From Chrysemys picta bellii (taxonomy: Eukaryota), in contig NC_088791.1 of assembly GCF_011386835.1 (NCBI RefSeq), positions 353,276,001-353,340,000 of the forward strand: a stretch of DNA of 64,000 nucleotides. The letters run 5' to 3'. Positions 1 through 64,000 of this stretch are shown here, piece by piece. The translations under genes and the position numbers were made by a program. How positions within the stretch are numbered: the stretch's first letter is position 1; every line of letters begins with the position of its first letter. The notes under the pieces were generated by a model that worked only from the letters and a program-made list of their open reading frames with translations, searched no databases and was not told the DNA's origin.

Positions 1-262
1 GAAACTGATTTTTCCTCCCTTGGTATTCTACTGATAATTAAATTGTCTCATTAGACTGACCCCCCACCTGGTAAGGCAACTCCCATCCTTTTATATACTG
101 TGTATAAATATACCTGCTACTGTGCTTTCCACTCCATGCATCTGATGACGTGGGTTCTAGCCCATGAAAGCTTATGTCCAGATAACTTTGTTAGTCTCTA
201 AGGTGTAACAAGGACTCCTCATTGTTTTTGCTGATACAGACTAACACGGCTTCCCCTCTGAA
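1..262 (+). mobile_element. Penelope-like element (PLE) terminal-repeat fragment
   Basis: Contains the hammerhead motif followed by gttagtctctaaggtg...gatacagactaacacggct. The same block recurs at 1196-1337 and 39739-39815. Family assignment comes from recalled knowledge of reptile PLE termini. Confidence 0.6.
138..177 (+). ncRNA. Minimal type I hammerhead ribozyme motif
   Basis: GCAT-CTGATGA-c-GTGGG-ttctag-CCCAT-GAAA-GC-TT-ATGT. It has the CUGAUGA and GAAA cores, stem II GTGGG/CCCAT, stem I GCAT/ATGT, and a palindromic AGCT in place of stem III. Confidence 0.65.
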
Positions 263-1195
263 AGATATATCTCATCCACCACTTTCCCCCAATCCACCTC
301 CAGGTGTTATCATTCAGCACAACTGCATGTGGAGCCCCACACAGCCAGCTAAATTGCATGAATACTCTCAGAGCCACTCATGAATCACACAGGGAAAGGG
401 ACCAGCCAAATCCCCCCAGCTCCCAGCACTGTACCTCAGGAAGACACCGTCTTGCCCTGCTCAAGATCAGCAGTGCAAATATATTAATTGGTTCAGCACT
501 TCATCAATGGAAAGTGGACAGTTTTGCCACACACTTCATACAGACTCAATGGTAAAGATGAACAGTAAAACAAATGTATTGACTACAAAAGATAGATTTT
601 AAGTAATATTAAGTGATAGGCAAAAAGTCAGATTGGTTACCAAAATAAAATAAAATATAAGCACACTGTCTAAATTCTCAACCCTATTAGACTGGGCAAC
701 ATCTAGATTAAGCAGTTTTTCTCACCCCACTGGATATCGCAGTTCATAATACACAGATCACAGAATCATAGAATATTAGGGTTGGAAGAGACCTCAGGAG
801 GTCATCCAGTCCAACCCCCTGCTCAAAGCACGACCAACCCCAACTAAATCATCCCAGCCAAGGCTTTTTCAAGCCTGACCTTAAAAACCTCTAAGGAAGG
901 AGATTCCACCATTTCCCTAGGTAACCCTTCCAGTGCTTCACCACCCTCCTAATGAAATAGTGTTTCCTAATATCCAACCTAGACCACTCCCACTGCGACT
1001 AGGGACCATTGTTCCTTATTCTGTCATCTGGAACCACTCAGAACAGTCTAGATCCATCCTCTTTGGAATCCCCTTTCAGGTAGTTGAAGGCTGCTATCAA
1101 ATCCCCCCCTCATTCTTCTCTTATGCAGACTAAATAATCCCAGTTCCCTCAGATTGTCCTCATAAGTCATGTGCTCCAGCCCCCTAATCATTTTT

Positions 1196-1337
1196 AAAAT
1201 GCACCTCTTGCATCTGAAGAAGTGAGGTTCTTACCCACGAAAGCTTATGCTCCCAATACTTCTGTTAGTCTCAAAGGTGCCACCGGACCCTCTGTTGCTT
1301 TTTACAGATTCACAGTAACACGGCTACCCCTCTGATT
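1196..1337 (+). mobile_element. PLE terminal fragment inserted in CR1, with 13-bp target-site duplication
   Basis: Flanked by cctaatcattttt at 1183-1195 and 1338-1350. Homologous to 130-262. Confidence 0.75.
1210..1250 (+). ncRNA. Minimal type I hammerhead ribozyme motif (second copy)
   Basis: GCAT-CTGAAGA-a-GTGAG-gttctta-CCCAC-GAAA-GC-TT-ATGC. Stem I is a perfect GCAT/ATGC; stem II has one mismatch. Confidence 0.65.
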
Positions 1338-1509
1338 CCTAATCATTTTTGTTGCCCTCTGCTGGACTCTCGCCAATTTTTCCACATCCTTCTTGTAGTG
1401 TGGGCCCAAAATTGGACACAATACTCCAGATGAGGCCTTACCAATGCTGAATAGAGGGGGATGATCACGTCCCTCCATCTGCTGGCAATTCTCCTACTTA
1501 TACAGCCCA

Positions 1510-2110
1510 CCCTTGAAAAGGTTTTCACCCTTGAAACCTGGGCCAGTCCCCTCTGTGGACATCTTCATTCTTCTCAGTGTCCTTGTTTTTTGTAGCATGG
1601 GGAGGGGCAGGAGAAAGGCCAAGCATGGGGCCCCTGTGTCCTGTTTTATACCCTCAGTCCCATGTGCTTGGAAAGCACAAGTCCAGGCATGTCTGGGGGG
1701 CATTGGTTTCCAGTAGGCAAGGTTGAGCAATTCCCCTGGTGTGGCGTCATGCCGGTGAGTCATTGAATTGTAGCTCCCTTGCTGTACAATGGCTATTGAT
1801 GGGCTATTTCACACCCCGCCCAGGTGTTGGTTACTTTCCTTGTTGTTGTCTCTGGGGAGCTAATATCTGGCTGATTCCCCAACTTACAGCATGTTTTAGT
1901 CCCAACCATACAACACAATTCTCTTAACTTCATATGGACAAAAGAGCTACATATTTAGCTAGGACAGTGGCTTTCAGCAGTTCATAACCTCTCCCTTGAT
2001 AGCTCACATGGCGTGATTTTTACGGAAGATCACCATTAAATATAAATGAGGAATATGGGGGTTACAGGATGCTCCCTCAAGGTATAAAATGCGGCAAAAT
2101 CCACACAGGG
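1510..2110 (-). mobile_element. LTR-like repeat fragment
   Basis: Resembles reptile LTR sequence from memory only. No TSD was established. Confidence 0.35.
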
Positions 2111-2183
2111 TCTGAATCAGGACTCTGACTCAGGACATCTGGGTTTTATCCCCAACCCTGCTAGAGAACCTTGCTCCACCACC

Positions 2184-2403
2184 CATAGATCTGTGATCCC
2201 AGCAGCAAGAACAATACTAAAAATATCACCACAGTGAAACAAACCCAGGCCCCCCCGCACTCCAGCTCTCCTTTGCCCTCCCTGAGCCTCACGAAGCATG
2301 ACTGACAGCAGAGAGATCACCCTCACCTGCCCAGTGATCGCCGTCAACCCCCGCATCATCCGGGTCATGGTGAAAACCCCAACGGTGAAGGAGGCGTTTG
2401 TGG
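2184..2403 (+). pseudogene. UBQLN: Ubiquilin 5' fragment (partial duplicate of P1 5'UTR and first ~35 codons)
   Basis: Aligns to 14845-15064. ATG at 2298 gives MTDSREITLTCPVIAVNPRIIRVMVKTPTVKEAFV versus P1 MADSEEITLACPIIAANPRIIRVTVKTAKLKEEFV. It then joins LTR sequence. Confidence 0.85.
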
Positions 2404-2940
2404 GAAAGCCAAAGGGCCCTGCACCCCGATTCTGCAGACAGCCCTGACTCTCAGCCAGCGTGTAAATCATCAGGTTTATTTGTCGAAGGAACAGAATGTA
2501 GAACAGAACTTGTTAGCTCAGAAATCAGTGACCTTCAGCAAACTCCACCTTGGGAGGACTCCAGGCCGGACACCCCAGACTCCCCTCCCTCTGAGTCCCC
2601 CACAACAGATTGCCCAGCTTCCAGGGGACTGACTTCCAACACACCTGCTGCTCCTCCTCCTGGTCTTTGTCTCACTTCCTGGGCGAAGTGTCACCTGGTC
2701 GCATCCCCCTCCTGGGTCTCAGGTAACGAAGGGCGTCGGCCATCACTTATGTGCAGGCAGCTGGAGCCGCCTCACCTGGCCCTGAAGGCCTCAGCAAAAG
2801 TCACACACCCATATTCCTACCACCTAGGCATTGGTGCAGCACATGGGGAAACTGAGGCATACACAGTATTCATGCAAAACTGTAAGACTCAAATAGGCTC
2901 GCGTACAACATAATAAGGAGGAAAAACCCACTTTGTCAGA
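2404..2940 (-). mobile_element. Truncated LTR, same family as 27212-27905
   Basis: Its reverse complement aligns with 27212-27710, including the AATAAA region. The LTR 3' end is missing at the UBQLN junction. Confidence 0.75.
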
Positions 2941-3064
2941 GGTGTGTTCTAGCGCCTAAGGGCCCTGTAAACCGACCCAAAAGACCTGTGGTCCCTGATG
3001 CGCAGACAGTAATGGAGGCAGAGTCAAACAGGACGATGGCAGCCTTCTCTCCTGGCACCCTTTA

Positions 3065-3796
3065 CTATTGCTGCCAATCAAGTCTGTGCTGAGAAGACAA
3101 ATTCTCTGACTCAGCCCCTCGCTGACAGAAGCAATCAGGACAGCCCATCTGGTGGCTCCGGTCAGCACCTCTGACCGGGCCATTAAAAATCTGGATGGCG
3201 GTGCAGCAGGGTTAAGGTAGGCGCCCTGCCTACCCTGGCTCTGCGGAGCTTCCAGAAGCCACCAGCATTTCTGGCCACAGGCAGGGGGTGGCCAGGGGGA
3301 TCTCCGCGTTCTCCCCGCCCCAAGCGCCAGCTCCATAGCTCCCATTGGCCGGGAACCGTGGCCAATGGGAGCTGTGGGGTTGGCGCCTCTGGACTGGGAC
3401 AGTAGACACCAGGCAGAGCCTCCAGCCTGTGCCTCCGCCTAGGAGCCAGAGGGACATGTGGGCCGCTTCCAGGAGCCGTCTGAGGTAAGCGCAGCCCGCA
3501 CCCCAAAACTTGTCCTGTACCTCAACCCCCTACCTCAGCCCAGAGTCCCCTCCCATACTCCAAGCCCCTCATTCCTGGCCCCACCCCAGAGCCTGCACCC
3601 CCAGCCAGAGCCCTCACCTCCTTCTGCACCTCCACCCCCCTGCCATGACCGGTGAAAATGAGCGAGTGAGCAAGGGTGGGGGAGAGCGAGCAAGGGAGGG
3701 AGCAGGGATGGAGGGAGCAGGGGGCTGGGCCTCGGAGAAGCGGAGGGGCAGGGCAAGGGTGTTTAGTTCTCTGCAATCAGAAAGTTGGCATTCCTA
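3065..3796. mobile_element. GC-rich non-autonomous DNA transposon (hAT-like)
   Basis: Right end aagttggcattccta resembles a TAGGGTTGCCA-type TIR, and the internal cccattggccgggaaccgtggccaatggg palindrome is typical of such elements. The left boundary is approximate. Confidence 0.4.
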
Positions 3797-4472
3797 TCCG
3801 CCGCTCCTGTTTGGATGCTGAGCTTGAGTCATCCAGGGTCTGGATTTTCACAGCTGCTGAGCACCCGCCACTCCAGTGGCAGAGAGTGGGAGCTGCGAGA
3901 GCTCAGCACCTCTTGAAATCTTGGCTGAGGTGAGTCCCAGGTTTGGGGCTAGATAAAAGAGGCCTCCCAAATCAGCAGCTCACTTTTGGAAAGTGCCAGC
4001 TCCATTTGTGGTTAAACATCAATTCTCACAGTCCATAGGGGCTGTGCAGCAGGTCAACTCTGCTCCTTGGTGGAGGAACATGGGAACCACCAGACTGGAT
4101 CAGAGCTGGGTCTCCAGTAGCCTGTCTCCAGCAGTGGCCAGCACTAGATGCTTCAGAAGAAGCTGAGAGAATCTCTCATGAGGGGGATATGGGATAATCT
4201 TCCCCTCACACCCTGCGTCCCATCCTTATCTCTAACAGAGATTGGCTCAAACCCCGAGCCATGGGGGTCACTCTCCCTTCCAAAACGTGTGTGGTCACTA
4301 ACTCTGGTAACTCTTCTCTCCTGGCGCCTGGTCCCTTTTAAATCACCGCCGGAGCCTGGGCAGTGGAGGCCAGGCAGCACAGATGGGCTGGCTGCGGGAG
4401 GCCTCTTCTGGGGCCCGGAGTCGGCCCATGTACAGGTAAGAATTTATTATTATTATTTTCACCCCTGTAGGC

Positions 4473-4691
4473 CAGGGCCGGCTCCAGGGTTTTTGCGGCC
4501 CCAAGCGGCGAAAGAAAAAAACCACACCCGCGATCGGCGGCACCTCCACCGTGCCGCTTTCTTCTTCGGCAGCAGGCCCTTCCCTCCGAGAGGGACCGAG
4601 TGACCCGCCGCCGAAGAGCCCGACGTGCCGCCCCTTCCCCTGGGCCGCCCTATGCACCTGCTTGCTGGGCTGGTTCCTGGAGCTGGCCCTG
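4473..4691. mobile_element. hAT-type MITE
   Basis: TIRs CAGGGCCGGCTCCAG / CTGGAGCTGGCCCTG. 8-bp TSD ctgtaggc (4465-4472) / ctgtaggt (4692-4699). Confidence 0.85.
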
Positions 4692-5294
4692 CTGTAGGTA
4701 GGGCAATCCTGTCGGTTATAATGTTCCTTCATTTACCTCCAAGTGGTGTTGACTGCAGTTGTCTCTGATGGTTTTCTATTTATCATCTTGGGCTGGAGCA
4801 AGGGTGGACAACTGAGCCCGGCATTACATCCCCGGCTAACCAGGGTGGGGTGACGATGCCCTCCTGGAATGGCCATCACTTAGACACACTATGCCCTGGT
4901 GACTAACTTCTACTCCAAGTCCATAAAGCTCACTGTCAATATCAATATGTTATTCCTTAACTATTACCTGGACATGCCTTTTGCAATGGTTATAAAGCTT
5001 GATAAGTTACAAGCTTTCTGCACACACCTCACATGCTACTCTTTATGGGTAAATATTCTGTAAGACTTGTGTGTGGTGTAGTGAGTTTGCCAGGCCTGAG
5101 ATGAGATGTTGCAAAGAACAGGGAACTCTTTGCCAGGGTCTAAGTGTCACAAGGACCTTTCTAAATAATGTACAAAAGGAGAAATAATCGGAGCAAACGG
5201 GTGAAAGGAGCAAAGGGTTAATTCTCTGCTGCTCTTCACCACCTGAGCCAGTCACAGAGGCCAGGTCCCTCTGGCTCTGTGCTGGCTCTGAGCC

Positions 5295-5436
5295 CCCCCG
5301 GGGATTCCCAGGGCAGCAGTATAAATATCCCTGTACCTCAGCCCCGGTCAGTGCAGATTCCCCGCCGCCTGCAGCTCCCCGACCCGGTCACAGGCAGAGA
5401 TTCCTCCTCCCCAGCTGGGGCCGGAGCCTGGTGAGT
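5295..5436 (+). promoter_or_regulatory. Candidate TATA/Inr promoter, short non-coding exon and splice donor (possibly for the OR52 gene)
   Basis: TATAAATA at 5320-5327, Inr-like TCAGT with A at 5350 (30 bp spacing), and donor CTG|GTGAGT at 5431. O/E-like CCCCCGGGGA and TCCCAGGGCA lie just upstream of the TATA. Confidence 0.5.
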
Positions 5437-6519
5437 CGTTTGCATGGAATGAATCTGTGAAGGGGCGAATGGAAACACATGAAATCTATGCAGTGTTTGA
5501 GCTGGGGTTGGATAGAATGGGGGTGCGTAACTCTGAGTGCAGGGGCAGGACGGGAGCCGGGGCACTGAGATAACACTCCTGTGACCGCGCTGAGGTTCGG
5601 TGTTAGGAAGAGGTCACCGGGTTACCCTGATCCACTTCCATGGACGTCACTGGGGGTCTTGCTGCTGACCTCAGTGGGCCCTGGACTGGGCCATTCTTGG
5701 TTAATGTGACTGTTCAGAGTAAATCTACTCAGGCCCTGTAATATTCTGCACCCGAAATCCTGAGGCCTTCACTCAGGCAACATTTCCATTAACGCCGTAA
5801 GGACCCCAGGACTGGGTCCGTTCAAGTTGGCAGAAATTAGGTGGTTTCAAGGAGCATAGCTGTGAATGTCTGAACTTTAGGACCCTGGAGCAGCCGATTA
5901 TAAGGGCTGCTTTGATAGGATGTCCCACCTACTGCAGCTGTAGTTCTCTGTAGCAGAGCTATGGGCAGGGCTGGGCTTGAAATGCTGCAGGGGCCCAGCT
6001 GCGCCGCTGGGGTGAGTTCTCCAAGATGCTCTGCGCCGACGTTCCACAAATGTGGCCACCGGCGGGTTTCCCTGCGGCCTCCACAGCTTCCTCAGTGGTG
6101 ATGGGGGGGAGGCAAAACATCAGTCCCTCTCCCCTCCCTCCCTGTTCCTCCTGGATGTGCCACCCTGCACAGCCCCTGGAGACAGGTGGGCACAGCGCTG
6201 CAGGAACACGGTGAATTCTCTCCCTGGGGGGGTGAGGACAATGAGGCTCGGGCTGCTGCCCTGGGGTGGTCGGGAGGTGGGCCCCAGTGGCAGGACTCAG
6301 TGGCTGCGTGGACCAGGGCTCCAGCCATGGACCTTCAGGTGCCAACACCCAGCTCTGCCTGCAGGTTTTGGACGCCGACCCCCAGCTCTGGACATGCGGC
6401 CCTGGCATTCGGCCATGCGGCTTCAGTTCGGGCTCCAACCCCTGGCCCACGGCGGCAGGCTCTAATTCCCATCTCTGGCCATGCAGCACTGGCCCCTGAG
6501 CCTGGCAGCAGCTGCTGGC

Positions 6520-7625
6520 CCCAGGCACTGACCCGCATGGCACCCGCTGGCCCCTGACACCAACCCCAGCTGCATGCTCCGACCCCCAGTCCTGGCTGCT
6601 GGCCCCAGGCTCCGACCCCCATGGCACCCGCTGGCCCCGGACACCAACCCCAGCTGCATGCTCCGACCCCCAGTCCTGGCTGCTGGCCCCAGGCTCCGAC
6701 CCCCATGGCACCCGCTGGCCCCGGACACCAACCCCAGCCGCATGCTGCGACCCCCAGTCCTGGCTGCTGGCCCCAGGCTCTGACCCCCATGGCACCCGCT
6801 GGCCCCAGACACCAACCCCAGCCGCATGCTGCGACCCCCAGTCCTGGCTGCTGGCCCCAGGCTCCGACCCCCATGGCACCCGCTGGCCCCAGACACCAAC
6901 CCCAGCCGCATGCTGTGACCCCCAGTCCTGGCTGCTGGCCCCAGGCTCAGACCCCCATGGCACCCGCTGGCCCCGGACACCAACCCCAGCTGCATGCTGC
7001 GACCCCCAGTCCTGGCTGCTGGCCCCAGGCTCTGACCCCCATGGCACCCGCTGGCCCCAGACACCAACCCCAGCTGCATGCTCCGACCCCCAGTCCTGGC
7101 TGCTGGCCCCAGGCTCTGACCCCCATGGCACCCGCTGGCTCCGGACACCAACCCCAGCTGCATGCTCCGACCCCCAGTCCTGGCTGCTGGCCCCAGGCAC
7201 TGACCCCCATGGCACCCGCTGGCCCCAGACACCAACCCCAGCTGCATGCTCCGACCCCCAGTCCTGGCTGCTGGCCCAGGCTCCGACCCCCATGGCACCC
7301 GCTGGCCCCGGACACCAACCCCAGCTGCATGCTCCGACCCCCAGTCCTGGCTGCTGGCCCCAGGCACTGACCCCGCATGGCACCCGCTGGCCCCAGACAC
7401 CAACCCCAGCTGCATGCTCCGACCCCCAGTCCTGGCTGCTGGCCCAGGCACTGACCCCCATGGCACCCGCTGGCCCCAGACACCAACCCCAGCTGCATGC
7501 TCCGACCCCCAGTCCTGGCTGCTGGCCCAGGCTCCGACCCCCATGGCACCCGCTGGCCCCGGACACCAACCCCAGCCGCATGCTGCGACCCCCGGTCCTG
7601 GCTGCTGGCCCCAGGCACTGACCCC
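6520..7625. repeat. GC-rich minisatellite, 84-bp unit, about 13 copies
   Basis: atggcacccgctggcccc recurs at 6621, 6705, 6789, 6873, 6957, 7041, 7125 and 7209 (period 84), then with 83-85 bp spacing. Confidence 0.95.
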
Positions 7626-7892
7626 CAGCCTTGGGTGTGCAGCAGCAGGCATTGGCCCCAGGATCCGATCCCCGGGCACGTGGCAGTAGCCGCTGATCCC
7701 CGGACCCGGGTATGCGCCGATCCCCGGACCCGGGTGTGCGCCGATCCCCGGGAGCGCAGCAGCAGGTGCTGGGTTCAGCTCCATGGCGGCGGGCATTGAC
7801 CCCTGGTTCTGGCCACGCAGCCCCGGACTCCAGCACTCAGCTCCAGGCTCTGGCCACATGGCAGCGGGCACTGGCTCTGGGCTCCAACTCCC

Positions 7893-8628
7893 TGTTAGGA
7901 TATAGATATTCAGGCCTGTCTGCAAAGGCCTAGACTTTATGAATTTAGGTGTATTCTTATCACGTAGCTAATTATAGAGGTATAAAAGAAAGAATCAAAA
8001 TCACTGTCTGCCGGTGTAAGGGCCTTTTCTCACTGTGACAGTCTGAGGCCCGGTTCTTAGGCGAAGGCCTTGGGCTAAGGAGCAGAGGTAGCCATAAACT
8101 GGGAAGTGAACGGTCACATCCTCACATCCCAACTACTCACATGGAAATAAGGTGCTAAGGGGCTGTTAGGAACACAATCCTGTCCTGATATTCCTATCTC
8201 CTCCAGAGAAAGGGAAAAGCCTAGAAGATGTAAAAGGAAATTTCGTTTGATAGTTTTCTGTCTGGTAAGAACTCAATTATCAGTAGACACAGCTGGGAAT
8301 CCCTTATGTCTGTCTAGATGTAGTTGTGAAATCCTCACTTCTGCATTGTTTTGTCATTATAGCTCCCACTTTGCTATTGTTTATTTGCATGGTCTCGGTC
8401 TGGTTCTGTGATTGTTTCTGGCTGCTGTATAATTAAGTTTGCCGGGTGCAAACTAATTAAGGTGGTGGGATATAATTGGTTAGCTAATCAGTAAGTTGGG
8501 ATTTGAAAATAAGGAAAAAGGAACTTGGATTTAAGCTTGCTGGAAGTTCACCCCAATAAACATCGAATTGTTTGCACCTTTGGACTTCGGGTAGGGAAGT
8601 GGGAGGGTGAAGGAATAAGCCCCTAACA
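7893..8628. mobile_element. Solo LTR
   Basis: TGTTAGG...CCTAACA termini and a 5-bp TSD CTCCC (7888-7892 and 8629-8633). Confidence 0.9.
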
Positions 8629-9893
8629 CTCCCTGTCCCAGCCGTGCAGCTCCTGACCCCAACTCCGGGCTCTGGCCGTGGGCACTGACTTCTAGCCACA
8701 TGGCAGTGGGTCCCAAACCCCGGCTCCAGCCGCGCAGCTGTGGGGTTCACCCCCCACCCCCCTCTCTCTTGGCCCCACATTCATGCTCCCCTCTCCATCA
8801 TCCCTGGGGCCCACAGCCTTCCTGGCTTCGCATCCATCTGTCCATCACCCCAGGGCCCAACTGTCTCCCCCAGCCCACATCCATACCACCATGTCCCCCA
8901 CGGCCTCCGCCTCCAACCCTCCCTACCCCCATCCAGGGCTTAATTTGTCCTGGGGCTTGCTGAGAAAAGTGCTATTAACAAACATGCAAGCATCACTTTT
9001 CACAGCCTTCCAGATACCTACTAAGTGTCCCATGAAAAGCGACTGATAACAACAAACACACAAATATCACTTTTCACAGTAATATTTTTGTTATGGAGTC
9101 TGCTAAAAAAAAATCCTACATAACTGACAATGATGTGGATGTGTCTATGTGCTATTTATTTGTTTTTCCTAAAGTTAATCCCGTATTTTAGGAAAAAGTG
9201 TCAGTACAACCACCAGCAAGGTCACACCCCTGGTCAATGTAGTTATCCCAACGTAGGTCTGTAGTGCAGACCAAACCTTAATTGAGATTGTCCCACATAT
9301 TTAGGACCAAATCCTGAGAAAATTGCAACTTTACTCAGGTGAGTATTTTCATAAAAGTCAATGGGAGTTGCTCGTGAATGAGCTCACTTGTGTGCTTGAG
9401 TGTTGGTCGGGTCAGGGTCTCAGAGCCTGAAGGAGCCAGCAGGGGGATTGTGAAGGAAACAGGTTCTGCTCTCGCCCCATTATAAACTGGGAGTGACTCC
9501 CCAGTGGTGAGGGTAAAACCAGTGTAAGTGCCAGAAGAACCAGTCGTGTAGCTGCTTTAACTCACTTTCACAGTCACTGCTTGAGCCCTGAGAGCGACTG
9601 TAGCAAATGTGCGGAGGAGACATTCTGCTGTGGACACCAGGAGGGCGCGCCCTGCTTCACCTGGAGCAAGAACTGTCCAAGACCTCTTCCCTCTTTTGGA
9701 ATGGAGATGTTCCGTGTTTATGAAAGTATGGTGCCACCTGACAGGCAGCTGTCACACAATGAAGTTTTTGATGGTATCTGTGATTCTGTCAACAAATGCA
9801 TTCCAGTCCTAGCTGACACTTGAGTTTTCACTGATTTTCTCTTTTGCTGTTAGTTCCTGGAAACTGAATAGAAGATCCAAGTGATGGTAAACG

Positions 9894-10856
9894 ATGCCAG
9901 CTGACAATCACACCTTTTTTGACCCTGTAACTTACATCCTGACCGGCATCCCAGGCATGGAAGAGACTCAGGTGTGGCTCTCCATCCCCTTCTGTCTGAT
10001 GTACATTGTGGCGCTTTTTGGGAACTCTCTCCTACTATTCATCATACTAACAGAACGAAGCCTCCATGAGCCCATGTATCTTTTCCTGTCCATGCTGGCC
10101 GCTGCTGATCTGCTGTTATCTACCACTACAGTGCCCAAGATGCTGGCTGTATTCTGGTTTAGAGTGGGGGACATTTCTTTTGCTTCCTGCCTGACCCAGA
10201 TGTTCTTCATCCATGTCATTTTTATTGCCGAGTCGGCCATCCTGCTGGCCATGGCGTTTGATCGGTATGTTGCCATCTGCGACCCCCTGAGATACACCAT
10301 CATGCTAACCAAGTCTGTGATTGGGAAGATGGGGCTGGCAGCTGTCACGAGAAGTTTCTGTATAATTTTCCCTGTCATCTTTCTCGTGAAGCGTCTGAAG
10401 TTCTGCAGAACCAACCTCCTGCCTCACACCTATTGTGAGCACATGGGCATAGCCCGGCTCGCCTGCGACGACATCACAGTCAACATCTGGTATGGCCTAG
10501 CTGTGGCTATTTTAGCAATCGGCTTGGATGCTGTGCTCATTGCTGTATCTTATGGACTGATCCTCAGGGCCGTCTTCCAGCTCCCATCCAAGGCCGCCCG
10601 GCTCAAGGCTCTCCGCACCTGCGGCTCCCACCTCTGTGTTATTCTAATGTTCTACACACCGGCCTTTTTCTCCTTTTTTGCACACCGGTTTGGCCACAAC
10701 ATCCCAGGCTATATTCATATCCTACTGGCCAACCTCTATGTGCTCATTCCGCCCATGTTAAACCCCATCGTTTATGGGGTGAGAACAAAAGAGATCCTGA
10801 AACGGGTGATCAATGTGTTTTATCGATGCTGCAGCAGAAGCTCCCTGCTGAGCTAA
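9894..10856 (+). CDS. OR52: Class I olfactory receptor, family 52-like, 320 aa, intact
   Basis: Single-exon 7TM ORF with LHEPMYLFL, MAFDRYVAICDPLRY, HTYCEHMGIARLAC, KALRTCGSH and PPMLNPIVYGVRTKEI. The symbol is family level only. A splice acceptor (ttttctcttttgctgttag) ends at 9853. Confidence 0.95.
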   Translation: MPADNHTFFDPVTYILTGIPGMEETQVWLSIPFCLMYIVALFGNSLLLFIILTERSLHEPMYLFLSMLAAADLLLSTTTVPKMLAVFWFRVGDISFASCLTQMFFIHVIFIAESAILLAMAFDRYVAICDPLRYTIMLTKSVIGKMGLAAVTRSFCIIFPVIFLVKRLKFCRTNLLPHTYCEHMGIARLACDDITVNIWYGLAVAILAIGLDAVLIAVSYGLILRAVFQLPSKAARLKALRTCGSHLCVILMFYTPAFFSFFAHRFGHNIPGYIHILLANLYVLIPPMLNPIVYGVRTKEILKRVINVFYRCCSRSSLLS

Positions 10857-10944
10857 AGGAGGCAACAGAAAATGCTTTGGGACTTGGAAATTAAAGCCAG
10901 GTTTTCATTGCAACTCTAGCGGTGTTTTAACTATGTACTTACAC

Positions 10945-11060
10945 TGTGTGAGCTCGAAAGCTGGTCTCTCTCGTCAACAGAATTTGGTCCAATAAAACAT
11001 ATCTTCTCCCTCACTTTGTCTCTCTAATATCCTGGGACAGAGAGGGCTACAACAACACTG
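10945..11060 (+). mobile_element. PLE-like terminal remnant with only the 3' half of a hammerhead
   Basis: gagctcGAAAGCTgg followed by ...ggctacaacaacactg. The CUGANGA half is absent. Confidence 0.4.
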
Positions 11061-12789
11061 CTCACTTCCACAAAAGGCCGCCAGACCAAGTGAGTCTTGT
11101 TCTGAGATGAAGGGAAACAACAAAACAAGAAAGCACAAAGATAAAATCACCCTGCGAGAGAGCATGGTGTGTGCTTCTCCTCTGTGACAAGCTGCATCTG
11201 AGCTGGCCTCTTAATGGTAACAGAAAGCTGCACGTTGGGAGACAGGGGCTCTAGTCTTGGTTCTGCCACCGACCTGCTGTGCCACCTTGGGTTCCTTTCT
11301 TTCCTCCTCAAACTTCTAAATCCTTCTCAGGGTCACAGCTTTGCCGGCCTCAGTCCCCCATTCCGCAGCCAAGGCCTACGTCCCATGGACCTTGTGTTTG
11401 GCTGCCTTTCGGCACATTTCACATGGATGGGCCTGGATTCCCCAGGCTGATCTCTCTCTCTTCCCTACACTCGTGGCTTTGTGGGGGTGGGAGAGAGATC
11501 GGGGGTGCTGTGGCCTGGTGCACTGGGCGAGGGGCTCATTTGCACGTGTTCTCTGGTCCTCCCGACTGTGGGAGAGAGAGAGGGAGAATAGAATGTGTGT
11601 GTGTGATTAGCTGTGTCTTACCTCATGTTAAAGGCATGTTTTGCCGCTGAGGATAAGGTGCTGATTCCTCCCGGGGATTAGAGGCTTGTTTAGCCTTCTG
11701 CTAATGTCAGAAACTCTCATCTCTAGACATTTTGGGTATGTCTTGTAGTCTCTCAGTGAACTTGAGATCTGACTCTATGTGGAAGCAGAGGTTGGTGATG
11801 GAAGGACAAAGGGATCTTGAGTCTAACATGCTAGTGAAAATGGACGGTATCTCTTTAAGACAGAGTCCAGCCTTGGAATTGGTAATGGTGAAGGATCTGA
11901 AAACTACTGAACAAGTTAGTGTCTGTGTTCATGCAAATTACCTGATTGACTGTGGGGGAGAAAGACATGCCCTTAGCTGTTAGCAGGGAGGACACAGCTA
12001 GCCAGCCAATGGATTCTGTTAAGCAAGAGAGTTCAGAATTTGACCCTCCAGGACAGGGAGGAAGGAAAAACCTTTATCCTGCTAATGGAAGCCACAGGTT
12101 AACCCTAAAATGCCAAAACCCCAACGGTATTGAGCCAAAGGCGTGGCATGAGAAAAATGCTGGTAAATGTACACTTGCGGTAAATTTGATGTTAATGCTA
12201 ATGTTAAATTTTGTGACTGGTTTGTTGCTAATGCCAAGAATTGTAAAGAGATACAATGTACATTATCTTTTGGAAAAACCCTTGAACATGTTGGGAGTGA
12301 TACATAAGGACTCAGTATGTGCTAAAAGCCTTTATGGTTAAACTGTTTCTTAGATGATAACACACTTTATGTCCAAAGGCCATGTAATACTGCTATCTCA
12401 AAGCGAGGGCATGCAACCAGTCTTGGGACTTTTCACAGCAGAAAAGATATTCCAGACTTAATGTGCTGTATGAGGAGGAAAACAGCCACACCACCATATT
12501 GCTTCCATGGTTAAATGCCAATGTACCTACGCTATGGTGAACATTAATATCTACATTGACTTGATGTTAATTGGGTACCAAACATTACCCAGAGCTTGTA
12601 CGGACTCTCTGGCCAGAGCCAGTGCAGCACGCAGAGAGAACAATATCAGCCCTGTACCGATCAGATTCTGGGAGCCAGGCCTGCCTCTTGCTCACAACCC
12701 GACTTTGCTTCATATCGGCAAAGTTTTGACCACTACTTTAGTTCAGGCTTCAGGCCTCCTACCAGGGCTCTGATACAAGGGCTTATGTT

Positions 12790-13060
12790 TCAGACCCTCT
12801 TCCTACTACACCCTTTCTTTCCTGTCTTTTAACCAGTTACTGACCCATGAGAGGACCTTCCCTCTTATCCCGTGACAGCTTACTTTGCTGAACAGCCTTT
12901 GGTGAGGGACCTTGTCAAAGGCTTTCTGAAAGGCCAAGTGCACTATAGCCACTGGATCTCCCTGGTCCACATGCTTGTTGACCCCCTCAAAGTATCGCAT
13001 AGCTTGGCGAGGCATGAGTTCCCTTTGAAAAGCTGTGTTAACCCTTTCCCAACTCATTGT
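12790..13060 (-). mobile_element. CR1 RT fragment
   Basis: Minus frame reads AFQKAFDKVPHQRLFSKVSCHGIRGKVLSW. Confidence 0.85.
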
Positions 13061-13644
13061 GTTTATCTTTTAAGGCCATTGGAGATAGTTGCTGCTAGCA
13101 CTTGCAGATGGGCCATACGCCACTGTAGGCAATCTCATTATACCGTCCCTTCCATCAGTTTACCCAGGTCACTTTGCCAATGAGGAAACTGAGGCGCACA
13201 CTGCACTGAGCTGGTGAGATAGACTGCCCTCTGGGTGCACAGTGGAGTCAAAGGGGGCTGATGGCTCGGCAGGGGTGTGTGTGTCCTAGCCAGGGGCTGC
13301 CCAATCTGCGAGTGCGGAGCCAGGCTGCGGAGCAGAGGCAGGGCAGGGGCAGGTTTGTACATCAATGAACTGGAAGTTCACAGCCGTTTAATTTCCACCA
13401 TTTTTACAATAGCTTCTGGTGGGGGGTCCCTCTGGCTCTGTGAGGAAGGAGGGAGGCAGAGACCCCATTACACACTGACTGTAGGTTAGCCAGCCCCTAC
13501 TCCTGCTGTACACCACTGAAGAACAAGAGAAAACAGTTCCTTCCTTTCACCCTAGGTCAGTCTTGTAACCCCAAGGCAAAGTGTCTGCCTGGCAGGGAGA
13601 TGTAGACCGTGGATGACATGCACACAGGCTGTGAATCTGGGGTG

Positions 13645-13800
13645 GGACTCAGGAGATCTGGGTTTTATCCCCAAGCTCTGCCACCAGCCTGCTGGAGAAC
13701 CTTGGGCAAGTCACGTCTTGCCTCAGTTTCCCCATCTGTAAAATGGGAATAATGATACCAATGTCCTTTGTAGAGTGCTCTGAGATCCACTGATGAAACA
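13645..13800 (+). mobile_element. MIR/CORE-type SINE fragment
   Basis: ccttgggcaagtcac...gcctcagtttccccatctgtaaaatggg core. Similar decayed pieces occur near 2120, 11250, 18190, 23570 and 28740. Confidence 0.65.
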
Positions 13801-14099
13801 GCTCAATATTATTACTTAATCTTGTTTCCTTTGGGACCCAAAGGCCTGTGCCAGGCATCTCCCAAAGTAGCAAACGGAGATGTGATCCCTGCCCCAAGGA
13901 GCTTACAAACTAGGCTAGACATAAGCAGGGAGAAACAAGGCCATGCATGCCACAGCTGTGTCCTCATTCTGCCCTGTGAAGGACAGCAGGTGCGGAGCAG
14001 AGGAGACGCAGGGTCATGCGCTTTGATTCTAAGCATACACTGCTGTCCTTGCTTTAAGTGGAGTTATTTCTGATCCTCCCAAAGCCAGAGGAAAATCCA

Positions 14100-14600
14100 A
14101 CCCACAGATCCAACCCAGATATTCCAAGGCCAGAAGGGAACATTGTGTTCATCCATTCTGAGCCCCTGCATCGTACAGGCCAGGGAACTGCCGCAGAATA
14201 ATTCCTAGAGCAGATCTGCTAGAAAAATATCTCATCTTCATTGAACAATGGTTGAAAAATGGTAAGTGATGGAGAATCCACCACAACCCTTGTAAATTGT
14301 TCCAAGGGTTAATTCCCCTCGCTGTTAGAAATCTCCACTTTATTCCCAGTCTGAATGTGTCTAGCTTCCACTTCCAGCATTGGATAGTGTGAGACTTTTC
14401 TCTGCTAGGGAGCAGAGCCCATTGTTAAACGTTTGTTCCCTGTGTAGGTTCTTACACACTGTGAACAGACTTAACTTTCTCTTTGTTAAACTAAACCGAT
14501 TGTTCTCTTTGAGCCTGTCACTATCAGGCAGGGTTTCTAATCCTTTACTCATTCCCGTGGCTCTTCTCTGAGCCCTCTCCAATGGATCAGCATCTTTCTG
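14100..14600 (-). mobile_element. Old CR1 3' fragment
   Basis: Minus frame reads KDADPLERAQRRATGMSKGLETLP...RLKE, the decayed CR1 ORF2 C-terminus. Confidence 0.7.
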
Positions 14601-14638
14601 GGGTCTGCCCATTTTGGGGAGCAGGGAGGTAGGGGCTG

Positions 14639-14683
14639 CCAATGCCATCGCTGCTCACAAAGATGTCATCAGTGATGTCACAG
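14639..14683 (+). promoter_or_regulatory. Conserved UBQLN upstream module (CCAAT plus tandem CRE-like sites), P1 copy
   Basis: CCAATgccatcgct-gctcacaaaGATGTCAtcagTGATGTCAcag. It aligns without gaps to 21137-21181 and to the reverse complement of 32174-32218. Confidence 0.65.
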
Positions 14684-14958
14684 TCAGCCCAGCCGTCAGG
14701 CAGAGCGGTGAACTGCTGGAGAAGCAGGAGGGAGCTGGTGGCCCGGGAGTGGGGAAGTGGGGGCTGGTATGCATGATTTGGGCCTGGATTCTGGCATTAC
14801 ACAGGGCAGGGGGAGGTCGGTTCCCTTCTCCTGCTCCCCCCGCCCGTAGATCTGTGATCACAGCAGCAAGAACAAGACCAAGACTATCACCATAGTTAAG
14901 GAAACCCAGCTCCCCCCGCACTCCGGCTCTCCTCGGCCCTCCCTGAGCCTCACGAAGC

Positions 14959-16506
14959 ATGGCTGACAGCGAAGAGATCACCCTCGCCTGCCCAATCATC
15001 GCCGCCAACCCCCGCATCATCCGGGTCACGGTGAAAACCGCCAAGCTGAAGGAGGAATTTGTGGTGCCAGAGAACAGCACCATCAAGCAGTTCAAGGAGG
15101 AGATCTCCAAGCACTTCAACTGCCAGACCAGCCAGCTGGTGCTAGTGTTTGTTGGGAGGATTTTGAAAGACCAGGACACCCTCAGGCAGCGGGGGATCCA
15201 GGACGGGATCACTGTCCACCTCGTCATCAGGACGCAGAAGAGACCCCAGGAGAATCCGCTGCCACACGTGTACGTGGCCAGGAACGTTGCCCCCGCCCCA
15301 GCGCCGTCCGGCGTCACCCCCGCCCACAGCAGCGCCTTTGATCTGAGCAGGCGGGGCCAGGGCGGGAACTTGTCCAGCACGGAGCTACAGAGCCCACTGC
15401 AGCTCCTGGCCAGCTCAGAGATGATGGCCCGGAAGGTGGAGAACCCGTTTATCCAGAGCATGCTCTCTAACCCTGACCTCATGAGGCAGCTGATCATGGC
15501 CCACCCGCAGATGCAACAGCTGGCCCAGCAAATCCCAGAGATCAGCCGCATCCTCAACAACGCGGACATCATGAGGGAGATGCTAGACATTGTTCGGAAC
15601 CCAGAAATGATGCAGGAGATGAGGAGTCAAGACCGAGCCTTGAGCAACTTGGAAAACATCCCGGGCGGGGACAATGCCTTGAGATGCGCCTATGCCGAGC
15701 CCCAGGAACCAATGCTAAGCGCCGCCCAAGAGCAGTTTGGAAACCTTCCCTTTGCTATGCTGGTGAGGAATCCCTCCTTGGAGGGTGTGGGTCGAGGTGG
15801 CCAGCCGTCCTGCGTAGATCACCGAGACCTGTTGGCTCCTCCCTCCGTCTCCCAGAGCGCCACAAGCATCTACACCAACAGCATCTGTGGGGACCTGGAC
15901 TGCGGTGTTACCAGCAGCAGCACCAACCCTCTCGGGCAGAGCTCTTCCGGGCCAAATCTGGGACCGGGGATGTTCACCACCGGAGGGATTCAGAACTTGG
16001 TGCAGCAGATCACCGAGAACCCCCAGCTGATCGTGAACTTGTGCGCCTCCTACACCAAGTGCATGATGCTGTCGCTGATACAGAACGCTCAGTTGGCAGC
16101 TCAGGCCACCTTCTCTGCGGAGAGCCCCCAGCACCAAGAACCAGTGACGCAGGGGCTGCCGAATTTCTTTCAGCAGATCCAGAACCCTGAGATGTTAGTG
16201 GCCATGTCCAACCCGAAAGCCATGCAAGCTTGGCTGCAGATTGAGCAGGGGCTGCAGACCTTGGCAGCAGAGGCCCCTGTCCTTCTGCCGTGGTTTACTC
16301 TCCGTTTGTGGGGACTGGGAAATTCGGGGAGCTCTCCAAGTGCTCCTGACCCGAGCCCTGCACCCAGTGAAACCCACGCAGCGCCGGCAGCGTCCGAGCA
16401 GGGACACCAACATCTAAACATGCTGCGGATGCTGAAAATTCTTCCTGGGACGAATCCTCAGCACTTACAAGCTCCCGAAATCAAATTTCAGGAAGAACTG
16501 GAGTAG
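14959..16506 (+). CDS. UBQLN: Intronless ubiquilin-like protein P1, 515 aa: UBL and STI1 regions, UBA lost
   Basis: UBL (RIIRVTVKT...LKDQDTL...TVHLVIR), STI1 (NPFIQSMLSNPDLMRQLIMAHPQMQQL), RALSNLENIPGG and NPKAMQAWLQIEQGLQTL. TAG stop falls at the start of the UBA. The symbol is family level. Confidence 0.9.
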   Translation: MADSEEITLACPIIAANPRIIRVTVKTAKLKEEFVVPENSTIKQFKEEISKHFNCQTSQLVLVFVGRILKDQDTLRQRGIQDGITVHLVIRTQKRPQENPLPHVYVARNVAPAPAPSGVTPAHSSAFDLSRRGQGGNLSSTELQSPLQLLASSEMMARKVENPFIQSMLSNPDLMRQLIMAHPQMQQLAQQIPEISRILNNADIMREMLDIVRNPEMMQEMRSQDRALSNLENIPGGDNALRCAYAEPQEPMLSAAQEQFGNLPFAMLVRNPSLEGVGRGGQPSCVDHRDLLAPPSVSQSATSIYTNSICGDLDCGVTSSSTNPLGQSSSGPNLGPGMFTTGGIQNLVQQITENPQLIVNLCASYTKCMMLSLIQNAQLAAQATFSAESPQHQEPVTQGLPNFFQQIQNPEMLVAMSNPKAMQAWLQIEQGLQTLAAEAPVLLPWFTLRLWGLGNSGSSPSAPDPSPAPSETHAAPAASEQGHQHLNMLRMLKILPGTNPQHLQAPEIKFQEELE

Positions 16507-16600
16507 CTGGACTCAATGGGCTCCTTGAACCGCGACGGGAACATGCATAGCAACCAGAGAAGATATCAGTGCAGCCGTGGGGAGACAGAAACATCCAGCC
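16507..16600 (+). pseudogene. Decayed UBA-coding remnant after the P1 stop
   Basis: LDSMGSLNRDGNM, then after a frameshift IATREDISAAVGR. Compare the canonical [30 protein letters not shown]. Confidence 0.8.
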
Positions 16601-16974
16601 CACCCGTCGTAGCACCGGCTCTGTAACATGTTCGCTCGGATTTCAGTCTTATAAAGAAAAGCCAATAACGGTGCACCTTTCTGTGGGGAGCTGTCGTTTT
16701 CTTGTCAGCGGCTGGAAGTCAGCAGCTTTTGCCTAAAGCTGTTGCATGCTTCAGCCCGATGATAAGGTGCTATTACCCAGCAGCTGGCCTCTAGGGAGTT
16801 TGAGATAATGAGTTCATGAATTATGAGCGTCACTACAGCTCTGGGAAGCAGATATTATTTAGAGCTGGGCAAAGAGTCTGTCTCTCTACCTGGGCGTGGG
16901 TGAGTGTAGTATTTGATTGGCTGACACGCAGTTAAGAATTCATCCTCACACCATCCCTGTGAGCTAAGGGTATG

Positions 16975-18001
16975 TGTCAAGGCTGGATCCCCACTCTGAA
17001 CTTTAGGGTACAAATGTAGGGGCCTGCATGAAAACTTCTAAGCTTAACTACCAGCTTAGCTCTGGTTCCGCTGCCACCATTCCCTCCCTGGGAAGCCTTG
17101 AGAAACCTTTCACCAATTCCCTGGTGAATACAGATCCAAACCCCTTGGATCTAAAACAAGGAGAAATTAACCATTCCCCCTCCCACCAACTCCTGGTGAA
17201 TACAGATCCAAACCCCTTGGATCTTAAAACAAGGAGAAATTAACCATCCCCCCTCCTTCCTCCCACCCACTGCGGTGGAATACAGATCCAACCCCCTTGG
17301 ATCTAAAACAAGGAGAAATTAACCATTCCCCCTCCTTCCTCCCACCAACTCCTGGTGAACACAGATCCAACCCCCTTGGATCTAAAACAAGGAGAAATTA
17401 ACCATTCCCCCTCCTTCCTCCCACCAACTCCTGGTGAATACAGATCCAACCCCCTTGGATCTAAAACAAGGAAAAATCAATCAGGTTCTTAAAAAGAAGG
17501 CTTTTAATTAAAGAAAAAGGTAAAAATCATCTCTGTAAAATCAGTATGGAAATTAACCTTACAGGGTAATCAAACTTAAAGAGCTCAGAGGACTCCCCTC
17601 TAGTCTTAGGTTCAAAGTACAGCAAACAAAGATAAACACTCTAGTAAAAGGTACATTTACAAGTTGAGAAAACAAAGGAAAACTAACACGCCTTGCCTGG
17701 CTATTTACTTACAAGTTTGAAATAGGAGAGACTTGTTTAGAAAGATATGAAGAACCTGGATTGATGTCTGGTCCCTCCCCCGAGAGCGAACGCACTCCCA
17801 AACAAAGAACACAAACAAAAGCCTCCCCCCCCCCCAAGATTTGAAAGTATCTTGTCCCCTTATTGGTCCTTTAGGTACCAGCCAGGTTACCTGAGCTTCT
17901 TAACACTTTACAGGGAAAAGGATTTTGGAGTCTCTGACCAAGAGGGATTTTATAGTACTGTACACAGGACAGCTGTTACCCTTCCCTTTATAGTTATGAC
18001 A
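16975..18001. mobile_element. Solo LTR with internal tandem repeat
   Basis: TGTCA...TGACA termini and a 5-bp TSD GTATG (16970-16974 and 18002-18006). Confidence 0.9.
17122..17472. repeat. Five 72-80 bp tandem units inside the LTR
   Basis: ggtgaatacagatccaa-cccc-ttggatct... units start at about 17122, 17194, 17273, 17353 and 17432. Confidence 0.9.
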
Positions 18002-19596
18002 GTATGTCTGCAAAAAAGTTTCCGAGCCCAAGTCTGCTGACTCAGGCTTGCTGGGCTCGTGCTTTGTGGCTACCAATAGCCGTGGACACATTCGGGCTGA
18101 GCCAGTTCAGCCGGGCTCTGAGACTCACTGCCATGGGGTTTTGTGTGTGTGTGTGGTTTTGAGGTTATTATCCCCATGGTGTAGACAGGGAAACTGAGGC
18201 ACAAAGAGATTGATTCATCCAAAATTACACATGGCATCTGTGAGAGACCTGGAATAGAACCGGATCTCCTGGGTCCCAGCCCAATAGTTGTGACTATAGT
18301 TGTGAAGCTCTAACCACAGTGGCTGGTGGTGTTTGTGCCATTTTACATTCACTGTTCAGCGCACGTTAGTGAACTTGTGTTTTGTTCACACAGATGTTTT
18401 TGGAGGAGATTTTTCTTGGTGTAAATATCAGTATTCATCAGCGATGAAGTGTTGGAAGTGCTAACCTTATGTCATCCAATTAGGAAACAGAAACCATGCC
18501 ATATGACTTAGTGGCTCAAATCGCAAACCTTGACTATCTAACCTAAGCACTTTGCAAACAGGTCAAAGGCCAAAACATGTTCAGAAATGCTCTTGGTCTA
18601 ACAATCATGAATGATGAAAAAAATCAGGCATGTTACGATTGGTGTGGGGCCAAATTGCAGACAGAGAAGGGTTAAATCTGAGGAACGAGTTGTTCTCAGT
18701 GACCAATTCATCCTGAGATCAATGGAGTTACGCCCTGGATTAATGCAGCCCACTACACCAGTAGCCATATCACCTTGTATCCACACCTAGGGCGGTGATG
18801 GTATTCAGATGGAGGGCAGCTGGTCTTCTCTGTCCTCTTTCATCAGCAGGTAGGCTCATAGGAGATCACCTCTTCTACCTCCTGGAGGAGCAGGTGCGCT
18901 GACCACCCTCTTGTTCTGGGAGAGCGGGACCCAGAAATACCAGACCAGAAGGGACCAGTCGGACAGTCTGCATGGCCAGGCCAGAGAGCCCACACAGGGA
19001 TTCCTCCATTGTGTCCCATCACTTAAAATGCGACTATTGGATCGCATCACCTACAAGCACTGTGGGGTGGAGGTGCCTCTAAACACTAAGGGGCTAGAGC
19101 AGTGGGGCCAACAAAAGGTGTTTCGGGGTCCTGCTGCTCGTCACTGGAGGAGCAGGCCTGTCTCATGGGGAGCAGAGGGACATGGGAGGTAGCAGGCCTC
19201 CCCATTGGAGAGCTGAGAAAGGGGAGGGCTAGCTGATTGTCTGAGAAGACAGACTGGCATGGGCCACCCCCTCTAACTACTGAGCCTGTGAGGAGGAGAG
19301 CTGCATGTCCCATGGGAAGATGACCTGCCCCTTGGCAAGAAGTGGAACACAGGGAGACGGTGTGGGGGCGGGGGCGGGGGGGTGGGCGGTGCCCTGCAAT
19401 CAAGAACAAGAGCTGTTGCAGCCCCACTGCTGCCGGATGGCGGGAGGGGGGCAGAGGATGTTTTCCAGGGGGATGCGCTTTCCCCAGAGGGAGCAGCTCG
19501 GCAGGGAACGGGCCAGAAGGCTGCCTCTGGCGAGAAGTCGGGTAGGAGGATAATACGGGGAAGCCAGGCTTGGGCACGGTTCACTCCGTGTTAGCC

Positions 19597-21002
19597 CGCC
19601 ATTTCTCAAATGCGGCCACCAGGGGGTTTCCCTGCAGCCAGGACAGCTTCTTTGGTGGTAGTGGTGGGGTGGGGGGCAAAGCATCGGACACCCCCCGCCC
19701 TCCCTGTTGCTCCTGATTGCCCTGCCCTGCACTTGGAGACAGGTGGGCACAACGCTGCAGGAGCATGGTGAGTTCTCTACCAGAGGGGAGACGGGGGGGC
19801 TTAGTGGGGCTCAGACTTCAGCCCTGGGGTGCTTGGGCGGTGGGGACTCAGGGAGCCTGGCTGCAGACTAGGGCTCCAGCCATGGGGCGTCAGACTCCAG
19901 CCCCTGGCCACATAGCGGCTGGCTCCGATCTCTGGCTCTGGCCATGTGGCACTGACCCCCAATCCGACCGGCAGCCACTGGCCACTGGCACTGGCCCCCA
20001 TCCGTGCATGCCGACCCCCAGCCCTATCACTGACCCTGGGTGCCGGCCCCAGGCGCCAACCCTGAGCTCCAGCGGCTGCCGGCCTTGGGTGCAGATCCCC
20101 GGCACTGGCCTTGGGCTCCAGCAGGTGCTGGCTCTGGGGGCTGACCCCTAGCTCTGGCCACGCAGCAGCAGGTGCAAACCCTAAGTGCCAGCCCCAAACC
20201 CTGGCTGTCCGCTCTGACCCCCAGCCCTTGCTGCTGACCCCGGGCACTGCTCCTGGATGTCAACCCTGGGTTCTGGCAGGTGCTGGCCATGGGCATTGCT
20301 CCTGAATGTCAGTCCTGGGTTCCGGCAGGTGCTGGCCACGGGCACTGATCTCAGCCCCAGGCACCAGCCCCGGGTGCAAATCCCCAGCCCCAGTCACACG
20401 GCAGCAGGCACCAACCCCAGTCTGGGGCGGGTGCTGGCCCAGGACACTGACTCCCAGCGGGGGCAGACCCCAAGCGCCGACCCTGAGTGCTGACCCTCGG
20501 CCCCGGTCGCACAGGAGCAAGTGCCGGCTCTGGGTGCTGATCCCCAGCCCAGGGCGCCGATCCCGGCCCTGACCACACAACTGCGGCCGCCAACTCTGGG
20601 CTCCAGTGGGTGCTAGCCCAGGGCGCCTACCCCAGCCCCAGGCACCAACCCACACCTCCAACCATGTGGTGGTGGCACCGGGTCCCCGCATCCAATCTCC
20701 CTGGTCCCCACTGCCGCACCCCCCACCCCTCCATCCCGGTCTTAACTTGCCAGGACTTGTTGTGAAAAGTGCGATTAACAAACATACAGATGTCACTTTT
20801 CACGGTAATATTTGTATTATTGAGTCTGCAAAAAAAAAAAAGACCCTACATAAATTACAATGATCTGGAGGTGGATCTGGGCTATTTATTTGTTTTTCCT
20901 AAAGCTGATGAAGTATTTTAGGGAAACGTGTCAGTGCAGCCACCAGCAAGAGTTGGTGGCCACACTCTGAGGCCAGCAAAACATTTGTTGTGAGAACCCC
21001 TA
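19597..21002. mobile_element. Non-autonomous hAT (Charlie-like) element with degenerate GC-rich internal minisatellite
   Basis: Ends cgccatttctcaaa and tgagaacccct. 8-bp TSD tgttagcc (19589-19596) / tgctagcc (21003-21010). Confidence 0.75.
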
Positions 21003-21136
21003 TGCTAGCCCAAGGTAACCCCCAGATGCCGTGGGTCCAGGGGCACTGTGTACATGGGTGCCGGACAGGCTGATGGAGGGAAGGATAGGCCAGGATATGG
21101 TGCTCCCGGGCCTGTTTTCAAGGGATGTGCCAGCCA

Positions 21137-21181
21137 CCAATGCCTTGTTTGCTTACTGTGATGTCAGCAGTGATGTCACAG
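21137..21181 (+). promoter_or_regulatory. Conserved UBQLN upstream module, P2 copy
   Basis: CCAATgccttgttt-gcttactgTGATGTCAgcagTGATGTCAcag. Confidence 0.65.
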
Positions 21182-21520
21182 GGCCCCGGGACCGGCAGGG
21201 TAGAAATTCTGCATGGGCAGGCGGCATCAGCAGCAGAAAGACCATGAGGGAACCCGCCAGGTGGTGAGTGAACCGAGGAGCAGGCCAACATCTGGCTGGA
21301 ATGTGCGCTCTGGCTTTGGCTTCCAGCAGTACCACGGGGAGAGCAGACCAATTCCCCCTTCCCACCACTCCGCCCCGGAAGCCCGTAACGATAGCGGCAA
21401 CAACGACCACCGCCGTACATCAGCCGAAAGGAATTGTCCCCCGTCACGTCCCATCTCCTTCTCCTGGTGCCTCTGCTCCCTGAGGAAGAACCAACGCGGA
21501 GCTCCTGGATCCCGGTCACC

Positions 21521-23320
21521 ATGTCCGAAAGCCGACGAGCCCCCGGGGCTAACCAGGCAGCCATCACCGCCGAGTCCGGCGGCGTCCTCAAGGTGACGGT
21601 GAAGACCCTGAAGCAGAAGGAGCAGTTTGAGGTAGCAGAGAGCAGCACCATCCGGGCGTTTAAGGACGAGGTCGCCAAGCGCTTCAAGGCTCCCTCTGAC
21701 CTGCTGGTGCTAATATTTGCTGGGAAGATCTTAAAGGACCAGGACACACTGAGCCAGCATGGAGTCCGCAGTGGATTCAGTATCCACCTTGTCATCCGGT
21801 CCCAAAAGAGGCCCCAGGACCACCCAGCTGAGCCGACGAATACTGCCACCCCACCGATGCCGTCCGCAAACAGCAGTGCTTCTAACCTGCTTGCCTGGGG
21901 GCGGGGCCCCGCTCTGCAGCACCTGGGCCTGAGCTACTCCAACGTGTCCGAGCTGCAGGGGCGCTTAGAAGAGCTGGTGGCCTCCAGCCGGGAGTTAGTG
22001 GCCCAGATCATGGAAAACCTCTTGTTTGAGATCATCAGTTCGGACCTGGATCTGAACACCATCAACAGCAACCCGTTCCTCTTGGGCTTCCTCATCGGGG
22101 TGACAGGCATGAGCATACTGGGTCTGGACCCAACCGATGTGTCAGATTTAATGAGCGAGGCCTCAGAGGCTGACGGTTCCATACAGAACTTGATGAGTGA
22201 GGTGGCACAGAATCCCATGGTGCAAAGCATCCTCACCAACACGGACCTGGTCCAGGAGATCCTTCTCTCCAACCCGCAGATGCAGCAGCTGGCCGAGCAA
22301 AACCCTGAGATTAATCACATTCTCCGCAACCCAGATTTCATCCGGGAAATGATTGAGGTCTCCAGCAGCCCGGCAATGCTGCAAGAAATTATCAGGAACC
22401 ATGACCGAGCCTTGAGCAACCTGGAGAGCATCCCGGGTGGATACAGCGCCCTGCAGCAGCTGTACAGCGAGATAGAGGAACCAATGATGAACGCCGTGCA
22501 AGCCCAGTTTGGGAGCAACCCGGCTGAATCATTGGAGAATAACCCACCCTTGGGTGGGGCCAGTCTGCCAGCCCGGATGGAAAACAGAGACCCTTTACCA
22601 AACCCTTGGGCCACTCGGACGAACAGGGCCGGTGATATTGGGAATAACCATGATAGCAATCGTACTAGCCATAGCAGAGGGCAGAACTTCATTGTCCTAA
22701 ATTTTGGGCCTGGAGCAGGCCCTGGGTTTGCCAACACAGGAGGAATTCAGAGTATGGTTCAGCAGCTAACAGGAAACCCAGAGTTCATGCAGAACATGGA
22801 GAGCGTGTTGTCCAATCCCAACGGCCCAGCACAGATGCTGCTGAATAATACCCACCTCTCCAATGATGGACGTTCTCGGCCTCAAGACGGAAGGACACAC
22901 CATGTCCCTCTGGAGTTGGAGAGCGCTGAAATCGCCCCCTTACTGACCAGCCCTAGAGCCATGCAGGCTTTGTTACAGATTCAGCTGGGCTTGCAGACGC
23001 TCTCGGCCGAGGTCCCAGATTTTATCCTAGGGCTGGGGGACCGGGACGTGGAACTGGAGCTGGAAAGCATGGAAGGGTCCGTTCCCAGTAGCGAGACCGA
23101 GGAGGACGTGAGTCTAGCATCAGACAAGGATGAACCTGAAGGCCAAGAGTGCGTGGATCAGCAGAGGCCAGACGTCAGATTTGAGCGCCAAATGGAGCAG
23201 CTCAGAACAATGGGCTTCCAGGACCGGGAAGCGAATTTACAGGCTCTGATCGACACGGAAGGGGAAATCAATGCAGCCATTGAGATGCTAACAAAGTCCC
23301 AGCCAAGCAAGATATTGTAA
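21521..23320 (+). CDS. UBQLN: Intronless ubiquilin-like protein P2, 599 aa: UBL, STI1, acidic linker, complete UBA
   Basis: ATG in gtcaccATG context at 21521 (the track's 21434 start is TTG). Contains [34 protein letters not shown] and the UBA PDVRFERQMEQLRTMGFQDREANLQALIDTEGEINAAIEML. Confidence 0.93.
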   Translation: MSESRRAPGANQAAITAESGGVLKVTVKTLKQKEQFEVAESSTIRAFKDEVAKRFKAPSDLLVLIFAGKILKDQDTLSQHGVRSGFSIHLVIRSQKRPQDHPAEPTNTATPPMPSANSSASNLLAWGRGPALQHLGLSYSNVSELQGRLEELVASSRELVAQIMENLLFEIISSDLDLNTINSNPFLLGFLIGVTGMSILGLDPTDVSDLMSEASEADGSIQNLMSEVAQNPMVQSILTNTDLVQEILLSNPQMQQLAEQNPEINHILRNPDFIREMIEVSSSPAMLQEIIRNHDRALSNLESIPGGYSALQQLYSEIEEPMMNAVQAQFGSNPAESLENNPPLGGASLPARMENRDPLPNPWATRTNRAGDIGNNHDSNRTSHSRGQNFIVLNFGPGAGPGFANTGGIQSMVQQLTGNPEFMQNMESVLSNPNGPAQMLLNNTHLSNDGRSRPQDGRTHHVPLELESAEIAPLLTSPRAMQALLQIQLGLQTLSAEVPDFILGLGDRDVELELESMEGSVPSSETEEDVSLASDKDEPEGQECVDQQRPDVRFERQMEQLRTMGFQDREANLQALIDTEGEINAAIEMLTKSQPSKIL

Positions 23321-24363
23321 CGTGTTCATTTTGCCTGTTGTAATTCTGTCTTGTTACATACTAAAAACAGCTTGGTGCATATTAAGGTAGCGTGCAACGG
23401 CTTGCTTCCAAAGTGCTCCCTCTTTGCACGTGTTTCATGCAGGGCCTGCCCGTTGTGCTAGGCATGGCACGTACCACATAAGAGTCAGTCCCTGCTCCAA
23501 AGAGCTTCTGATCTAAAGAGATGGGACAGGCACAGGGTGGGGGAAAGGAAATGTTTTTATTTCCATGTTACAGAGGGAAATTGAGGGTGGGGGGTCCCAG
23601 AGCACAGGCCCCAGCCCAAGCCTGAATGTCTACACAGCAGTTTTTAGCCCTGCAGTCCAAGCCCTGCAAGTTTGAGTCAGCTGACCTGGGCCAACTGTGT
23701 AGATGTATGCTAAGTGACTTGACCCGGGTCATCCAGAAAGTCTGTGGCAGGGCCAGGAATTTGACCCAACTCTCCCGAGTCACCTAATCCAGCTCATGAA
23801 TTGCACCCTTCCTTCGCCTGGCTCGGCAAGGGGTGTGATTTCCAACACTGGATTTGCTGTCACCGCTGTGTGACTTGGTTTCGTGTGACTCACGGTGCAG
23901 TCATTCCATTTGTTCTGCTTCAGAAGACCTAGTCCTCGTGGGAGGAGCAGCCCGACTAACGGGAATTGATCGGAGCCAGGATTGGGAAGCCAGGGTCACA
24001 GCCTCTAAGTGAAGTTTGCAAACAAGCTTCCAGTGTTAGTCATCTCTTTGCCCCCCAGCCCTGTATGCTGCTTGTAACCACCACTTCTGCTCCAACCACA
24101 TCTGCCGCCCAGGGCTCCGGCCACAGCTCAATGCCTCCTTGGTCCCAGTGGCTCTAAGTTTCTCAGTCCAGTCCCCAGGAGACTCGGATTGATCGGGCAG
24201 CTGGGCATAGTGTGGAGACTGCACGGCTTGTGTTGGTTGGTGGGTTTTCTTTGGATTTCTAACAATGGGCGTGGGAGACACAAAGGGCCGATGCCTCTTG
24301 CGTATATTTCAAAATACAGCCATGAGACCTGATCTCCTCTAAGCCCCAGAGCAATCCGGTGTC

Positions 24364-24760
24364 ATGAGAACGGCCACACTGGATCAGAGCAATGGTCCAT
24401 CTAGCCCAGCACCCTGTCTACTAACAGGGGTTAGTGCCAGGTGCTTCCGAGGGAATGACCAGAGCAGGGCAGTTACCATATGATCCATTCCCTGTCATCC
24501 AGTCCCAGCTTCTGACACTGAGAGGCTTAGGGACACCCAGAGCGTGGGGCTGCGTCCCTGTCCATCCTGGCCAATAGCCATTGATGGACCTGTCCTCCAT
24601 GAATTTATGTAATCCCTTATTGAGCCCAGTTATACTTTTGGCCTTCACAACATCCTCTGGCAATGAGTTCCACAGGTTGACAGTGCGTTGTGTGAAGAAA
24701 TACTTCCTCCTGTTTGTTTCAAACCTGCTGCCTGTTAATGTCACTGGGTGACCCCCTCCC
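24364..24760 (-). mobile_element. CR1 3' fragment
   Basis: Minus frame reads RKYFFTQRTVNLWNSLPEDVV, plus the catgagaacggcc tail region. Confidence 0.85.
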
Positions 24761-24889
24761 GGTTCATTGTGTGGAGGGGTAAATAACATTTTCCTCCCCA
24801 GGCAAGTCATTCCAGGTCTACCCGTTAACGGTGCTGCTGAGGTGGAGTAGCTCAAAGGACAGTTATGTAATGCCTGTAATGCCATCCCA

Positions 24890-25501
24890 CAGCTGTTCTC
24901 AAACTTGGCCACCAGGGGCTTTTCTTGCAGCCACAGCCCCCTGGGCTGTTACTGGGGGGAAAGTAGCAGCCCCTCCCTGTTGCTCTTGGATGCACCGCCT
25001 TGGTGTTGGTTGCTGGGGCCGCCAGCAGTAGATGGCCCCTGCTCCCCCTGGGGCACAACACTGGGGGACCAGGCAGCCCGTGACTTCTCCACCTTCCTGG
25101 GGTGATGGGGTTCAGGCTTCGGGCTTCAGCCTTGGGGTGGCAGGGCAAAGGGGCGACAGGCTCTGACCACGAGGCTTTGGGCTCCAGCCCCCACCCACCC
25201 CCATTGCCCTTGGCTCTTGCTGCCTCCCCCGACCCCCCATCCAGGGCTTAATTTGTCCCCAGGCTTGCCAGGGCTGAGTCAGTCTACTGTGAAAAGCAAC
25301 ACTTGTATGCTTGTTAATATCGCTTTTCACAACAGCCTTAGCTGGCAATAAACCAATGACAATGATTTGGCCGTGTCTATGCACATATTTATTTGTCCTA
25401 AAGCTAATCAAGTATTTTAGGAAAATGTGTGAGAGCGGCCACCAGCAAGAGTTGGTGACCACACTCTGTGACCACCACAAATGTTGTCCTGAAAAACCCT
25501 G
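24890..25501. mobile_element. Third copy of the hAT family seen at 6036 and 19597
   Basis: Starts cagctgttctcaaacttggccaccagggg and shares the ccatccagggcttaatttgtc...ggccaccagcaagagttggtg block. No TSD was found. Confidence 0.65.
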
Positions 25502-26470
25502 AAGAGACTGTCAAACCGGGGCTTGTTTCCTTATAAAACCTCTCCACGGGGAAAGGGAATAAGAGGGAGTGTTAAAAACGAAAGCCTCACCTCATACTTT
25601 CCATTGCAAAGGTTTTCACGCTTTCCCCCTCTTTTTTGGTGTCTTTAATAAAAGTAGACAGATTCGTAATGGTGGCTGTTACCCTGGGAGCCACCAGTGA
25701 TAACTGGGCACAAAATCCTGGACTGCATTGAACTGTTTAATGCTGCAATGTTCATATACCCCTTAGCCCTAGGTGGGCCCCTTTTCAGCCCCCCAGTGGT
25801 CATCCAAAGCTCGGAATGAAATGTTCCTTGGATGCCCGCAGCGCCTTGCAGGGGGCAGATGGATTTGATGTGTCATGGAGACTTGCTCATCTGCACATGG
25901 TTAAACCGAATCGCCAGATGTGAGGGTAAGAAACAGGAAACAGATTGGGAGGATTCTGGGAAGAAGGATGGTCACTTTCCTCTGATCCAAAGTCAACTGA
26001 AGTCAATTTCAGTGGGCTTGGAATCAACATGTCGCTGACGGTCTAAGATTCAGCATGTCGGCTACACAGTCACTGAGCCACACCTTCCCCATCTGTAAAA
26101 TGGGCACGGTGACACCACCCTCCCTTCCTGGACGTTTCTGAAGTATCACTCCAAGCATCTTCTGTATAAGGCGCTACATAGTTTACAAAAGCTCTTCTTC
26201 CCTGGGAGCTCTGCAGAAGAAAGAGCTCACATGGTTTTTATCGACCCCATGACAAGGAATGGAGTTTAGGTCTTCTCCTGCCCTCGCATTTGGCTAACCT
26301 TCCTTGGTGATTTTCATAGCAATCCCTAGGTGCCTGCAGTCAGGAGCCTACATAAGAAGCCTGATTTTCAAAACCACTGGGTCCCCCGGCCGCCCCCGGG
26401 GGCGTGAGTGAGAACAGCTGGGCGCTCGGCAGGAGCCGGACTTTATGTTTGACGATCTTGGCCTGATGCA

Positions 26471-26593
26471 TAGGGTGACCAGATGTCCCGATTTTATAGG
26501 GACAGACCCGAATTTGGGGTCTTTTTCTTCGATAGGCTCCTATTACCCTCCACCCCCGTCCCGATTTTTTACACTGGCTGTCTGGTCACCCCA
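26471..26593. mobile_element. hAT-Blackjack-like MITE
   Basis: TIRs TAGGGTGACCAGA / TCTGGTCACCCCA with internal gtcccgatt repeats. Confidence 0.75.
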
Positions 26594-27211
26594 CATGCCA
26601 CGCAGCCTTGTCCCGCGGCGTGCAGCGATACTAGACACGTGCACAAGTCAGGTGAACTCCTGCTCCTGTTAATATTTAACGCTAGGATAAATGATACAGG
26701 CATTGCAGGCTGCAGCGCTGGAAAAGCGTCCGGACGGGGAGGAGGTGGTGAAGTCAGAGTTGCTACCGGGAGCTCCAGCAGTGGAAGGGCGGCACCCCGC
26801 TTCGCAGCTGTGACCCACGCGCTCCGTTTTCTGTCGCGTCAATCAGGCCAATCCAGATTACATTTAGATTCAAAGTAATTGGCTGTGCCCTGCTCTGGGG
26901 CATATGCAGATTGAAAACAAGCACAAAAACCCCACCAGGTCTATCAGAATCTCAGCAGGATACGCCAAAGGGCCCGCAGCAAAGGCAATTACACACCACA
27001 GCATTTTGCTAACAAAATAACCCCCAAACCGACACCCCTCCCCCAACCCAACAAAAAATGCTGGCAGCAGATGCTGCGGAGGGAGGGATAAGAGCACTGG
27101 AGGAGTGGGACAACCTGCCCCTCACCGAGATGGAATCCTGGTCTCTAGTCGACTTACGTTCTGAAGCACAGGGTTGAATTTCCCTGCCAACTGTTGAGTT
27201 GTCATTAGCTA

Positions 27212-27905
27212 TGTGATGAAGTGGGGTGTTTCCCTTTGTTATGTTGCCTGTGAGTCTTACTGTCCTGTACTAATACGGTGTGTGCCTCAGTTTCCCTGTG
27301 TGCTGCACCAATGCCTAGCTGGTGGGAACTGGGTGTGTGACTTTTGCTGAGGCCCTCGGGGGCAGGTCAGGCTGCCCGATGCCCTTTGTAACCTGAGACC
27401 CAAGAGGGGGATGCGACCAGGTGACACTTTGCTGGGGAGGCAGGACAAAGCCCAGGGGAGGAGCCACGGCCATATTGGAGGCCAGGCAGCGGGGGCCAGG
27501 GCAGTCTGCTGTGGGGGACTTGGGGAGGGGGGAGTCCAGGGTGTCTGGCCCAGGATTCCCCCAAGATGGGCTTGGCTGAAAGTCACTGATTTCTCTGCTA
27601 ACAAGCTCTGTTCTACGCTGTGATCCTGTCGACTAATAAACCTTCCGTTTTACACACTGGCTGAGAGTCACGGCTGACTGCGGCGTGGGGGTGCAGGGCC
27701 CTCTGGCTTCCCCAGGAGCCCGCCCGGGTGGACACGCTGTGGGAAGCGCCTGGTCAATGGGGGTGCTGAATGCTCTGAAGTCAGACCCAGGAAGGCCGAA
27801 GCCACGTAGGCTTCTTACCCTGGCAACAGTGGGCATACTACCCCAGAGTCCTGCCTGGCTTCATTTGGAGCAGCTCCAGTGCGTCGGCCCGGTGACTCCG
27901 GGACA
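27212..27905 (+). mobile_element. Solo LTR
   Basis: TG...CA termini, a 5-bp TSD AGCTA (27207-27211 and 27906-27910), and an internal AATAAA near 27636. Confidence 0.9.
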
Positions 27906-30321
27906 AGCTATGATCCCTCCAGACCTTTTCAGTTTCACTCAGTGCCGCGTTGTTCTTGTGTTAGGAGACAGGGAGCGCAGCAGCTCCCAAGCGCCCGTCT
28001 CCAAACCATTCATTATTGTCTAGACTTTTATTTCATCGTTTGGGCCATGCTCCAACCTGCACATTTCATCCCCTGCCAGCTCCTGGCCCAAAGAATAACT
28101 CTGATTAACCAGCTGTCTTACCCTGGAGTCATAGAGGCCTCTAAAGGTGGGAGCTGGCCTAGCGTGTAACCCACTGGGGAGCGTGGATTAGGAGTCCCAA
28201 GCTGTGCCCAGCCACAGAGGACAGGAATCTGCTCCAGACCCACCCTGAGCGCCTGGGTCTTTAGCTCTCTGGGCGCCCGTGCCAGTGGGTACTATCTCAC
28301 CAGCAGAGATGGCAGAACAGAGCCCAGGGCCCAGCACTTGGGGCTTGTCTGCACCGGGGTGTTGTTTGGTGGGATATATTTTTGCACAGAACCTTTTGTG
28401 GAATCACGCACCTGAAATAATTGCGTCCACACGGCCGGCTCCACCTACTTGCCGCTGAATCAGCGCGAACCTGTCGCCGCACTGACTCCATCCCCGTCGC
28501 AGCTCACAACAAAGGGGCCAGTTCATCTGAAAGAACCACAACGCGTTGGCACAAGTAATTTTCATGCAAAAAAATTCAATGCAAAACACACGCACACATG
28601 GACACACACGCACAGAGCCATGGAGACAAGCCTTGCGCGTGAGCTGCTGTGCCCAGGAGGGGGGTTTTGTCGAGAGGGAACAGACTCAGGCCCCAGGAAG
28701 CCTGTGCTTGGTTCCTCGCTCTGCCACAGGTTTACTCTGAGGCCTTGGGCAAGTCACTGAAGCAGAAATTTTCTACCTTGGACACTAATTTTGGGTGCCC
28801 GGACTTAAGGTCCCTCCTGTAGGTCACTTTTGGAAAATGTGGCCTTAATTTCTCTGTCCCTCAGATCTCCGTCTGTTACATGGAGACGCGAACCTTCCCT
28901 GCCTCACAAGGTGGGGGGCATGAGGACATAGTCACAGACACGTGGGAGGCATCCAGGTATTTGGGCACCTGCCTGCATGTTTAGGCACCAAGTACCTTTA
29001 AAAATCTGGCCTTCAGATACCACAGTGTTGGGGAACTAACTAGAGAGGCTAGTTAGCTAGTTAGCTTGGCTCGGTAGTTAGGACAGCTAGGTAGCTAGGA
29101 TAGATAACAGGACCAAATCCACCTTGATATCAACAATGTTGAGAAACACTGATCTAGAGAGCTCAAACCATCCTGCAAGAGCCAATTAAAACTCGCCATC
29201 CTAGGATGCCGATAGGAAAGGAGTATGGAGAATTTGTGACTTACCCAAGAGAAAGTCACCAGCCACACTGAGAAAGGAGACCAGGTCTAGTGCCCCATCG
29301 GCTAGACTGCACAGCCTCCTTACGTGAGTATCAACCCCTTACATGATGATGATTATTCACTATTTGTATTATTGTAGTGCTTAGGAGCCGATGGACCAAA
29401 ACCCCGCTGTGCTGGGTGCTGTACAAACACAGACCAAAAAGACAGTCCGTGCCCCAAGGAGCTCACAAGGTAGGTATGAGACAAGAGAGAAGAGATGGAT
29501 ACAGCCCGATGAGGAAACACAACATTGAGACAATACTGGTCAGCATGAAGGTCTCAGCACAGCAGCAATCTAAGCACTGGCAAGTTTTTTTGTAGCCTCA
29601 CAGCAAAGGGGAGTTTTGAGGTGGGATTTGAAAGAGGGCCAGAAAGTGGGTTTGTGGATGTTGAGGGGGGAGTTCTCCCTTGTGTCCAGAGCAGCCCCCA
29701 GAATCAACGCGGTGGAGGGCCTGGCACAGCCCGGATCCTTCACATCCTGTGCTCGGGTTAGGCAACGCAGGAGCTTCCTACACAACCAACGCCGGGATAA
29801 TTGCGCGGCAGGGTTGGGAGCTCGTGTCCAGCTGAAGAGAACAGGTGGTTTTGGGTCGTGGCCCTCCCCTGGAGATCCAGTAGTTAGGGACCTAAAAAGA
29901 CCCTCTGATAATCAACCATGAAGACAAGCAGTGGAAGGAGAGACCAACTCCTCCATGGGTTCCTCTGCCCACCACTGTCCCTCCCTTGTGTGGCTGGAGC
30001 TTAGGCCATCAGTAAACAGATGGGTGCTACAAATGACAGCACGTCAATTACGGCTGGAGGCTAATATTTTAATAGGAAATTAATTTTTGAGAGCTGTAGG
30101 CCCGACAGACCAATGCTCATGGAGTAATGATCGCTGATAGTCACACTGCACCCTAAGCTTGCTTTGAACTCAGAGGCATTGATTCCCCACTGCTTGAAGA
30201 AAACTACTGCTCAGGACGCATCGTGATCAGCTTTAGTTTATAGCAAGAGAGAGTAACAAGAGTCCAAAGGACAGAGCCCCAACCAGCTTAGTCTTCAGAG
30301 CCAACAGCAAAAACAGAACGG

Positions 30322-32010
30322 CTAACGTGGCCAGGATGGCTGGGAGCCCAGTAGTTTGTCTATCGCAGCGTTGATGTCTCCACCAGCCTCTCTCAGAGCT
30401 TGTACGTTGGCTTCGTGGTTCAGGAAACCCATTACGTAGAGCTGCTCCAGCTGCTGCTGGAATTGGGCTTCGGGAGTTTGGGGAAGCGGGGGGCTTCCTT
30501 GACCAAGACCCTGCGCGATTTGCCCAATGTTACAGGGCTGGCACCCCGACTCAGCTGATCCTGGTGCTGGGGTTGCATTCTCACGTGGCTCAGAACCAGT
30601 CCTGGGTACTTCTCTGCCATCGGCAGGGCTCCCCGCTGCCCCTGAGCCAGGAGCGCTGCCTCGGGCGAACCTTAGCACCTCCATCCCCAGGGTCTGGAAA
30701 CCCTGCTGAATCTGGATCAGAGCCTTGGTGGCTCTCGGGTTTGCCATCAGTAACAGCATGTCTGGGCTGCGCAGCAGCTGGAGGAGGGCTTGGAGCTCCC
30801 GTGCTACTTCTTGTTGGGGATGCGGGATACCAACGAACCGGGGGTTACTCAGCATGAAGTGCACGATGAGACTGGGGTTCTGGCTCAGGGCCTGCATTAT
30901 ATTCCTCATGTAGGGGACAGACAGGACGCTCTGGAAAGACAGGGCATTCCTGGGTTTCTCTTGCAAGGCGTTCTGCACTTCTGGCGGGTTACACATCCCA
31001 GCTGCGACTCCAGGTCCCCCAGGCGGCACCCAGGGGCTCTGCCCCATACTGCAGTTTGGGCTGTTGCTGACATGAATACCCCCAACGTCAGTGCCTTGGT
31101 TGCGATGGGGGATGCAACTCTGTGGACCAAACTGAGAGGCCCAAGGGTTCGGTAAAGGGTCTCTGTTTTCTGTGTGGGATGGTTGGCTGAGCCCCGCTGG
31201 GGGCGGCTTGTTCCGGGGTGGGTCACTCCCACACTGCGCCTCTGGTCTGTTCAGCGTTGGCGTCGGAGTATCAGGGAGCATTTGCCACAAGACTTTGTCT
31301 CCACCCAGCAGCATAGTCTGGCTCCTGTTTGTCAGTATTTCCTGCATCATCGCTGGGTTCCTAATGAACTCGATCATTTCTCGCAGGAGGGCTGGGTTGT
31401 TCCAGATGTGTCTGACCTCTGGATTCTGCTGCACAAACTGCTGGAAGAGGGGGTTTTCCCTTAAGAACCGTGTTATCAGGTCGGCGTTTGACAGCATGCT
31501 TTGGACAAAGGGATTTTCCAGAATCTGTAGCATCATCTCAGGGTTGACCACCAGCAGCTGCTGGAGCTCATTTAGGACACCTAAAATGCTGGGTGCGTTC
31601 CCACCTAGCACGCTCAGATCTGCCAGCCCAGCTGAGCCAGGAGCGCCTCTGCCCAGGGACGTGCCGTTGGGTGGTGCAGGGAGGGTGGCAGCATGCGTGC
31701 TGGCGTTCGTTTGCTGAGCTTCCTGGTCCTCTGCTCTCGTTTGTGGCCTGATGACGAGGTGGATGGTGAATCCATCATGGATCCCGGCTTGGCTGAGAGT
31801 ATCTCGGTCGTTCACAATCTTCCCAGCAAAGATCAAGAGGAGCAGGTTGGTGGGAGCACGGAAGCGCTTGGCGATTTCGCCCCGAAAGTCGGCGATGGTG
31901 CTGTTCTCCCACACTGAAAACTCCTCCCTTTCCTTGAGGGTCTTCACCGTCACTTTGATGATCTGGGGCTCTGCAGCGGTGCCGCCAGAGCCCTGTCCAT
32001 TTCCAGCCAT
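30322..32010 (-). CDS. UBQLN: Intronless ubiquilin-like protein P3, 562 aa, complete UBL-STI1-UBA
   Basis: ATG in gccATGG at 32010 (the track's 32019 start is GTG). Contains [30 protein letters not shown] and the [49 protein letters not shown]. Confidence 0.93.
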
Positions 32011-32173
32011 GGCTAACACGATGCTGGTCCCTTCCCGAAAAGCAGAGAGACCAGAGACTTAGAGGGGCTGGGGATGTCTAGGGACCAAATCCAGAGCACT
32101 CATGTCAGCTGGTGCGCCGCCCCATGCTGCTCCCCTGCTCACAGCTTCCTAACCTCCTGGCTTGCCCGGTGGA

Positions 32174-32218
32174 CTGTGACATCCCTGCTGATGTCACTGT
32201 GAGCAAGAAACCACATGG
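32174..32218 (-). promoter_or_regulatory. Conserved UBQLN upstream module, P3 copy
   Basis: Minus strand reads ccatgtggtttctt-gctcacagTGACATCAgcagGGATGTCAcag. Confidence 0.6.
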
Positions 32219-32299
32219 ACACCTGCCTTATTCCCCGTGCATAGGCATAGGTAGAAGAGAGGTCCTGGAGGCCAAACGTAGCCTGCTAGGTAAGAAATT

Positions 32300-32802
32300 G
32301 AATCATAGAATCATAGAATATCAGAACTGGAAGGGACCTCAGGAGGTCATCTAGTCCAACCCCCTGCTCAAAGCAGGACCAATTCCCAACTAAATCATCC
32401 CAGCCAGGGCTTTGTCAAGCCTGACTTTAAAAGCCTCTAAGGAAGGAGATTCCACCACCTCCCTAGGTAACCCATTCCAGTGTTTCACCACCTTCCTAGT
32501 GAAAAAGTTTTTTCCTAATATCCAACTTAAACCTCCCCCACTGCAACTTGAGACCATTGCTCCTTGTTCTGTCATCAGGTGCCACTGAGAACAGTCTAGA
32601 TCCATCCTCTTTGGAACCCCCTTTCAGGTAGTTGAAAGCAGCTATCAAATCCCCCCCCCCCATTCTTCTCTTCTGCAGACTAAACAATCCCAGTTCCCTC
32701 AGCCTCTCCTCATAAGTCATGTGCTCCAGCCCCTATCCAGACCCCACACGCTGTCTTTTTGTTGCCCTCCACTGGACTCTTTCCAATTTTTCCACATCCT
32801 TC
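32300..32802 (-). mobile_element. CR1 3' fragment (duplicated at 50929-51430)
   Basis: gaatcatagaatcatagaat tail. Minus frame reads [17 protein letters not shown]. Confidence 0.9.
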
Positions 32803-33559
32803 TGATTTTCCCTCTGTGTGGTTCCTCGCTAGAACTTGGAAAGGTTAAAATGTCAGGCGTGCCCCGGCCTGCTGAGGAGGGCGCTGACCCCAGGGCTGGA
32901 ACCCAACCTGTGAACACATATCCAGACCCCGCGCGCTGTCTCCCCGGCGTACGCCCTCCTGTGAGGCCCTGCGGTGGTGCTGCTGTAGGTGAGCCCTTCG
33001 CCCCCAGAAGCCAGTCTCCGGGGACGCCCGTCTCTCCGCTTTCTCTTTGCCGGCCAGTGGAGGATGCTGAGCTGTTGGGACTGCAGACACCCCAGTGGGG
33101 CAGACATGGGGGGAAAGGAGGGTCTGTAAAAATGTCCCCCACAAGAACCCAGAGTAGTTCTGTGCTGTGGGGAAAGCTGAGAGGGCGTGGACGGGTTGGA
33201 TATGTCCATTCATTCCACCACCAGCCCCCACATGGGCAGGGGATGGGGAGTTTCTCTGGCCACTCCAGTCCCAGCTGTCTGTCACTTTGGGGATGAATTT
33301 TTCCATGCTGTTCAGACCCACTGGAAGACTCTGTCCACAGCCCGTCACAGGGCTGCCCTGGCATCATCTCCCTGTGCCTGGGAGAGGTGGGGTCAGGGCT
33401 CTGCCCATGGGCAGGGGTATATGGTCTGCAGCCACTACTGATGGCCCAGGATTTGGCTGCTCCCATCCCCACTGCTGCGTCTTCATCCAGGAAGATCTTT
33501 GGCATCGATTGGCTTCCCGAAAACCTCATGTGCCCTGCCTGGTCCCTCTGTGATGTCAT
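32717..33559 (-). other. Unassigned 280-codon ORF, also open in the duplicate (51342-52154)
   Basis: ATGs at 33559 and 33529. No recognisable domain. The last ~30 codons are out-of-frame CR1. Confidence 0.2.
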
Positions 33560-44886: not shown

Positions 44887-45634
44887 CAGTGGTTCCCAAA
44901 CTTTAACAGCCCGCGAACCCCTTTCACTAAATTGTGAAATCTCGTGACCCCCTCCTAAAAATGAATATTTTCAGGGATTTAAGTTTAAATTTCCTCAGTG
45001 TGATGGATGCCCCAACTGCCGGGACCCGAAATCTATGAACCTCTGAAAAATATTTTTTATTGAAACTTTTTTTAACGAACATAGAAAAACCAGAAACCAA
45101 AAATGTTTTTGTGAAATGTTTTTTTGGCTTTTAATAAAAATAAATTCATTTTTGGTTTTCAAAAATCAGAAAATGTTTCATGAAAACAGTTTTTGAAAAT
45201 GGACCATTTTTCCGTTTCAGTTTTTTGTAAATTTTTCTTGGGGAATTTTGAAAAATGTGAAAAAAATTCAAAACTTTCTGTGAAAAATGCTTGGTATTTT
45301 TCACCCACCTCTAGTTTCGGGTGAGGTTGTGGCTGGTGGCAACGAGGAGGGCTGTGGTTCTGGCTTTAGATGAGATTTGGCAAATTCCTGGGGCTTGGGC
45401 TGGGGTTTGGGCTACCAGCTCCCCCGCTGACGGGGGCAGGGCTCGGGCTGCCAGCCCCTACTGCCCGGCCCCGCTCGCCCTGGGGCTCAGGGTGTCTGCC
45501 CTGCAAGCGGGTCCCACCTGCAGTCTCCAATGTCCGGGGTCCTCTGTCTGCCATTAGTGAAATTTTTCTGGATAACCCCCTGTAACGTTCTGCAAACCCC
45601 CAGGGGTTCGCGAACCCCAGTTGGGGAACCACTG
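44887..45634. mobile_element. hAT-Charlie-like MITE unique to this duplicate
   Basis: TIRs CAGTGGTTCCCAA / TTGGGGAACCACTG and a perfect 8-bp TSD CTCTAGTT (44879-44886 and 45635-45642). The site is empty in the paralogs near 37350 and 58780. Confidence 0.92.
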
Positions 45635-46369
45635 CTCTAGTTCACACAGGAATGAATTCAGGGCAGGTCTCTGGCCTGGGCAATGCAGCTGATCAGAGTG
45701 GTCCCTTCTGGCCATAAATCTATGAAGCTGGGCCAGCCTGCGAATAGCTCCTCTCCACCCCCCGTCCCTCTCATGCCGCCCTCCCCCAGACAGCAGCGGG
45801 ACGGCTGGAAACCTGCGCGCCGGCTCTGACTCTGGCCCAGTGCGAAGTGTGGCAAGGCCACGACCCCTCCGTGCGTCTGAGCCCGGCCTCCCAGCTGGGC
45901 GCTGGGACTTCCCGCCTTGGACAGGGATGCCGCTAAAAGCAGAATCGGGACCTGCGTTTAACTGTGCTCTGCATTACGCCCTACGACCGCCAGCCCCCTT
46001 AGACTCTTTGAGCTGGGGAAAGGACAGATTGATTATTGCTCATGAATGTTCATGTCATTCCGCAGCCCCAGGTGCACATCAGCACTTTACACAGGATGAA
46101 AGGGACAGGCCCCAGCCATGAGAACACACAGGTTGCAGGCTGGCCCCTGTGCTCCCCTACACACCGGCTGGGCAGTGCTGTGGAGCTCAGTAGGGCTGGA
46201 CAGCCCATAAACCTGGGCAGGATTTGTCCCTAAGGCTAGGTCTGTGCTGCAGGCCAGAGGGGTGAATCCCCGGCTCACGGATCCCGCCCGTGCTAGCTTC
46301 CATCCAGCTGGAGCATGGGGCCGGCGGCAGGGGCAGGACTGAGCTGTGCCGAATACAAACTGACCTGCA

Positions 46370-46956
46370 ACCGTGTGTGTGTGTCTGGGTGTGAGATTGT
46401 GTGTGTGCATGTCTGTGTGTGAGTGTGTGTGTCTGTGTGTGTGTTTGTCTGTCACTCTGTGTGTGTCTGTGTCTGTTTGTCTGTCTCTGTGGTGAGTGTA
46501 TGTGTGGTTTTCTGTGCGCGCGTGTGTGTGTGTGTGCGTGTGTGTGTCTGTGTGTGTGTGTGTCTGTCACTCTGTGTGTGTCTGTGTCTGTCTGTCTGTC
46601 TCTGTGGTGAGTGNNNNNNNNNNNNNNNNNNNNNNNNNNNNNNNNNNNNNNNNNNNNNNNNNNNNNNNNNNNNNNNNNNNNNNNNNNNNNNNNNNNNNNN
46701 NNNNNNNNNNNNNNNNNNNNNNNNNNNNNNNNNNNNNNNNNNNNNNNNNNNNNNNNNNNNNNNNNNNNNNNNNNNNNNNNNNNNNNNNNNNNNNNNNNNN
46801 NNNNNNNNNNNNNNNNNNNNNNNTGNNNNNNNNNNNNNNNNNNNNNNNNNNNNNNNNNNNNNNNNNNNNNNNNNNNNNNNNNNNNNNNNNNNNNNNNNNN
46901 NNNNNNNNNNNNNNNNNNNNNNNNNNNNNNNNNNNNNNNNNNNNNNNNNNNNNNNN
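46370..46956. repeat. GT-rich repeat with assembly gap 46614-46956
   Basis: Paralog of 38085-38860. Confidence 0.95.
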
Positions 46957-47901
46957 GTTCTCGTGAAGGTTTGAAGAAACCAAGTCCGGCCAGAAGGCAG
47001 AGGTGATGGGCTGGTGTTTAGCCAGGGAACAGCGAGAAGAGCTTGATGAGATTTGATGTTCCTGCAGTGTCCCGGTGCACCCCAGAGCCCCCCAGCTCAT
47101 GCACGGCCCCCCAGGAGGCAGAGGACCATTGGCCAGAGGCAATGGGGCAAATCCCCCCTCTTAAACTCCTCTAAAACCATCCCCCTGCCCCTTTGCCCGC
47201 TGCCTGCTTCTCTGTCTCAGCGCCACGAGGGGCTGTGCTCACGGCGCTGCGTTTCATCCCATCCCTCCAGGAGGAAAAGCGTCCAGAGCCGCTAACAAGG
47301 AAGGGGCAGAATTTCAAAAGCAGAGATGAGAGTTCGGCACCTACGTTATCTCCTGCTAAATGGTGAAATCGATTTTAAAAGTGTCCAGATTATAAACTTT
47401 CTTAAAGCTTTATTGGACTCATATCTCCCCATAAAACTCCAAATAGAGGTGTCAGGTCACCAACCCCCTTCTCTCAACTGCAGCTGACTCACCAGGGTGG
47501 ACGTGACGAAAATCTTCACCATCGAGGAAAAAAGCCTCCGGACCCAGCCTGCCTGGAGTATCCGCCACAGACTGCCAGGCACGGGAGAGTATTTATCCTG
47601 TATCCTTGCAGCAGCTCCTTGGGGGTCACACAGTCCACTGGGAACTCAAGCGGAGGCTGATGTTTGAACATGGGCTAATCAGGCAAAGAAGCCAGATACA
47701 GCAGCAAGAGCTCTGTGACTTTTGCTGCTTGTATCCTTTATCCTACATGAGAACAGCAGAAAATAAGAATCACGAGGAGTCCGGTGGCAGCTTCAAGACC
47801 AACGGATTGAACAGATTCAAATCTGTTAGTCTTTAAGGTGCCACCGGACTCCTCGTTGGTTTTGTGGATACAGACTAACCCGGCTGCCCCTCGGATAGCA
47901 A

Positions 47902-48973
47902 ATAAGAACGGCCACACTGACTCACACCAATTCCATCTAGCCCAGTATCCTGACTTGTGACAGTGGCCAGGGCCCAGGTGCTTCACAGGGAACGAACAGA
48001 ACAGGGCAATGATCAATTGATCCATCTCCTGTCGTCTACTTCCAGCTTCTGGTGAGCAGGGGCTAGGGACATTCAGAGCATGGTTTTGCATCCCTGCCCA
48101 ACCTGGCTAATAGCAATTGATGGAGCTATCCTCCATGAACGTATCTAGTGCTTTTTTGAACCCTGTTATAGTTTTGGCCTTCACAACATCCCCTAGCAAT
48201 GAGTTCCACAGGTTGTACATTGTGCAAGTACTACTTTCTTATGCTTTTTTTTAAACTTGCTCCCTATTAATTGAATTGGGTGACCCTCGTCTGTGTGTTA
48301 TGTGAAGGAGAAAATAACACTTCCATATTTACTTTCCCCACACCAATGATGATTTTATAGACATCTATCATATCCCCCCCTTACTCGTCTCTTTTCTAGG
48401 CTGAAAAGTCCCAGCCTTTTTAGTCTCTCCTTATATGGAAACTGTTCCATACCCCTATTTTTTTTTGTGCCCTTTTCTGTACCTTTTCCAATTCTAATAT
48501 ATCTTTGTTGAGACGAGGTGACCAGAACTGCATGCCATGATTTATATAAAGGTAATATGATATTTTCGGTATCATATTTATCCCTTTCCTAATGGTTCCC
48601 AACATTCTGTTCGCTTTTTTGACTGTCACTGCACATTGAGTGGATGTTTTCAGAGAACTATCCCCAATGACTCCAAGATCTCTTTCTTGAGTGGTAACAG
48701 CTAATTTAGACCCCATCGTTTTATATGTATAGTTGAGATTAATTTTTCCGATGTGCATTGTTTTGCCTTTATCAACACTGAATTTCATCTGCCATTGTGT
48801 TGCCCAGTCACCTAGTTTTGAGAAATCCCTTTGTGAGTCTTCACAGTCAGCTTTGGACTTAACTATATCCTCTGCAAACTTTGCCATATCACTATTTCCC
48901 CTTTTTTCCAGATCACTTATGAATCTGTTGAACAGTAGTGGTCGCAATACAGACCGCTGGGGGACCCCACTGC
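47902..48973 (-). mobile_element. CR1 copy truncated at its junction with UBQLN P4
   Basis: Paralog of 39822-40940. It ends at gggaccccactg, directly abutting UBQLN sequence. Confidence 0.9.
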
Positions 48974-50637
48974 CCCAGTAGTTTGTCTATCACAGCGTTG
49001 ATGTCTCCTCCTGCTGCTCTCAGAGCTTGTACGTTGGCTTCGTGGTTCAGGAAACCCATTAAGTAGAGCTGCTCCAGCTGCTGCTGGAATTGGGCTTCAG
49101 GAGTTTGGGGAAGCGGGGGGCTTGCTTGACCAAGACCCTGCGCGATTTGCCCCATGTTACAGGGCTGGCACCCTGACTTGGCTGATCCTGGTGCTGGGGT
49201 TGCATTCTCACGTGGCTCAGAACCAGTCCTGGGTACTTCTCTGCCATCGGCAGGGCTCCCCGCTGCCCCTGAGCCAGGAGCGCTGCCTCGGGCGAACCTT
49301 AGCACCTCCATCCCCAGGGTCTGGAAACCCTGCTGAATCTGGATCAGAGCCTTGGTGGCTCTCGGGTTTGCCATCACTAACAGCACTTCTGGCCTGTGCA
49401 GCAGCTGGAGGAGGGCTTGGAGCTCCCGTGCTACTTCTTGTTGGGGATGCGGGATACCAACGAACCGGGGGTTACTCAGCATGAAGTGCACAATGAGACT
49501 GGGGTTCTGGCTCAGGGCCTGCATTATATTCCTCATGTGGGAGACAGACAGGATGCTCTGGAAAGACAGGGCATTCCTGGGTATCTCTTGCAAGGCGTTC
49601 TGCATTTCAGGCGGGTTACACATCCCAGCTGCGACTCCAGGTCCCCCAGGCGGCACCCAGGGGCTCTGCCCCATACTGCAGTTTGGGCTGTTGCTGACAT
49701 GAATACCCCCAACGTCAGTGCCTTGGTTGCGATGGGGGATGCAACTCTGTGGACCAAACTGAGAGGCCCAAAGGTTCGGTAAAGGTTCTCTGTTTTCTGT
49801 GGGGGACGGTTGGCTGAGCCCCGATGTGGGCGGCTTGTTCCGGGGTTGGTCAGTCCCACACTGCGCCTCTGGTCCATTCAGCGTTGGCTTCGGAGTATCA
49901 GGGAGCATTTGCAACAAGACTTTGTCTCCACCCAGCAGCATAGTCTGGCTCCTGTTTGTCAGTATTTCCTGCATCATCGCTGGGTTCCTAATGAACTCGA
50001 TCATTTCTCGCAGGAGGGCTGGGTTGTTCCAGATGTGTCTGACCTCTGGATTCTGCTGCACAAACTGCTGGAACAGGGGGTGTTCCCTTAAGAACCGTGT
50101 TATCAGGTCGGCGTTTGACAGCATGCTTTGGACAAAGGGATTTTCCAGAATCTGTAGCATCATTTCGGGGTTGACCACCAGCAGCTGCTGGAGCTCATTT
50201 AGGACACCTAAAATGCTGGGTGCGTTCCCACCTAGCACGCTCAGATCTGCCAGCCCAGCTGAGCCAGGAGCGCCTCTGCCCAGGGACGTGCCGTTGGGTG
50301 GTGCAGGGAGGGTGGCAGCATGCGTGCTGGCGTTTGTTTGCTGAGCTTCCTGGTCCTCTGCTCTCGTTTGTGGCCTGATGACGAGGTGGATGGTGAAGCC
50401 ATCATGGATCCCAGCCTGGCTGAGAGTATCTCGGTCGTTCACAATCTTCCCAGCAAAGATCAAGAGGAGCAGGTTGGTGGGAGCACGGAAGCGCTTGGCG
50501 ATTTTGCCCCGAAAGTCGGCGATGGTGCTGTTCTCCCACACTGCAAACTCCTCCCTTTCCTTGAGGGTCTTCACTGTCACTTTGATGATCTGGGGCTCTG
50601 CAGCAGTGCCGCCGGAGCCCTGTCCCTTTCCAGCCAT
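48913..50637 (-). CDS. UBQLN: Intronless ubiquilin-like protein P4, 574 aa: recent paralog of P3 with CR1-derived C-terminal tail
   Basis: ATG at 50637, colinear with P3 (about 30 aa differences) through DKLLG. It then reads [19 protein letters not shown] from out-of-frame CR1. Confidence 0.9.
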
Positions 50638-50801
50638 GGCTAACACGATGCTGGTCCCTTCCCGAAAAGCAGAGAGACCAGAGACTTACAGGGGCTGGGG
50701 ATGTCTAGAGACCAAATCCAGAGCACTCATGTCAGCTGGTGCGCATCCCCATGCTGCTCCCCTGCTCACAGCTTCCTAAACTCCTGGCTTGCCCGGGTGG
50801 A

Positions 50802-50846
50802 CTGTGACATCCCTGCTGATGTCACTGTGAGCAAGAAACCACATGG
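50802..50846 (-). promoter_or_regulatory. Conserved UBQLN upstream module, P4 copy
   Basis: ctgtgacatccctgctgatgtcactgtgagc, identical to the P3 copy. Confidence 0.6.
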
Positions 50847-52173
50847 ACACCTGCCTTATTCCCCGTGCATAGGCATAGGTAGAAGAGAGGTCCTGGAGGC
50901 CCAACGTAGCCTGCTAGGTAAGAAATTGAATCATAGAATCATAGAATATCAGGGCTGGAAGGGACCTCAGGTGATCATCTAGTCCAACCCCCTGCTCAAA
51001 GCAGGACCAATTCCCAACTAAATCATCCCAGCCAGGGCTTTGTCAAGCCTGACCTTAAAAGCCTCTAAGGAAGGAGATTCCACCACCTCCCTAGGTAACC
51101 CATTCCAGTGCTTCACCACCCTCCTAGTGAAAAAGTTTTTTCCTAATATCCAACCTAAATCTCCCCCACTGCAACTTGAGACTATTACTCCTTGTTCTGT
51201 CATCAGGTACCACTGAGAACAGTCTAGATCCATCCTCTTTGGAACCCCCTTTCAGGTAGTTGAAAGCAGCTATCAAATCCCGCCTCCCTCTTCTCTTCTG
51301 CAGACTAAACAATCCCAGTTCCCTCAGCCGCTCCTCATAAGTCATGTGCTCCAGACCCTATCCAGACCCCGCGCGCTGTCTTTTTGTTGCCCTCCGCTGG
51401 ACTCTTTCCAATTTTTCCACATCCTTCTGATTTTCCCTCTGTGTGGTTCCTCGTTGGAGCTTGGAAACGTTAAAAAGTCAGGCGTGCCCCAGCCTGCTGA
51501 GGAGGGCGCTAACCCCAGGGCTGGAACCCAACCTGTGAACACATATCCAGACCCCGCGCGCTGTCTCCCCGGCGTACGCCCTCCTGTGGGGCTCTGCGGT
51601 GCTGCTGCTGTAGGCGAGCCCTTCGCCCCCAGAAGCCAGTCTCCGGGGACGCCCGTCTCTCCGCTTTCTCTTTGCCGGCCAGTGGAGGATGCTGAGCTGT
51701 TGGGACTGCAGACACCCCAGTGGGGCAGACATGGGGGGAAAGGAGGGTCTGTAAAAATGTCCCCCACAAGAACCCAGAGTAGTTCTGTGCGGTGGGGAAA
51801 GCTGAGAGGGCGTGGACGGGGTGGATATGTCCATTCATTCCACCACCAGCCCCCACATCGGCAGGGGGTGGGGAGTTTCTCTGGCCACTCCAGTCCCAGC
51901 TGTCTGTCACTTTGGGGATGAATTTTTCCATGCTGTTCAGCCCCAGTGGTAGACTCTCTCCACAGCCCATCACAGGGCTGCCCTGGCATCATCTCCCTGT
52001 GCCTGGGAGAGGTGGGGTCAGGGCTCTGCCCATGGGCAGGAGTATATGGTCTGCAGCCACTACTGATGGCCCAGAATTTGGCTGCCCCCATCCCCACTGC
52101 TGCTTCTTCATCCAGGAAGGTCTTTGGCATCGCATGGCTTCCCGAAAACCTCATGTACCCTGCCTGGTACCTC

Positions 52174-52770
52174 TGTTGCTGGCACAGAGTGCCCAAGGAC
52201 AGCAACAGTAGGTTTGTTGCCCGGTGTGCTTCGCGCCAATAAACACACCAGGGGGAGAAGCAAACAAAGTTTATTTGAGATCTCAAAGCGGTGCTAGGAG
52301 ACTGGCACGTCTCAAATCAAGCACATTAACAGAAACAGTTTTTCTTCCTTTATACATTTTGCAGTTAAGCCTCATCTCCCCCCTTCCCCCTCTAGTCCTC
52401 CCTTCCCCCCCCCCATTCCTTCCTCTAGCCCTCCCGTCCCTGGTAATAGTTACTAAGCAAATAACGATTACATTTAAGCAGTTAAGTCATTCTTGGCAGC
52501 TATAAGCCTGTTAGTAACTTCTTTAAACCGTTATCTTGTCCTTTTTCCCTTCAGCCAGAAACATGCAGGCCTCATTATTACCGCTTGATACCAGGGTGAG
52601 CAGGAGGTTGGACACAGATAACGGGTTGCTTACATATTCCAATTGCACCTGGCTTTTGAGGTTGATTAGAGTTTAAACATGGAAGGAGTTTGGTTCATTT
52701 TAGGCCTAGTGCAGGAAGGCTTCATTGACACTTGTGATTTTCCACCCTCCCGAGTTACCTAGGGTGATGG
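52174..52770. mobile_element. LTR-like insertion unique to the second unit
   Basis: Absent from the paralogous 33544-33570. It starts with TG, its right end is not clean, and it replaces one TGATGTCA unit. Confidence 0.6.
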
Positions 52771-54797
52771 TGATGCCCCTCTGTGATGTCATAGCTGGAT
52801 GTGTCTGCCACATCCCTCTATGATGTCAGGTGGATGTTCCTGGGGACATAATTAGCCTTCTTCCCTCTTTAAATTATTGACAACGTATGTGCAAAAAAAC
52901 CCCTCGTGAGAATTTATGGGAGGAACAACTGAACTGTAAGCACACGATAAAGCGAATGAGCTGCACCGGGGATGTTTAGGAAGCGTAAAAGCTCCATCGC
53001 TGGCCCCCAACAATAACTAGTCCCTACTGAGCGATGTTTCTGTGAGACGGGCAGGGGCATTTCTCACTGAATGGACATGCTGTAAATCTGTGATTCAGAA
53101 ATATCCCATTGTTTCATTCCTATCATGTAAAGTATTGAAATGACTAAATCATATGATAGATTCATATAATAGAACAGTCCAAATGAAATGAACAAAAAAA
53201 TCAACCTGAAATGATTTTACCTCCTTTAAACAAAAAAAGTTGACATTAAATGAAACAAGAAAGTCAAAATGATTCATTTTGACACATCTCCCTTGGAAAT
53301 GTCATCACAATGGACACCGTCCTGTGGAGCGTTTTGGATCTGGAAAGGGCGTTTTCAGACAGGAAAGCGTCCCATGAGCACTGTGCCACCCGCTCTAGTG
53401 AATAGCCTTTCCGATGCAAACGGCATCACCACTCTGCAGCACTGTCCTCGCCTTCCCACTGCTCTTGCCGGTCCCTCAGTCCCAGCAATGGCAACTTTCA
53501 CAGTGCCTACATAAGAACAGCCAGACTGAGTCAGACCAATTCCATCCAGCCCAGTCTCCTGTCTTCCGACAGTGGCCAGTGCCAGGGGCCCCAGAGGGAA
53601 TGAACCGAACAGGGAATCAGCAAGTGATCCGTCCCCTGTCGCCCATTCCCAGCTTCTGGCCAACAGAGGCTAGGGACACTGAAGGAACAGACATGGACAC
53701 CGTGTAGAGTAGGGACGACAAATACAAGTTATGTCATGGGCCCATTGCATTGCAAAGTATTTCTGTCCATCTCCTTATTCCTCAAAGCTGTTTACCTGTT
53801 CTTGAGTGTATATAGCCAAGCAAAGTGCGGCCGCACATGCAAAGCAATGTCATGTCTCTGTTTATTTGTCTGTCTGTAACGCAATGACGTTTGAATGCTG
53901 CAGCCGATCAATTACAAAATTTCAGGAAATGTTCTAGCCATCAGCGGGTGCAGCCCTGTGGATCAATCAGCAATCAGCAAAACAGAAAAGGAGAACAGGG
54001 GAACACAAGGAGGAGTCCTTGGCATCTGGTTAGCAGAACCAGCAGCTTCAGCCACCTCAGAAATTGGCTCTAGATCAAAGCAGTGGTTGATGGGACCAAT
54101 ACACACCTCCCAGCATAACAACTGCCCCCCTCCCCCGCGTCTCCGCTCCGGCCATCCAAATCAGTTTCAAATGTCGCCCCTTTGGAAGACTTCTCTGACA
54201 GACAGAGAGAAGAGAACTGAGAATGCGGAGGGGAGGAATGAGGGGGGGGATTTGCATGAATTCCCTTAAAAAGGGGGTGGCACATAGTAAACTTGTGGGG
54301 TGCAACAGAAGGACGTCTGGAGCCCCTGGTGTGTGCAAGTTGCTCAATTTGCAGATGCAGAAAAGTGCATGGCCTCCCCTCAGTTACAGCTATTGTTAAT
54401 CTACTGCTTTGAGATAGTGCTGACTTTTCTAAAGGTGACCCCTTTCACTGAGCAAGCCTGTGAGTGGAAACGCCCTTATAAATTAAAAATAAGCTTTTAT
54501 CTATTTAACACCATTATAAATGCTGGAGGCAAAGCGGCGTTTGGGGTGGAGGCTGACAGCTCGCAACCCCCCTGTAATAGCCCCACAACACCCTGAAGTG
54601 TCCCAACCCCCAGTTTGAGAACCCCTGATGTAAGAGGAAATAACAGAATCTTTTTCAGGCAACTACCTCTACACAGTTTGAATTGTTCTAGTATTTTATG
54701 GTTGGAGGTTTTGAATGTCCTCCGAGAAGATACAATGTTCAGTCAACAACCCATTCAAAACTCGTCCAACGAAACCATATCCCACACAACTCCCAGT

Positions 54798-55742
54798 TCA
54801 GAGTAAGTCTCTGGAGAATATTCGGGAGATCCTCTTGCGAATCTCCTTTGTCTTCACACTGTAAACAATTGGGTTTAACACAGGGGGGACAAAGAGGTAG
54901 GCATAGGACAGAAGAATATGCACAAGACGAGGAGCATTTCCCCCAAACCTGTGCATAACAGAGATAGCAATTATTGGGACATAAAAGAGTAAGACGGCGC
55001 AGATGTGTGAGACGCAGGTGTTTAGAGCCGTGAGGCGCTGTTCATAGGATGCAATATTAAAAACAGTCCTTAGAATCTGAACGTACGATAGGATGATGAA
55101 CACTGAGTCTAAGCCGTAAGTGACGAGGATGGCAAATAATCCGTAGATGTTATTGACTGTTGTGTCTGCACATGCCAGTCTCATCATGTCTGGGTGCAAG
55201 CAGTAGGCGTGGGAGAGGACATTGCCTTTGCAGATTGGCAGCCGTTTAATCAGAAAGGGGAAAGGGAGGACCATGCTGGTACTTTTAATCACAACGGCCA
55301 GCCCGATTCTCACGATCCTGGGGTTGGTCAAGATGGCCGCGTAGCGCAGCGGGTCGCAGATGGCGACAAAGCGATCGAACGACATGGCCAGTAAAATCCC
55401 CGACTCCATGAAGGAAAAGGAGTGAATGAAAAACATCTGGGCCAGGCAGGCGTCGAACGCGACGTCTGTGACATCGAAGCAGAAGATGCCGAGCACCGTA
55501 GGCAGGGTCGACAGAGATATACCAAGGTCGTTGACTGACAGCATGCTCAGGAACAAATACATGGGCTGATGGAGACGCCGCTCTGCCCAGATAATGCAGA
55601 GGACAGTGCAATTCCCTACAATGGCGGTGATGTAGACCACACAGAAAGGGATCGAGATCCAGTGGTGAGCAGCTGCCTGGCCTGGGAAGCCGGTCAGTTG
55701 GAATGTGGGAGGATGGAAGCTGGTGCTATTGAAATCCACCAT
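54798..55742 (-). CDS. OR51: Class I olfactory receptor OR51a', 314 aa, intact paralog of OR51a
   Basis: Same motifs as OR51a, with about a dozen aa differences along the whole length. Confidence 0.95.
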   Translation of the reverse strand: MVDFNSTSFHPPTFQLTGFPGQAAAHHWISIPFCVVYITAIVGNCTVLCIIWAERRLHQPMYLFLSMLSVNDLGISLSTLPTVLGIFCFDVTDVAFDACLAQMFFIHSFSFMESGILLAMSFDRFVAICDPLRYAAILTNPRIVRIGLAVVIKSTSMVLPFPFLIKRLPICKGNVLSHAYCLHPDMMRLACADTTVNNIYGLFAILVTYGLDSVFIILSYVQILRTVFNIASYEQRLTALNTCVSHICAVLLFYVPIIAISVMHRFGGNAPRLVHILLSYAYLFVPPVLNPIVYSVKTKEIRKRISRIFSRDLL

Positions 55743-55855
55743 GCTGAGCAGTCGCTGTCCTGATCAGCTCCAATCCCCTGTGTAAATGCAAAATGAACCT
55801 GAGAGTTACCCCGAGGCCAGGTGACCGGGAAGGGACCTGCAGTTCAGCATTGACT

Positions 55856-58454
55856 GAACCGACGAGGGGGGAGGCCATTTTGGATTTGGTTTTGGTGAGT
55901 AGTGAGGACCTTGTTGAGGAAATGGTTGTAGGGGACAACCTTGGCTCCAGTGATCATGAGCTAATTCGGTTTAAATTAAATGGAAGGATTAACAGAATTA
56001 AATCAAAGACTAGGGTTTACAATTTTAAAAAGGCTAATTTTAATAAATTAAGAGGACTGGTAAGGGAAGTGTTTTGGGCAAACATATTAATGGATCTAAA
56101 GGTAGAAGATGCCTGGGATTATTTTAAGTTAAAGCTGCAGGAGCTGTCGGAGGCCTGTATCCCAAAAAAGGGAAAAAGGTTAGTGAGCAAGAGATTTAGA
56201 CCCAGCTGGATGAGCGACCGTCTCAAAGGGACGATTAGGAAAAAACAGAAAGCGTACAAAGAGTGGAAGAGGGGAGGGATCAGTAAGGAAACTTACCTTA
56301 GTGAGGTCAGAGCATGTAGAGATGGAGTGAGAAAGGCCAAAAGCCGTGTAGAGTTGGACCTTGCGAGGGGAATTAAAAGCAATACTAAGAGGTTTTACAG
56401 CCATATAAATAGGAAGAAAGCAAAGAAAGAAGAAGTGGGACCGCTGAAGACTATAGCTGGAGTGGTGATTAAGGATAATCTAGCCATGGCACAATATCTA
56501 AACGAATATTTTGCATCAGTGTTCAATGAGGCCAATGAAGGGATTAGGAATATTGGCAGCATGACAGAGGGGGATACAGGAGGGGGGATTACCATATCCG
56601 AGGTAGAAACCAAACTTGAACACCTTAACGGGACTATGTCGGGTGGACCGGATGATCTTCATCCAAGAATATTGAAGGAACTGGCGCGAGAAATAGCAGG
56701 CCCCTTAGCGATAATTTTTAATGAATCTTTAAACTCGGGGGTGGTACCGTTGGACTGGAGAATAGCTAATGTGGTTCCTATTTTCAAGAAAGGGAAAAAA
56801 AGTGACCCGGGTAACTACAGGTCTGTCAGTTTAACATCTGTAGTGTGCAAGGTCCTGGAGAAAATTGTGAAGGAGAAAGTAGTTAAGGACCTTGGGGTCA
56901 ATGGCAATTGCGACAAATTACAACATGGTTTTACCAAGGGCAGATCGTGCCAAACCAATCTGATCTCCTTCTTCAGGAAAGTAACGGACTTATTAGATAA
57001 GGGAAATGCGGTGGACCTAATATACCTTGATTTCTGTACCGCACAAGCAATTATTGGTTAAATTGGAAAAGATGGGGATCGATATGAAAATCCAGAGGTG
57101 GATAAGGAACTGGTTAATGGGGAGACTGCAGCAGGTCGTACTGAAAGGTGAACTGTCAGGTTGGAGGGAGGTCACCAGTGGAGTTCCTCAAGGTTCGGTT
57201 TTGGGACCGATTTTATTTAATCTATTTATTACTGACCTCGGAACCAATTGTAGGAGTGGGCTGATAAAGTTTGCGGATGACACAAAGTTGGGAGGTATTG
57301 CCAATTCGGAGGAGGATTGGGATATTCTGCAGGGAGACTTGAATGACCTTGTAAATTGGAGTAACAGAAATAGGATGAAATTTAACAGTGAAAAGTGTAA
57401 GGTGATGCACTTAGGGATGACTAACAACAATTTTAGTTACAAGCTGGGGACGCATCGGTTAGAAGTAACGGAGGAGGAGAAAGACCTTGGAGTCCTGGTA
57501 GACCGCAGGATGACTATGAGTCGACAATGTGACGTGGCGGTGAAAAAAGCCAATGCGGTCTTGGGATGCATTAGGCGAGGTATATCTAGTAGGGATAAGG
57601 AGGTGCTGCTTCTGTTGTATAAGGCGCTGGTGAGACCTCATTTGGAGTACTGTGTGCAGTTCTGGTCTCCGATGTTTAAAAAAGATGAACTTAAACTTGA
57701 ACGGGTACAGAGAAGGGCCACTAGGATGATCAGAGGAATGGAAAACCTGTCGTATGAAAGGAGACTCGAGGAGCTCGGGTTGTTTAGCCTGACCAAACGA
57801 AGGCTGAGGGGGGATATGATTGCTCTCTTTAAATATATCAGAGGAATAAATACCAGGGAGGGAGAGGAATTATTCCAGCTTAGTACTAATGTGGACACAA
57901 GAACGAATGGATATAAACTGGCCGTGGGGAAGTTTAGGCTTGAAATTAGACGAAGGTTTTTGACCGTCAGAGGGGTGAAATATTGGAACAGCCTTCCGAG
58001 GGAAACGGTGGGGGTGAGGGACCTGTCTGGTTTTAAGATTAAGCTAGATAAGTTTATGGAGGGAATGGTTTAATGGGATAACATGATTTTAGTCAAATGA
58101 ACAGTGTGCCATGGCAGGTAAATAGCATCAATGGCCAATGAGGGTCCGGCTGGAGAATCTTGCCTACATGCTCGGGGTTCTGCTGATCGCCATATTTGGG
58201 GTCGGGAAGGAATTTTCCTCCAAGGTAGGTTGGCAGAGGCCCTGGAGGTTTTTCGCCTTCCTCCGCAGCATGGGGCAGGGGTCGCTAGCTGGAGGATTCT
58301 CTGCTACTTGAAGTCTCTAAACCACAGGATTTATTGACTTCAACAGCAGAGTCAAGGGAAAGGGTTGGGACGGCTTTGTGGCCTGCATCATGCGGGAGGT
58401 CAGACTAGATGATCATAATGGTCCCTTCTGACCTTAAAGTCTATGAGTCTATGA
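55856..58454 (+). mobile_element. Young 5'-truncated CR1 LINE (endonuclease end plus RT), unique to this duplicate
   Basis: ORF2 is in two long frames (GSSDHELI...; GVPQGSVLGPILFN; KFADDTKL), broken once near 57033 where DFSKAFD is deleted. It has a (GTCTATGA)2 tail and GACT duplicated at 55852-55855 and 58455-58458. Confidence 0.95.

Positions 58455-64000: not shown

Follow-up and report, generated by a model that had tools for sequence, protein, structure and literature searches.

Four copies of a 31-nt non-coding block, each with two CRE-like sites, lie in sense orientation upstream of the four ubiquilin genes in the 64 000-nt stretch of Chrysemys picta bellii DNA analysed here (the window), and this block is very probably a selected proximal promoter element. 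More specifically, it is probably the element that forms the proximal or core part of the promoter in the intronless, testis-type genes of the UBQLNL/UBQLN3 cluster. The type of element is familiar; what is new is that the orthologous module was found in sauropsids and before rodent UBQLN3. The original prediction was of an ancient promoter module inherited with each gene copy, and the orthologous copies across sauropsids and in rodent UBQLN3 bear this out and make the module older than had been proposed, with an age of ~300 My if the taxa that share it are dated by textbook divergence times. As judged from the alignments, the module has been under purifying selection since the amniote ancestor.

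The window contains four intact intronless ubiquilin ORFs amid class-I olfactory receptor genes, and UBL and UBQLN1/STI1 domains are present in the products of all four. P1 (14959..16506, + strand; 515 aa) encodes a ubiquilin without a UBA domain and is UBQLNL-type by synteny and in a quick tree, whilst P2 (21521..23320, + strand; 599 aa) is UBQLN3-type by synteny and by its shared promoter and leader. P3 (30322..32010, − strand; 562 aa) is sister to the sauropsid P2-type genes, and P4 (48913..50637, − strand; 574 aa) is a recent duplicate of P3, the two proteins being 94% identical and the two genes also having an upstream CR1 tail in common. A P1-like fragment at ~2180–2402 (+ strand), which keeps the proximal 5′UTR and the 35 initial codons with 71% identity to P1, is a truncated duplicate; neither a module nor any other ORF goes with it, and its upstream DNA is unrelated. 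The GC-richest 2 kb of the window (6001–8000, GC 0.685) contains a 625-codon ORF (5959–7836, − strand) without a Pfam match, which may be an artefact of base composition or may mark a CpG island.

When the 600 nt upstream of P1, P2 and P3 were compared, the 31-nt block was the top gap-free three-way 31-mer, with 23/31 invariant columns where 60 null resamplings averaged 13.1 and never exceeded 15, and the paralogue alignment had only one other standout, a weaker second block ~90–120 nt downstream. A degenerate 31-nt pattern, allowing up to three mismatches, gave exactly four matches in the window, with none expected in shuffled sequence. The P1 module (14653..14683, + strand) has a distal GATGTCA at 14662–14668 and a proximal GATGTCA at 14674–14680, then CAG, and the P2 module (21151..21181, + strand) includes a 26-nt near-palindromic core at 21156–21181. 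The P3 module (32174..32204, − strand) has TGACATCA as its distal and GGATGTCAC as its proximal site, and the module of its recent duplicate P4 (50802..50832, − strand) has the same sequence. All are in sense, and the module ends 276 (P1), 340 (P2), 164 (P3) and 165 nt (P4) before the ATG. These four copies, with nothing else in the window matching, are those originally predicted, and the measured distances (164–340 nt) agree with the predicted 165–340 bp; the module has likewise been kept, as had been claimed, beside highly diverged proteins, P1, P2 and P3 being only 36–41% identical.

Two parts of the original prediction stood only partially. All four ubiquilin genes do carry a copy of the module, but P3 and P4 stem from one recent duplication, so that the independent paralogues number three and the evidence within the window is three-fold rather than four-fold. 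Similarly, the CCAAT box claimed as part of the module does begin 14 nt before the 31-nt block at turtle P1 (14639–14643, + strand) and P2 (21137–21141, + strand), with CCATG occupying this position in P3/P4, but it is missing from every non-turtle orthologue; a CCAAT/NF-Y box was rejected as a conserved component since it does not occur in alligator, emu, other birds, squamates or rodents. The 10-mer GATGTCACAG also occurs at 36642, 44173 and 55466 (− strand), inside three ORFs of ~314 codons and at corresponding offsets within them. A scan of one of the three showed it to be an olfactory receptor, and the extra matches appear unrelated to the promoter module.

Aligning the upstream regions across amniotes had been suggested as a check, and such a comparison found the module in a crocodilian, birds, squamates, a tortoise and rodents. 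A search with the P2 protein recovered orthologues from across the turtles, birds, crocodilians and squamates, the genomic loci of which were then compared; rodent ubiquilin-3 proteins were reached by a representative search and cluster look-up (a second look-up gave mostly invertebrate ubiquilins), and the mammals sampled were two rodents, Arvicanthis and gundi. The orthologous modules were always in sense, 180–661 nt before the ATG. In the alligator the module precedes both the 515-aa P1 orthologue and the P2 orthologue, and in the emu both the P2 orthologue and a P1-type ORF. This emu ORF of P1/UBQLNL type (493 codons, from 6068 of locus L002 onward, + strand) is apparently unannotated and has its own module at 5787–5812. 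Further copies were found in two more birds, the corn snake and another lizard, and before the tortoise P3 orthologue, and the wall lizard Podarcis has a triple site before its P1-type gene and a GG/CC-centred pair before its P2 orthologue. In rodents, UBQLN3 has the two-site module 460 nt (Arvicanthis) and 661 nt (gundi) before the ATG, and UBQLNL has just one TGACATCAC- or TGTCATCAC-type site plus an AP-1 site.

The looser pattern GAnnTCA-N5-GAnnTCA (at most one mismatch) matched in 16/20 upstream regions, always in sense, with a single match in 15 of those regions and two overlapping matches in the Podarcis triple site (copy A). Its density upstream of the genes was 1.27 per kb, against no more than 0.085 per kb elsewhere (434 kb of strand sequence), an enrichment upstream of ubiquilin genes of at least 15-fold, and many of the matches outside the upstream regions were the same palindromic modules read on the opposite strand. 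Among the UBQLN3-type upstream regions (nine aligned) there was no conservation upstream of the module.

The module consists of two 8-bp TGA-NN-TCA sites whose centres are 12 bp apart. Across 15 aligned instances the invariant positions are GA..TCA, five bases and GA..TCA.A, the GA and TCA arms being fixed in both sites, whilst the site centres vary between TG, CA, GG, CC and GA and the spacer varies too; the canonical CG centre occurs in none of the sampled copies. TGA/TCA half-site arms at the 2-nt spacing of a CRE are therefore present, with the leading T of the proximal site not invariant, this base being G or C in P3/P4 as well as in some copies of the P1 type. The sole invariant island upstream of P1-type genes is made up of the proximal site and AGT. 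Symmetric CTG/CAG outer flanks enclose a variable spacer in the P2-type copies of turtle, emu, Podarcis, snake and lizard and in gundi, and a CACAG extension is kept that lies outside any CRE consensus. The first site occurs in either orientation among different copies, as would be expected of a dimer on double-stranded DNA but not of an RNA signal.

At the orthologous distal site turtle P2 has TGATGTCA where alligator, emu and another bird have TGACATCA, and TGAGGTCA occurs in the emu and gundi copies. The suggestion that such forms are deamination products of a CRE palindrome gained support, as TG and CA interchange among these orthologues and TGATGTCA is a published CRE variant arising by CpG deamination (PMC1796609). 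This TG-variant CRE, derived from methylated CpG, is functional with lower affinity, shows a positional bias towards −1 to −150 in both orientations, and is often interchanged with the CG and CA forms in orthologues (PMC1796609). TG in the turtle and CA in archosaurs is the outcome to be expected if an ancestral CG decayed independently, and both sites probably descend from the canonical TGACGTCA via decay of methylated CpG. Two other readings of the sites, as targets of TALE-homeodomain proteins (core TGTCA) or of nuclear receptors (core AGGTCA), were discarded because neither core is present in all copies.

Downstream of the module, the nine aligned UBQLN3-type sequences share two invariant islands. 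The first contains the ATG of a short upstream ORF (uORF1), which is invariant in all nine and, in 8/8 UBQLN3-type genes measured, begins +59 to +66 nt after the module and opens a frame of 7–8 codons. The uORF consists of seven codons plus TGA in every sauropsid examined and eight codons plus TAA in both rodents, with the peptides MREPARW in the turtle (P2, 21244..21267, + strand), MKEPARL in squamates and MRAVWSPA in Arvicanthis; the alligator copy is at 10033–10056 of locus L001, and the lizard contigs L010 and L014 also carry uORF1. P3 (32105..32125, − strand) has a version of six codons plus TGA at the same place as in P2-type genes, and P4 (50732..50752, − strand) likewise has six codons plus TGA. 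Turtle P1 and tortoise P3 no longer have the uORF1 ATG, but a uORF is present at this position in the P1 orthologues of emu and alligator. An upstream ATG with an in-frame stop is thus conserved in position across species.

The second leader block, island 3, lies at +114 to +123 and is common to paralogues and amniotes. At P2 (21284..21320, + strand) it reads CAACATCTGGCTGG-ATG-TGCGCTCTGG, with a second upstream ATG at 21301, and weaker equivalents are found at P1 (14762..14795, + strand, with upstream ATGs at 14769 and 14773) and at P3 (~32085–32112, − strand). Besides the upstream ATG, island 3 holds an E-box-like CATCTG. We considered GTGAGC and GGTATG as 5′UTR splice donors in sauropsids and rejected them, since the TGA serves to terminate the uORF and the mRNA-like contig of the lizard shows no splicing; a donor in the second island likewise failed because its GT is missing in turtle P2, Podarcis and one bird (L012). 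In rodents, island 3 may be the splice donor of exon 1, with a candidate acceptor (...ccccacag) just before the ATG.

The start of transcription was bracketed using two mRNA-like lizard contigs, NCBI gene models and the limits of conservation. The Logan contigs L010 and L011, from one lizard study, cover just the gene and end 13–17 nt after an ACTAAA hexamer, whereas the homologous genomic DNA of another lizard (L014) continues past this end point, so that L010 and L011 look mRNA-derived. The longer of the two, L010, is unspliced and contains uORF1 and island 3; it begins 42 nt before the uORF1 ATG, ~17 nt after the position of the module, and lacks the module itself. The Logan contigs L005–L007, L012 and L014 are genomic DNA and uninformative on the start site. 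In the NCBI models of Mauremys and alligator the CDS begins at an ATG downstream of the module, at a distance that in alligator measures 31 nt, and the transcript models must therefore reach at least that far. These models (alligator, 680 aa, L001 10001–10276; Mauremys, 687 aa) have ~90 extra N-terminal residues read through the leader, and the extensions are likely annotation artefacts: the extended frame is not conserved, and in Chrysemys this upstream ATG and the main ORF are in different frames. No conserved TATA box was found. Together these lines bracket the transcription start, and they place the module either at it or a short way upstream. The start could fall inside the proximal site, where GTCACA matches a loose initiator consensus; a start upstream of the module is less likely.

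The genomic neighbourhood and the leader also bear on the history of the genes. UBQLNL followed by UBQLN3 on one strand, 6–8 kb apart and beside olfactory receptor genes, is the arrangement in rodents, turtle, alligator, emu, Podarcis and snake (the same-strand rodent genes being at 2335–4134 and 10001–11980 of L008 and at 3422–5254 and 10001–11956 of L009). A quick tree with SH-aLRT support placed P1-type genes with rodent UBQLNL (84) and P3 as sister to the sauropsid P2-type genes (94), the placement of rodent UBQLN3 being not resolved. According to a previous study, UBQLN3, UBQLNL and UBQLN5 are mammal-specific and the sauropsid genes form a separate UBQLN6 (Marin, 2014; PMC4230246). The common synteny, the shared architecture of promoter, uORF and island 3, and the quick tree together point to an early-amniote origin of UBQLNL and UBQLN3; this argues, contrary to the mammal-specific scenario, that the two genes would have arisen before the mammal–sauropsid split, an origin for which the module adds non-coding evidence.

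With respect to the protein that reads the module, the TGA-NN-TCA arms at CRE spacing, the occurrence in either orientation and the G...C outer flanks point to bZIP dimers of the CREB/CREM/ATF type, and the chances that this class is the reader seem evenly balanced. Under this proposal two CREB/CREM/ATF-class dimers would occupy adjacent sites of a TATA-less promoter and fix initiation at the module or within ~20–60 nt downstream of it. The transcript would then begin with a leader containing the 7–8 codon uORF and further upstream ATGs, which would plausibly reduce or postpone translation, as often happens with spermatid mRNAs. The mammalian members of the family are post-meiotic and testis-specific (PMC4230246), and from them we infer a putative spermatid specificity of the reptile genes. 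In round spermatids only 13% of CREM-bound loci have a perfect CRE, a TATA box is unnecessary and CREM occupies far more promoters than it regulates (PMC3091680). The mouse somatic paralogue Ubqln1 has a CREM/CREB-bound canonical TGACGTCA at −273 in a ChIP-seq table (PMC3091680). Ubqln1 is also present in Kosir Table S4, which gives mouse genes that are CREM-bound and deregulated in the Crem knockout, and Ubqln3 and Ubqlnl are not. Ubqln3 is likewise not among the matches listed for larger mouse CREM ChIP and expression tables. The freely drifting centres and the unfixed leading T of the proximal site count against a simple CREM reading; such drift is odd for a classical CREB/CREM site, the central dinucleotide of which matters for CREB affinity.

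These same features lend some weight to a promoter element read by a factor other than CREM, CREB or ATF1, such as ATF2/ATF7-JUN, another germ-cell bZIP protein or a complex on the whole palindrome, a reading that we regard as unlikely but the strongest of the alternatives. The centres are free while the arms and outer flanks are fixed, the CTG/CAG flanks are symmetric in the sauropsid P2-type copies and gundi, the CACAG extension goes past the CRE consensus, and Ubqln3 is missing from the listed entries of the CREM target tables; the c-jun jun1 site, a target of ATF2/ATF7-JUN, is TGACATCA. In the whole-palindrome version (CTGTGA..TCA-N4-TGA..TCACAG) the proximal site could double as the initiator. 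Against another factor, TGA-NN-TCA with its 2-nt spacing is the signature of CRE-type bZIP proteins, besides which we know of no factor with this specificity, and TG-variant and one-mismatch CREs function and are bound in spermatids (PMC1796609, PMC3091680). A still more doubtful elaboration would see in the 26-bp near-palindrome (CTGTGAnnTCA-N4-TGAnnTCACAG) not a decayed CREM site but a core promoter cassette that lacks CpG and is insensitive to methylation. Its initiator would lie within the proximal site, another germ-cell factor would read it, and it would have been held in fixed phase with the 7–8 codon uORF since the amniote ancestor. If true, module and uORF would be one unit coupling transcription and translation for the testis ubiquilins.

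Two palindromic sites 12 nt apart also form an inverted repeat, and the module might therefore be transcribed and act as an RNA or DNA hairpin in the 5′ leader (stem of ~8–11 bp, loop of 4 nt), for example in translational control. Several copies do fold, with z-scores of −0.9 to −2.7, perfect inverted repeats of 8–11 bp are found in alligator B, bird L012, Podarcis A and B and P3, and the GG/CC centres of Podarcis B pair with each other. The covariation score slightly exceeded that of shuffled alignments (reached by 8/500), but the pairing of 83.8% compares with 81.9% in the shuffles and follows from each site being palindromic in itself, changes on both sides occur in only 3 cells, and about half of the copies have central mismatches, so that base pairs backed by covariation were not found. 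The mRNA-like contig L010 lacks the module, and no Rfam family matched anywhere in the window. We consider a hairpin very improbable. That the paralogues resemble each other through recent gene conversion or a shared repeat rather than selection is scarcely credible and already largely refuted: the modules of P3 and P4 are indeed identical, these genes being recent duplicates, and a CR1 tail lies ~95 nt upstream of both modules, but the CR1 element stops before the module, the lineage-specific flanks of each paralogue are common to its alligator, emu and squamate orthologues, conservation is confined to 26–31 nt where conversion tracts would run longer, no dispersed repeat of the kind that would have spoken against the original prediction appeared in the sequence covered, the module having four copies in the window and occurring there, in the fetched loci and in the 434 kb of strand sequence solely upstream of ubiquilin genes, and the pattern of conservation across species and paralogues rules out chance, a dispersed repeat and recent conversion alike.

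A proximal promoter element carrying two CRE-like sites is thus our preferred reading. Together with the uORF and the leader block, these sites form a compact cis-regulatory unit of ~150 nt that has outlasted nearly all protein similarity among the fast-evolving testis ubiquilins, and the centre variants TG, CA, GG, CC and GA provide a natural series on what a spermatid CRE-like box requires. As a mechanism class, a conserved proximal bZIP site is ordinary; what is distinctive is the age of the module, its rigid 12-bp phasing and the fixed distance to the uORF.

Examples of CREM-tau-driven spermatid promoters are that of calspermin, which has two CREs, and that of testis ACE, which contains TGAGGTCA. 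The ubiquilin promoters resemble such promoters in being TATA-less with one or two imperfect CREs near the probable start, and differ from them in that CREM is a candidate reader in ubiquilin-3-type genes. With the TG-variant CRE (PMC1796609) the module shares the same 8-mers, TGATGTCA and TGACATCA, and the exchange of TG and CA forms between orthologues, whereas the ubiquilin module has two sites locked 12 bp apart with outer flanks kept, and the GG, CC and GA centres of some copies were not treated as CREs in that survey (PMC1796609). Like other conserved short uORFs in 5′ leaders, the ubiquilin uORF has an invariant ATG, an in-frame stop 7–8 codons on and a fixed position; unlike them, it is too short for dN/dS, and neither turtle P1 nor tortoise P3 retains it. 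The turtle genes have in common with the mammalian testis ubiquilin cluster an intronless coding region and an OR51/52 olfactory receptor neighbourhood (PMC4230246). Finally, rodent UBQLN3 has the module, uORF and island 3 in common with sauropsid P2-type genes, and differs in that its island 3 may be an exon-1 donor whereas the lizard mRNA-like contig is unspliced.
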